Positions 1 to 64,000 of a stretch of 64,000 nucleotides of DNA are shown here, piece after piece. The stretch is taken from contig JAVQZZ010000001.1 of assembly GCA_033582715.1 (NCBI GenBank), positions 486,843 through 550,842 of the forward strand, written 5' to 3'. How positions within the stretch are numbered: position 1 is the stretch's first letter; each line of letters opens with the position of its first letter. Below the pieces are notes generated by a model that saw nothing but the letters and a program-made list of their open reading frames with translations, searched no databases and was not told the origin of the DNA. Origin of the DNA: Lysobacterales bacterium (GTDB lineage Bacteria > Pseudomonadota > Gammaproteobacteria > Xanthomonadales > BPKI01). A program made the position numbers and the translations under genes.

Positions 1-107
1 CGCTCGAGCGCCACGCCTTCCGCCATCCCGAGAGCTGGTACGACCAGTACCGGCGCGTGCTCGCGCTCTTCGAGCGGGTGCTGCTCGAGGCGGGCGAGGA
101 CGGCTAG
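1..107 (+). CDS. 3' end of an unidentified CDS (truncated by window edge)
   Basis: Frame starting at nt 3 reads ...LERHAFRHPESWYDQYRRVLALFERVLLEAGEDG, then TAG at 105-107. Codons are GC3-rich. Absent from the ORF track because it has no start inside the window. Confidence 0.3.
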   Translation, partial: LERHAFRHPESWYDQYRRVLALFERVLLEAGEDG

Positions 108-126
108 CGGCCTATACTGCGGCGGC

Positions 127-3100
127 ATGGCCGCCGCCCGGTCCGTCCCGCCGTTCCTGCCGCTCGCGCTCGGAACGGTCGCCGCCGGCTGCGCCCCGCT
201 CGCGCCGCCGCCCTTCGCCGCAGCGCTGCTCCTGCTCGCGGCGGGCCTGGGGCTCGCGGCGCCGTCGCTCGACCGCGCCTCGCCTCGGCGGGCACTCGCC
301 GGCCTTGGCTCGAGCCTGCTCGTCCTCGCCATCCTCATGGCGCCCTTCCTTCCGGCGCTGGCGGCGGCGAAGGGCCTGCTCGCCGCGGCCCCGGAGCCCC
401 GGGCGCTGCTGTGGCTGACCGCGCTGCTCGCCCTGCTGCTCGGCGGGTGCTGGCTGCTCGCACCCGCGCCGGTGCTCGCCGTCGAGCGGGGTTGCGCCGT
501 GGCGGGCGGCGGGCGCGGCGCTGCGCTGGCACGGCGGAACCCTCGACCTGGCCGCGGCCCTCCCGGCCGGGCTGTTCCTGCTGGCCCTCGGCTTCGCGGC
601 GGCCGCGCTGGCGGCGCCCGACGCGGCGCGTCCTACCGCTCGGCATGGCGGCCCTCGCGCTCGCCGCTCCCCGTGGTCGCCTGGCTGCTGGCGAGGCGGA
701 TCGCCGGACCGCGGGCAGGCGCTGCCAGCGGCACCTCCCCCACCGCCGGCCGCGGCGGTCGTCCCGAAGCCGACCGCCGATCCCGAGGGGCAGCTCTACG
801 AGGCGGCGCGCCGCGGGCGGGTGGACGAGGCGCTCGCCCTGCTCGAGGCGGGCGTCGACGCGCGCGCCCTGCCGCGTCCCGGCGAGCCCGACCAGCGCAG
901 CCTGATGCAGATCGCGGTGACGCTCCCGGACCTGCGCCTGCTCAGGGCGCTGATCGCGCGCGGGCTCTCGGTCAACGAGGAGCACGGCGGGCTCACGCCG
1001 CTGATCTGCCGCGCTGCGGGACAGCCGCCAGGGTCGGCTCGAGGCGGTGATGATGCTGCTCGCCAACGGTGCCCGCGTCGATGCCTGGGATCGGGAGCGC
1101 AACCAGCCGGTGCACCACGCCGCCCGCTGCCTCGACCCGGCGGTGATCGCGGCCCTGCTCGATGCGGGAGCGGATCCGGAGGCGCTGAACGGCGAGGGCC
1201 TGAACGCGCTGGCGGTGGCGCTCGAGGCGCAATGCTGGGACACGGCGCAGTTCCTGCTTCGGCGAGGGAGTCCGCAGCGAGCCCGAGGGTGGCTGCCCGG
1301 CGATGGTCGCGGCGGTGCGCGGCCTCGAGGACGACCCCACCGGCGTGCGTCTGCTCCGGCGTTTCCGCGCCCGGCTCGAGGCGGCGGACCGCCTCGGCCG
1401 GCGCGCCCTGCACCACGCCGCGCTGCACGGTCACCTGCGGATCTGCGAGGCGCTGCTCGAGCTCGGCGCGGACGCGAACGCGCAGGACGCGCACGGCGCG
1501 ACGCCGACGATGGAGGCGGTGCGGGGCGGACATCTGAGGGTTCTCGAGCAGCTGGCGCTGGCGCGACCGGATCTCGGATTGCGCGACGCCCTCGGCCGCA
1601 CCGCGCTCATGATCGCGGTGGCGAGCAAGCATCCGGATCCGGCGATCTGCCGCCTGTTGGTGGCGATGGGCGGCGACCCGCACGCTCCGGGGCCGGACGG
1701 CAGGAGCGCGATCGAGCAGGCGCGAGCCCTCGGCCGCCACCCGTTGGTCGCGGCGCTTGGATCCGGTCCTGGCCGCGCGCGAGGGAGTGGAGGCGGGGGA
1801 GGAGGGCGCCGAGCGCCGGCGAGCCCGTCGACCGACCCGCTGACCGTTGCTGGCGGCGGCGCTGGCGCGTGGCCGGCTCGCGCTCGCCGAGCCGCTGCTC
1901 GCGATGGTGCGCCGAGCGCGAGCCGGCTCGCTGCGCTCGCCCTCGAGACCACCGACCCGGAAGTCCTGCGCTGGCTGGCGGCGCGGGCCGGCATCACCGC
2001 CCGCACGCCGCTTCCCGACGGGCGCCTTTTGGGGGCGGCGCTGGCGGAGGAGCCCGGCGCCTGGCGGCGGCTGGCGGTGCTGGACGGAGGGCGGGAGCCG
2101 TTCCTCGGTCGCGGGCGTCTTGCGGAGCTCGATCCTCGCCCTCGGCGAGGCCGGTGAGCTGCCCGCGGCCGAGCGCTTCCTCATCGAGCTGCTGGAGGTC
2201 GGGGCCGACGCCTTCGGTCGCCGGGCCGCGCGGGATCCCGCCGCTCCTCGCCGCCGTCGCGGCCGGCTCCCTGCCGCTCGCCGAAACCCTGCTCGGCCGC
2301 GGCGCGGATCCCAACGCCGGCGATGGCTGACGGGCGGACGCCCCTGGCCGAGGTGCTGGCCCAGCGGCTGCCCAGCCGGCGTGGCTGCGCCCCTGCTCGC
2401 TGGCCGAAGGAGCGGATCCCGGGCGCCGCGATGCCGCCGGCGAGACCCCGCTCGGCTGAAGCGCTCGAGAGCCGAGCCTGCGCGAGGCCCTGGCCTGGCT
2501 GCACCCCGAGCGCTGGCGCTGGCCCGGACGCCCGGTCCGGGGCGAGGACCTGATCGACGCGGCCCGCCTCGGGGATTGCCGCGCGCTCGAGTGCCTGAGC
2601 GCCTGCGGCCTTCCGCTCGACGCCCGTGACGCCCAGGGCGCCACCGCCCTGCTCCACGCCGCCGGCCTCGGGCGGCGCGAGGCGGTGGCCTGGCTGCTGG
2701 CGCATGGCGCCGATCCCGACGGCCCGTGCCGCCAACGGGGCGAGCTGCCTGAGCGCGGCGATCGTCGGTCGCGATCCGGCGGTGATCCGGATGCTGCTGG
2801 AAGGAGGGTGCCGATGCCGAGCAGCCGCTGGCCGGAGGTGCGAGCGCGCTGTTCGTCGCCGCCGCGATCGGCGCGGCCGACGCGGTGCGGTTGCTGCTCG
2901 GCTTCGGCGCGAGGGTGGATCGCACGGAAGAGACCGGGCGCAGCGCGCTGATGGTCGCCGCCGAGGCCGCCTTCCGCGCCAGCCTTGGCGGCGAGGGCGC
3001 GGAGGGCTACGAGGCGACGATCGCCGCCCTGCTCGAAGGCGGGGCCGATCCCGCGGCAGCGCTCGCCTCGCGGCGACACCGCGCTCGCGCTGTTGCTCGG

Positions 3101-3431
3101 CAGCCGCGTCCAGCCCGGGCGCGCCCCCGTGGAGGCGTTGCTGCTGCCTGCGCTGGAGCGCCTGCTCGCCGCGGGGGCGGATCCCGACGCGCAGGACGAG
3201 CGCGGGGTCGGGCCGCTGCACGCGGCCGCGATCCACGGCCTCGCCCGCTGCACGGGTCGGCTGCTCGCGGCGGGCGCCGACCCCGAGCGCCGCGACCGGC
3301 TGGGCCGACGTCCCGCCGATCTCGCCCGCCTCCTCGGCTACCCGGCGCTGTGCGCGCTCTTCGAGCAGTTCCGCGCGCCGCGGCCGGAGCGCGGGCGTTC
3401 ACGATCGGATCGGGATTCGCCGCTAAGCTAG
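127..3431 (+). CDS. Large membrane-anchored ankyrin-repeat protein (~1,100 aa), interrupted by at least 8 frame breaks
   Basis: Hydrophobic N-terminus (MAAARSVPPFLPLALGTVAAGCAPL..., TM-like stretches to ~nt 700) followed by many ankyrin-type repeats. Examples: GRRALHHAALHGHLRICEALLELGADANAQDAHGATPTMEAVRGGHLRVLEQL and GVGPLHAAAIHGLARCTGRLLAAGADPERRDRLGRRPADLA. The sensible reading passes through track ORFs starting at 127, 821, 1047, 1303, 1847, 2885 and 2985 (frames 1,2,0,1,2...). Stop TAG at 3429-3431. Confidence 0.75.
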
Positions 3432-3465
3432 CTCGCATCCACCGCGTGACGACGGGGGCTGGCCG

Positions 3466-6400
3466 ATGGTCCGAGGACTGATGGGGCTGCTTGCGCTGCT
3501 CCTGGCCGCGCCGGGCGCGCAGGCCGGAGCCGTGCCGGACATCGCGGAGACTTGGCGACGGGCGCCGCGGGTCGGCGCTGCCGCCCTTCGACCGCGCCGC
3601 GGCGCTGGTCAAGGCCGAGGCCGAGGCCAAGCCCGGCGTGCCTTTCCGCTTCGCCGAGCCGCTGGCCGGCGAGGCGCTGCTCGAGGCCGTGGGCAAAGCG
3701 CCTTGTCGGGCGCTGGGAGGAGCGTCCCGGCGGCGGCCGGCGCTGGCTGCTCGCGCTCGAGGCGCCGGGCGCGGTCAACCTCAACTTCGAGCTCAGACCC
3801 TTCCGTCTGCCCTATGGCGCGCGCCTGTGGATCGCGGATGGCGAGGGACGCCAGGTGCTCGGCCCCTACACCGACGCCGACAACCCCGAGTCCGGGGCCT
3901 TCTGGACGCCGATCCTCGATGGCGAACGGGCGCTCTTCCTGCTCGAGCTTCCGCCGCAGGCCGGGCGGCTCGAGTTCGCGATCGCCGGCATCCAGCGCGG
4001 CTTCCGCGACCCCTTCGCGGCCAAGGCCGGGTCCTGCAACATCGACGTCGTCTGTCCCGAGGGCAACGACTGGCGCAACGAGATCCGCGCCGTGGCCTCC
4101 TACACCATCGGCGGCAGCGGGCTGTGCTCGGGCACCCTGATGGCCACCACGAACCCCGGCGAGAACCGGGTGTTCAGCACCGCCAACCACTGCGTGAGCT
4201 CGGCGAGCCAGGCCGCCTCGGTGGTGCTCTACTGGCGCCACGAGCATCCCACCTGCCGACCGGTGAACTCGAGCGAGAACGGCCTCGGGTCGATCGGGCC
4301 GAACAACCCGAACGCGATCCCCCAGACCGGCGGCGCGGCGCTGCTCGCGAACCACCCCGACAGCGACTTCACGCTGCTTCGCCTCAACACCACCCCGCCC
4401 GCGGCGGCCAACGTCTTCCTCAGCGGCTGGGACCGGCGGGCCAACCCCCGCACCGACGGCGCCACCGGCATCCATCATCCGCAGGGGCACGAGAAGCGCA
4501 TCTCCCACACCCAGCAGACGCTCGTCCGGCAGGACCAGCCGACCGCCAACCTCGGCCAGCGCCACTGGCGGGTGCCGTTCTGGAACCAGGGCACCACCGA
4601 GCCGGGCTCCTCCGGGAGCGGGCTCTGGAACCGCGACAAGCGGCTGATCGGGGTGCTCTCGGGCGGCTCGGCCTCCTGCGGCAACCCCGGCGGCTTCGAC
4701 ATCTACGGCCGCCTCGAGACCGCATGGGAGGGCGGAGGCTCCGCGAGCAGCCGCATGCGCGACCATCTCGACCCGGCGGGCACGGGGGCGGAGTTCCTCG
4801 GCGGCGGCGGCTGCCCGGCGCCCGGCCTGAATCTCGAGGTGCTCACCGCGACGCCGCGCGCCGGCCAGCCGGTGACGCTGCGCGCCAGCGCCAGCGGCGG
4901 CGCCGGCGCGCCCTACACCTTCGAGTGGGACGTGGACGGGGACGGCCAGATCGACCGCCGCGGATCCCAGGCCGAGATCGCCCCGCTCTATCCGCAGGCG
5001 ACGAGCACCCAGATCCGGGTCTTCGTGCGCGACGCCGCCGGCTGCACCGCGCTCGCCAGCCGCGCCCTCGACGTGGCCGGTCCGCGCCTCGACTTCAGCG
5101 TCGGATCGGTCAGCCAGCTTTGCGGCGACGGCGACGGGATCTTCGACCCGGGCGAGCGGTTCCGGGTGCCGATCACCGTCACCAACGTCGGCGGCGGCCC
5201 GATCGGCGCCGGGCGGCTGCTGTTCCAGGCGCTCGCCGGCCAGCGCACCAGCGGTGGTCCGGACGGCTTCGGCTACACCTACGCCGACCAGAACGACGGT
5301 GCGCTCTGCCCCTTCCAGTTCGTCGACATCAGCGACGGCGCCAGGCTCGCCGTGTCCCCGGCCGGCAGCGTGCCGGCCGAGGACGATGGCCGGGCGGGGC
5401 CGGTCGCCCTCAACTTTCCCTTCGACTTCTACGGTGCGAACGTGGGCAGCGTCGTGATGTCCACCAACGGCTACCTCAGCACCTCCACGGCCGACACCGG
5501 CGGTCAGTTCGAGGTCAACTGCAGCGGGGCGCTGAGCCGCGGCAGCGTCGGCGGGCGGATCGATCCGCTCCAGTTCGACTGGCTGTACCAGCCGGGGGAG
5601 GGGCCGACCCGCGGCCTGTTCCACCGCTTCTTCGCGCAGTGCCCGCGCCCGGCGCAGGCCGGCGCCGCCAACGCCGCCTGCCACGTGTTCCAGTGGAACG
5701 GGATGCGCGCCTTCAGCGGCGATCCGCCGGGAAGCTACGACTTCCAGGCGATCCTCTACCAGGGCAGCCACCAGATCGTGTTCCAGTACCGCTCGACCGA
5801 CCCGGACCAGGGCAAGGGCGCCCACGTCACCATCCAGGATCCGCAGAACGCCCGGCGACTGCCCTACAGCTGCCGCCAGGCGGGACGGATCGGACCGGTG
5901 CGCTCGGTGTGCTACTTCCATCCGAGCGCGCAGCCGGCGGGGGGCGGCGCCGCGGTGCGGCTCGAGACCCCGGCGCCGTCGCTGCCAGCGCTGGCGCCCG
6001 GCCAGCAGGCCGTGATCGCGGTCGACTTCAAGCTCGCCGACGGTGCCGCCTGCGGCAGCCCGATCCGCTTCCGGATGCTCGGGGCGACCGACGGCCCGAG
6101 CTTCGCGCTGGTGCAGGGCGGCGCGCGAGATCACCGGCCAGATCGGCGCCGGCTGCGCGCCGGTCGCCGGCTGCCCCTTCGCCCCCGCCGCGCTCAACCC
6201 GCAGCAGGGGCTGTTCGCCAATCCCGCGCGCTACGGCAACGGCTTCGGCAGCGTGCTGGTGCCGAGCCCCGAGGGGCGGGTGTTCCTCGGCGCCTGGTTC
6301 ACCGGTCTCGCCGACCGGACGCCGACCTGGTACGCGATCCAGGGGCTGCTCGCCGACAACCAGGTCGCGGCCCCGATCTATCGCTTCCGGCGGGTGAGCG

Positions 6401-6932
6401 ACCAGCCCTTCCAGGCGGCGCGCGAGATCGTCGGCGAGGCCCACGTGGTCTTCACCGAGGCGGACCGGCACTGGGTGTGGTGGTCGCTCGCCGGCCGCGA
6501 GGGTCTCGAGCCGGTCTCCGTGCTCTATCCCTTCGGACGGCCGGCGGGGCACCGCACCCAGAACTGGTTCCACCCGGCGGAGTCCGGCTGGGGCATCGTC
6601 TTCGACGAGCATCTCCTCGACGGCCAGCCCGAGCTGGTGCCGATCGCCTACCTCTACGGCGCGGACGGGATTGCGCGCTGGAGCCTCGGCGACACCCGCC
6701 AGGTGAACGGCGCGACCATCGCCGCAGCGCACCTTCCTGGTGCACTGTCCGGGCTGTCCCTCCTTTGCCGACTTCCTCAGTTTCCCGCTGGCGGCCGGCA
6801 GCCTCACCCACGCCTTCTCCGGCCGGTCGAGCGGTCAGGTGACGCATCGACGTCAACTGGCCGGCTGGAATCGGCGGCAGCTTCCGGCGCAGCGCGCCGC
6901 TCGCGATCCAGCCGCTCGCTCCCCCGGAGTGA
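3466..6932 (+). CDS. Secreted lysyl-endopeptidase-like (peptidase S1, Achromobacter protease I / Lys-C type) serine protease with PKD-like domain and long C-terminal extension; frame-broken
   Basis: Signal peptide MVRGLMGLLALLLAAPGAQA. Catalytic region is colinear with Lys-C proteases: SCNIDVVCPEG...TANHC (His)...SDFTLLRL (Asp)...TEPGSSGSG (Ser)...DHLDPAGTGAEFLGG. PKD-like segment TFEWDVDGDGQIDRRGSQAEI...VFVRDAAGC. Reading moves through frames 1,2,0,1,2,0 (breaks near 3545, 3700, 6120, 6730, 6845). Last segment ...RIDVNWPAGIGGSFRRSAPLAIQPLAPPE ends at TGA 6930-6932, overlapping the next ATG. Confidence 0.8.
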
Positions 6933-7408
6933 TGGCGCGGCTGATCCTCCTGCGTCACGCCAAGGCCGAGCCCGAGCGGCCCGGGGGCGGCGATTTCGCC
7001 CGCGCCCTCACCGCCAGGGGGCGAGAGCAGGCGCGGCAGGCGGCGGCCTGGCTGGCGCTCCAGCCGGAATGGCCGCCGGCACGGGTGCTCTGCTCGCCCT
7101 CGCGCCGCACCCTCGAGACCGCGGAGCCGATCCGCGCCGGGCTCGCCGCGGCGGCCTTCCGCGAGGAGGCGGCGATCTACGAGGCGAGCGCGGAGACGCT
7201 CCTCGAGCGCATCGCCGCGCACCTCGAGGAGGCCGAGCCGCTCTTGCTGATCGGCCACAATCCCGCCCTGAGCGAGGTGCTGGAGCGGCTCTGCGCGGAG
7301 GATCCGCGCGCCCGCGAGGCGCTGCCCACCGGGGGAATCGCCGTGCTCGCCGTCGAGCGCGTGGCGGCCGCGGGCGCGCGCCTGCTGCGTCGCTGGTCGC
7401 CGCCCTGA
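6932..7408 (+). CDS. sixA: SixA-like phosphohistidine phosphatase (histidine phosphatase superfamily)
   Basis: MARLILLRHAKAEP... (RHA catalytic motif), ...LLLIGHNPALSEV. About 158 aa, intact. ATG overlaps the upstream stop (TGATG). Confidence 0.8.
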   Translation: MARLILLRHAKAEPERPGGGDFARALTARGREQARQAAAWLALQPEWPPARVLCSPSRRTLETAEPIRAGLAAAAFREEAAIYEASAETLLERIAAHLEEAEPLLLIGHNPALSEVLERLCAEDPRAREALPTGGIAVLAVERVAAAGARLLRRWSPP

Positions 7409-7425
7409 GGGCACGGGCGGGGACG

Positions 7426-7965
7426 ATGCTGCTGCTCCTCGCCGCCGCCGGCGCGGCGGCGGAGGAGGGGCTCCGCCGCTGGGCGGCGGAGCGCTCGCAT
7501 GCGGAGTTCGAGGCCCGGCGGTTCGGGGTGCTGAGGAGCAGCGGCCGCTTCCCACGGCTCGGGGGCGGTCTTCGTCGCGAGGGCGGTCGGGTGGTGATCG
7601 AGGCCACGATCGAGGTCGCGGAACTCGAGGGGCTGAGCGGCCGGGAGCGCCGCTACGCCCTCGGCCCGGACTTCTTCGACGCCCTCAACCACCCGCGGAT
7701 CCGCTTCCGGAGCGATCCCCTGCCGCCGGAGATTCTCGCCCTTGGCGGCGCGCTCCCCGGCTGGCTGAGCATCCGCGGGCTCAGCCGGCGGGCGAGCTTC
7801 GAACTCGCGCCGCCCGCCTGTCCGGACGCCGGTCGGGGCTGCCCGCTGGAGGCGCGCGGGGAGATCCGCCGCTCCGCCTTCGGCCTCGGCCGGGGCGCGG
7901 TCGGCCTCGGCGATCGCGTCGCCCTGCGGCTGGTGGTATGGCTCGAGCCGGAGCCGGGTCCGTGA
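7426..7965 (+). CDS. YceI-family periplasmic polyisoprenoid-binding protein
   Basis: Signal-like MLLLLAAAGAAA, then ...SHAEFEARRFGVLRSSGRF...DALNHPRIRFRS...LSIRGLSRRASFEL, typical of YceI-like proteins. Intact. Confidence 0.75.
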   Translation: MLLLLAAAGAAAEEGLRRWAAERSHAEFEARRFGVLRSSGRFPRLGGGLRREGGRVVIEATIEVAELEGLSGRERRYALGPDFFDALNHPRIRFRSDPLPPEILALGGALPGWLSIRGLSRRASFELAPPACPDAGRGCPLEARGEIRRSAFGLGRGAVGLGDRVALRLVVWLEPEPGP

Positions 7966-9689
7966 GAGCGCTGCCCGCGATCCTGCTGCTGCTCGCCGCC
8001 TGCGCGCCGGGGCCGCGGCTCGTCGAGCGGGCGCTGCGCCAGGCCGAGGCGCTGCGCAGCGCCGAGATCGAGGCCGCGCCTGCCGTGCCCTCGCCGCTGC
8101 TCACCGTGGCCGCCGCCGATCCGCTCACGCCGCGCGCGCTGCCGGTGGAGCGCGGCGAGGAGGCGCTCCTGCTGCGCCTGCACCTGATCCGCGCGGCGCG
8201 GCAGAGCATCGAGCTCCAGAGCTACATCTTCGCCGCCGACGAGGCCGGGAGGCTGATCCTCGCCGAGCTCCTCGCCGCCGCCCGCCGCGGGGTGCGGGTG
8301 CGGGTGCTCGCCGACCAGCTCTTCTCCCTGCCCGACACCGCGCTGCTCGCCGGGCTGGCCGCGGCCCATGTCGGCTTCGACCTCCGGCTGCACAACCCGA
8401 CCTTCCGCCGCGCCCGGACCTCGGCGCCCGAGTTCGCGGCCGGGATCCTGTGCTGCTTCCGCAGCTTCAACCAGCGGATGCACAACAAGCTGCTCCTCAT
8501 CGACGGGCGGCTCGCGCTGCTCGGCGGCCGCAACGTCCAGAACCGCTACTTCGACTGGGACCCGGACTACGACTTTCGCGACCGCGAGGTCCTGGTGGCC
8601 GGTCCCGCGGTCGCGGCGATGCGCGAGTCCTTCGAGTCCTTCTGGAGCGACCGCGGCAGCCATGCCGTGGCGCGGCTCGGCGGGGTGGCCGAGCGCCTGG
8701 CCCGCGGGCCGCCGCCCGCCCTGACGCTCGCCCTCGCCGAGCCCTGGGCGAGCCGCGCCCTTTGGCTGCGCGCGCAGGCGGACGATCCCGTGCCGGATCG
8801 CCCAGCTCTTCCTGCCCCGCTTCCGCGCCGTGGCGCGGATGCGCTACTTCTGGGACCGGCCCGGCAAGGGCTGGCGGCGCGATCCCGAGGTGCGGGACTT
8901 CACCGCCGCGCTGAAGGGGATCATCGCCGGCGCCGAGCGCGAGATCGTGCTGCAGACGCCCTACCTGCGTCCTGAGCCGCCGCGCGCGGGCGCTGTTCGC
9001 GGAGCTCGCGCGGCGGCCGGTGCCGCCCAGGGTGCGGGTCTCGACCAACAGCCTCGCCGCCACCGACGCCTTCTTCGTCTACGCGCTGTCGCACAAGTAC
9101 AAGCGCCTGTACCTGCGGCGGCTGGGCTTCCGCATCCACGAGTGGAAGCCCCATCCCGCCGATGCGCCCCGGGTGCTCGCGGGGCTCGACTTCCTGCGCG
9201 GCCCGCTCGCCGTGGCGCCGCCGGGGCCGCGCCTCGGGATGCACGCCAAGACCCTGGTGGTGGACCGCCGCCTGGTGCTCATCGGCTCGCACAACTTCAC
9301 CCCGCGCTCGGCGGACCTCAACACCGAGAACGGGGTGCTGATCGAGGATGCGGACTTCGCCGCCCTGGTGCTGGCCGAGATCGAGCGCGACCTGGCCGGG
9401 GAGAACGCCTGGCGGATCGCGCGCCGCGAGCGCCTGCCCCTGCTCGGCTGGCTCAGCGCGCAGACTCGCCGAGCTCTCCGAGGCGCTCCCGATCTTCGAT
9501 CTCTGGCCCTGGCGCTACGCCACCAGCTTCGAGAAGCTGCCCGGCTGCCCGGAGCTCGAGCCCGAGGACGAGGGCTTCCGACGCTGCTACCGGGAGGTCG
9601 GCGACTTCCCGGAGGCGCCGCTGCCGCTCAAGCGCCTGCCCACGCTGCTGGTCACCGCCTTCGGCCTCGGGCTCGAGCCGATCCTCTGA
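7938..9689 (+). CDS. Phospholipase D family lipoprotein with two HKD motifs; 3 frame breaks
   Basis: Lipobox LLLLAAC. First HKD: RMHNKLLLIDGRLALLGGRNV. Second HKD: GMHAKTLVVDRRLVLIGSHNFTPRS. Reading goes through track ORFs 7938 (frame 0), 8830 (1), 9020 (2) and 9348 (0); stop at 9687-9689. Confidence 0.8.
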
Positions 9690-9755
9690 GCCGCGCTTGT
9701 CCCCGCGGGCTGCGAGGGGGTAGGCTCGCGGCCGGCCTCTGCCGGAGCCTTGCCC

Positions 9756-10329
9756 ATGAGCCTCAAGCTCCACTTCGATCTCGACGAGCAGGATCTCGCC
9801 CATCTGCGCGAGCTCGTCCGGGCCGCGGGCGCGGCCCGCGAGCAGCTCGACGAGCGCGAGGTCATCGCCTCGGCGCGAGCCAGCCTCGCCGACGCGCGCG
9901 CCGCCGAATCCCCCGCACTTCATCCGCGAGCGGCTCGACCGGCTGGAGCGGATGATCGCGATGGTCGAGGACCGGGGCTTCGCGCTGCCCGAGCCGGAAC
10001 GCCAGCACGTGCTCTCCGCCCTCACCTACTTCGCGGATCCGAAGGACCTGATCCCCGACAGCGTGCCGGTCTTCGGCTTCCTCGACGACGCGGTGATGGT
10101 GGAGCTCGTGACCCGCGAGCTGCGGCACGAGCTCGAGGCCTACGAGGACTTCTGCCGCTTCCGCGAGCTCGAGGCGCGCCGCCGCGGCGTCGATCCTTCC
10201 TCGCTCGAGCGCGCGGCCTGGCTCGAGGCGCGGCGCCGCGAGCTGCATCTCAGGATGCGCCGCCGGCGCAAGGCGGAGCGGGAGCGGCTGCTGGCCTCGG
10301 GACGGGGACCGCGGCTGCGCCTCTGGTGA
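9756..10329 (+). CDS. DUF1232 (YkvA-like) domain protein; 1 frame break near 9910
   Basis: ATG at 9756 is 9 nt after GGAG. C-terminal part ...HVLSALTYFADPKDLIPDSVPVFGFLDDAVMVELV is the DUF1232 signature. The N-part (MSLKLHFDLDEQDLAHLRELV...) lies in a different frame. Confidence 0.6.
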
Positions 10330-10333
10330 GGCG

Positions 10334-12332
10334 ATGCCGGGGCTGCTGCTCGCGCTCGCCCTCGCCCTCGACGGCGCGGCGCTCGAGCCGCTCGAGGTGC
10401 GGGGCCGGCGCGCGGAGCGCCACCCGACCCGGCCGGTCGCCTCGCTGCCCGCGCCTCGCGAGCGGCTGCTGCGGCACCCCGCCGAGCTTCTCGCCCTCGC
10501 CCCCGGGGTCTGGCTGAGCCGCGGCTCGGGTCAGGAGTCCCTGCTCGCGCTGCGCTCCCCGGTGCTCACCGGGCCCGGAAGCTGCGGCGCCTTCCTGATC
10601 CTCGACGACGGGATTCCGGTCCGGCCGGTCGGCTTCTGCAACGTCAACCAGGTCTTCGAGACCGCCTTCGAGCTCGCCGAGGGGCTGTGGGTGCTGCGCG
10701 GCCCCGGTGCGGTGGGGCTGGGAGGGGCGGCGCTCCACGGGGCGATCGGGCTGCGCCCGCCGCCGCTCACGGGATCGCCGGCGCTCGCGGTCGAGGGCGG
10801 GGCCTTCGCGCGTCGCGGGCTGCGCCTCGAGCTGCCGCTGGCCCTCGGCGCGGGGCGGCTGCGCCTGGACGCCCTGGGCGTGGAGAGCGACGGCTTCCGC
10901 GAGCGGGAGGGATTCCGGCAGCACAAGCTGCTTCTCCAGTGGCAGGGGGCGGAGGAAGGCCCGCGCCTGAGCCTGGTGGCGACCCGGCTGCGCCAGCGCA
11001 CGGCCGGCTTCGTCGCCGGCGAGGGCGCCTGGCGCGACCGCCGCCGCTTCGCGAATCCCACGCCCGAGGCCTTCCGCGACGCGGACGCGCTGCGCCTCGC
11101 GCTGCACGGCGGCGAGGAGGATCTCCGCTGGCGCGCGTTCCTGCGGCGCGACGCCCAGCGTTTCCTCCAGCACTTCATCCTCGGCCAGCCGCGCGAGGAC
11201 AACGGCAGCGCGAGCCTCGGCCTCGCGCTGCGCCGCGCCGCGGGAGCGGCGGCGCTGGGCCTCGACGTCGAGGCGGCGTGGGGGGAGGTGCGGGAATGGC
11301 AGGAGCGGGAGCTCACCGCGGGCCCGCCGCTCCAGCGCCTGATCCGCCCGGCCGGCCGTCACTACGACTTCGCCGTGCGTTCGCTGGCGATCGCGGGCTT
11401 CCTCGAGCGTGCCGGCACGCTCGGGGCGGGCTGGTGGCATGCCGGTCTGCGCGGCGAGCTGCTCGGCCTCGACTACGACAATCGGATGGCGCCGGGAAAC
11501 CTCCGCGAGGACGGCACGCCCTGTCCGGCGCCCGGCGGCTGCCTCTTCCAGCGTCCGGCCGACCGCCGCGACGCGCTTCGCCGCGGATCTCCGCCGAGCT
11601 CGGCTTCGCCCGTCCGCTGTCCGAGGGGGCGACGGCCAGCGCGCGGCTCGCGAGCGGGTTCAGGATGCCGCAGGTGCACGAGCTCTACCGGCTGCAGCGC
11701 GGCCAGGAGGTGGCGGACATCGGCCCGGAGCGGCTCGCGGGCCTCGAGCTCGGCTGGCGTCGGGATTGGGAGGGGGCCGAGCCTCGCCCTCGAGCTCTTC
11801 GCCTACCGCAAGCGCGACCTGGTGCTGCGCGACGCGGCCGGCTTCCTGGTGAGCGGCGGCCGTACCCGGCATTTCGGCGCGGAGCTCTCCTTCGCGCGCG
11901 CGCTCGGGAGCGGCTTCGCGGTCGCCGGGCAGCTCTCCCTCGCCCGCCACCGCTATGCCTTCACCCGCGAGCTCGCCGGCGGCGAGCGCATCGTCGCGGG
12001 GCGGCGCATCGACTCCGCGCCGCGGCGGCTCGTGGCGCGTCACGCTCAGCCGCCGCTTCGCCGGCGGCGTCCGAGGCGCGGCTCCTGCTGCGCCATCTCG
12101 GCCCCTATCCCACCGATGCCGAGAACCTCCACGTTTACGCTGGCCACACCCTGATCGATGCCGAGCTCGATGCTGCCCCTCGGGAGAGCACCTGGTCGCG
12201 AGCCTGAGGATCGCCAACCTCGGCGATCGGCCTCATGCGGAGCGCGCCGACTTCGCCTTCGGCGAGCATCGCGCCCTGCCGGGCGCGGGGCGGCACTGGC
12301 AGCTGCGCCTCGAGCGCCGCTTCGGCGGCTGA
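10334..12332 (+). CDS. TonB-dependent outer-membrane receptor; at least 5 frame breaks in the 3' third
   Basis: Plug-like N-terminus: LALAPGVWLSRGSGQESLLALRSPVL...FLILDDGIPVRP...AEGLWVLRGPGAVGLGGAALHGAIGL. Beta-barrel-like C-terminus: ...GFRMPQVHELYRLQRG..., ...LELFAYRKRDLVLRDAAGFLVSGGRTRHFGAELSF..., ending ...GRHWQLRLERRFGG. Starts 4 nt after the DUF1232 stop. Confidence 0.65.
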
Positions 12333-12336
12333 GGGC

Positions 12337-13627
12337 TCAGGCGGCGGCGAGTTCGGCGAAGGCCTCGCCGGCGGCGGCGAGGGTGGCCGCGATCTCGGCC
12401 TCGCCGTGGGCCGCGGAGACGAATCCGGCCTCGAAGGGGGAGGGCGCGAGGTAGACGCCGCGCGCGAGCATGGCGTGGAAGAAGCGGGCGAAGCGTGCGC
12501 GGTCAGTGGCCTGCACGGCGCGGAAGTCCCGGGGCGGCTCGTCGGCGGCGGTGAAGAACAGGCCGAACATCCCCGGGACCGCGACGGCGCGGAAGGGCAC
12601 CCCGGCGGCCTGCGCCGCCGCCTCGAGCCCGGCGCGGAGCGCCTCGGTGCGGGCGGCGAGACGCTCGTAGAAGCCCGGCTCCTCGGTGAGGCGCAGGGTG
12701 GCGAGACCGGCGGCCATCGCCACCGGGTTGCCCGAGAGCGTGCCGGCCTGGTAGACGGGACCCTCGGGGGCGACGAGCCGCATCAGCTCGGCCCGCCCGC
12801 CGTAGGCGCCGACCGGGAGCCCCCCGCCGATGATCTTGCCGAAGGTGGAGAGATCCGGCCGGATGCCGAGAAGCTGCTGTGCCCCGCCAGGGGCGACGCG
12901 GAAGCCGGTCATCACCTCGTCGAAGATCAGCAGTGCCCCGTGGCGGTCGCAGAGCGCGCGCAGCCCCTCGAGGAAGCCGGGTCGCGGCAGCACCAGCCCC
13001 ATGTTCCCGGCGATCGGCTCGACGATCGCCGCCGCGATTTCGCCGCCGAGCTCGGCGAAGCAGGCCTCCACGGCTGCCAGTGTCGTTGTAGGGGACGGTC
13101 ACGGTGAGGCGGGCGAGGGCCTCCGGCACGCCCGGCGAATCCGGGACGCCGAGCGTGGCGGCGCCCGAGCCGGCGGCGACCAGGAAGGCGTCGCCGTGGC
13201 CGTGGTAGCAGCCCTCGAACTTGAGGATGCGGCTGCGGCCGGTGGCGGCGCGCGCGAGCCGAATCGCCGCCATCGTCGCCTCGGTGCCCGAGTTGACCAT
13301 GCGCACCATCTCGAGCCCGGGGACGCGTCGGCAGAGCAGCTCCGCCATCTCGACCTCGGGCGGCGACGGAGTGCCGAAGGAGAGCCCGCCGCGGAGAGCC
13401 CGCGCGACCGCCTCGAGCACCGCAGGGTGGGCATGGCCGGCGATCATCGGCCCCCAGGAGCCGACGTAGTCGAGATAGCGGCGGCCCTCGACGTCCACCA
13501 GCCAGGCACCCTCGGCACGGGCGGTGAAGAAGGGCTCGCCGCCGACGGCACGGAAGGCGCGCACCGGCGAGTTGACGCCTCCCGGCATCAGGCGGCGGGC
13601 GCGGGCGAAGAGATCGCGATTGCTCAC
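12337..13627 (-). CDS. hemL: Glutamate-1-semialdehyde 2,1-aminomutase; single frame break near 13081
   Basis: [30 protein letters not shown]...[20 protein letters not shown]...YNDT | [24 protein letters not shown]...[11 protein letters not shown]...[15 protein letters not shown]. Removing one base at ~13081 restores [11 protein letters not shown], colinear with E. coli HemL. Confidence 0.95.
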
Positions 13628-13789
13628 GGCTCGGCGCGGGAGATGGGGGGCGACAGGCTAGCGCAGCGGTGGCGTCTCGGGGGTGGCCCGAGGGGAGCGG
13701 CGAGGGTAGCGCGCAAGAGGCCGTCCTGGCCGGATGCGGGCCCAGGCCGCCGCGGGCGAGCGCGATCGCCGGCACCGGCGCGGGCAGTC

Positions 13790-14443
13790 TCAGCGCGACG
13801 CCGGCTGAGGCTCCGCCGCCCCCGCGATCGCCGCCAGCAGCTCCGCGAGCGCGCGTTCCGGGCTGGCGGCGGCGAACACGGAGGAGATCACGGCGAGCAG
13901 ATCGGCCCCCGCCGCGCGCACCGCCGCGGCATTCGCGGGCGTGATCCCGCCGATCGCGCACAGCGGCAGCGCGAAGGCGCGTCGCGCCGCCTCGAGCAGG
14001 CCGATCCCGGCGCGTGCCGCTCCAGGCTTGGTGGCGGAGGGGAAGATGCTGCCGAAGGCGAGGTAGTCGGCTCCCGCGCTCGCGGCCCTCCGCCCGCGCT
14101 CGAGGTCGTCGTAGCAGGAGACCCCGATGATGGCGCGGGGCCCGAGCAAGGCCCGCGCCGCGGCGGGATCCGGATCGTCGCGCCCGAGGTGGACGCCGGC
14201 GGCGCCCACCTCGGCGGCGAGCCCGGGATCATCGTTGACGATCAGCGGCACCCCGTGGCGCGAGCAGAGCGCGGCGAGGCTGGCGGCGCGCCGGCGGCGC
14301 TCCTCGGGGGCGCTGCGCTTGTCACGGTACTGGAGCAGCGCGACCCCGCGCGGCAGCAGGTCCTCGAGCCGCGCCAGCAGGGCGGGGAAGTCCGCCGTCT
14401 CCGGGGTGAGCAGGTAAAGGCCTGCGAGGGCGGGCGGGCGCAT
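13790..14443 (-). CDS. thiE: Thiamine-phosphate synthase
   Basis: [15 protein letters not shown]...LLQYRDK...GVHLGRDD...GVSCYD...[17 protein letters not shown]...AIGGI. Intact. The track ORF extends to 14494, but the ATG at 14443 fits family length. Confidence 0.9.
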
Positions 14444-14509
14444 GGGCTGACGAGGGACTCGGGCCTGGGCGACAATAGCAGCTCCCGCTCCCACGGATTC
14501 CTCGCCCCG

Positions 14510-14710
14510 ATGCAGCCAGCCGAGCGTCTCGAAGCGCGCCCCTACCGCAGGTGGATGTGCGTCGTCTGCGGCTTCATCTACGACGAGGCGCAGGGCTGGC
14601 CCGAGGACGGCATCCCGCCCGGCACCCGCTGGGAGGACGTGCCCGAGACCTGGTGCTGCCCGGACTGCGGGGTGACTAAGTCGGACTTCGAGCCGATCGC
14701 CGAGGAGTGA
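14510..14710 (+). CDS. Rubredoxin
   Basis: [49 protein letters not shown] carries both CxxC pairs. ATG at 14510; the start could instead be the internal ATG at 14555. Confidence 0.9.
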
Positions 14711-14723
14711 TCCTCGGCGCTGC

Positions 14724-15179
14724 CTAGCGCGGCACGAAATCGAAACGGTCGCCGAGCCTGAGCCCCAGGCGCGCCGCCGTTCCGGCCGGGAGCTCGAGGA
14801 CGTAGCGTGCGGGCCTGAGCCCGGTGTAGGTCGGGCAGGACTCGACCCGGCAGGGCGGCACCGCGAGCTGCAGGTCCACCAGCCGCCGCTCGCCGTCGAA
14901 GTGGAGGATGTCGAGCGCGAGCCGCGTGTTCTTCATCCAGAAGGTGCGATGCGCCTCGTCCTCCCACACGAAGAGCATGCCGTGGTCGGCGGGGAGCTCG
15001 TCGCGCCACATCAGGCCGCGCTCGCGCAGCCGGTCGTCGTCCGCGATCTCGACCACGAACACCTCGCCCCCAAGCTCGACCTGGCGGTAGCGTCGTTCCG
15101 TCGGACAGCCCGCGAGCAGCAGGAGCATGACGGGAAGCAGCCACGGGACACGGGGAGGGCTGAGGCCTCGTCGGAGCAT
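14724..15179 (-). CDS. DUF192 family lipoprotein
   Basis: MLRRGLSPPRVPWLLPVMLLLLAGC (lipobox), then ...VEIADDDRLRERGLMWRDELPADHGMLFVWEDE...FWMKNTRLALDILHFD, typical of DUF192. The track ORF extends to 15221. Confidence 0.75.
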   Translation of the reverse strand: MLRRGLSPPRVPWLLPVMLLLLAGCPTERRYRQVELGGEVFVVEIADDDRLRERGLMWRDELPADHGMLFVWEDEAHRTFWMKNTRLALDILHFDGERRLVDLQLAVPPCRVESCPTYTGLRPARYVLELPAGTAARLGLRLGDRFDFVPR

Positions 15180-15267
15180 GGTTGCGGAGCAGTCGGTGCG
15201 GTCGCGGAGGGTCTCGACCATCGTGCCATGGCGCGCGCGCCGGGCGCGGCAGCGCGGGGGAAGGGTG

Positions 15268-15295
15268 TTGACTGTCTTTCTCTTTGGGGTAGACT
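15268..15295 (+). promoter_or_regulatory. Candidate rRNA operon promoter (sigma70 type)
   Basis: TTGACT (15268-15273), 16-nt spacer, TAGACT (15290-15295), then a GC-rich discriminator AGGGGGC. Lies about 180 nt upstream of the 16S 5' end. Confidence 0.5.
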
Positions 15296-15360
15296 AGGGG
15301 GCTCCCCTGGCGAGAGGCTGGGGGAGAGGTGTGTCCTGGCGGAGGCGCTGGGGCGGTGGT

Positions 15361-15373
15361 GGTTGTTTGACAG
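15361..15373 (+). promoter_or_regulatory. boxA-like antitermination element, leader copy
   Basis: GGTTGTTTGACA is repeated exactly in the 16S-23S spacer (17353-17364). This is the same leader-plus-spacer placement as rrn boxA (E. coli consensus TGCTCTTTAACAA). Confidence 0.55.
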
Positions 15374-15476
15374 TGTGCGCAGGTGTTTTGTGTGGGTGCC
15401 TGTAGGCTTGGACGCCTGTCAGGCTCCTGGACGACCGTTTGGTAGTTCCGGGGGTTGAGCTCTGCGGTTGGTTTGC

Positions 15477-17042
<1,566 letters not shown>

Positions 17043-17107
17043 GAGCGCGAGGGTGTCTGGTCTATGGGCACCCGCACAAGGCACCTGCGAGGTCCCTGGT
17101 CGAGGCT

Positions 17108-17182
17108 GGGGCTGTAGCTCAGTGGGAGAGCACCTGCTTTGCACGCAGGGGGTCGTCGGTTCGACTCCGATCAGCTCCACCA
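17108..17182 (+). tRNA. tRNA-Ala (anticodon TGC)
   Basis: GGGGCTGTAGCTCAGTGGGAGAGCACCTGCTTTGCACGCAGGGGGTCGTCGGTTCGACTCCGATCAGCTCCACCA. G3:U70 identity pair present; CCA encoded. Confidence 0.95.
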
Positions 17183-17211
17183 GAGGTTGTGGGGTGTGGG
17201 CGGTGGCGGCG

Positions 17212-17288
17212 GGGTCTGTAGCTCAGGTGGTCAGAGCGCACCCCTGATAAGGGTGAGGTCGGTGGTTCGAGTCCACCCAGACCCACCA
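17212..17288 (+). tRNA. tRNA-Ile (anticodon GAT)
   Basis: GGGTCTGTAGCTCAGGTGGTCAGAGCGCACCCCTGATAAGGGTGAGGTCGGTGGTTCGAGTCCACCCAGACCCACCA is near-identical to E. coli tRNA-Ile(GAU). CCA encoded. Confidence 0.95.
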
Positions 17289-17352
17289 GAGGCGGCTGGG
17301 GACGGCACACGGTGGTGGCAGGTTTGGTGGTGGTCGTGTTGAGGCGGCTGCC

Positions 17353-17365
17353 GGTTGTTTGACAA
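17353..17365 (+). promoter_or_regulatory. boxA-like antitermination element, spacer copy
   Basis: GGTTGTTTGACAA lies ~100 nt upstream of the 23S 5' end. It is an exact 12-nt repeat of the leader copy at 15361. Confidence 0.55.
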
Positions 17366-17467
17366 GACGGGAAGGAAGGCAAGCGTTGGGGTGAGGCCCA
17401 ACGTGTGTCGAGGCATGAAGGCGTTGGGGATCCGGTCGTTCTGGGTCGAGGAGGCCTGGGGCGGCAG

Positions 17468-20350
<2,883 letters not shown>

Positions 20351-20419
20351 TCGCCCCAGGCCCCCTCGCACACACACACACCGGACCCAACCCCCTTGCC
20401 TTTCCCTCCCGTCACCCCC

Positions 20420-20537
20420 TTCCTGGCGGCCATGGCGGCGTGGAACCACCCGATCCCATCCCGAACTCGGAAGTGAAACGCGCCAGCGCCGATGGTAGTG
20501 CGGCCCAAGCCGTGCAAGAGTAGGTCACCGCCAGGAT
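20420..20537 (+). rRNA. rrf: 5S ribosomal RNA
   Basis: TTCCTGGCGGCCATGGCGGCGTGGAACCACCCGATCCCATCCCGAACTCGGAAGTGAAACGCGCCAGCGCCGATGGTAGTG...GTAGGTCACCGCCAGGAT is colinear with E. coli 5S. Confidence 0.95.
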
Positions 20538-20748
20538 CCCCTCCCCCGCGCGCCCCGCCCCCCAGGCGGGGCGCTCGGCTTTCCGGCACCCCAAACACAA
20601 CCCCCCTCACCCACCCCCCGCCGCAGCCCCCTCGCACCGCCCCCGGGCATCCCCCCAAACCGCCAGGACAACCCCCACCTACCCCACCGGCAGCCCCTCC
20701 CCAAACACCTCCCGATACCACCAACCCACCCCACAGCCCCCCAAATCA
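20538..20748 (+). other. ~210-bp strongly C-rich, G-poor tract downstream of 5S (candidate Rho-utilisation region; G-run rich on the opposite strand)
   Basis: By hand count, 20581-20750 has only ~10-15 % G against ~55-60 % C. Example: CCAAACACAACCCCCCTCACCCACCCCCCGCCGCAGCCCCCTCGCACC. No credible ORF (see rejected items). Confidence 0.4.
20550..20584 (+). terminator. GC hairpin immediately after 5S (intrinsic-terminator-like, weak U tract)
   Basis: GCGCCCCGCC (20550-20559), 5-nt loop, GGCGGGGCGC (20565-20574): a perfect 10-bp stem followed by TCGGCTTTCC. Confidence 0.5.
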
Positions 20749-20781
20749 TGATTCTGCGTGCCAGGATGGGCGATCGCCGAA

Positions 20782-21471
20782 TCAGCGGGGTGGAAGCGGC
20801 ATCCGCTCGGGGAAAAGGAGTTCCCAGCGCACCTCGGCCAGATCCGCGGCGCCGAAGGAGAGCCGCGCGAGCCGCGGGACGGCGAGGAAACGCTCGAGCT
20901 CGCTCTCGACGGCGGCCGCCAGCAGGAGCTCCGGGTCGATCGCATTCGCGATCCATCCGACGCAGGACAGGCCGTCCGCGAGGATCGCACGCAGGGTGAG
21001 CCGGGCGTGACTGATGCAGCCGAGTCGCAGCCCGACCACGAGCAGAACGTCGCAGCCGAGAAGCCGCGCCAGGTCGGCGTGGTCGAGCCCCTCGGCGAGC
21101 GGGGAGAGCCAGCCGCCCGCGCCCTCGATCAGGAGCAGATCGCGACCCCGGGCGAGCTCCTCCGCGGCGGCCACGATCCGTGCGGGATCGATCGTCACCC
21201 CTGCCGCTCGCGCCGCGAGGTGCGGCGAGACGGGGAGCGGCAGGGCGAAGGGGTTCACCGTCTCGTAGGACAGGGGCTCCCCGACGGCAGCGATCAGGGC
21301 GAGCGCGTCGTCGTTGCGGAGCCCTTCCGCGGTCTCCACGCAGCCACTCGCGATCGGTTTCATCCCGGCGACCCGGAGCCCCCGTGCGCGAAGCGCGCGC
21401 AGCAGCGCGGCGGTCACGCGGGTCTTGCCGACGCCGGTGTCGGTTCCGGTCAGCAGGAGGCGGCGGGTCAC
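20782..21471 (-). CDS. bioD: Dethiobiotin synthase
   Basis: GTG start, then VTRRLLLTGTDTGVGKTRVTAALLRAL (P-loop GTDTGVGKT)...GMKPIASG...LLIEGAGGWLSPL. 229 aa, intact. The track ORF 20782..22098 over-extends upstream. Confidence 0.9.
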   Translation of the reverse strand: MTRRLLLTGTDTGVGKTRVTAALLRALRARGLRVAGMKPIASGCVETAEGLRNDDALALIAAVGEPLSYETVNPFALPLPVSPHLAARAAGVTIDPARIVAAAEELARGRDLLLIEGAGGWLSPLAEGLDHADLARLLGCDVLLVVGLRLGCISHARLTLRAILADGLSCVGWIANAIDPELLLAAAVESELERFLAVPRLARLSFGAADLAEVRWELLFPERMPLPPR

Positions 21472-21564
21472 GCCGATCGGCCTCGGTCCGCGGTCGCCCA
21501 CGCCCCGTGGCGTCCCGCCGAGGGCGTAGAATCTGCCGTCCGCACCCGACTCGCGGGACCACGC

Positions 21565-22059
21565 ATGTTCGCGCTCACGCCGAGGCTCGCCGAAGCCGCC
21601 GACAAGCCGGCGCTCTATCGCCTGCTGATCGAGCAGGGCAGGGCCCTGCTCGAGGGCGAGCATGATCGCGTCGCCCGTGCCGCGAACCTCGCCGCGCTGA
21701 TCTTCCATGCCCTGCCCGGACTCAACTGGTGCGGATTCTACTTCTGGAACGGCCGCGAGCTGGTGCTGGGCCCCTTCCAGGGCCGCCCCGCCTGCACCCG
21801 CATCGGCTGGGGCCGCGGCGTCTGCGGCAGCGCGCTCGCGGCGCGCCGCAGTCTGGTCGTCCCCGAGGTCTCCGACTTCCCGGGGCATATCGCCTGCGAT
21901 CCCGCGTCGCGCTCCGAGGTCGTCGTGCCGCTGTGGCGCGGCGACGCCCCCTTCGGCGTCCTCGACCTCGACAGTCCGCTGCCAGGGCGCTTCGACGAGG
22001 AGGACCGGATCGGCCTCGAGGCGCTCGCGAAGCTGTATCTCGACGGGGTCGCGGAATGA
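21565..22059 (+). CDS. GAF-domain protein, free methionine-(R)-sulfoxide reductase (MsrC/YebR)-like
   Basis: MFALTPRLAEAADKPALYRLLIEQGRALLEGE...NWCGFYFWNGRELVLGPFQGRPACTRIGWGRGVCG...FPGHIACDPASRSEVVVPL...GVLDLDSP matches the YebR-type GAF pattern. Intact. Confidence 0.75.
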   Translation: MFALTPRLAEAADKPALYRLLIEQGRALLEGEHDRVARAANLAALIFHALPGLNWCGFYFWNGRELVLGPFQGRPACTRIGWGRGVCGSALAARRSLVVPEVSDFPGHIACDPASRSEVVVPLWRGDAPFGVLDLDSPLPGRFDEEDRIGLEALAKLYLDGVAE

Positions 22060-22442
22060 GCGACGGCCTGCCCCAGGTCGGCACCAAGTCGGCCGCATGG
22101 CTGCGACAGGTCGGGGTCCGCAGCCGCGCGGACCTCGAGCGGCTCGGGGCGCTCGAGGCCTTCCTGCGCGTGAAGCGCGCCGGCTTCCGCCCGAGCCTGA
22201 ACCTGCTCTGGGCGCTCGAGGGGGCGCTGCTGCGCTGCCACTGGACCGCGGTGCCGGAGGCGCGCCGTCTCGAGCTCAGGCAGGCGCTGGCCGAGGCCGA
22301 GGCGCGCCTCGCGGCGGCGCGGGCCCATGGCGGGGCAGGCGGGGCTTTGCCCTCGCCCTCGGGCGCAGGGGCGGACGAGGACCCGGATTCGTTCGAGTCG
22401 CCCGGCTCCGCCTTCGACGAGCCGGAGACCGATCCCGACTGA
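22056..22442 (+). CDS. TfoX C-terminal-domain protein
   Basis: MSDGLPQVGTKSAAWLRQVGVRSRADLERLGALEAFLRVKRAGFRPSLNLLWALEGALL is a helix-hairpin-helix-like TfoX_C pattern, with an acidic tail. ATG overlaps the upstream stop (ATGA). Confidence 0.6.
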   Translation: MSDGLPQVGTKSAAWLRQVGVRSRADLERLGALEAFLRVKRAGFRPSLNLLWALEGALLRCHWTAVPEARRLELRQALAEAEARLAAARAHGGAGGALPSPSGAGADEDPDSFESPGSAFDEPETDPD

Positions 22443-22521
22443 GGCTCCTCGCCTCGCCGGGCTGCGCGATGCGCTCGGCCTCGCGTCGGACTCCGGCGCG
22501 CGGCCGCAGCGGCCTGGGCGC

Positions 22522-23010
22522 TCAGTGGAGCCGTTCGACCGGCGCGGCGAGCGTCGGCAGCACGCTCGGCGCGGCGCCCGCGCGCACGCCGGCGAGCACG
22601 CGCGAGAGCCGGACGAAGTCCTCGGCCAGCCGCGTGAAGAGGGCCGCGTAGCCGGCGCTCGCGTGCTCCGCGGCGGCGCGATAGGCGCTCTGCCCGAGCC
22701 GCGCGAAATATTCGCGGGAGACCCGGCGGCGCCGCGCCTGCGCCGGGAACCAGCCGCAGAGCAGCAGGCAGCGGTCGCCGACGTCGCGCAGCTCCTCGAG
22801 GCGCCGGCGCCCCACGAGTCCCGACGCCGCGAGCAGCTCGATCGCCATCACCCGCGCGAGCAAGGCGCCATCACGGGCATGCCGCATCAGCACGAAGACG
22901 AGATAGGCCTCGAGCTCCTCCTCGAGGCGCAGCCCGGTGCAGCGCTCGCTCTCGAGGACCAGGCTCTGCCACAAGGCTTCCGCAGATCCGGTGTGAAGTT
23001 CGGCTGCCAT
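22522..23010 (-). CDS. Hypothetical protein (162 aa), family not recognised
   Basis: Intact ORF with balanced composition (MAAELHTGSAEALWQSLVLESERCTGLRLEEELEAYLVFVLMRHARDG...). Convergent with the TfoX-C gene, upstream of glmS. Confidence 0.5.
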   Translation of the reverse strand: MAAELHTGSAEALWQSLVLESERCTGLRLEEELEAYLVFVLMRHARDGALLARVMAIELLAASGLVGRRRLEELRDVGDRCLLLCGWFPAQARRRRVSREYFARLGQSAYRAAAEHASAGYAALFTRLAEDFVRLSRVLAGVRAGAAPSVLPTLAAPVERLH

Positions 23011-23105
23011 CGCTCGGTCGCGAAGAGAGAAAAGACCGCGATGGCCTTCCTATAGCAGAGCCCCCGCGAGAGCGGAAACCAGCAGCCGCCCGCCCCTGCT
23101 GCCAA

Positions 23106-24939
23106 TCACTCCACCGTGACCGACTTCGCGAGATTGCGGGGACGGTCGACGTCGGTGCCCCGCAGCACCGCGACGTGGTAGGCGAGGAGCTGGAGCGGCA
23201 CGGTGAACACCAGCGGGGAGGCGAGCGTCCCGGCCGCCGGAACGGCGAGCAGGCGATCGCGCGGGCCGAGCGCCACGGGGCCGGTGTCCTCGCTCGGCGA
23301 AGACGAGGAGCTGACCGCCGCGGGCGCGAACCTCCTCGAGGTTGGCCTTGAGCTTCTCGAGCAGCGCGTCGTTCGGTGCCACCGCCACCACCGGCATGCG
23401 CTCGTCGACCAGCGCCAGCGGCCCGTGCTTGAGCTCGCCCGCCGGATAGGCCTCGGCGTGGATGTAGGAGATCTCCTTGAGCTTGAGCGCGCCCTCCATC
23501 GCGATCGGGTGATGGATGCCGCGGCCGAGGAACAGGGCGTGCTCCCGGTTCGCGAACTCGGCGGCGAGCGCGGCGATCGCCGGGTCGAGCTCGAGCGCCC
23601 GGCGCAGCAGTCCCGGAAGCGCGAGCAGCTCCTCGACCCGCGCCGGCTCGCGCGCCTCGGCTTCGGGCCTTCGCCGGGCGAGGACCAGGGCGAGCAGGGC
23701 GAGCGCGACCAGCTGCGTGGTGAAGGCCTTGGTGCTGGCCACACCGATCTCGGGACCGGCGCGGGTCATGAGGCAGAGCCCGCTCTCCCGCACCAGGCTG
23801 CTCGCGGGCACGTTGCAGATCGCGAGCGTCCCGAGATAGCCGCCGCGACGGGCCTGGCGCAGCGCGGCGAGGGTGTCGGCGGTCTCGCCGGACTGCGAGA
23901 TGCAGACGAACAGCGTGTCCGCGGGCACCACCGTCTGCCGGTAGCGGTACTCGCTCGCGATCTCGGCCTGCGCCGGGATCCCGGCGAGCGCCTCGATCCA
24001 GTGCCTTGCGACGCAGGCGGCGTGGTAGCTGGTGCCGCAGGCCACGAGGTGCACCGCGCGCGTGCGCGCCAGGAGCGCGTCGCCCTCGGGACCGAAGATC
24101 CCGGACAGCACCCGCCCGCCGGCGACGCGCCCCTCGAGGGTGTCGGCGACCGCCTGCGGCTGCTCGTGGATCTCCTTCTGCATGTAGTGCCGGTACTCCC
24201 CCCGCTCGACCGCGTCGAGGCTGAGGCCGATCGGCCGCGGCGCACGCTCCCGAGGCCGGCCGGCGGCGTCGAGGATCCGCCAGCGCCCGCCCTCGAGCAC
24301 GGCGAGCTCGCCCTCCTCGAGGTCGATCACCGAAGCGGCCTGGCCGACCAGGGCGTGGGCGTCGGAGGCGAGGAAGAGCGCCTGCTCGCCGAGGCCGATC
24401 AGCAGCGGACTGCCGCGCCTCGCCCCCACCACGACCCCGGGCTCGCGCGGGGAGACGACGCCGATCGCGTAGGCGCCCTCGAGCTCCGCCACCGCGCGCC
24501 GCACCGCCTCGACGAGCGCGACGCCGTCGCGGTAGTGGGAGGCGACCAGGTGGGCGATCGCCTCGCTGTCGGTGTCGGTGGCGAAGTCGTAGCCCTGCGC
24601 GCGCAGCCGCGCGCGCAGCGCCTCGTGGTTCTCGATGATGCCGTTGTGGACCACCGCGACCAGGTCCCCCGAGCACACCGGGTGCGCGTTGCGCTCGCTC
24701 GGCGCCCCGTGCGTGGCCCAGCGGGTGTGGGCGATGCCGGTACCGCCGGCGAGAGGCTCGGCCGCGAGCATGCCGGCCAGCGCCTCGACCCGGCCGAGGG
24801 CGCGGCGGATGCGGAAGCCGCCGTCCGCGAGGACGCAGATGCCCGCGGAGTCGTAGCCGCGGTACTCGAGGGCGCGCAGCCCGGCGAGCAGGACCGGGAC
24901 GAGGTCCCCTCGGCCGGTGCCGGCGATGATCCCGCACAT
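23106..24939 (-). CDS. glmS: Glutamine--fructose-6-phosphate aminotransferase; 1 frame break near 23280
   Basis: [34 protein letters not shown]...[11 protein letters not shown]...two SIS domains (CGTSYHA..., [10 protein letters not shown]...)...ending [25 protein letters not shown]. The C-terminal 60 aa are in the adjacent frame. Confidence 0.95.
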
Positions 24940-25932
24940 GGCCGCCTGGGTTCCGGAAAGAGCCAAGATCTTAGCGGCTGAGGGGCGGCCCGGACGATGG
25001 GCGCGCCGCCCCGCGGGCCGTTTAGGCCGCCGCGGTGCGCAGGCGGTGCCGCGCCGGCGGTCGCGTTCACGGCGCCTCTCCCGGGCCGGCCACGCCGAGC
25101 CGCCGCCCGCGGGGTGAGGGCGCGGCGAGTCCACGCCGTGCGATGGGGCCATGCGACTCGCGGCGCGGCGTTCGCGCCGACCGGCATCGACCAGGCAGCC
25201 CCACGAGGCGAAAGGCGTCGTGCTCCAGCCCCAACGCCCCCGCCCGGACACCGCCGGCGCGGCTTTCGGCGAAGGGCGCCGCGCGCTTGCGACGAGGGGT
25301 TCTTGCGCGGGGATCGGCGCGCTCTCGAGCCCGGCGACCCGGTGAGGGAATCGTGCATCCGGCGCCCCGGCCGCCGGGGCGCGCCGTCCAGGGCCCGCCC
25401 GGCCTCGCGACGGCACGGCGCGGATGGGTCGGGGCGGGGTGCCTGCCGCCGCCGAGGAGGTGCCCGTCGGCGCAGTCGAGCCGCGCCCGGAACGGGTCCG
25501 GGCAGCGGATCGCTCGCGCCGGGGTGGCGGAAGAGGGTTCGGACGCACGGCGGAGGCCGACGAGGGCGCCCCGCACCCGCCGCTCCATCGCGAGCGAGGG
25601 CGATGGCACGCCGGATCCGTTGTGGCTCGCACGGGTTTCCGGCCGGTCCCGCCGGGCCGGTCACGAGCTTGCCCCGAAGCGGCGCTTCGGCGGCCTCCGA
25701 TTCGAGGCGGGCGGGCCGACATCGGCCGACCGCGGAACAGCGGTCCGGCGCGAATCGTCAGCGCCTCCCCGGCGGAGGCGGCCGCGCGGTCTTCGCGCCC
25801 GCCGCGGAGGACGCGGTCGCCTCCGGCGCGCCGGCCCCCGCATCGGCGGCGCGGAACACCCCGCCGGGCACCTCGCCGGGCGGCGATTCCCCTCCGTCTC
25901 GCCGCCACCGCGTCCACGCCGCCTCCCCGGCC

Positions 25933-25962
25933 TTGACCCGCCCTCGGGGCCGGCCGGAAAAT
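25933..25962 (+). promoter_or_regulatory. Possible promoter of tRNA-Met
   Basis: TTGACC (25933-25938), 18-nt spacer, GAAAAT (25957-25962). The -10 ends 15 nt before the tRNA 5' end. Confidence 0.3.
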
Positions 25963-25977
25963 GCCGGGCTCGCCGGT

Positions 25978-26054
25978 GGCTATGTAGCTCAGCTGGTCAG
26001 AGCGCGGCACTCATAATGCTGAGGTCGGTGGTTCGAGCCCACCCATAGCCACCA
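25978..26054 (+). tRNA. tRNA-Met, elongator type (anticodon CAT)
   Basis: GGCTATGTAGCTCAGCTGGTCAGAGCGCGGCACTCATAATGCTGAGGTCGGTGGTTCGAGCCCACCCATAGCCACCA is colinear with E. coli tRNA-Met(m). An Ile2/lysidine tRNA cannot be fully excluded from sequence alone. Confidence 0.85.
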
Positions 26055-26099
26055 TACCGGCGCCAGCGCCGGCGCGCGCGCTCGGACGCGTGGAGCGTC

Positions 26100-28326
26100 G
26101 TGCCGTTCGCGCACGCGGCGTTCACGCGCGCGAGCGTGAACCTTCGCGGGCGCCCGCGGTCTGCTCGGCGCCTCCGTCCGAGCTTCCGATGCGTCACCGT
26201 CGCCGCCGCCCTCGCGCTCGCAGCGCTCGCTCGCCGCAGTCCTGGCGCCGGTCGCGCCGCCGAGGTCCGCACGCTCCAGGCGCACGCGGCCCTGCTCGCC
26301 TCCGAGGACACCTGGCAGCCGGGCCGATCGCAGTGGCTGGCGCTGCGCGTCCGCCACGACCCCGGCTGGCACAGCTACTGGATCCAGCCCGGGGACTCGG
26401 GCCTGCCCACCCGCATCGAACTCGAGCTCCCCGCGGGCTTCCGCGCCGGCGAGCCGCAGTGGCCGAGGCCGGAGCGCATCGCCTACGGCGAACTCACCAA
26501 CTTCGGCTACCACGGCGAGCTGCTGGTGCCCTTCGCGGTCGAGGTGCCGGACGATGCCGCGCCCGGCGCGGAGCTCGCGCTGCGCCTGCGCGCGCGCTGG
26601 CTGATCTGCGAGGAGGTCTGCATCCCCGACGGCACCGAGCTCGCCCTCGCGCTCCCGGTCGCCACGCCCTCGCGGGCGACGCCCGAGGCCGCGGCGATCG
26701 CCGCGGCGCTTGCCGCCCTTCCGGGCCGCTGGCCGGGCGAGGCGAGCATCCTCGACCTCGGCGGTCGCTTCGCGATCGAGCTCGAGGCCGACCCGACCAA
26801 GCTTCCCGCGCCGGAGGTGTTTCCCGCCGACGAGGCCTTCCTCGATCACGCCCGGGGCCAGGCGAGCTGGTCGGGTCATCGGCTGCGCATCGTGCACGAG
26901 CGGAACGCCTTCTTCCGCGCGGCTCCCGAGCGCCCGCGGCTGCTGCTGGCCGCCGGCCCGCGGCGCGAGGACCCTGCCTGGTGGCTCGAGGCGCGGATCG
27001 TTCCTGCGTCGGCGGCGCCGGCGAGCGCGGGGACCGGTGCGGCCCCGGTCCCCGGCGGCCGGCAAGGGACTCGGCGACGCCGGCGCGTCGCTCTCGGGTT
27101 GGGCTCTGGCGCTGCTCGGGGCGCTGCTCGGCGGGCTGCTGCTCAATCTCATGCCCTGCGTGTTCCCGGTGCTCTCGCTCAAGGCGCTGGCGATCGCCGA
27201 AGGCGCCCGAGAACCGGCGCGGCTGCGGCGGCACGGCCTGCTCTACACCGCCGGCGTGCTCGACGGCCTTCGCCGATGCTCGGCGGCCTGCTGCTCGCCG
27301 CGCGTGCCGCAGGGCGCCGCTGTCGGCTGGGGCTTTCAGCTTCAGGAGCCGAGGGTGGTGGGTTTCCTCGCCCTGCTCATGTTCGTGCTCGGGCTCGGCC
27401 TGCTCGGCGTGTTCACCGTCGGCACCCGGCTGATGGGGATCGGCGGCGGGATCCGCGCCGAGGGGGATGCCGGGGCCTTTCTCACCGGGGTTCTCGCCTG
27501 CGTGGTCGCGAGTCCCTGCACCGCGCCTTTCATGGGCGCGGCGCTGGGCCTCGCCCTGACCCTGCCGGCGGCGCTGGCGCTCGCGGTCTTCCTCGCCTTG
27601 GGCCTCGGGCTCGCGCTGCCGCTGCTCGCGCTTGCCTTCCTGCCGGGGCTGGCGTGCCGCCTGCCGCGGCCCGGGCGGTGGATGGAGAGCTTCCGACAGG
27701 CGATGGCCTTCCCGCTCTTCGGCACCGCGCTGTGGCTGCTGTGGGTGCTCGGGCACCAGGCCGGCAGCGGTGCCGTGATCCGCGTCGCTGGCGGCGATGC
27801 TGGCGGCCGCCTTCGCCCTCTGGCTGCTCGCCCTCGGTGAGCGCGGGACGGCTCCGGCGCCTCGCCGCGGCGGCCGCCGGGGCTCCTTGCTCTTCGGCCT
27901 GGCGCTGTCGCCCGGCCGAGGCGGAGGGCGAGACGCCGCGCGCCAGCCCAAGCGCTCGGCGAGCCCTTCCGCGAGGAGCGGCTCGCAGGCGCTGCGCCGG
28001 GAGGGGCGCCCGGTGCTGCGTCAACATGACCGCCGACTGGTGCATCACCTGCAAGCTCAACGAGCGGGTGGCGCTGAGCGGCCCCGAGTTCGCGTCGCTG
28101 CTCGAGGGCACCGGCACCGCCTACCTGATCGGCGACTGGACCCGCGGCGATGCCGCGGTGAGCGCCTTCCTCGCCCGCTTCGGCCGCAGCGGCGTGCCGC
28201 TCTACGCCCTCTACCCGGCCTCGGGCGGCCCGCCCGAGCTCCTGCCCCAGCTCCTGACCCCGCGGCTCGTCGCCGAGGCGCTGCGGCGCGCCGCGGCCCC
28301 CCGACCCCAACGACGACGGAGGTTGA
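26100..28326 (+). CDS. dsbD: Thiol:disulfide interchange protein DsbD; many frame breaks, start uncertain
   Basis: N-terminal periplasmic domain ([15 protein letters not shown]...LICEEVCIP). TM core ([20 protein letters not shown]...[21 protein letters not shown]). C-terminal thioredoxin domain ([15 protein letters not shown]...GVPLYALY). The frame advances at least 8 times between 27050 and 28320. Likely stop is TGA 28324-28326, after a break in the C-run at ~28300. Confidence 0.85.
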
Positions 28327-28328
28327 CG

Positions 28329-28942
28329 ATGAAGACGACCGCTCTCGCCTGCGCGCTCCTTTCCGCGCTCGCCGCCGGCCCGGCCCTGGCGAGGCCCGAG
28401 GTCGGGCCAGCCCGCGCCGGCCTTCGCGGCCAGCGACTGGGAGGGCAGGCTCCGCACCCTCGAGGAGTTCCGCGGCAAGACCGTGGTCCTCGAGTGGACC
28501 AACCACGAGTGCCCCTTCGTGGTGAAGCACTACCGGGGCGAGCAACATGCAGGCCGCAGCAGCGGGAGGCCGCGGCGGCCGGCGTGGTGTGGCTGACGGT
28601 GAACTCCTCGGCGCCGGGCAAGCAGGGCCACGTCGACGGCTGCCCGCGCCAAGGCGATCATGGCCGAGCAGGGCGCGGCCCAGGCCAGCTACCTGCTCGA
28701 TCCCGAGGGCACGATGGGGCGCGCCTACGGCGCGCAGGTGACGCCGCACATGTTCATCATCGACGGCGAAGGGATCCTGCGCTACCAGGGCGCCATCGAC
28801 TCGATCCGCAGCACCGACCCCGCCGACATCCCGAAGGCCGTGCAGTACGTTCGCGAGGGTCTGGCGCGGCTCGCCGCCGGGCAGTCGCCGGACCCGGCGG
28901 TCACCCAGCCCTACGGCTGCACCGATCAAGTACGCCGACTGA
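28329..28942 (+). CDS. Periplasmic thioredoxin-fold (redoxin/TlpA-like) protein; about 3 frame breaks
   Basis: GGAGG then ATG 28329. [21 protein letters not shown] (signal)...[22 protein letters not shown]...[17 protein letters not shown]...[25 protein letters not shown]...VTQPYGC. Deleting the extra G at ~28924 gives ...PYGCTIKYAD then stop. Confidence 0.7.
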
Positions 28943-30649
28943 GGCCGCCGCCGAGGCGGGCGAGCAGCTCCTCGAGAGTCGAGCAGCTCGCTCGCCTCGG
29001 CGCGCCGGCCGCGGTACTCGTAGCGGCCGCTGGCGAGCGCCCGCTCCGAGACCACCACCCGGTGCGGGATGCCGATGAGCTCGATGTCGGCGAACATCGG
29101 GCCGGGCCGCAGGCCGCGGTCGTCGAGCACCGCCTCGACCCCGGCCTCCTCGAGGGCGGCGAGCAGCCGCAGGGCGGCCTCCTCCACCGCCGCCTCGCCG
29201 CGCGGGTTGATCGGGCAGATCGCGACCCGCCAGGGCGCGATCGGCTCGGGCCAGACGATCCCGCGCTCGTCGTGGTGCTGCTCGATCGCCGCCGCCACCA
29301 GGCGCGACACGCCGATGCCGTAGCAGCCCATCTCCATGGGTCGCGCGCGGCCCTCGGCGTCGAGCACGGTGGCGCCCATCGCCGCGCTGTACTTGCTGCC
29401 GAGCTGGAACACGTGGCCCACCTCGATGCCGCGCTGGATGCGCAGCCGCCCCCGGCCGTCGGGCGCGGGATCGCCCTCGACCACGCAGCGCAGGTCGGCG
29501 ACCTCCGCCGGCTCGGGGAGGTCGCGGCCGAAATTGACCCCGGCGAGGTGGAAGCCGTCCTCGTTGGCGCCGACCACGAAGTCGGCCATCACCGCCACCT
29601 CGCGATCGACGATCAGCCGGAGGCCGGCTCCGATCCCCACCGGCCCGAGGAAGCCCGGCGCGGCCCCCAGCCGCGCGCGGATCTCGTCCTCCTCGGCCAG
29701 CCGGTAATCGGCCATGCCCGGCAGCTTGGCGAGCTTGACCGGATTGGCCTCGTGGTCGCCGCGGAGCAGCGCCAGCGTGAAGCGACCCTCCCCGTCGACC
29801 AGGGCCAGGGTCTTGACCGTGCGCGCGAGCGGGATGCCGAGCAGCGCCGCCACCTCCTCGCAGCTGCGCTGGGTCGGCGTCGGCACCCGGCGCAGCGGCT
29901 CGCGGGGCGGCGGCCGGGGCCCGGCGGGAGGCGCCGCCTCGGCGAGCTCGAGGTTGGCGGCGTAGTCGGAGGCATCGGAGTAGGCGATCCGGTCCTCGCC
30001 CGCCTCGGCGAGGACATGGAACTCGTGGCTGAGGGCGCCGCCGATCGCGCCGGTGTCGGCCAGCACCGCCCGCCACGCCAGCCCGAGCCGGTCGAGGATG
30101 CGGCCGTAGGCGCGGTACATGTTCCAGTACTCGGCCTCCAGGCTCTCGCGGTCGAGATGGAAGGAGTAGGCGTCCTTCATCAGGAACTCGCGCGCCCGCA
30201 TCACCCCGAAGCGGGGACGGATCTCGTCCCGGAACTTCCACTGGATCTGGAAGAAGTTCACCGGGAGCTGGCGGTAGGACCTGAGCTCGGCGCGGGCGAA
30301 GTCGGTGATCACCTCCTCGTGGGTGGGACCGAAGCAGTACCAGGCCTCCTTGCGGTCCCGCATCTTGAGCAGCTGCGGCCCGAAGCGCTCCCAGCGCCCG
30401 CTCTCCTCCCACAGCTCCTTCGGCTGCACCGCCGGCATCAGCAGCTCCAGCGCTCCTGCCCGCGCCATCTCCTCGCGCACGACCGCCTCGACCTTGCGCA
30501 GCACCCGAAGCCCCAGCGGCGACCAGGTGTAGATCCCCGCCGCGAGCTTGCGGATCATCCCGGCGCGCAGCATCAGCCGGTGGCTGACGACCTCGGCCTC
30601 GGCCGGGATCCTCGCGGAGCGTGAGCAGATGGAAGCGCGACAGGCGCAT
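28926..30649 (-). CDS. proS: Prolyl-tRNA synthetase; 2 frame breaks (near 30590 and 28975)
   Basis: [15 protein letters not shown]... | ...[29 protein letters not shown]...[25 protein letters not shown]...INS editing domain...[15 protein letters not shown]...[12 protein letters not shown]...[13 protein letters not shown]. The last segment [18 protein letters not shown] ends at 28926. Its 3' end overlaps the convergent redoxin gene by ~17 nt. Confidence 0.93.
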
Positions 30650-30708
30650 CGGCGGCGTCCGGATCGGCGGGGTGCGGATTGTACGCGCTCGGGACGCGAG
30701 GCCAGGTC

Positions 30709-31000
30709 TCAGCGCGGCGGCCGGCCGAGGCCCGGGACCACGTTCCGCTCCGGGTGATAGGCCAGCTTCTCGTAGGGCCGCCCGTCCGTCGGCGGGCGGT
30801 CGCTGACCACGATCCGACCCTTCATCGTCGCGGTAGCGGTAGACCACCGGAGTCGCGCCCGGCGAGCGGGGAAGCAGGCCGGTCACCGCATCCGGCAGCC
30901 GCTCGGGGGCGAAGCGCCACAGCGCGAGCAGCAGCCAGCGCCACCGCGGCGAGGAGGAACGCCAGCCAGCGCCGGAGGCGCCTCCCGTTCCACGCCGCGA
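30709..31000 (-). CDS. Possible small membrane-anchored DUF4124-like protein; frame-broken, start unclear
   Basis: Minus-strand reading ...WLAFLLAAVALAAA.../...VVYRYRDDEG | RIVVSDRPPTDGRPYEKLAYHPERNVVPGLGRPPR, with stop (TGA) complement at 30709-30711. The YRYRDDEGRIVVSDRPP motif resembles the DUF4124 core of the next gene. Confidence 0.35.
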
Positions 31001-31075
31001 CGCCAGCCCTCCTCGGCCTCGCCGCGCCGGCGCGAGCCGAGCACGACGAGCCGCCGGCGCGGGGTCTCGCGGCTC

Positions 31076-31495
31076 TCAGCCACCGCAGTACTCGGCGACC
31101 TTCCCTTGCCAGAGGGCGATCTGCTCGCGCCGGCGCGCGGCGCTCAGGGTCTCGAGCCGGCCGTCTCCGTCGAGATCCATGCGCACCGTCTCGTTGGCCT
31201 CGAGATCGGCGAGGACCTGGCGCGCGTTGTCGCAGTTGATCCGCCGCGCGGCCTCGGCATCGAGGCGTGGCTCGGCGGGCGGTGCCGCGTCGGCGGCGGT
31301 CGGCGCGGCCGGAGCCTCCTCCTTCGCGGCCTGCGCCTTCTCCTCGGTCACGACCTCCTCGAAGCGGCCGTGGGCGGGCGGCCGGTCGGAGAAGTGGGCG
31401 ACGCCGCGCTCGTCGACCCAGCGGTAGTACTTGCCCGCGGAGACCGCGCCGAGGGGGAGGAGGGAGAGCAGGCAGAGGAGCAGCGGGCGGCTCAT
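31076..31495 (-). CDS. DUF4124 domain-containing secreted protein
   Basis: MSRPLLLCLLSLLPLGAVSAGKYYRWVDERGVAHFSDRPP has a signal peptide plus the DUF4124 core. Intact. The track ORF extends to 31603. Confidence 0.7.
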   Translation of the reverse strand: MSRPLLLCLLSLLPLGAVSAGKYYRWVDERGVAHFSDRPPAHGRFEEVVTEEKAQAAKEEAPAAPTAADAAPPAEPRLDAEAARRINCDNARQVLADLEANETVRMDLDGDGRLETLSAARRREQIALWQGKVAEYCGG

Positions 31496-31605
31496 GGACG
31501 GACTCCCTGTCGGAGGTGACCGCCTTGTTAGCAGCTGTATGCCCACGCGGCAAGGGGCGCAGGGGCTTCGGGTACACTTCCGGCGACGGGCGGCCGAGGC
31601 CACCG

Positions 31606-32385
31606 ATGAACGACGGCGAGACGCGCGCGGGACGGCTGCCGCGCGGCATCTACCTGCTCCCGAACCTGCTCACCACGGCCGCCCTCTTCGCCGGCTTCTA
31701 CGCCATCGTCTCGGCGATGCAGGGCCGCTTCGTCGAGGCCGCGGTGGCGGTCTTCGTCGCCGGGGTGCTGGATGGGCTCGACGGCCGCATCGCGCGCCTC
31801 ACCGGCACGCAGTCGGCCTTCGGCGTCCAGTACGACAGCCTCTCCGACATGGTGAGCTTCGGGATGGCACCGGCGCTGGTGATGTACGCCTGGTCGCTCT
31901 CCGCGCTGCGCGAGCTCGGCCCGACCTTCGGCAAGATCGGCTGGTCGGTGGCCTTTCTCTACGCCGCCTGCGCCGCGCTCCGGCTGGCGCGCTTCAACAC
32001 CCAGGCGGGCGTCGCCGACAAGCGCTACTTCCAGGGCCTGGCCAGCCCTGCGGCGGCCGCCTTCCTCATGGCCTTCGTCTGGACGGTCGAGGAGCTCGGG
32101 CGGGACGGCGCGGAGCTGGCCTGGCTTGCGGCGTCGCTGACCGCGCTCGCCTCCCTGCTGATGGTGAGCCGCGTCCGCTACTGGAGCTTCAAGGCCCTGC
32201 CGGCGGGGGAGCGGGTGCCCTTCGTCTGGATCCTGCTGCTGGTGGGGATCTTCGTGCTGATCGCCGTCGATCCCCCCCGCATCCTGCTCGCGATCGCCAC
32301 CTTCTACCTGCTCTCGGGTCCGGCCATGACCCTGTGGGGGCGGAGGCGCATGCGCGGCCAGCGCAGCGGGGAGACCGCGCCATGA
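31606..32385 (+). CDS. pssA: CDP-diacylglycerol--serine O-phosphatidyltransferase
   Basis: IYLLPNLLTTAALFAGFYAI...VLDGLDGRIARLTGTQSAFGVQYDSLSDMVSFG carries the CDP-alcohol phosphatidyltransferase motif D-x2-DG-x2-AR...D-x3-D. Multi-TM, intact. Confidence 0.9.
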   Translation: MNDGETRAGRLPRGIYLLPNLLTTAALFAGFYAIVSAMQGRFVEAAVAVFVAGVLDGLDGRIARLTGTQSAFGVQYDSLSDMVSFGMAPALVMYAWSLSALRELGPTFGKIGWSVAFLYAACAALRLARFNTQAGVADKRYFQGLASPAAAAFLMAFVWTVEELGRDGAELAWLAASLTALASLLMVSRVRYWSFKALPAGERVPFVWILLLVGIFVLIAVDPPRILLAIATFYLLSGPAMTLWGRRRMRGQRSGETAP

Positions 32386-32781
32386 ACGGCGAACAGGCGC
32401 GCGCGCGCCGGCTCGCGGTGCTGGCGCGGATGGGCATCGCGCGTGTTCGTGCCGCGGGCGCCCTCGGCCGCGCGGGGGCCGGCGGGCTGCGTGCTCGTCC
32501 GCCTCGACCGCGCGAAGTCCGAGCTCGGCCGCGAGGAGCGCCAGGTGCTCGTCGCGCCTGCTCAAGGCGCTGGGCTGGGAGGGCCCCTTCCGCGAGCAGG
32601 TCCCGCGTCCCGGGGAGCGCGTCGTCCTCGAGCTCGCCCTCGGCGTGCCCCCCGAGCGGGATGGCGGAGCGGTCGGTCGCGGGCGAGAGCGTGACCCGGC
32701 TCGCCCGGAGACGAGCAGGCGCGGCGCGCGCTTTGGGCGCGCATCCGGCCGCACCTGCCGCTGCCGCGGGCGCCGGGATGA
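32382..32781 (+). CDS. holD: DNA polymerase III psi subunit-like; about 3 frame breaks
   Basis: ATGA overlap with the pssA stop. MNGEQARARRLAVLARMGIA... (compare E. coli HolD ...QLQQLGITQW), ...LLKALGWEGP..., and last frame ...[22 protein letters not shown], ending in an ATGA overlap with rimI. Conserved holD-rimI gene order. Confidence 0.55.
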
Positions 32782-33283
32782 GCGCGGTCGCGCGTCGGCC
32801 GGGGCGGGCGAGCGTACGCCCGATGCGCGAGGAGGATCTCGACCGGGTCGTCGAGATCGAGCGTCGCGCCTACGCCTTCCCCTGGCGGCATGGTCACCTT
32901 CCGCGATTGCCTCCGCGTCGGCCACCGCAGCTTCGTGCTCGAGCTGCGACGGCGCGATCGTCGGCTACGGGTTGTTCTCGCTGGTCGCTCGACGAGGCCC
33001 ACCTGCTCAATGTCTGCGTCGATCCCGATCATCAAGGCCGGGGGCTGGGGCGCTGGCTGCTCCGCCGCCTGTGCCGGATCGCGGCGGGCGCCGGCGCGGT
33101 GCGGGTCCTGCTCGAGGTCCGGCCCAGCAACGCGGTGGCGATCGCGCTCTATCGCAGCGAGGGCTTCGTCGAGATCGGGCGGCGGCCGCGCTACTATCCC
33201 GGCGGCCGACGGCCGGGAGGATGCGATCGTGATGGAGAAGGCCATCGGCTTCCGCTGCTCGCTGGCGCCGGTCCGGCGAGTGA
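32778..33283 (+). CDS. rimI: Ribosomal-protein-alanine N-acetyltransferase; about 3 frame breaks, 3' end approximate
   Basis: ...[24 protein letters not shown] | [18 protein letters not shown] | [13 protein letters not shown] | [25 protein letters not shown]...[32 protein letters not shown] | [13 protein letters not shown] is colinear with E. coli RimI. Confidence 0.8.
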
Positions 33284-33284
33284 C

Positions 33285-36055
33285 TCAGGAATCGAGCCGG
33301 CTCGAGCCGCTCGCGCAGCACCCGGATCCGCTCCCCGAGCTCGCGGCTGCGGGCCTCCTCCTGCGCCACCAGCGCCGCCGGGGCCCGCGCGCGGAAGTCG
33401 GCCAGTCCGAGCCGCGCGTCGCAGCGCTCGCGCTCCCGCTCGAGGCGCTCGATGTCGCGCCGGAGGCGCTGCCGCTCGGCGGCGATGTCCACGAGTCCGG
33501 CGAGCGGCAGGAATAGCCTCAGCCCGCCCGCGACCGCCGTCGCCGCCTGTCGCGGCGCCTCCCCGGGGGCGATGCGGGCCCAGGGAGCCGATGCGGGCGA
33601 GGGCGAACAGCTCGCGACGGTGGCGGTCGACGCGCGCGTTCTCCTCCGCGCTGCCGCCCGCGGCCAGCACCTCGACGCGTACGGGTGGGGGGCACGGCGA
33701 AGTCGCTGCGCAGCCGCGCGGATCGCGCCGACCACCTCCTTGAGCCAGGCGAGCTCGGCCTCGGCCTCGGGATCGGCGCGGCCCTCGGGCTCCGGGTAGG
33801 GCATGCGCCCGACGCTGTCGGCGAGGCAGTCCCGAGGGTGGGGGCGAGCCGCTGCCAGAGTTCCTCGGTGACGAAGGGGATGAGAGGGTGGAGCAGCCTG
33901 AGCGAGCGCTCGAGCACGAAGGCCACGGTGTGGAGCATGCTCTCCCGCTCGCGCGGCGCTCCCCTCCTGCAGCGCGGGCTTCGCGAGCTCCAGGAACCAG
34001 TCGCAGAGCTCGTCCCAGACGAAGCCGTGGAGACTCTGGGCGAGGAGATCGAAGCGGTAGCCGGTGAGGTGTTCGCCGCGCCAGCCGAGCGGTGCGGTCG
34101 AGGAGGGCGAGGATCCAGCGCTCGGCGAGCGAGCGCGCCGGCGGCGCCCCGGCGAAGCGCCGGTCGCCGAGCTGGAGCAGGGCGAAGCGCGTCGCGTTCC
34201 AGAGCTTGTTGCAGAAATTGCGGTGGCCCTCGCAGCGGCCGAGGTCGAACTTGATGTCCCGCCCGTGGCTGGCGAGGCTGGCGAAGGTGAGGCGCAGGGC
34301 GTCGGCGCCGAAGGCGGGAATGCCCTCCGGGAACTCCCGCCTCGTGGCCTGCTCGATGCGGGCCGCGAGCTTCGGCTGCATCAGGCCGCTGGTGCGCTTG
34401 GCGACCAGGGCCTCGAGGCCGATGCCGTCGATGAGGTCGAGCGGGTCGAGGATGTTGCCCTTCGACTTCGACATCTTCTGGCCGTCCTTGTCCCGCACCA
34501 GGCCGGTGACGTAGACCTCGCGGAAGGGGACGCGCCCGGTGAAGTGATCGGTCATCATCACCATCCGCGCCACCCAGAAGAACAGGATGTCGAAGCCGGT
34601 CACCAGCACCTGCGAGGGCAGGTAGCGATCGAAGCCGCGCTCGCGCATCAGCTCCGGATCCGGCCAGCCCATGGTGGAGAAGGGCCAGATCGCGGAGCTG
34701 AACCAGGTCTCGAGGACGTCCGGGTCCTGGGCGAGCGGGAGATCCGCGGGCAGCCCGTGGCGGGCGCGCGCCTCGGCCTCGTCGCGCCCGACATAGACCG
34801 CGCCGTCGGGGCCGTACCAGGCCGGGATGCGGTGCCCCCACCACAGCTGGCGGCTGATGCACCAGTCCTGGATGTTCTCGAGCCAGTGGCGGTAGGTCGC
34901 GATCCAGCCCTCGGGAACGAGGCGCACCTCGCCCCGCTCGGCGAGCTCGAGCGCCCGCCGGGCGAGCCCGCCCATGCGCAGGAACCACTGGTCGGTGAGC
35001 CAGGGCTCGATCACCTGGCCGCTGCGGTCGCCGCGCGGCACCATGAGCCGGTGCGGCCGCTCCTCGAGCAGCAGGCCCTCGCGGGCGAGCTCCTCCAGCA
35101 CCGCCCGGCGCGCGGCGAAGCGCTCGAGCCCGCGGAAGCGCGGCGGCGCGTGCTCATTGAGCCGGGCCTCCGCGTCGAAGACGTTGAGCAGCGGCAGCCC
35201 GTGCCGCTCGGCGACGCGGAAGTCGTTGAAGTCGTGGGCCGGGGTGACCTTGACGCAGCCGGTCCCGAAGGCGGGGTCGACGCTCGGGTCCGCGATCACC
35301 GGGATCAGGCGCCCGGCCAGCGGCAGTCGCACCTGCCGCCCGACCAGGTGACGGTAGCGCTCGTCCTCGGGGTGCACCATCACCGCGGTGTCGCCGAGTA
35401 TCGTCTCCGGGCGGGTGGTGGCCACGGTGAGCGAGCCTTCGCCGTCGGCCAGGGGGTAGCGGATCAGCCACAGCCGGCCCTCCTCCTCCTCGTTCATCAC
35501 CTCGAGGTCGGAGATCGCGGTCTTGAGCACCGGGTCCCAGTTGACGAGGCGCTGGCCGCGGTAGACCAGACCCTGCTCGTGGAGACGCACGAAGCACTCG
35601 ATCACCGCCCGCGAGGGCATCGGATCCATGGTGAAGACGCTGCGCGACCAGTCGCCCGAGACCCCGAGGCGGCGCATCTGCCGCTCGATGGTGCCGCCGG
35701 ACTCGCGCTTCCAGGCCCACACCCGCTCCAGGAACGCCTCGCGGCCGAGGCCTTCGCGACTTCGTCCCTCGGCCTCGAGCTGGCGCGAGACCACCATCTC
35801 GGTGGCGATGCCGGCGTGATCGGTGCCCATCTGCCAGAGGACGTCGTCGCCGCACATGCGCCGCCAGCGGACCAGCGTGTCCATCAGCGTGTGCTGGAAG
35901 GCGTGGCCCATGTGCAGGGTGCCGGTGACGTTCGGCGGCGGCAGCAGGATGCAGTAGGGCCGGCCCTCCCCACGCGGCCGGAACAGGCCACTCGCCTCCC
36001 AGCGCGCGTACCAGCGCTCCTCGACCGCCTTCGGATCGAAGCCCTTCTCGAGCAT
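33285..36055 (-). CDS. valS: Valyl-tRNA synthetase; intact for the first ~650 codons, several frame breaks in the last ~800 nt
   Basis: [25 protein letters not shown]...[15 protein letters not shown] (HIGH)...KMSKSKGN (KMSKS)...then [58 protein letters not shown] and the coiled coil [29 protein letters not shown] in successive frames. Removing one C at ~33297-33300 gives ...[14 protein letters not shown] then stop (complement at 33285-33287). Confidence 0.95.
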
Positions 36056-36065
36056 GGTCCTGCGC

Positions 36066-37559
36066 TCAGGCGGAGGCGCGCCGGATCAGCCAGCTCGTCA
36101 GCAGCGGCACCGGACGCCCGGTGGCCAGGCCCTTGCGGCCCTCCTCCCAGGCGGTGCCGGCGATGTCGAGGTGCGCCCAGCGCACGCCCTCGGCGAAGCG
36201 GGCAAGGAAGCAGCCGGCGGTGATCGCGCCGGCCCACTTGCCGCCGACGTTGGCGACGTCGGCGAATCCCGACTCGAGCTGCTTGTCGTAGTCCTTCCAC
36301 AGCGGCAGCCGCCAGGCGCGATCCAGGCTCTCCTCCCCGGCCGCGAGCAGCTCCGCGGCGAGCTCGTCGTCTCGGCTCATGAGACCGGAGGCGTGCTTGC
36401 CGAGGGCGACCGCGCAGGCTCCGGTGAGCGTCGCGACGTCCACCATCAGCTGCGGGCGGTGCCGTTTCGCGTAGAGCATGGCGTCGCACAGGATCAGGCG
36501 CCCCTCGGCATCGGTGTTGAGCACCTCGATGGTGGTGCCGTCCATCGCCGTGATCACGTCCGAGGGGCGGTAGGCGTTGCCGTCGGGCATGTTCTCGACC
36601 GCGGCCGCGATCGCCAGCAGGTTGAGCGGCAGCTCGAGCTCGCGGGCGGCGAGGAAGGTGCCCATCACCGCGGCGGCACCGCACATGTCGAACTTCATCT
36701 CCTCGAGGCCGGTGCCGGGCTTGAGGTTGATGCCCCCGGTGTCGAAGGTGATGCCCTTGCCGACCAGCGCGATCGGGGGCACGTCGGGCGCGGCGCCCTG
36801 CCAGGAGAGCGCGATCAGCCGCGGCTCGTTGGCGCTGCCGCGGGCGACGGCGAGCAGCGCGCCCATTCCCAGCGCCTCCATCGCCGGGCGATCGAGCAGC
36901 TCGCAGCGCGTGCGCGGATCGCCCGCGGCGAGCTCGCGCGCGCGCTCGGCGAGGTACGAGGGCGTGCACACGTTCGGCGGCAGGTTGCCGAGATCGCGGG
37001 TCAGGCGCACGCCGCGGGCGATGGCGACGGCCTCGGCCAGGACCCGCCGGTTCGCGGGCGACTCCGGCGCCAGGATCAGGACCTCGCGCGGGCCCTCGGG
37101 CTCCTCCTCCGCGCGCCTGCGGCGGGTGGCGGTGTAGGTGTAGGCCGCCTGGGCCGCGGACAGCGCGAGCTGGCGGATGGCGAAGGCGGAGTCGCGGCCC
37201 TTCACCTCGATGCCGGCGAGGGTGTTGGCCCAGGTCGCCGCCGGCAGGCCGCGAAGGGCCTTGTGGGCGGCATCGAGCGCCTGGCGATAGGCGCCGCCGT
37301 CGAACTCGGCGCGCTTGCCGAGGCCGACGACGAGCAGACGCTCGGCGGCGATGCCGGGAGGGTAATGGAAGAGGGCCGTGTGAGCGAGCCGGCCGCGGGC
37401 GTCCCCGCGCTCGAGGGCGCGGCTGAGCAGCCCCCCGGTCGCGGCGTCCAGGGCTGCAGCCGGCCCGCTCGGAGGCTCGTCCTGGAACGCTCCGGCCACC
37501 AGCGCCGCCGCGGCACAGGCGGCGGGTTCCTGCTCGCGCAGAGTGAATTGGGGCAACAT
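36066..37559 (-). CDS. pepA: Leucyl aminopeptidase (M17)
   Basis: Intact 497 aa: ...[17 protein letters not shown]...[14 protein letters not shown]-type motif ([16 protein letters not shown])...LDIAGTAW. Stop lies 10 nt from the valS start. Confidence 0.95.
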
Positions 37560-37702
37560 GGGGCGATGACTCCGGCGATGCGCCTCGGGCCGCGTCCGCC
37601 GACGCGGAAGCGCAGAAGTCTAAGCCATGCCGACGGTCGCGGCAGGGCGCGTGGGCGCGCGTCACCGCCGCCGGCGTCGCCGGTCCGCGGCCGCTGAGCG
37701 GG

Positions 37703-38786
37703 ATGCGCCTGCCGGTCCTCGACCGCTACCTCCTGCGCGAGCTCTCGCTCGCGCTGGCCGCGGTGACGCTGGTGCTGCTGCTGATCACCGTCGGGGGGTT
37801 GTTCACCGACACCCTCAGCAAGATCGCGCGCGGCAAGGTGGCGGGCACGCTGCTCGCCAGCCTCGTGACCCTCAGGACGGTCGAGTATCTGCCCCTGCTG
37901 CTGCCGCTCGCCGGGTTCCTCGCGGTGCTCGCGACCTTCGGCCGGCTGCATCGCGACAGCGAGATGGCGGTGCTCGCCGCCGCCGGCGCCGGTCCGCTGC
38001 GCCTGCTGCGTCCCCTGCTCGCCTTCGCCGGTCTGCTCGGCGCCGGTCTGGCCCTGCTCTCCTTCGTGCTGGCGCCGGCGGCCGCCCGCACCGCCAAGGG
38101 ACTGGTCGAGGAGGCGAACCGCTCGCTGCTGGTGGCGGGGCTGGACGCGGGCCGCTTCGTCGAGCTGGCGCAGCTGCCCGGGGTGATCTACGTCGCCGAG
38201 CTCGGCGCCGACGGCAGGGAGTTCCGGCGGCTGTTCGTCCACGCCGAGCGGGAGGGACGCATCGACCTGGTGACCGCGGAGCGGGGACGGCTGCGGGTGG
38301 AGGGGGGATGGAGGGTCCTCGAGCTCACCGACGGCCATCGCGTCGAGGGCGACCCCGGGCGGCTTTCCTTCCGCACCGCGCGCTTCGCCCGCAACGAGAT
38401 CGTCCTGCCCGAGCTCGAGGGCGAGCATCGCGACGAGCGCGGGTCGCGTCCGACCGGCGAGCTGTTGGGTTCGGAGGATCCGGCGGACCGCGCCGAGCTG
38501 AGCTGGCGCCTCGCCGCCCCGGTCGCGGCGGTGGTGCTGGCGGTGCTCGCGGTGCCGCTGGCCCGGGTGCCGCCACGCCACGCCCGCCACGGCAGGATCC
38601 TGCTCGGACTGCTGCTCTACCTGGTGTACGCCAACGGCCTGGCCATCGGTCGCCAGCTGATCGCGGCGGGAGCGCTGCCCCCCCACTGGGGCCTGTGGCC
38701 GCTCCACGGCAGCCCTGCTCGCGCTGGGCCTGTGGCTGCTGTGGCGGGGAGGCCGCCTGGGTCGCGGGGCCGGGCGATGCTCCTGA
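37703..38786 (+). CDS. lptF: LPS export ABC transporter permease LptF; 1 frame break near 38705
   Basis: MRLPVLDRYLLRELSLALAAVTLVLLLITVGGLF...FGRLHRDSEMAVLAAAGAGPLRLLRPLL... The last segment AALLALGLWLLWRGGRLGRGAGRCS ends at TGA 38784-38786. Divergent from pepA, as in many Gammaproteobacteria. Confidence 0.85.
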
Positions 38787-39868
38787 TCCGTCTCCTCGAC
38801 CGGCTGATCGCGGGGCAGGTGCTCGGCGCGCTGCTCCTCGCCTGGGCGGTGCTGGTGGGCCTCGATCCTGGTGCTCTACACCACCGGCCAGCTCCTCCGC
38901 CTCGAGCGCAGCGGGCTCGGTCTCGGCGAACTGGCGGCGCACGTCGCCTGGACCCTGCCGCGCCGGGGTTACGAGCTGTTCCCGAGCGCCGCCCTGCTCG
39001 GCTGCGTGCTCGGCCTGGGCCAGCTCGCCAGCCGTTCGGAGCTGGTGGCGATGCGGGCGGCGGGACTCTCGAAGCTGCGCATCGCGGCCGGTGCGCTGGG
39101 CGCGGTCCTCGCGCTGCTGGCGGTGGTGGTGGTGCTGGGCGAGACCGTGGCCGCGAGCGCCGAGCGCCGCGCCCAGGCGGTGCCTGCTGCGGGCGCAGCG
39201 GCGGCGGCCTCGAGCTCCTCGGCGGGGGCCTCTGGGCGCGCGAGGGCCGTGATTTCCTGCACGCGCGCGCGGCGCTGCTCGAGGGCGAGAACGCGGTGCG
39301 GCTGCGCGCGGTGCGGCTTTTCCGCCTCGACGAGCGGGGGCGGCTTCGAGGAGCTGTGGCTCGCCGACTCGGTCGCTCTACCGCGATGGCGGACTGGACC
39401 TGGTTCGAGCTGCGCCGGCTGCGCTTCGGAGGACGGCCGGCTGGTGGAGGAGCGTCTCGCGCGCGCGAGCTGGGACGAGCGAGCTCGATCCCGGACTGCT
39501 CCGGCTGGGGGCGATCCGGCCCCGCTACATGCCGGTCGCGGAGCTCGCCGCGCAGATCGGCTACTTCGAGCGCAACGAGCTCGATGCCGGCGAATACCTG
39601 GTGGCCTTCTGGGGGACGGGTGCTGTATCCGCTGAACGTGCTCGCGATGTGCCTGTGCGCTCTGCCCTTCGCCTTCACCTCGCCCCGCGGGGCCGGGTTC
39701 GGGCGCAACCTCTTCTTCGGCGTCGTGCTCGGCATCGGCTTCTGGCTGCTGCAGCGCGCGCTGGCGAATCTCGCCCAGGTGTACGGCCTCGAGCTGGCCG
39801 TGGCGAGCGCGCTGCCGGGCCTCGCCTTCGCCGCCGCCGGCATCCTCTGGCTCGGCCGCGCGCGCTAG
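38777..39868 (+). CDS. lptG: LPS export ABC transporter permease LptG; at least 5 frame breaks
   Basis: MLLIRLLDRLIAGQVLGALLLAWAVLVGLD | LVLYTTGQLLRLERSGLGLGELAAHVAWTLPRRGYELFPSAALLGCVLGLGQLASRSELVAMRAAGLSKLRI... | ...RVLYPLNVLAMCLCALPFAFTSPRGAGFGRNLFFGVVLGIGFWLLQRALANLAQVYGL. Start overlaps the lptF end by 10 nt. Confidence 0.85.
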   Translation: MLLIRLLDRLIAGQVLGALLLAWAVLVGLDPGALHHRPAPPPRAQRARSRRTGGARRLDPAAPGLRAVPERRPARLRARPGPARQPFGAGGDAGGGTLEAAHRGRCAGRGPRAAGGGGGAGRDRGRERRAPRPGGACCGRSGGGLELLGGGLWAREGRDFLHARAALLEGENAVRLRAVRLFRLDERGRLRGAVARRLGRSTAMADWTWFELRRLRFGGRPAGGGASRARELGRASSIPDCSGWGRSGPATCRSRSSPRRSATSSATSSMPANTWWPSGGRVLYPLNVLAMCLCALPFAFTSPRGAGFGRNLFFGVVLGIGFWLLQRALANLAQVYGLELAVASALPGLAFAAAGILWLGRAR

Positions 39869-40304
39869 CGGGACGCGGGCAGCAGCACCACGCGGCTCGC
39901 GGCACAGGCGATCGGCGAGCGTCTGCCGTTCCCGGTCGAACAGCGCCCACCACAGGCCGAGGCCGAGGAGCAGCAGCTGGAGCATGCCGAGCGCCGCCCG
40001 GCGCGTAGGCGCGAGCCCCGGGCAGGGCGCGGCCCGAGCGGTCCTCGATGCGGATCCGCCAGGCGCGCATCCCGAGGGTTTGGCCGCCGCGCGCGAAGGA
40101 GGCGCCGAGATAGAGGACCGGTGACCGCGAGCAGCGGCCGCGGAGCAGCAGCGGGCCCCGTGCGCGGGGCGATGGCCTCGCCGCGGTTGAGGAGCACCGC
40201 GAGCGCGCCGACCGCGAACCACGAGCGCGAGCGAGCGGCAGCAGGTCGTAGATGCCGGCGGCGAGACGGCGCCACCAGGGAGCCGGCGTGGCCTTCGCGG
40301 TCAT
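39865..40304 (-). CDS. RDD-family membrane protein; about 3 frame breaks
   Basis: MTAKATPAPWWRRLAAGIYDLLPL... | ...YLGASFARGGQTLGMRAWRIRIEDRSGRALPG | ...LQLLLLGLGLWWALFDRERQTLADRL | ...RVVLLPASR matches the RDD-family pattern. Its 3' end overlaps the lptG stop by 4 nt (convergent). Confidence 0.65.
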
Positions 40305-40537
40305 CGGGGTCGGCAGCTACGCCAAGCGTCGCAGGGATCATGCGGCAGCGGCGAGCCGGAGCGCGATCCCCGACAGCTTCAGTTTTCGCGGGGCAGGCGC
40401 TATCCTGAGTCGGCCCCGCCACCGCCGCCTCGGAAGCGGCGGGGCCGAGCCGGGGCATTTGGGGAGGGTCGCCGGTCCCTCGCGAGCGCGGGCGTGATTG
40501 GCTATCTTCGTTCGTCCATCGGCAAGCGGAAGGGCTC

Positions 40538-41311
40538 ATGTTCTCGTCCACCGTCTCCTTCATCCGGGCTCTGGCTGCGGCGCTGGCGATTCTGCCGTGG
40601 GGCAGCCTCTGCGCCCAGTCGGCCTTGTTCAGCAGCGCCGCACAGGCGCAGACGCAGATCAATCGCGAGGCGCAGCAGTCGCAGACGGCGATCAACCGCC
40701 TGAGCGACGAGACCGACGAGCTCCTCGCCGAGTACCGCCGCGTGATCGCCGAGACCGAGACGCTGCGGGCCTACAACGCCCAGGTCGAGCGCCTGGTCGT
40801 GTCGCAGCGCGAGGAGCGCCAGGTGATGGAGCGCAACCTGGTCGAGCTCGAGAACACGAACCGCGGCATCGTGCCGCTGATCATCGAGATGGTGGACATG
40901 CTCGAGCAGATCGTGAGGGCGGACGTGCCCTTCCGGCAGCAGGAGCGCCTCGAGCGCGTGAACCGGCTGCGGGCGATCCTCGACCGCTCCGACGTGACCA
41001 CCTCGGAGAAGTACCGTCAGGTGATGGAGGCCTACCAGATCGAGATGGAGTATGGCCGCACGGTCGAGGCCTACGAGGCGGTGCTGCCGGACAGCGACCG
41101 CACCGTCGACTTCCTGCGCGTGGGCCGCACGCTGCTCATCTGGCAGAGCCTCGACGGCCGCGACCAGGGCTGGTTCAACCCGGCGACGCGCCAGTGGGAG
41201 CGGCTCGATCCGGCCTACCGCAGCGCGATCCGCGACGCCCTGCGGATCGCGCGCAACCAGGCGGCGCCCGACCTGGTCATCCTTCCCGTTTCCGCTCCGG
41301 TGAAGCCGTGA
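40538..41311 (+). CDS. DUF3450 family periplasmic protein (TtpB-like component of TonB2-type systems)
   Basis: Signal peptide, a coiled-coil N-half, then ...NRGIVPLIIEMVDMLEQIVRADVPFRQQERLERVNRLRAILDRSDVTTSEKYRQVMEAYQIEMEYGRTVEAY. Intact 257 aa. First gene of a same-strand, tightly packed six-gene block. Confidence 0.75.
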   Translation: MFSSTVSFIRALAAALAILPWGSLCAQSALFSSAAQAQTQINREAQQSQTAINRLSDETDELLAEYRRVIAETETLRAYNAQVERLVVSQREERQVMERNLVELENTNRGIVPLIIEMVDMLEQIVRADVPFRQQERLERVNRLRAILDRSDVTTSEKYRQVMEAYQIEMEYGRTVEAYEAVLPDSDRTVDFLRVGRTLLIWQSLDGRDQGWFNPATRQWERLDPAYRSAIRDALRIARNQAAPDLVILPVSAPVKP

Positions 41312-42674
41312 TGTCGCGTCGACTCCTTCTTCTCCTCTCCGTTCGCGCTCGCCCTGTCCGCCGCGCCGCTCGCGGCCCAGCAGGTCGCGCTCGCTCGACG
41401 AGCTGCTGCGCCAGACCGAGCGCGCGATCCAGGCCGAGCGCCAGATCAACGAGCAGCGCGAGCGCGAGTTCCGCGAGCAGCGGAACCGCCAGCGGGAGCT
41501 TCTCGACCGCGCCCGCGCCGAGCTGCGCGCCGAGCAGGAGCGCAGCGCGCGCCTGCAGCAGGAGTTCGACGCCAACGAGCGGGCGCTGCAGGAGCTCGAG
41601 ACGCAGCTCGCCGAGCGCCAGGGGAATCTCGGCGAGATGTTCGGCGTGGTCCGGCAGGTGGCGGCCGACGTCAAGAGCCAGTTCGAGAACTCGATGATCT
41701 CGGCTCAGATCCCGGGGCGGATGCGCTTCCTCGGGACGATCGCCCAGCGCAAGGAGCTGCCGACGCTCACCGAGCTCAGGCGGCTCTGGTTCGAGATGCA
41801 GCGCGAGATCACCGAGTCGGGCAAGTCGGTGACCTTCACGGCGGATCTCCGCAACGCCAACGGCGAGCTGATGCGCCAGCAGACCGTGAGTCGCCTCGGG
41901 ATGTTCAACGCCGTGGCCAACGGGAAGTTCCTGGTCTGGAAGCCGGAGGAGGGCATCCTCGCCGAGCTGCGCAAGCAGCCCTCGCCCCGCTTCACGGCCA
42001 CGATCCCGGGCTTCGAGCGCGCCGCGCCCGGCTCGCAGGTGCCCCTCGCCGTGGACATGTCGCGCGGTGCGATCCTCGAGGTGGTCATCGACACCCCCGA
42101 CCTCAGCGAGCGTCTCGAGCAGGGCGGGGTGGTCGGCTACGTCACCCTCGCCCTCGGCGTGCTCGGGTTGCTGATCGCGCTGATCCAGGGACTCCGGCTC
42201 TACTTCGAGGGCGGCAAGATCAAGCGGCAGCTCGCCTCGGAGGAGCCGGACACCGGCAACGCCCTCGGCCGGGTGATGGCGGTCTACACCGAGAACCCGG
42301 CGATCGACGTCGAGACCCTCGAGCTCAAGATGGACGAGGTGATCCTGCGCGAGACCGGGCGCTTCGAGTGGGGGCTGCAGCTGATCAAGGTGCTGTACGT
42401 GGTCGCGCCGCTGCTCGGGCTGCTCGGTACGGTGGTCGGCATGATCCAGACCTTCCAGCAGATCACGCTCTTCGGCACCGGCGACCCGAAGATGATGGCG
42501 GGCGGCATCTCGATGGCGCTGGTCACCACCGTGATCGGCCTCACCGTCGCCATCCCGCTCACCATCCTCCACTCGGCGCTGGCGGCCAAGTCGAGGGCGC
42601 TGGTGCGCACCCTCGAGGAGCAGAGCGCGGGGCTGGTGGCGCTGGTCGCGGAACGTCGCCATGGTGCTCGTTAG
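41311..42674 (+). CDS. Long MotA/TolQ/ExbB-family proton channel with N-terminal periplasmic coiled coil (TtpC-like); 2 frame breaks in the first ~100 nt
   Basis: TGATG overlap with the upstream gene. MSRRLLLLLS | FALALSAAPLAAQQ | SLDELLRQTERAIQAERQINEQREREFREQ..., then the C-terminal channel ...LIKVLYVVAPLLGLLGTVVGMIQTFQQI...GGISMALVTTVIGLTVAIPL. Confidence 0.8.
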
Positions 42675-43186
42675 CGAGTTCCTCGACACCATCCGCGAGT
42701 TCATCGAGCTCGGCGGTCCGGTGCTCTACGCGGTGATGGCGGTCCTGTTCCTGATGTGGACCTTCATCATCGAGCGCCTGTGGTACTTCCATGTCGTGTA
42801 TCCGCGGGAGCGCGACCGGGTGCTCGGCGCGTGGCGCGAGCGTGACGATCGGGAGTCGCTGGTACGCGCGGCGGATCCGCGAGCTGTGGATCTCGCAGAC
42901 CGCGGTGGAGCTCAGCCGTGGCCTGTCCTTCATCCGCACCTGCGTGGCGGTCTGCCCGCTGCTCGGGCTGCTCGGCACGGTCACCGGCATGATCCTGGTG
43001 TTCGACGTGATGGCGATCGTCGGCACCGGGAACGCCCGCGCGATGGCGGACGGCGTCTCGCAGGCGACGATCCCGACCATGTCCGGGATGGTGGCGGCGC
43101 TGTCGGGGATCTACTTCGCGGACCGGCTCGAGCGGCTCTACCGCGAGGAGACCGAGTTCCTCGAGGACGAGATGCAGCACGCCTGA
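42661..43186 (+). CDS. exbB: ExbB/TolQ-family proton channel (short form); 1 frame break near 42850
   Basis: MVLVSEFLDTIREFIELGGPVLYAVMAVLFLMWTFIIERLWYF... | ...RRIRELWISQTAVELSRGLSFIRTCVAVCPLLGLLGTVTGMILVFDVMA...GVSQATIPTMSGMVAALSGIYF. Confidence 0.85.
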
Positions 43187-43268
43187 GGTGCACGCCGGGA
43201 ATCTTTCAGCTTCTTAGATGTCCAACGCGCCGTAAGCGGGCCCGTCGGGGAACTCGCCGGCGTTCGAG

Positions 43269-43682
43269 GTGCAAGCGATGGCCAGACGTCACAGCCAAGC
43301 CGATGAAGCCGAGATCAACCTCACGCCGATGCTCGACGTGGTGTTCATCATGCTGATCTTCTTCATCGTCACCACGTCCTTCGTGAAGGAGGCGGGCATC
43401 GACGTCAGCCGGCCGCAGGCCGCCACGGCCGAGCAGAAGCCCAAGGCGAACATCATGATCGCGATCACCGAGAGCGGCCAGATCTACATGCAGAAGCGGG
43501 AGATCGACCTCAGGGCGGTGCGCGCCAACGTCGAGCGGGCGCGGGCGGAGAATCCCGAGGGGAGCGTGGTGATCATCGCCGACAAGGGCTCCAAGACCGG
43601 GATCCTGGTCGAGGTCATGGACCAGGTGAAGCTCGCGGGGGTGGACGAGATCTCGGTGGCGGCGCAGAAGCCGCCGCAGTGA
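43269..43682 (+). CDS. exbD: ExbD/TolR-family biopolymer transport protein
   Basis: Intact: ...EINLTPMLDVVFIMLIFFIVTTSF...VVIIADKGSKTGILVEVMDQVKLAGV. The start may be the ATG at 43278. Confidence 0.9.
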   Translation: MQAMARRHSQADEAEINLTPMLDVVFIMLIFFIVTTSFVKEAGIDVSRPQAATAEQKPKANIMIAITESGQIYMQKREIDLRAVRANVERARAENPEGSVVIIADKGSKTGILVEVMDQVKLAGVDEISVAAQKPPQ

Positions 43683-43701
43683 GCCGCCGGGAGCCGCTGC
43701 G

Positions 43702-44341
43702 ATGAGCTACGCCCTGCGTCTCTCGGTCTCGATGGTCCTGGCCGTGGTCGTCACCCTCGGCCTGTTCTGGTTCATGCACTATCTGGTGGCCGGGCAGGGA
43801 CGCGACGTCGATCGCGGCGGACCCGCGGCCTCGATCCGCTTCGGCCCGGTGAAGATCGACGAGACGCTCCAGGAGCGCACGCGGCGCGTGCCGCCCAAGC
43901 CGCCGCCGCCGAAGCAGCCGCCGCCCCCGCCCAAGCTGCAGATCCAGCGCCAGGAGACGGTGGAGTCGCCGCTGCCGAAGCTCGACATGCCGAACCTCGA
44001 CCTGCGCTTCACCGGTGGCGGCGGCCCGTTCCTCGGCAGCTTCGCCACCGCCGACATGGGCGCCGAGGGCGACATCATCCCGCTGGTGCGGATCGAGCCG
44101 CAGTACCCGCGGCAGGCGGCGCTGGCGCGGATCGAGGGCTGGGTCGAGGTCGAGTTCACGATCACCGAGACCGGGTCGGTGATCGACCCGGTGGTGGTGC
44201 GGGCGCGTCCGCCGCGCGTCTTCGATCGCGAGGCGATCCGGGCGATCCAGCGCTGGAAGTTCAAGCCGCGGGTGGTCAACGGGCAGGCGGTCGCCGCGCC
44301 GCGCCACCCAGGTGATCGAGTTCAAGCTCGCCGACGAGTGA
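43702..44341 (+). CDS. tonB: TonB-family energy transducer; 1 frame break near 44299
   Basis: N-terminal TM (LSVSMVLAVVVTLGLFWFMHYL), Pro-rich spacer (VPPKPPPPKQPPPPPK), and C-terminal domain (PLVRIEPQYPRQAALARIEGWVEVEFTITETGSVIDPVVV...AIRAIQRWKFKPRVVNG). Removing one C at ~44299 gives ...QAVAARATQVIEFKLADE then stop (TGA 44339-44341). Confidence 0.85.
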
Positions 44342-44349
44342 GGCAACGC

Positions 44350-45669
44350 ATGGCCGTGCTTCGCATCCGCGCTCTCCTGCTCGCCGCCTTCGCCGTCCTC
44401 GGCGCGGCGGCCGCGCCCGGCGACGTGGCCTCGGCGCAGGAGATCCGGCAGACCCCGGCGAAGAAGCGCGAGGTGCGCGCCGGCCTGCTGAGCGAGCGCG
44501 TCCACCGCGACCTCACCCGGGCCTACGACGCCATCGGCGCGGAGCGCTGGCAGGACGCGATGAGCGCGGTCAACGCCGTGCTGGCCCGCGGCAACCTGAA
44601 CGACTACGAGCGCGCGGTGGCGATCCAGCTGCGCGGCCACGTCCACGTGGCCCAGGGCCGCTACGCCGAGGGCCTGCGTGACTTCGAGGAGGTGATCCGC
44701 CTCGACCAGCTGCCGAATCCGCAGCACTTCCAGCTCATGTACCAGACCGCGCAGCTCTACATCATGCAGGAGCAGTTCGAGCGCGGCCTCAGGCGGCTCG
44801 ACGAATGGCTGCAGTACACCGACGTGATCCCGGCCGGCGCCTTCGAGATGCAGGCGGTGGCCTACGCCCAGCTCGGCCGGCACCGCGAGGCGATCAACGC
44901 GATCGATCGCGCGATCGCGATGACTCCGAAGCCGAAGGACACCTGGTACCAGCTCAAGGTCGCGATGCACTTCGAGCTCAAGGAGTACGCCCAGGCCGCG
45001 CGCGTGCTCGAGCTCCTGATCGAGCGCGATCCGACCCGGAAGAGCTACTGGATCCAGCTCTCGTCGAGCTATCTCGCCCAGGAGGGCAGCGAGCAGCAGA
45101 AGAAGCAGAACGAGATGCGGGCCCTGGCGGTGATGGCGCTCGCCCACCGCATGGGCCTGCTCGACCGCGAGAGCGAATGGATCCAGCTCTACCAGCTCTA
45201 CGCCGCGAACGACATCCCCTACAAGGCGGCCCAGGTGCTCAAGGAGGGCCTCGAGAAGCGGGTGATCGAGCCCAGCCGCCGTCGCTGGGAGGATCTCGCC
45301 AACAGCTGGGCGGCGGCGCGGGAGCTGGACCGGGCGCTGGAGGCCTACGGTCGCGCGGCGGCGCTCGCGAGCGACGGCAAGATCGACCTCCAGCGCGGCT
45401 ACATCCTGGTCGATCTCGAGCGGTGGGCGGAGGCCGAGGAGGCGCTCGCGGCGGCGGTGCGCAAGGGCGGGATCGACCGTCCCTGCAACGCCTACCTGCT
45501 GCTCGGGATGGCGCAGTACGAGCAGGGCAAGCTGCCGCTGGCGCAGCGCAGCTTCACCCAGGCGGCCGCCGACGAGCGCTGCCGCAGCGGCGCCGCGCAG
45601 TGGCTGCGCCATCTGGAGGAGGGCCCGGCGCCGCGAGCGCCGGTCGCCCAGGCCGGTCAGGGCCGCTGA
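44350..45669 (+). CDS. TPR-repeat periplasmic protein (TtpD-like last gene of TonB2-type clusters)
   Basis: MAVLRIRALLLAAFAVLGAAAAPGDVASAQ (signal), then ~400 aa of TPR-like helices (...YERAVAIQLRGHVHVAQGRYAEGLRDFEEVIRL..., ...AYLLLGMAQYEQGKLPLAQRSFTQAA...). Appears fused to tonB in the track only because of the tonB frame break. Confidence 0.7.
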   Translation: MAVLRIRALLLAAFAVLGAAAAPGDVASAQEIRQTPAKKREVRAGLLSERVHRDLTRAYDAIGAERWQDAMSAVNAVLARGNLNDYERAVAIQLRGHVHVAQGRYAEGLRDFEEVIRLDQLPNPQHFQLMYQTAQLYIMQEQFERGLRRLDEWLQYTDVIPAGAFEMQAVAYAQLGRHREAINAIDRAIAMTPKPKDTWYQLKVAMHFELKEYAQAARVLELLIERDPTRKSYWIQLSSSYLAQEGSEQQKKQNEMRALAVMALAHRMGLLDRESEWIQLYQLYAANDIPYKAAQVLKEGLEKRVIEPSRRRWEDLANSWAAARELDRALEAYGRAAALASDGKIDLQRGYILVDLERWAEAEEALAAAVRKGGIDRPCNAYLLLGMAQYEQGKLPLAQRSFTQAAADERCRSGAAQWLRHLEEGPAPRAPVAQAGQGR

Positions 45670-45692
45670 GCGCCCGGGGCCGGAGGCTCGCG

Positions 45693-46627
45693 ATGGGCGG
45701 TCCGAGCCGCGTGCCGCGGCGGTCGCCCGCGATCGGAGACTCCGAGCGGGCGCTGATCGAGGCTTTCCTCGAGCGCCTCTGGGCCGAGGAGGGCCTGGCG
45801 CCGCATACGCTTGCCGCGTACCGGCGCGACCTCGTGCAGAGCGCCGCGCGGCTGGCCCGGCGTCGGCGGCCTGCTGGCGGCCGGAAGGGCCGAGCTCTAC
45901 GGGCTGCTCGCGGAGCGCACCCGGGAGGGCTACGCCGCGCGCAGCAACGCCCGCCTGCTGGCCGCGCTCCGGCGCTTCTACGGCTTCCAGCTGCGCGAGG
46001 GCCGGATCGCGGCGGATCCCACGCTCGATCTCGAGCCGCCGCGGCGCGGGCCAGCCGTGCCGCAGGCCCTGCCCGAGAGCGAGGTCGAGCGGCTGCTGGC
46101 GGCGCCCCCGACCGACACCCCCGCGGGGCTTCGCGACAAGGCGATGCTCGAGCTCATGTACGCCTGCGGGCTGCGGGTGGGCGAGCTGGTCGAGCTGCGC
46201 CTGGGTGCGGTGAATCTCCGCCAGGGGCGTGCTCCGGGTGCTCGGCAAGGGCGCGCGGGAGCGGCTGGTGCCGGTCGGCGAGGAGGCGCTGCTGTGGCTG
46301 CGACGCTACCTCGACGAGGGCCGTCCGCGGCTGCGGGCGGCGGCCGGAAGCGACCGCCTGTTCCCGGGCGAGCGGCGGGCGGCGCTCGGGCGCCAGACCT
46401 TCTGGTCGCTGGTGCGGCGCTATGCCCGCGAGGCCGGGATCGCGCGCCCGATCTCGCCGCACATGCTGCGGCACAGCTTCGCCACCCACCTCCTCAATCA
46501 CGGCGCGGACCTGAGAGCGGTGCAGATGATGCTGGGGCACGCGAGCCTGTCCACCACCCAGATCTACCTGCTGGTCGCCAGGGAGGGTCTGAAGCGCCTG
46601 CACGAGCGCCATCACCCGCGCGGCTGA
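45693..46627 (+). CDS. xerD: Tyrosine recombinase XerD (chromosome dimer resolution); 2 frame breaks
   Basis: ...[30 protein letters not shown] | ...[37 protein letters not shown]...[22 protein letters not shown] | [17 protein letters not shown]...[39 protein letters not shown]. The xerD-dsbC neighbourhood matches E. coli. Confidence 0.9.
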
Positions 46628-46782
46628 GCGCGCCACGGCGCATGCCCCCGTCGGTGCGGTTGCCGGCGCCGCGCGGCGCGTGGGACAATCCTCCGGCCCC
46701 GCCGCGGCGGGGGAACTCGCGAGGCCGGCCCGTGGTCGCTCCTCCGCCCGCCTCATCCTCCGACCGAGAGAATCCGTCCATC

Positions 46783-47500
46783 ATGCGCCCGACGCTGCTC
46801 GCCCTCGCCCTCCTTCCCAGCCTGCTCCCCGGCCCGCTGCTCGCGGACGAGGAGAAGGTCCGCAGCGGGATCCGCTCGCTTGTCCCGGACGCCAGCATCG
46901 ACAGCGTGCGCCCCAGCCCGGTGCCCGGCCTCTACGAGGTCGTGGTCAGCGGTCAGGTGGTCTACGTCTCCGCCGACGGACGCTATCTCCTGCAGGGCGG
47001 CATCTTCGACATGGAGAAGCGCGAGGACCTGACCGAGCTCACCCGCGCCAGGATCCGCAGGGAGGCGCTTGGCCGCGGTGCCGGCCGAGCGGCGGATCGT
47101 GTTCGCGCCGAAGGAGCGCAAGCGCACGCTCACCGTCTTCACGGACATCGACTGCGGCTACTGCCGCCGGATGCATCAGCACATGGCGGAGTACAACGCC
47201 GCGGGCATCGCGATCGAGTACCTCTTCTTCCCGCGCGCCGGCATCGGCTCGCCCTCCTACGAGAAGGCGGTGAGCGTGTGGTGCAGCAGCGATCCGCGCG
47301 ACGCCCTCACCCGCGCCAAGGCCGGCGAGGAGATCCCCGCGCGCTCCTGCGACAATCCGGTGCTCGAGGACTTCGAGCTCGGCAAGCGCATCGGGATCAA
47401 CGGCACCCCGGCGGTGATCACCGAGGACGGGGTGCTGATCGGGGGCTATCTCACCCCCGAGCAGATGCTCGAGCGCCTCGCGCAGGCGGGCAAGCGCTGA
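46783..47500 (+). CDS. dsbC: Thiol:disulfide interchange protein DsbC; 1 frame break near 47060
   Basis: MRPTLLALALLPSLLPGPLLA (signal)...PVPGLYEVVVSGQVVYVSADGRYLLQGGIFD... | ...RTLTVFTDIDCGYCRRMHQ (CGYC active site)...GINGTPAVITEDG. Confidence 0.9.
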
Positions 47501-47523
47501 GGCGGAGGCGGGCGCGGACCCCG

Positions 47524-51354
<3,831 letters not shown>

Positions 51355-51363
51355 GCTGTCCCC

Positions 51364-52146
51364 ATGAGCACGGGGGCCGAGGCGTCGCGACTCGAGGCGC
51401 GGCAGGCGGAGCGGCGAGCGGCCGACCCGCCGGTGTCGCTGCGGCAGTTCTTCCTGCTCGGGCTGCTGTGGCTTCCGCTCATGTTCTTCCTCTGGTTCAG
51501 CCTGAGGAGCCCGGTGGTCTACCCGGTGACCCGCGCCGTGTCCTGGCTGAGCGAGGCGCTGCTGCCGGGGCTGGTCACCGACGTGGCGCAGGATTTCCAT
51601 CGCGTCACCTACGCCTTCGTCGTGCCGATCGCGGGCGCTCCGGGGCTCCCGGGCGACCGGCTGCTGATCGAGCAGCAGTCGACGAACGTCCTCATGTACT
51701 GCTGGGGGCTGCCGCTGCTCTTCGGCCTGATCATGGCGACCCCGCTCACCTGGCGGCGGACCTTCCTGCAGATGGCCATCGGCCTGCTGGTGCTGCTCCC
51801 GGTGCAGGTCTTCGGCGTCTTCGGGGACATCCTCAAGACCCTCGCCTTCGGCGTGCGCGCGGCGGTGGAGACCGGGCTCGCGGAGAGCGGCCATGCCGCG
51901 CTCGCCCCGGCGGCGGCCGCAGCGGCGGAGGCGGCGGTGCATGGCGCGCTGCGCGAGCGCTTCGGCAGCCTCGAGCTGATCGCGCTGCTCTACCAGTTCG
52001 GCTACCTGATCCTGCCGGCGGTGGTGCCGGCCGCGCTGTGGCTGCTCATGAACCGGCGCTTCCTCGAGCAGCTGGTCGGATGGAAGGAACTCGGGCACCG
52101 TACGGGCGGTCGGAGCGGTGACTCTCCCAACCCTGCCGCATCCTGA
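51364..52146 (+). CDS. Conserved-looking polytopic membrane protein of unknown function (260 aa)
   Basis: Intact ORF with ~5 hydrophobic segments ([80 protein letters not shown]). Starts 10 nt after purL and ends 97 nt before gspE, on the same strand. Confidence 0.55.
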
Positions 52147-52242
52147 GGACGCGCGAATGGCCGTCGGAGCGCGCGAGGCCGTGCACCGCCCGAGCGAGCG
52201 CGAGGAAGCGCTCGGTCGGCTACTTGGTGAGCGAGCGGGCGG

Positions 52243-53876
52243 ATGAAGGAAGCGGATCTGGCGCGGGCGCGGCGGATCCACGAGGAGTCGGGCGGGAGCT
52301 TCGCGGCGCTCATCGCGAGGCTGGGGCTTGCCTCGGAGCGCGACGTCGCCGAGGCCATCGCCGAGCTCACCGGCGCGCCCCTGGTGCTGGCGCGGGACTG
52401 CCCCGAGCAGCCGCCGCCGCTGCAGCTCCCCGTGCGCTTCCTGCGCCAGTTCCGGGTGGTCCCCTACCGCGACCACGAGCACGAGGTGGAGGCGCTGTTC
52501 GCCGATCCGCTCGACCCTTATCCGGCACGGGCGCTCGCCCTCGCGCTGGGCAAGCCGGTGACGGTCCGGGTCGGGCTCCCCGGCGAGATCGAGGACCTGA
52601 TCGAGCGCTACTTCGGGAGCGGCCGCAGCGCGATGGGCACCATCGTCGAGAGCCTGGGCGAGGAGGGGCCGCCGCCGAGGAGGACGTCGAGCACCTGCGG
52701 GACCTGGCCAGCGAGGCACCGGTGATCCGGCTGGTGAACCTGATCATCCAGCGTGCGGTCGAGCAGCGGGCCTCGGACATCCACATCGAGCCCTTCGAGA
52801 ACCGGCTCAAGGTGCGCTACCGGATCGACGGCGTGCTGCAGGAGGTGGAGGCGCCCCCGGCGAGCTCGACCGCGGCGGTGATCTCGCGGGTCAAGATCAT
52901 GGCCAAGCTCAACATCGCCGAGCGCCGGCTGCCGCAGGACGGGCGGATCATGGTGCGGGTGCAGGGCAAGGAGCTCGACCTGCGCGTCTCGACCGTGCCC
53001 ACGGCGCACGGCGAGAGCGTGGTGATGCGCCTGCTCGACCGCGAGTCGGTGGTCTTCGACTTCCACCGCCTCGGCTTCACCGACGACCTGCTCCGGCGCT
53101 TCCTCGCCGTCCTCGACCGCCCGCACGGGATCCTGCTGGTCACCGGCCCCACCGGCTCGGGCAAGACCACCACCCTCTACACTGCCCTGTCGCGGCTCAA
53201 CACCCCGGACGTCAAGATCATCACCGTCGAGGATCCGGTCGAGTACCAGCTCGAGGGCATCAACCAGATCCAGGTCAAGCCCCAGATCGGCCTCGACTTC
53301 GCGCACGCGCTGCGCTCGATCGTGCGCCAGGACCCCGACATCATCATGATCGGCGAGATGCGCGACCTCGAGACCGCGCGCATCGCGATCCAGTCGGCGC
53401 TCACCGGGCATCTCGTGCTCTCCACCCTGCACACCAACGATGCCGCCGGCGGGGTCACCCGCCTGCTCGACATGGGGGTCGAGGACTATCTGCTGAGCTC
53501 GACCGTGAACGGCATCCTCGCCCAGCGCCTGGTGCGCAAGATCGAGCCCACCCACGCCGAGCGCCACGAGGCGCTCCCCGAGGTGATCGAGGAGTTCGGG
53601 CTGCGCCGCTTCCAGCCCGAGGGGCCGATCCATCTCTTCCGCCCCGTTCCCTCCGAGCTCACCGCCACCGGGTATCTCGGGCGGACCATCATCGCCGAGT
53701 TCCTGGTGATGTCGGATGCCATCCGCCGGCTGGTCATGCAGCGCGCCGAGGCCGGACGCATCGCCGAGCAGGCGCGGGCGGAGGGGATGCTCACCATGTA
53801 CGAGGACGGCCTGCGCAAGGCGCTCGCGGGCATCACCACCATCGAGGAGGTGCTCCGGGTGACGCAGGAGGCCTGA
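52243..53876 (+). CDS. gspE: Type II secretion ATPase GspE; 1 frame break (-1 type, in a G run near 52665)
   Basis: N-terminal T2SSE_N-like domain (...[12 protein letters not shown]...), then DIHIEP...RYRIDGVL..., Walker [36 protein letters not shown]. Confidence 0.93.
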
Positions 53877-53882
53877 GCGGAG

Positions 53883-55102
53883 ATGGCGCTGTTCCACTAC
53901 CAGGCGCTCACCCCGGCGGGCGAGCCGCAGAGCGGCCAGATGGAGGCCGCCTCGCTCGAGGAGGTGGTGACGCGGCTGCAGGACCAGGGCCACGTCGTGC
54001 TGCGCGCCGTTCCCGCCGAGGGCGGCTGCGCGGCCGCAGCCCGCTCGCCCGGCTCTTCGAGCGGCGCGCCCTCGGTGCCCAGGAGATCCTCCAGTTCACC
54101 GAGCAGCTGGCGGTGCTGCTGGCGGCGGGGCAGCCGCTCGACCGGGCGCTGTCGGTCCTGCTCGAGCTGCCGGAGACCGAGGCGGCGCGGCGGGTGATCG
54201 AGAGGATCCGCGAGGCGGTGCGGGGCGGCGCGAGCCTCTCCGAGGCGCTGGAGCGCCAGCACGGGGTGTTCTCGCGCCTCTACGTGAACATGGTGCGCGC
54301 GGGGGAGGTCGGCGGTGCTCTCGACCCGACGCTGCGCCGCCTCGCCAGCTACCTCGCCCGCCAGGCGGCGCTGCGCCAGCAGGTGATCAGCGCCTCGATC
54401 TATCCCGCGATCCTGCTGGCCCTGGTCTTCGCCGCGGTCGGAGTGCTGGTGGGCTACGTGGTGCCGCGCTTCATCCCCATCTTCGCCGGCATGGGCCAGG
54501 AGCTGCCCCTGGTGACCCGCCTGGTGCTGGGCTTCGGGGTCTTCGTCCAGCGCTGGTGGTGGCTCGGGCTGCTCGCGCTCGGCGGCGGCATCTACCTCGG
54601 GGCGCGGCTGCTGGCCGATCCCGCGCGCCGGCTGGCCTTCGACCGCTGGCTGCTGCGGCGCGGCCGCCTCGGGCTGCTGATCGCGCGGATCGAGACCGCG
54701 CGCATCGCCCACACCCTCGGCACCCTGGTCCACAGCGGCGTGCCGCTGCTCGCCTCGCTGGCGGTGGCGAGGAACGTGGCGCGCAACAGCGCGCTCGCCG
54801 CCGCCCTCGGCGAGGCGGCCGCCGAGGTCAAGGAGGGCGCGAGCCTCTCCTGGGCCCTCGGCCGGACCCGCCTGTTCCCGCGGCTCGCGGTGCAGATGAT
54901 CCAGGTCGGCGAGGAGTCCGGCGAGCTGCCGCCGATGCTGGAGCGCCTCGCCGACACCTTCGAGCAGCAGGCGCGCACCGAGATCGACCGGCTGATCGCC
55001 GCCCTGGTGCCCGCCCTCACGGTGGCGATGACGCTGGTCGTGGCGCTGATCATGATGGCGATCCTGATTCCGATCCTGAACCTCTCGGCGAACTTCGGAT
55101 GA
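53883..55102 (+). CDS. gspF: Type II secretion inner-membrane platform protein GspF; 1 frame break (-1 type near 54022)
   Basis: MALFHYQALTPAGEPQSGQMEAASLEEVVTRLQDQGHVVL | ...ILQFTEQLAVLLAAGQPLDRAL...VNMVRAGEVGGALD...MIQVGEESGELPPMLERLADTFE is the duplicated T2SF domain pattern. Confidence 0.92.
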
Positions 55103-55533
55103 GCAATCCCATGTCCCGCAAGGTGCGTCCTCCCGGCCGGGCCACCGGCATGACCCTGATCGAGATCCTGGCGGTGATCGTGCTGATCGGGATCGTGATG
55201 GCGGTGGTGGCGCAGCAGGTCTTCCAGCGGGTGGAGACCGGCAAGTTCAACGCCGCCAAGGCCCAGCTGCAGTCGCTGTCGATGAAGATCGAGGCCTATG
55301 CGCTCGACAACGGTCGCCCGCCCGAGCGCCTCGAGGACCTGGTGCGGCGGCCGCCGCAGGCGCGCAACTGGAACGGCCCCTACGCCCGTGAGTCCGATCT
55401 GCGCGACCCCTGGGGCAACGAGTTCGTCTATCGCGTCCCCGGCGAGCGCGGACCCTTCGACCTGAGCTCCCTCGGGGCCGACGGCCGCGCCGGCGGAGAG
55501 GGTCATGCCCGCGATCTCGGCAACTGGGAGTAG
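55099..55533 (+). CDS. gspG: Major pseudopilin GspG
   Basis: ATGA overlap with gspF. Prepilin motif GMTLIEILAVIVLIGIV, ...KAQLQSLSMKIEAYALDNGRPPERLEDLV...NWNGPY...DPWGNEFVYRVPGERGPFDLSSLGADG. Intact. Confidence 0.93.
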   Translation: MSNPMSRKVRPPGRATGMTLIEILAVIVLIGIVMAVVAQQVFQRVETGKFNAAKAQLQSLSMKIEAYALDNGRPPERLEDLVRRPPQARNWNGPYARESDLRDPWGNEFVYRVPGERGPFDLSSLGADGRAGGEGHARDLGNWE

Positions 55534-55969
55534 CCGGGGCTTCACCCTGGTCGAGCTGGTCGCCGTGCTGCTCCTGGTGGCGATCGGCTTCGCGACCGTG
55601 GCCTGGGGGCTCGCCGGCCAGCTCGAGGGTCGCCGCGTGCGCGCCGCGGCCCAGGAGCTGGTCGCCGCGCTGCGTCACACCCGCGCCCAGGCGATCCATC
55701 GCGGCGAGTCGCTGGCGCTGGAGCTCGACCTCGGGGCGCGCCGCTACCGCGTGCCGGGGCGCGAGCCGGTGGCCCTGCCCGAGGGGATGGAGCTCAGGAT
55801 GCTCACCGCGCGCAGCGAGCAGATCGACCGCGAGCGCGGGCGGATCCGCTTCTACCGCGACGGCAGCTCGACGGGCGGCAACATCGGCCTGATCCACGGC
55901 GAGCGCGAGTGGCGCATCGAGGTTGCCTGGCTGACCGGCGAGGTGACGCTGCGGGAGACGGCGCGGTGA
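55505..55969 (+). CDS. gspH: Minor pseudopilin GspH
   Basis: RGFTLVELVAVLLLVAI prepilin motif, ...AAAQELVAALRHTRAQAI...RIRFYRDGSSTGGNI. Intact. Confidence 0.8.
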   Translation: MPAISATGSSRGFTLVELVAVLLLVAIGFATVAWGLAGQLEGRRVRAAAQELVAALRHTRAQAIHRGESLALELDLGARRYRVPGREPVALPEGMELRMLTARSEQIDRERGRIRFYRDGSSTGGNIGLIHGEREWRIEVAWLTGEVTLRETAR

Positions 55970-56346
55970 GGGAGCGCGGCTTCACCCTGATCGAGATCGT
56001 CGCCGCGCTGTTCCTGCTCGCGCTCGGCTTCGGTCTCCTCCTCCAGACCCTGGCGGCGGGGCTCGCCCTCGCCCGGCGCGGGGCCGAGGAGAGCGAGCTC
56101 GCCCTGGTCGCCCAGAGCCTGCTCGACCGGCTCGGCGCGGACTTCCCGCTCGAGCCCGGGGAGCTGAGGGGCGAGCTCGGCGAGAGCCTGCGCTACCGGC
56201 TGGAGATGCGGGAGGAGACGCCGCCCGGAGGGGGAGAGGTCGCCGCCCATCCCCTGGTGCTGCTCCGGGTCCGCCTCGAGCTCTCGCCCCGCACGGGGGC
56301 GGGGGCGGTGTTCGAGACCCTGCGCGTGGCGCCGAGGCGCTCATGA
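55966..56346 (+). CDS. gspI: Minor pseudopilin GspI
   Basis: GTG start overlapping the gspH stop (GTGA). VRERGFTLIEIVAALFLLALGFG. About 126 aa, in the position expected between H and J. Confidence 0.75.
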   Translation: MRERGFTLIEIVAALFLLALGFGLLLQTLAAGLALARRGAEESELALVAQSLLDRLGADFPLEPGELRGELGESLRYRLEMREETPPGGGEVAAHPLVLLRVRLELSPRTGAGAVFETLRVAPRRS

Positions 56347-57038
56347 GCGCGCGCGGCTTCACGCTGGTCGAGCTGGTCGCGGCGCTGACCCTGTTCGCGC
56401 TGCTCGCCGCGATCGCCTTCGGCACCATGGGCGGCGCGGTGCGCGCCGCCGCCGGCGGCGAGCGGCTCGCCGCGGCCAGCGAGCGCGTCCGGGTGACGCA
56501 GCAGTTCCTGCGCCGGCAGATCGGATTTGCGCTGCCGCTGCCCTTCGCCGCCGATGCCGCGACCGGCTCGCCGATCGTCTTCCGGGGCGATCGGGAGGCG
56601 ATGGAGTTCGTCGCCCAGATGCCGGGGCACCTCGGGGAGGGCGGCCCGCGCCGGCAGCGGCTCGCGCTCGAGCGGGTGGGCCGCGGGCTGGCGCTCACCT
56701 TTCGCTTCATGCCGCTGACGCCGCTCGACCCCTCGAAGGAGATCGAGGACGAGGAGCCGGTGGTGCTCCTCGCCGGCCTGCGCGGCGGGCGGTTCCGCTA
56801 CCGCGGCCTGGACGATGGGCTGGAGCCCGGCGAGTGGAGCGAGGAGTGGCAGGATCACGCCCGGCCCCCGCTGTGGGTGGCGGTCGAGCTCGAGCTGGCC
56901 GAGGAGGAGCCGGTGTCCTGGCCGGAGCTGGTGGTGGCGCTCCAGGTCGACGGGGTGGTGGGCGGCCTCTTCCTCTTCGGTCCGAGCCCGGGCGGCGTCG
57001 ACTTCGGTCCGCGACCGGGCGGGGGAGGGGCGCCGTGA
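56343..57038 (+). CDS. gspJ: Minor pseudopilin GspJ
   Basis: ATGA overlap. MSARGFTLVELVAALTLFALLAAIAF...RVTQQFLRRQI. 231 aa, intact. Confidence 0.75.
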   Translation: MSARGFTLVELVAALTLFALLAAIAFGTMGGAVRAAAGGERLAAASERVRVTQQFLRRQIGFALPLPFAADAATGSPIVFRGDREAMEFVAQMPGHLGEGGPRRQRLALERVGRGLALTFRFMPLTPLDPSKEIEDEEPVVLLAGLRGGRFRYRGLDDGLEPGEWSEEWQDHARPPLWVAVELELAEEEPVSWPELVVALQVDGVVGGLFLFGPSPGGVDFGPRPGGGGAP

Positions 57039-57935
57039 GCCCTCCTCGGCGCGCGCGCGGCGTCGCGCTGTTCGTGGTGGTCTTCGCCACCGCGCTGCTG
57101 GCGGTGGCGCTCGGCGGCTTCGTGCTGCTCGCGCGCACCGAGGGCCTGCTCGCGCGGCATCATCTCGACACGGTGCGCGCCCGGCTGGCGGCCGAGGCGG
57201 GACTCCACCATGCCGTCTACATGCTGTCGCAGCTCGAGCCGCAGGGCGCGCTGGATCGGGGACGGCCGCGAGTACGCGCTCGACTTCGACGGCATCAGGC
57301 TCGAGATCGCGCTCACCGACGAGAGCGGAAAGATCGACCTCAACACCGCCGACGAGGTCGTCCTCAAGTCGCTGTTCGCGCGCACGGGAGGACTGCCCGA
57401 GGACGAGGCCGCGGCGCTCGCGGACGCCGTCCTCGACTGGCGCGACGAGGACGATCTGGTGCGCGCGAACGGGGCGGAGCGCGACGACTACCGCGCGGCC
57501 GGGCTCCCGTACCGCCCGAGCAACCGCGCCTTTGCCACCGAAGAGGAGCTGCTGCAGGTGCTGGGAATGAGCTACGAGCTCTTCCGGAGGATCGAGCCGG
57601 CGCTCACGGTGCACTCGGGGATGGGGCAGCCCAATCCCGCCGCGGCGCCCCTCGAGGCCCTGATGGTCTATCCCGGAATGACCGAGGAGCTCGCGCGCGC
57701 CATCATCGCGCAGCGCCAGCAGGCGGGGCCGGAGATGCTCGGACAGGCGGTGGCCCAGCTTCCGGACGGCACCGCGGTGATCGCCCAGGTCGGAGGGCTC
57801 ACGTATAGTATCCGCGTCCGCGCGGTTCTCCCGACCGGCGCCTCCCGCGAGTTCCACGCCACCATCCGGCTCGGCATGCAGGCGCGAGCCGGGCGCCCCT
57901 TCCACGTGCTGCGCTTCCGCGAGGGCGACATCTGA
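57035..57935 (+). CDS. gspK: Minor pseudopilin GspK; 1 frame break near 57250
   Basis: GTGA overlap. VSPPRRARGVALFVVVFATALLAVAL... | ...LEIALTDESGKIDLNTADEVVLKSLF...AVLDWRDEDD...GAERDDYRAAGLPYRPSNRAFATEEELLQVLGM is the GspK signature. Confidence 0.85.
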
Positions 57936-57938
57936 GCC

Positions 57939-59080
57939 ATGGCGATCGCCGAGGACATCGAGCGTCTCACCGCGCGCCTCCGGGTGCGCTACCTGCGCTC
58001 GCCCCTGCCCCGCTTCCTCGCCTGGTGGCTCGGCGAGCTCAGGGGGCTGCTCCCGAGGCGCTGGCGCGAGGCGCTCGAGCGGAGGCCACGGGCGCTGTAC
58101 CTCGTGGTCGAGGAGGAGGACCCTGGTGCTGCGGCATCCCGACGGGCGCGAGCTCGGCGCCATCGCCCTCGAGCTGCCGCCCGCGGAGCGGCGGCTGGTG
58201 GCGGCGGAGCGCCTAGCTGCCCTCGGCACCGATCCGCCCCCGCTGATCCTCTGCGTCCCCGAGGCGCGTGCGCTGTGCCGGCGTCTCGGCTTCCCGCTCG
58301 CGGTCGAGGAGAACCTCGAGCAGGCGCTGGTCTACGAGATCGACCGCCAGACGCCGTTCCGCGCCGAGGAGGTCTACCTCGACGCCCGCGTGCTCGAGCG
58401 GGACGAGGCCGCGCGCCAGATCGCGGTCGAGATGATCGTGGTGCCGCGCGCCTTCGCCGCGCCGGCGCTCGCCGCGGCGCGCGAGGCCGGGCTTCCGCTC
58501 TTCGGCCTCGATGCCCTCGACGAGGAGGGAAGGCCGCGCGGCTTCAACCTCCTGCCCCGCGGCGAACGGGTGCGTCCCCCCGATCCGCGCCGGAAGGTGA
58601 ATCTCGCGCTGGGGGCGGCGGCGATCGCGCTCGCGCTGCTCGCGATGCAGCTCTCGCTCGCCAACCGCGCCGAGGCGGTGCGCGCCCTGCGTGCCGAGGT
58701 CGAGAGGCTGCACCGCGAGGCGCGCGAGGTGGCGGCGCTGCGGGAGCGGCTGGAGCGGGCGGTCGCGGCGGCGGGCTTCCTCGCCGAGCGGCGGGCGGCG
58801 CAGCCGCCGGTGGTGCTGCTGCTCGACGAGCTCTCGCGGCTGCTTCCGGACGACACCTTCCTCGAGCACCTGAACCTGAGCAAGGGGGAGCTCGTGCTGC
58901 ATGGCTTCAGCTCGTCGGCGGCGGGGCTGATCGGCGCGCTCAGGGAGGCGCGCCATCTGGCGGAGCCCTCGTTCCAGGGGGCGATCCGCCCCGATCCCCG
59001 CTACGGGAAGGAGCGCTTCGAGCTGAAGGCCGCGACACGGATGCTCGGCGCGCGCCCCGCACGGGGAGGAGGGCGCATGA
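57939..59080 (+). CDS. gspL: GspL-like assembly protein with PilN-like TM and periplasmic half; about 2 frame breaks, 3' end inferred
   Basis: MAIAEDIERLTARLRVRYLRSPLPRFLAWWLGELRGLLP... | ...ENLEQALVYEIDRQTPFRAEEVYLD...FNLLPRGERV...KVNLALGAAAIALALLAMQL (TM)...coiled coil...LLLDELSRLLPDDTFLEHLNL. The predicted stop (GCATGA) overlaps the gspM ATG after GGAGGAGG. Confidence 0.65.
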
Positions 59081-59685
59081 GTCGCGACCGGCTGCTCGCG
59101 GTCCTGCTGCTGCTCGCGGCGCTCGGCCTGGTCTACCTGCTCGGCGTCCACTGGTGGTTCGTGGCCGGACACCGCGCGCTCGCGCGCGAGCTGGCCGATC
59201 TCGGCGAGCAGGCCGCGCGCTTCCGGGGACTGATCGCGCAGCGTCCGGAGATCGAGGCCCGGCTGGCCGAGGTCGAGGCGCTCGATGCCGCGAATCCGGG
59301 ATTCCTCCAGGATCCGAGCTTCGACCAGGCCAGCGCCACCCTGATCACCCGGCTGCGCCAGGCGACCGAGCGCCATGCGGGGCTGAGTCCGCAGGGCTGC
59401 ATGGTGCTCAGCAATCAGCCCATCCGCAGCCGCGAGGCCGAGGTCTTCCTGCGGGTGACCCTCAACGTGCAGATGCGCTGCGGACTCGAGGCCTTCGCCG
59501 CGGTGCTGCGGGAGCTCGAGGGCGGCTCGCCGATGCTGTTCGTCGACGAGCTCAGCATCTTCGCGCGCCGCTTCGGGCGACCGGTCGGGGGGGTGGCGCT
59601 GCCCCACCAGCCGCAGGACTTCATCGAGTACAACTTCGCGCTCTACGGCTATCTGCGACAGCCCGGAGGAGCCGATGCTCGCTGA
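59077..59685 (+). CDS. gspM: GspM-like inner-membrane protein
   Basis: MSRDRLLAVLLLLAALGLVYLLGVHWWF (TM), then ~170 periplasmic aa. The position after L and the size fit GspM. Read in frame with the L ORF in the track. Confidence 0.6.
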   Translation: MSRDRLLAVLLLLAALGLVYLLGVHWWFVAGHRALARELADLGEQAARFRGLIAQRPEIEARLAEVEALDAANPGFLQDPSFDQASATLITRLRQATERHAGLSPQGCMVLSNQPIRSREAEVFLRVTLNVQMRCGLEAFAAVLRELEGGSPMLFVDELSIFARRFGRPVGGVALPHQPQDFIEYNFALYGYLRQPGGADAR

Positions 59686-60364
59686 TCCTCGGCAGGCGGT
59701 CACGCTGTTCCTGGCGGCGCTGGTCGGGCTCCTCGGCCTGCTGGTGCTCGCCGAGCTCGCGGGGCTGGGCCGTTCCTACCGGCTGCCCGATCCCGCGCCC
59801 CCCGCGCCGCTCCCTGGCCTCGAGGCCGGGCGCGAGCCTCTCGACCTTCCGGCGGCGTCCGAGCTCGCGGCGATCACCGAGCGTCCGGTGTTCGAGCCCT
59901 CCCGCCGTCCGCCGGCGCCCGTCCAGGCGGCGGAGACGCCCCCGCCCGAGGCGCAGCCGGCGGTGCCGCCGCTCGATGTGCGGGTGACCGGGATCCTCGT
60001 CACCCCTGCGCTCCGGCTGGCGATGCTGCGTCCCGCGGGGGCCCAGGACTCGGTGGTGCTGCGCGAGGGCGCACCGCTTCCCGGCGATTTCGCGGCGTGG
60101 CGGATCGCCCGCATCCTGCCGCGCCGGGTCGAGTTCGAGGGGGCGGCCGGCGGGCCTCCGGCCACCGTGGAACTCGAGGTGGACCGCACGGTCCGAGCGT
60201 CCGCGCCGGGGCTGGCGACGGCGACCGTCGGCGAGGTGGTGCCGGCGCAGAACCCCGATCTCGAGGTCCAGCGGCGCGCCGAGGAAATCCGCCGCCGCAT
60301 CGAGGAGCGCCGGCGTCAGCTGCGCGAGGAAGCCGCCCGACTCGGAGGCCCCGAAAAGCAATGA
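59675..60364 (+). CDS. gspN: GspN / XpsN-type protein (GspC-equivalent, no PDZ recognised)
   Basis: MLADPRQAVTLFLAALVGLLGLLVLAEL (TM), Pro-rich linker, ...LDVRVTGILVTPALRLAMLRPAGAQDSVVLREGAPLPGD..WRIARILPRRVEFEG (HR-like beta domain). Sits directly before the secretin, as xpsN does in Xanthomonas. Confidence 0.55.
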   Translation: MLADPRQAVTLFLAALVGLLGLLVLAELAGLGRSYRLPDPAPPAPLPGLEAGREPLDLPAASELAAITERPVFEPSRRPPAPVQAAETPPPEAQPAVPPLDVRVTGILVTPALRLAMLRPAGAQDSVVLREGAPLPGDFAAWRIARILPRRVEFEGAAGGPPATVELEVDRTVRASAPGLATATVGEVVPAQNPDLEVQRRAEEIRRRIEERRRQLREEAARLGGPEKQ

Positions 60365-62535
60365 TCACGACCGTTCCCTCCCTGCCGTCGCCGCTGCGGC
60401 TCCTGCTGGCCCTGGGACTGGCGCTCGCCGGCGGCTGCGCGGTGCCGAGGCTGGCGGCGCCCGAGCCCCTCACCAGCGGCCGTTCGACCCGCGAGGCCCT
60501 CCAGGAGCAGGCGGAGGCCTCGCCGGGAGCCGCCGAGGCGAGCGCGCGGGAGGAGCCGATCATCGAGCCCGGCACCGGCAGCTTCATCGACGAGCGCGCC
60601 GCCTCGCGGCCGTCGCCGCCGCCCCCCGCCGACGGAGAGCTCGTGCTCAACTTCGAGAACGAGTCGATCCAGGCGGTGGTCAAGGCGATCCTCGGCGACC
60701 TGCTGCAGCAGAACTACGTGATCGCGCCGGGGGTGGGCGGCACCGTGACCTTCTCCACGGCGCGGCCCATCCGCATCGAGCAGGCGATGCCGATCCTCGA
60801 GATGCTGCTCGCCTGGAACAACGCCACCCTGGTCTGGCAGGACGGGCGCTACGTGGTCCTGCCGATCGCCCAGGCGATTCCCGGCAACCTCGCGCCGCGC
60901 ATCGGCGCCCCGGAGGCGGCCAAGGGCTACGAGCTGCGCGCGGTGCCGCTGCGCTACATCTCGGCCACCGAGATGGAGAAGCTGCTCCAGCCCTACATCC
61001 GGCCGGGCGCGATCGTGCGCACCGACAACCTGCGCAACATGCTGGTGCTGGCCGGAACGGCGCGCGAGCTCGCGACCTACCTCCAGACCGTCGAGGTCTT
61101 CGACGTCGACTGGCTCGCCGGGATGTCGGTGGCGATCTTCCCGATCGAGTCGGTCGAGGTGGCGAAGCTCCTGCCCGAGCTCGAGGCGGTCTTCGGCGAG
61201 GGTGCCAACACCCCGCTCGCCGGGCTGTTCCGCTTCATGCCGATCGAGCGGCTGAACGCGATCCTGGTGATCACCACCCAGCCGCGCTATCTCGAGGAGG
61301 CCGAGAAGTGGATCCGCCGCCTCGACCGGGGCGGCACCGCGAGCGGGGCCCGGCTCTACGTCTATGACGTCAAGAACGTCAAGGCCGCGGATCTCGCGAA
61401 CTACCTGAACGAGGTCTTCGGCGGCGGAGGCGGCGCCGCCCGCGCCACCCCGGGGGGCACGGTGGCCCCGGGGCTGCAGCCGGTCGAGATCCGCGCGATC
61501 AACGATCCCCGCGGTCCCGCGGTGCAGCCGACGGAGGTCAAGGCCGAACCCCCGCCGCCGACGCCCGGCCAGGGGATCGCGATCGGGGACACCGAGGACA
61601 TCCGGATCACCGCGATCGAGGAGTCGAACTCGCTGCTCATCCGCGCCACGCCCTCGCAGTACGAGGCGGTGCTGGCCGCGATCCGCCGGCTCGACCGGGT
61701 GCCCCTGCAGGTGCACATCGAGACCCGGATCATCGAGGTGGCGCTCAACGACCAGCTGCGCTTCGGCGTGCAGTGGTTCTTCGAGAACGCGCGCAACCAG
61801 CAGGGCGCGCCGCGCGCGCGCGGCGGCACCCTGAACCAGCAGGGGCTCACCTGGAGCTTCGTCACCAGCGACTGGGCCTCGATCCTCGAGACCCTCGACT
61901 CGGTCTCCGAGACCCGGGTGATCTCGGCGCCCTCGGTGGTGGTGCTCAACAACAAGTCGGCCAACATCAACGTGGGCCGCCAGATCCCGGTGGTCAGCAC
62001 CTTCATCGACCCGATCGGCGGCATCGGCGGCAACCCCGGGACGGGCTTCCAGCGCGGCCTGGTGCAGTTCCGCGACACGGGGGTGATCCTCAACGTCACC
62101 CCGCGCGTGAACCCGGGCGGGCTGGTCTTCATGGAGATCAAGCAGGAGGACTCGACCCCCGAGGAGACACCGGACCCCACCGGCAACGTCCCGGTCAGCC
62201 GCCGCTCGATCGAGACCGAGGTCGCGGTGCAGAGTGGCCAGACCGTGCTGCTCGGCGGCCTGATCAAGCAGACCGAGGGCCAGGCCCGCGCTGGGGCGCC
62301 GGGCCTGAGCCGGATCCCGGTGCTCGGCGGGATCTTCGGCCGCCAGAGCCGCACCGCCGACCGGCAGGAGCTGCTGGTCATGATCACGCCGACGGTGATC
62401 GGCTCCGTGGAGGACGCGGAGCAGCTCACCGACGAGTACCGCCGCCGCTTCGTGGGCCTCGAGCCGCTGCGCGGGGCGCCCCGCGGCGAGGCGGACGAGC
62501 CGCCCGCGTCCCCTGACGGAGAGCCGCTGCCATGA
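60361..62535 (+). CDS. gspD: Type II secretion secretin GspD (lipidated form)
   Basis: ATGA overlap. Lipobox LALAGGC. N0-N3 domains (LVLNFENESIQAVVKAILGDLL..., ...YELRAVPLRYISATEMEKLL..., ...LYVYDVKNVKAADLANYL...). Secretin core (VHIETRIIEVALNDQLRFGVQW...ISAPSVVVLNNKSANINVGRQIPV...VQSGQTVLLGGLI...GLSRIPVLGGIFG...ELLVMITPTVI). Intact 724 aa. Confidence 0.93.
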   Translation: MITTVPSLPSPLRLLLALGLALAGGCAVPRLAAPEPLTSGRSTREALQEQAEASPGAAEASAREEPIIEPGTGSFIDERAASRPSPPPPADGELVLNFENESIQAVVKAILGDLLQQNYVIAPGVGGTVTFSTARPIRIEQAMPILEMLLAWNNATLVWQDGRYVVLPIAQAIPGNLAPRIGAPEAAKGYELRAVPLRYISATEMEKLLQPYIRPGAIVRTDNLRNMLVLAGTARELATYLQTVEVFDVDWLAGMSVAIFPIESVEVAKLLPELEAVFGEGANTPLAGLFRFMPIERLNAILVITTQPRYLEEAEKWIRRLDRGGTASGARLYVYDVKNVKAADLANYLNEVFGGGGGAARATPGGTVAPGLQPVEIRAINDPRGPAVQPTEVKAEPPPPTPGQGIAIGDTEDIRITAIEESNSLLIRATPSQYEAVLAAIRRLDRVPLQVHIETRIIEVALNDQLRFGVQWFFENARNQQGAPRARGGTLNQQGLTWSFVTSDWASILETLDSVSETRVISAPSVVVLNNKSANINVGRQIPVVSTFIDPIGGIGGNPGTGFQRGLVQFRDTGVILNVTPRVNPGGLVFMEIKQEDSTPEETPDPTGNVPVSRRSIETEVAVQSGQTVLLGGLIKQTEGQARAGAPGLSRIPVLGGIFGRQSRTADRQELLVMITPTVIGSVEDAEQLTDEYRRRFVGLEPLRGAPRGEADEPPASPDGEPLP

Positions 62536-62948
62536 GCCGACACCCGTTCATCCTTGCCGCCGTCCTCCTCGCCGCCCTGCTCGCGGCCTGCGCCGGCGCG
62601 CCGCGCAAGGCGTCCTCGAGCCCCGAGGAGGCGGTCGCGCAGCGCGCCAAGGAGCGCTGGGAGCACCTGATGAAGGGCCGGATCGACGAGGCCCTGGGCT
62701 ACATCGCTCCTGGATCGCGGGCGCTGATCGATCGCGAGTCCTACGTCGCGCAGAAGCGCAACGCCCCGGTGATGTACACCGGGGTCGAGGTGCTGGAGGT
62801 GCGCTGCGAGCAGGAGGCCTGCACCGCCGAGCTCAAGGTCCACACCCAGGCCCCACTGCCCTTCGCCGGCATGGTGCCGGCGTGGTCCTTCCTCAGGGAG
62901 CGCTGGGTGCGCGACGGCGGGACCTGGTACCTGGTCCCCGATCCGTGA
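62532..62948 (+). CDS. Small lipoprotein of unknown function, translationally coupled to gspD
   Basis: ATGA overlap with the gspD stop. MSRHPFILAAVLLAALLAAC (lipobox)...138 aa, ending ...FLRERWVRDGGTWYLVPDP. Intact. Confidence 0.6.
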   Translation: MSRHPFILAAVLLAALLAACAGAPRKASSSPEEAVAQRAKERWEHLMKGRIDEALGYIAPGSRALIDRESYVAQKRNAPVMYTGVEVLEVRCEQEACTAELKVHTQAPLPFAGMVPAWSFLRERWVRDGGTWYLVPDP

Positions 62949-62981
62949 GCGGGAGCGGCGGAGAGCGGCTCGCGCGGGGGA

Positions 62982-63010
62982 TTGCAAGCCCGTGGCGGCC
63001 GCCGTATCAT
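62982..63010 (+). promoter_or_regulatory. Near-consensus sigma70 promoter for the downstream secreted-protein gene
   Basis: TTGCAA (62982-62987), 17-nt spacer, TATCAT (63005-63010). It is followed by a 5'-UTR hairpin at 63037-63069 (GGGCTT..CCGTCT cggc AGACGG AAGCCC) and AGGAG 8 nt before the ATG. Confidence 0.55.
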
Positions 63011-63096
63011 CCGAGCACCGTCATGCCGGGAGCAGGGGGCTTTCCGGCCGTCTCGGCAGACGGAAGCCCTGTGATCGTTCCGTTAGGAGTGTTGCC

Positions 63097-64000
63097 ATGA
63101 GAAGAAACAAGCTGAGCACGGCGATCTTCGCCGGCATCGCGGGCGTGGCGGGCATCGCCGCTACCGGCAACGCCGCGCTCTACATCAACCCGGACGGCAC
63201 CGGCCAGGTGCTGATCTATCCCTACTACACGGTCAACAACAACCTCCAGACCCTGATCTCGATCGTCAATACCACGGATCGGGGCAAGGCGGTGAAGGTC
63301 CGGTTCCTCGAGGGCTACAACAGTAAGGAAGTCCTCGACTTCAACCTGTACCTCTCGGAGTTCGACGTGTGGACGGCGGCGATCATCTCCGCCTCCGCCG
63401 ACACCTCCGGTCCGGGCCGCCTGATCTCCTTCGACCGCTCGTGCACCGCGCCGGCGATCCCCTCGGGCGGCGTCGACTTCCGTAACTTCGTCTATGCGCT
63501 CACCTCGCCCGACTCCGGTCCCGGCACGCTGGCCCGCACCCGCGAGGGCCACATCGAGATGATCGAGATGGGCACGGTGAACAACGCCCCGGGCTTCCCG
63601 GCGCTGACCTGGATCACCCACGTCTCGGGCACGCCGGCCAACTGCGCGAACATCCGCGCGGCCTGGTCGCCGGGTGGCCAGTGGACCACGAATCCGCTGC
63701 TCGGCATCACCGCGCCCACCGGCGGCCTGTTCGGTTCGGCGGCGATCGTCGACGTCGCCAACGGCGTGATGTACTCCTACAACGCCGACGCCATCGACGC
63801 CTTCCGCGCCACCGCCAACCACACCGATCCGGGCAGCGTGTTCCCCTCGCTGGCGGACAATGACACCGCCCCGAACCCGCGTTCGAGCATCGTGTTCTAC
63901 AACGGTGTGGCGGTGACCGCGCAGTGGCCGGCCGGTCAGGCGATCGACGCGACCTCCTCGGTGTTCATGCACAGCGCGCTGGCGAACGAGTACTCGCTCG
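63097..64000 (+). CDS. Secreted protein of unknown family (N-terminal 301 aa; runs off the window); not in the supplied ORF track
   Basis: My own translation from ATG 63097: MRRNKLSTAIFAGIAGVAGIAATGNAALYINPDGTGQVLIYPYYTVNNNLQTLISIVNTTDRGKAVKVRFLEGYNSKEVLDFNLYLSEFDVWTAAIISASADTSGPGRLISFDRSCTAPAIPSGGVDFRNFVYALTSPDSGPGTLARTREGHIEMIEMGTVNN... There is no stop to nt 64000. It has a signal peptide, SD, promoter and GC3-rich codons with an N/Y/T/I/F-rich composition. Confidence 0.75.
   Translation, partial: MRRNKLSTAIFAGIAGVAGIAATGNAALYINPDGTGQVLIYPYYTVNNNLQTLISIVNTTDRGKAVKVRFLEGYNSKEVLDFNLYLSEFDVWTAAIISASADTSGPGRLISFDRSCTAPAIPSGGVDFRNFVYALTSPDSGPGTLARTREGHIEMIEMGTVNNAPGFPALTWITHVSGTPANCANIRAAWSPGGQWTTNPLLGITAPTGGLFGSAAIVDVANGVMYSYNADAIDAFRATANHTDPGSVFPSLADNDTAPNPRSSIVFYNGVAVTAQWPAGQAIDATSSVFMHSALANEYSL

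What the first reader, a model, noticed from the sequence alone, without database searches (positions are those of the whole stretch)
62982..64000. Edge ORF missing from the ORF track: strongly signalled secreted protein of unknown family right after the T2SS
This ORF has the best sigma70-like promoter I found in the window (TTGCAA-17-TATCAT). It also has a structured 5' UTR and an AGGAG SD, followed by at least 301 codons with no stop and no frame break.

The product has a classical signal peptide (..IAGVAGIAATGNA/A). Its beta-rich, N/Y/T-rich sequence (ALYINPDGTGQVLIYPYYTVNNNLQTLISIVNTTDRGKAVKVRFLEGYNSKEVLDFNLYLSEFDVWTAAI...) matches no family I can name. The antisense track ORF 63007..63972 is an artefact.

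The location and signals suggest an abundant exported protein. It could be a T2SS cargo, a surface-layer or fibre subunit, or the first gene of a further system lying beyond the window.
Basis: seen in the sequence. Interest (0 to 1): 0.6.

Follow-up and report, generated by a model that had tools for sequence, protein, structure and literature searches.

The report
NpdA-family surface-layer protein gene
The edge ORF is real and begins a 496-residue member of the NpdA family, the protein that forms the crystalline surface layer in some Beta- and Gammaproteobacteria; the protein is therefore a known kind, but its conserved promoter and folded mRNA leader have not been described.

Summary
An ATG at 63097 opens 301 stop-free codons with GC3 of 0.93. 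An identical public protein shows that the gene continues to 496 aa.

The protein matches nothing in Pfam, NCBIfam, PDB sequences or Foldseek. It is nevertheless homologous over its full length to NpdA of Paracidovorax citrulli, the experimentally proven S-layer protein (BLASTP E=1e-34). It is 45-49% identical to proteins that the NpdA paper lists as orthologues, including one from Rudaea, where an S-layer was imaged.

It has the family's hallmark position directly after a gsp type II secretion cluster. In about 80 species the order is GspD, small lipoprotein, NpdA, variable gene, PrsA-like isomerase, Wzm/Wzt. This resembles the Aeromonas VapA locus.

The promoter (TTGCnn-17-TAnnAT) is conserved in 78 of 82 upstream regions. 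The leader carries a covarying 5'-terminal hairpin and an invariant AGCCCUGUG...UUAGGAGUG block that is absent from Rfam.

Verdict: this is a new member of a known kind, most likely an abundant S-layer subunit exported by the adjacent T2SS. The leader RNA and the accessory genes are the new parts. Apparent frameshifts in gspF, gspK and gspL of the window need checking.

The parts
62982..62987 (+). -35 hexamer TTGCAA of the npdA promoter
   Evidence: Found by the scan. TTG is present in 81 of 82 aligned upstream regions and C in 76 of 82.
63005..63010 (+). -10 hexamer TATCAT, 17 nt after the -35
   Evidence: the spacer is exactly 17 nt in 78 of 82 distinct upstream regions; T 74, A 80, A 63 and T 80 of 82 at positions 1, 2, 5 and 6.
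63018..63063 (+). 5'-terminal long hairpin of the mRNA leader. It starts about 1-3 nt after the expected transcription start, which is inferred from the -10 position.
   Evidence: -26.1 kcal/mol, z -2.91, 0 of 200 shuffles. The equivalent hairpin in relatives shows covariation. The window matches model R1 weakly (27 bits, E about 1e-3).
63065..63073 (+). Leader motif AGCCCTGTG, invariant or nearly so
   Evidence: Conserved in essentially all 71 aligned leaders at about 45% protein identity. Its AGC closes the base of the long hairpin in relatives. CCCU can pair with the AGG of the Shine-Dalgarno sequence; this pairing is predicted but cannot be tested because both sides are invariant.
63071..63095 (+). 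Local hairpin in which CGUUCC pairs with GGAGUG and so covers the Shine-Dalgarno sequence. It is specific to the window's clade.
   Evidence: Minimum-free-energy structure (-5.8 kcal/mol, z -0.33, not significant on its own). The CGTTCC insert is shared with L006, L008, L009 and L010.
63085..63089 (+). Shine-Dalgarno AGGAG, 7 nt before the ATG, inside the conserved block TTAGGAGTGTTG
   Evidence: Read directly. Invariant in the alignment.
63097..63174 (+). Start codon and Sec-type signal peptide (residues 1-26, predicted cleavage TGNA/A)
   Evidence: by inspection. pLDDT is below 50 for residues 1-34. P. citrulli NpdA has a 25-residue signal peptide (PMC10765051).
63175..64000 (+). Mature NpdA-family S-layer protein, residues 27-301 of 496. 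The gene runs off the window edge.
   Evidence: 100% identical full-length protein P0001. BLASTP against P. citrulli NpdA gives E=1e-34 and against Rudaea E=3e-102. AlphaFold2 model has pLDDT 88.4 and pTM 0.90.
62532..62948 (+). Conserved small lipoprotein (138 aa, lipobox LLAAC, NTF2-like fold). Its start overlaps the gspD stop (ATGA).
   Evidence: AlphaFold2 pLDDT is 85.8. Foldseek finds NTF2-like folds at E 3e-5 to 1e-3. Present between gspD and npdA in 74 of 78 loci.
60361..62535 (+). gspD secretin of the adjacent type II secretion system
   Evidence: TIGR02517 at E=2.7e-137 plus the Pfam Secretin domains. 89% identical to L006 GspD.
52224..60364 (+). gspE-F-G-H-I-J-K-L-M-N (Xps-type T2SS). 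gspF, gspK and gspL appear frameshifted in this sequence.
   Evidence: Pfam hits. tblastn with the L006 proteins shows frame changes at about 54041, 57244 and 58100-58123.

Best explanation
The ORF is the 5' 60% of an npdA-family gene. It encodes the subunit of a proteinaceous surface layer (S-layer) of a Xanthomonadales bacterium.

**Shown here**
- The gene is a self-contained unit. It has a phylogenetically conserved sigma70-type promoter, an approximately 80-nt leader with a stable 5'-terminal hairpin, and a strong Shine-Dalgarno sequence. In the identical contig L001 a strong intrinsic terminator follows the gene.
- The 496-aa product is a full-length homologue of the experimentally proven S-layer protein NpdA.
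- It sits in the family's hallmark position, directly downstream of a gsp type II secretion cluster.

**Inferred**
- The pre-protein crosses the inner membrane through Sec and loses a 26-residue signal peptide.
- It folds in the periplasm. Four conserved cysteines probably form two disulfides, and the PrsA/SurA-like parvulin encoded two genes downstream may assist.
- The folded protein is pushed through the GspD secretin by the adjacent T2SS.
- It then self-assembles on lipopolysaccharide, whose O-antigen is probably made by the Wzm/Wzt genes that follow in relatives.
- The promoter and the 5' hairpin provide the very high, stable expression that an S-layer needs.
For: **Full-length gene.** P0001 is 100% identical over the 301 residues, is 496 aa long, and comes from a 2.34-Mb Xanthomonadales MAG contig. 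The same gene lies on L001.

**Homology to proven or listed NpdA proteins.**
- BLASTP against P. citrulli NpdA (WP_011797163) gives E=1e-34 at 28% identity, aligned over residues 1-491. All four cysteines and the blocks GKAVKVRF, DVWTAAV, TREG, FDREE and WxFxxPTKR are shared. In that species the protein was shown to form the S-layer by deletion, proteomics and cryo-EM.
- It is 49% identical to N. halophilus WP_013034518 and 45% identical to the Rudaea cellulosilytica protein (E=3e-102). The NpdA paper lists both as orthologues, and Rudaea shows an S-layer by cryo-EM.

**Genomic context.**
- The paper's hallmark is npdA directly after a gsp cluster. Here gspE through gspD lie immediately upstream.
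- In species-level genomes GspD lies upstream in 66 of 68 loci, PpiC downstream in 63 of 68, and Wzm+Wzt downstream in 59 of 65.
- In Aeromonas salmonicida, T2SS genes and vapA are inserted between wzm and wzt (PMC4483657).

**Expression signals.** The promoter is conserved in 78 of 82 regions. The hairpin is significant and covaries. A terminator follows the gene.

**Published parallels.** S-layer genes elsewhere use efficient promoters and stabilising 5' UTR structures (PMC3666127). NpdA assembly depends on LPS in Delftia (PMC3110197).
Against: - There are no experimental data for this organism or its close relatives.
- Identity to the two genetically proven NpdA proteins is only about 28%.
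- For gammaproteobacterial orthologues, the paper itself says the link between the imaged S-layer and NpdA is still a hypothesis.
- The window's gspF, gspK and gspL read as frameshifted. If that is real, export would fail.
- Whether this T2SS is dedicated to NpdA or is the cell's general Xps system is unknown.
- The AlphaFold2 monomer gives no lattice information, and its fold matches nothing solved. The structure therefore neither supports nor contradicts an S-layer role.
Confidence: 0.8

Rival explanations
1. The protein is an NpdA-family member secreted by the T2SS, but in this lineage it is not a lattice-forming S-layer. It would instead be another kind of surface or extracellular protein, such as an adhesin, a matrix protein or a vesicle coat.
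For: - Identity to the proven S-layer proteins is only 28%.
- The family is very large and varied: 4438 representatives, including double-module proteins of 930-975 aa and one of 1647 aa.
- For Gammaproteobacteria the S-layer assignment is explicitly hypothetical.
Against: - Homology covers the full length, with conserved cysteines and sequence blocks.
- Rudaea, whose orthologue is 45% identical, shows an S-layer.
- The expression signals (conserved promoter, stabilising hairpin, terminator) and the linkage to O-antigen genes fit a bulk structural coat.
Confidence: 0.12
2. The locus is decaying in this genome. The T2SS is inactivated by frameshifts, so the npdA gene, although intact as far as it can be seen, yields no exported layer.
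For: tblastn with intact L006 proteins shows frame changes inside gspF, gspK and gspL. The gspF change is a 2-nt length difference in a variable linker.
Against: - npdA, gspD and the lipoprotein gene are intact, with a GC3 typical of coding sequence.
- The promoter and leader keep the clade consensus.
- Three indels within 8 kb of a MAG are also what assembly or consensus errors look like.
- An independent Logan assembly (L001) confirms the npdA region but does not cover gspF, gspK or gspL.
Confidence: 0.06
3. The protein is an outer-membrane beta-barrel, a porin, or a pilus or fibre subunit rather than a secreted layer protein.
For: The sequence is beta-rich and carries a signal peptide.
Against: - There is no match to any porin, usher, pilin or fibre family in Pfam, NCBIfam or PDB.
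- The C-terminus (…RLIVTP) lacks the terminal aromatic residue typical of barrel proteins.
- The homologue NpdA is extracted as a surface-layer protein.
Confidence: 0.02

Closest known systems
NpdA (nanopod protein A), S-layer protein of Delftia sp. Cs1-4 (DelCs14_5206) and Paracidovorax citrulli AAC00-1 (Aave_4148, WP_011797163)
   Same: - Full-length homology (E=1e-34).
- A signal peptide of about 25 residues, and a mature protein of about 50 kDa with no database domain.
- Four conserved cysteines.
- The gene lies directly after a gsp T2SS cluster.
- Gammaproteobacterial orthologues listed in the same paper are 45-49% identical.
   Different: - Only 28% identical to the proven proteins.
- Shorter (496 aa against 534 aa or about 560 aa).
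- Belongs to the Xanthomonadales branch, where a small lipoprotein separates gspD from npdA and a conserved leader RNA is present.
- Nanopod formation and SDS-resistant oligomers are unknown here.
VapA / A-layer of Aeromonas salmonicida with its Sps T2SS (PMC4483657)
   Same: - An S-layer subunit of about 50 kDa encoded next to a T2SS.
- Both are embedded in or adjacent to a Wzm/Wzt (ABC-2) O-antigen cluster.
- Export by the T2SS, followed by a layer on LPS.
   Different: - Sequence relationship to NpdA was not tested here because no VapA sequence was available to the tools.
- Gene order differs: in Aeromonas the T2SS and vapA are inserted between wzm and wzt.
- No parvulin or NTF2-like lipoprotein is reported there.
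Slr4 of Pseudoalteromonas tunicata (cited in PMC10765051)
   Same: An S-layer gene physically linked to a T2SS cluster in a gammaproteobacterium.
   Different: slr4 lies upstream of the T2SS. No sequence comparison was made here.
RsaA of Caulobacter crescentus
   Same: An abundant S-layer subunit encoded beside its own secretion genes and anchored to O-antigen LPS (the LPS anchoring is from my own background knowledge; the linkage is stated in PMC10765051).
   Different: RsaA uses a type I system with a C-terminal signal and has no Sec signal peptide. It is an unrelated protein.
5' UTR stabilising structures of Lactobacillus slpA mRNAs (PMC3666127)
   Same: A long, folded 5' leader upstream of an S-layer gene, together with an efficient promoter. 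In Lactobacillus the mRNA half-life of 14-15 min is attributed to that structure.
   Different: The sequence and organisms are unrelated. Here the stabilising role is only inferred, and the invariant AGCCCUGUG block has no counterpart.

Membership tests
NpdA S-layer protein family (PMC3110197, PMC10765051) | BLASTP-detectable homology to P. citrulli NpdA WP_011797163. This is the criterion the authors used to call orthologues. | tested here: met
   E=1e-34 at 28% identity, residues 1-491 of 496 aligned to 1-530 of 534. The reference sequence came from the paper's supplement (machine-read PDF, so small errors are possible).
NpdA S-layer protein family (PMC3110197, PMC10765051) | Close similarity to sequences already listed as NpdA orthologues in Gammaproteobacteria | tested here: met
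   49% identical to N. halophilus WP_013034518, which equals P0109. 45% identical, E=3e-102, to Rudaea cellulosilytica WP_157578530.
NpdA S-layer protein family (PMC3110197, PMC10765051) | N-terminal Sec signal peptide of about 25 residues and otherwise no conserved database domain | tested here: met
   The signal peptide was read from the sequence; no predictor was available. There are no Pfam or NCBIfam hits for the fragment or the full protein.
NpdA S-layer protein family (PMC3110197, PMC10765051) | Gene located next to, typically downstream of, a gsp type II secretion cluster | tested here: met
   gspE through gspD occupy 52224-62535 directly upstream. GspD is upstream in 66 of 68 related loci.
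NpdA S-layer protein family (PMC3110197, PMC10765051) | The protein forms the S-layer: it can be extracted from the surface, the layer is lost on deletion, and a lattice is seen by EM | not testable with these tools
   This needs a culture. The nearest physical evidence is the S-layer imaged in Rudaea cellulosilytica.
NpdA S-layer protein family (PMC3110197, PMC10765051) | SDS-resistant oligomers above 150 kDa and LPS-dependent self-assembly | not testable with these tools
   Reported for Delftia and P. citrulli. No computation available here addresses it.
Type II secretion substrate | Sec or Tat signal peptide, periplasmic folding, and export that depends on Gsp proteins | tested here: inconclusive
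   The signal peptide and four conserved cysteines are present, and a T2SS is adjacent. Dependence on Gsp is untested even for P. citrulli NpdA.
Any Rfam RNA family (for the 5' leader) | A covariance-model match at or near the gathering score | tested here: not met
   cmscan at E up to 10 on window 62800-63300 and on L067 5700-6100 returned only noise: 12-18 bits against gathering scores of 38-100.

The most novel reading that the evidence does not exclude
The conserved npdA leader is a new cis-acting RNA element, not just a passive stabiliser.

Its features are a 5'-terminal hairpin with 21 of 23 covarying pairs, the invariant AGCCCUGUG, and the invariant UUAGGAGUGUUG. The AGC of the invariant block closes the base of the long hairpin, while the adjacent CCCU can pair with the AGG of the Shine-Dalgarno sequence. 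The element could therefore couple mRNA stability to gated translation of the S-layer subunit. For example, it might respond to a protein or small-RNA partner, to unexported subunit, or to temperature.

The window's clade, whose closest relative by name (KatS3mg125) may come from a hot spring, carries a stronger local anti-SD hairpin.
Probability: 0.25. Interest if true: 0.55.

Novelty: new member of a known kind. Interest (0 to 1): 0.35.

Why it matters
- **Annotation.** A 'hypothetical protein' can now be read as the probable major surface protein of a Xanthomonadales lineage. The adjacent T2SS can be read as its likely exporter.
- **Scale of the family.** NpdA is far larger than published. 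This work finds at least 593 species-level genomes and about 4400 clusters at 50% identity, against 111 species in the 2023 survey. The family still has no Pfam or NCBIfam model and no solved structure, and the confident AlphaFold2 model matches no known fold. It is a good target for structure determination.
- **A testable parts list for S-layer biogenesis in diderm bacteria.** The conserved neighbours are an NTF2-like lipoprotein, a variable gene, a PrsA-like isomerase and Wzm/Wzt O-antigen export genes. The arrangement parallels the unrelated-looking Aeromonas locus.
- **The promoter and leader unit.** It is a candidate new RNA motif and possibly a strong expression cassette for high-GC Gammaproteobacteria.

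Tried and rejected
**Searches for a known protein family or fold (all negative)**
- Pfam and NCBIfam on the 301-aa fragment and on full-length proteins found nothing.
- A profile search of PDB sequences gave only chance hits at E above 0.3.
- Foldseek of the AlphaFold2 model against PDB and against viral models had a best E of about 0.02 with TM-score at or below 0.18.

**RNA analyses**
- Rfam gave nothing for the leader.
- RNAalifold on a plain MAFFT alignment of 71 leaders saw only the invariant GCCCU/AGGAG helix, because the variable hairpin was misaligned. This was resolved by taking the structure from single-sequence folds, checking it on an 18-sequence MAFFT alignment, and realigning with a covariance model.
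- The covariance model gave one extra weak hit, on L002 20706-20759 minus strand (E 0.003). I treated it as chance.

**Alternative readings considered and rejected**
- A 25-codon upstream ORF (63023-63100, ending in ATGA over the npdA start) was rejected. In L009 the same ATG reads a different frame and stops earlier, and the typical leaders have no such ATG.
- A sigma54 reading of GGGGATTGCA was rejected by inspection, because no GG lies at the required distance upstream of the GC.
- The antisense ORF 63007..63972 was rejected on codon-position GC.

**Not done.** Homology to Aeromonas VapA could not be tested because no VapA sequence was available to the tools.
Full report
**Observation**

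An ATG at 63097-63099 opens a frame that runs to the window edge: 301 codons with no stop, giving exactly the quoted sequence. GC at codon positions 1/2/3 is 0.56/0.52/0.93, similar to gspD at 0.97 in position 3. The 321-aa antisense ORF 63007..63972 has 0.90/0.53/0.56, the signature of a shadow ORF in 73% GC DNA.

The promoter-like site TTGCAA-17-TATCAT (62982-63010) is the only one found in the last 2 kb, against 0.0 expected from shuffles. Only four sites in the whole window reach 9 of 12 matches, and this is the only one with a 17-nt spacer. AGGAG lies 7 nt before the ATG. The N-terminus (MRRNK, a hydrophobic core, TGNA/A) reads as a Sec signal peptide, and residues 1-34 are disordered in the structure model.

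**The gene continues beyond the window**

A protein search returned P0001, which is 100% identical over all 301 residues and 496 aa long. It comes from a 2.34-Mb contig of a Xanthomonadales MAG (RML12_02525). An independent assembly of the same gene, L001, shows the rest of the ORF. It also shows a strong intrinsic terminator 22 nt after the stop codon: an 11-bp stem with 8 G-C pairs, followed by a T run.

**Identity of the protein**

Databases of domains and structures return nothing:
- Pfam and NCBIfam gave no hit for the fragment or for full-length relatives.
- A profile search of PDB sequences gave no significant hit.
- An AlphaFold2 model built on 68 homologues is confident (pLDDT 88.4, pTM 0.90). 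It matches nothing in PDB or in viral models by Foldseek (best E about 0.02, TM-score at or below 0.18).

The literature does name the family. A full-text search found Gajbhiye et al. 2023 (PMC10765051). That paper shows by deletion, proteomics and cryo-EM that NpdA forms the S-layer of Paracidovorax citrulli. It lists orthologues in 62 beta- and 49 gammaproteobacterial species, and it notes that npdA lies just downstream of a cluster of 12 gsp genes.

NpdA was first defined in Delftia sp. Cs1-4. There it is needed for the S-layer and for 'nanopods', runs as SDS-resistant oligomers, and assembles in an LPS-dependent way (PMC3110197).

The paper's supplementary sequence file contains N. halophilus WP_013034518. 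This is my hit P0109, which is 49% identical to the window protein. The file also contains Rudaea, Rhodanobacter and Lysobacter proteins carrying the same YPYYTV...AVKVRF motifs.

Direct BLASTP comparisons gave the following results:

| Compared with P0001 | E-value | Identity | Notes |
|---|---|---|---|
| P. citrulli NpdA | 1e-34 | 28% | Essentially end to end; four shared cysteines and shared blocks |
| Rudaea cellulosilytica orthologue | 3e-102 | 45% | An S-layer was imaged in Rudaea |

Every membership criterion of the NpdA family that can be computed is met. The experimental criteria cannot be tested here.

**Surroundings**

The window carries gspE, F, G, H, I, J, K, L, M, N and D directly upstream, between 52224 and 62535. 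A 138-aa lipoprotein gene follows, and its ATG overlaps the gspD stop codon (ATGA). The lipoprotein has the lipobox LLAAC. Its model (pLDDT 85.8) has an NTF2-like fold.

Contexts of relatives show a common order: GspD, this lipoprotein, NpdA, a variable 200-430-aa gene, a PrsA/SurA-like parvulin, Wzm, Wzt with its C-terminal domain, then glycosyl- and methyltransferases. This holds in Ahniella, Nitrosococcus, several metagenomes and 80 species-level genomes. In the closest relatives the variable gene encodes a Flg_new_2 repeat protein.

Counted only on loci with enough flanking DNA, the frequencies are:

| Neighbour | Loci with it / loci assessable |
|---|---|
| GspD upstream | 66 / 68 |
| Small lipoprotein | 74 / 78 |
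| Parvulin (PpiC-type) downstream | 63 / 68 |
| Wzm + Wzt downstream | 59 / 65 |

This arrangement mirrors Aeromonas salmonicida, where an S-layer-specific T2SS and vapA are inserted between the wzm and wzt genes of an ABC-2 O-antigen cluster (PMC4483657).

**Expression signals**

I aligned 82 distinct upstream regions. The -35 TTG is present in 81 of them, the spacer is exactly 17 nt in 78, and the -10 reads T(74) A(80) n n A(63) T(80). The promoter is therefore real in the evolutionary sense.

From the end of the -10 hexamer to the ATG is usually 101-119 nt, and 86 nt in the window's clade. That corresponds to a leader of roughly 95-110 nt in most relatives and about 80 nt in the window.

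As a whole the window's leader is no more stable than shuffled sequence (z -0.29). Its first 49 nt, however, form a hairpin of -26.1 kcal/mol (z -2.91, 0 of 200 shuffles).

In relatives, single-sequence folds give one long imperfect hairpin that starts within a few nucleotides of the expected 5' end. I tested that structure in two ways:

| Alignment | Cells paired | Paired with partners slid | Compensatory changes | Shuffle control |
|---|---|---|---|---|
| Plain MAFFT, 18 leaders | 82.6% | 35-51% | 8 pairs | — |
| Covariance-model realignment, 72 distinct leaders | 85.3% | 32-46% | 21 of 23 pairs | 0 of 500 shuffles reach any measure |

Two caveats apply: the structure was derived from one of the sequences, and the second alignment is fitted to it.

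The model hits once per locus, always just upstream of npdA. The window scores weakly (27 bits).

Downstream of the hairpin, AGCCCUGUG and UUAGGAGUGUUG are essentially invariant even at 45% protein identity. RNAalifold pairs GCCCU with AGGAG, but invariance makes that pairing untestable. The window's clade has an extra CGUUCC that pairs with GGAGUG.

Rfam 15 has no family for this leader.

**Mechanism**

What is shown:
- The gene belongs to the NpdA family.
- It has conserved T2SS and O-antigen neighbours.
- It is a conserved transcription unit of its own.

What is inferred:
- Sec export with signal-peptide cleavage after residue 26.
- Periplasmic folding with two disulfides, possibly assisted by the parvulin.
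- Export of the folded subunit through the adjacent T2SS.
- Self-assembly on LPS into a surface lattice.
- High and stable expression from the promoter and the 5' hairpin, as described for Lactobacillus S-layer genes (PMC3666127).

I put about 0.95 on family membership and about 0.8 on the S-layer role in this organism.

**Doubts**

- Identity to the proven proteins is low.
- For Gammaproteobacteria the authors themselves call the link between the imaged layer and NpdA a hypothesis.
- Compared with intact relatives, gspF, gspK and gspL of the window change frame at about 54041, 57244 and 58100-58123. These may be assembly errors in a MAG or real decay of the secretion system.

**Novelty and score**

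The protein is a new member of a known, though poorly catalogued, kind. The following appear not to have been described:
- **Scale of the family.** The motif scan matched at least 599 stretches in species-level genomes, of which 593 were confirmed. A profile search found 4438 representatives at 50% identity, including tandem double-module proteins.
- **Conserved accessory genes.** The 2023 paper mentions only the gsp genes; the word 'isomerase' does not occur in it.
- **The promoter-leader RNA element.**

Overall interest is modest (0.35). The main question is answered by existing work, but the leader RNA and the locus architecture are worth following up.

Noticed in passing
window 53883-55102, 57035-57935, 57939-59080: gspF, gspK and gspL each change reading frame relative to intact homologues from L006, at about 54041, 57244 and 58100-58123. 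As a result, the 682-aa ORF 57939..59987 in the ORF list is mostly a spurious read-through. The cause could be MAG assembly indels or a decaying T2SS.
   Followed up: partly
window 62532-62948: A small lipoprotein (lipobox LLAAC, two conserved cysteines, predicted NTF2-like fold) is translationally coupled to gspD through an ATGA overlap. It is conserved between gspD and npdA in 74 of 78 related loci. It has no family assignment and its function is unknown. GspD itself begins with a lipobox-like LAGGC, so a pilotin role is not obvious.
   Followed up: partly
L001 3938-5242; L006 11630-20497; L004 11812-20558; L002 11707-13794: Conserved genes lie beyond the window after npdA: a variable secreted protein (Flg_new_2 / InlB B-repeat in the closest relatives), a PrsA/SurA-like parvulin isomerase, Wzm, Wzt with the Wzt_C domain, glycosyltransferases and a methyltransferase. 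Together these make an ABC-transporter-type O-antigen cluster, as in the Aeromonas A-layer locus.
   Followed up: partly
L001 3551-3576: A strong intrinsic terminator (11-bp stem, 8 G-C pairs, T run) lies 22 nt after the npdA stop codon. With its own promoter, this makes npdA a monocistronic unit.
   Followed up: yes
P0129-P0140, P0137 (profile search): Some family members are 930-975 aa long and contain two complete NpdA modules in tandem. One is 1647 aa with the module at its C-terminus. Such architectures are not mentioned in the NpdA papers read here.
   Followed up: no
L029 and L073 (L073 is from the same MAG as L018): These two NpdA-like genes lack the T2SS, lipoprotein, parvulin and Wzm/Wzt neighbours, and lack or nearly lack the leader motif. 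At least L073 is a second paralogue in a genome that also has the canonical locus.
   Followed up: no
L003 9859-10000 (Nitrosococcus halophilus): The Nitrosococcus npdA orthologue keeps a TTGCCT-17-TAACTT site. Its distance from the -10 hexamer to the ATG is only about 60 nt, and it is not hit by the leader model. The leader RNA motif therefore appears limited to the Xanthomonadales-type branch, plus Marinicella and one Oceanospirillales MAG.
   Followed up: partly
window 63023-63100: A 25-codon upstream ORF in the leader ends in ATGA across the npdA start codon. It is not conserved in frame in the closest relatives, so it is probably meaningless.
   Followed up: yes
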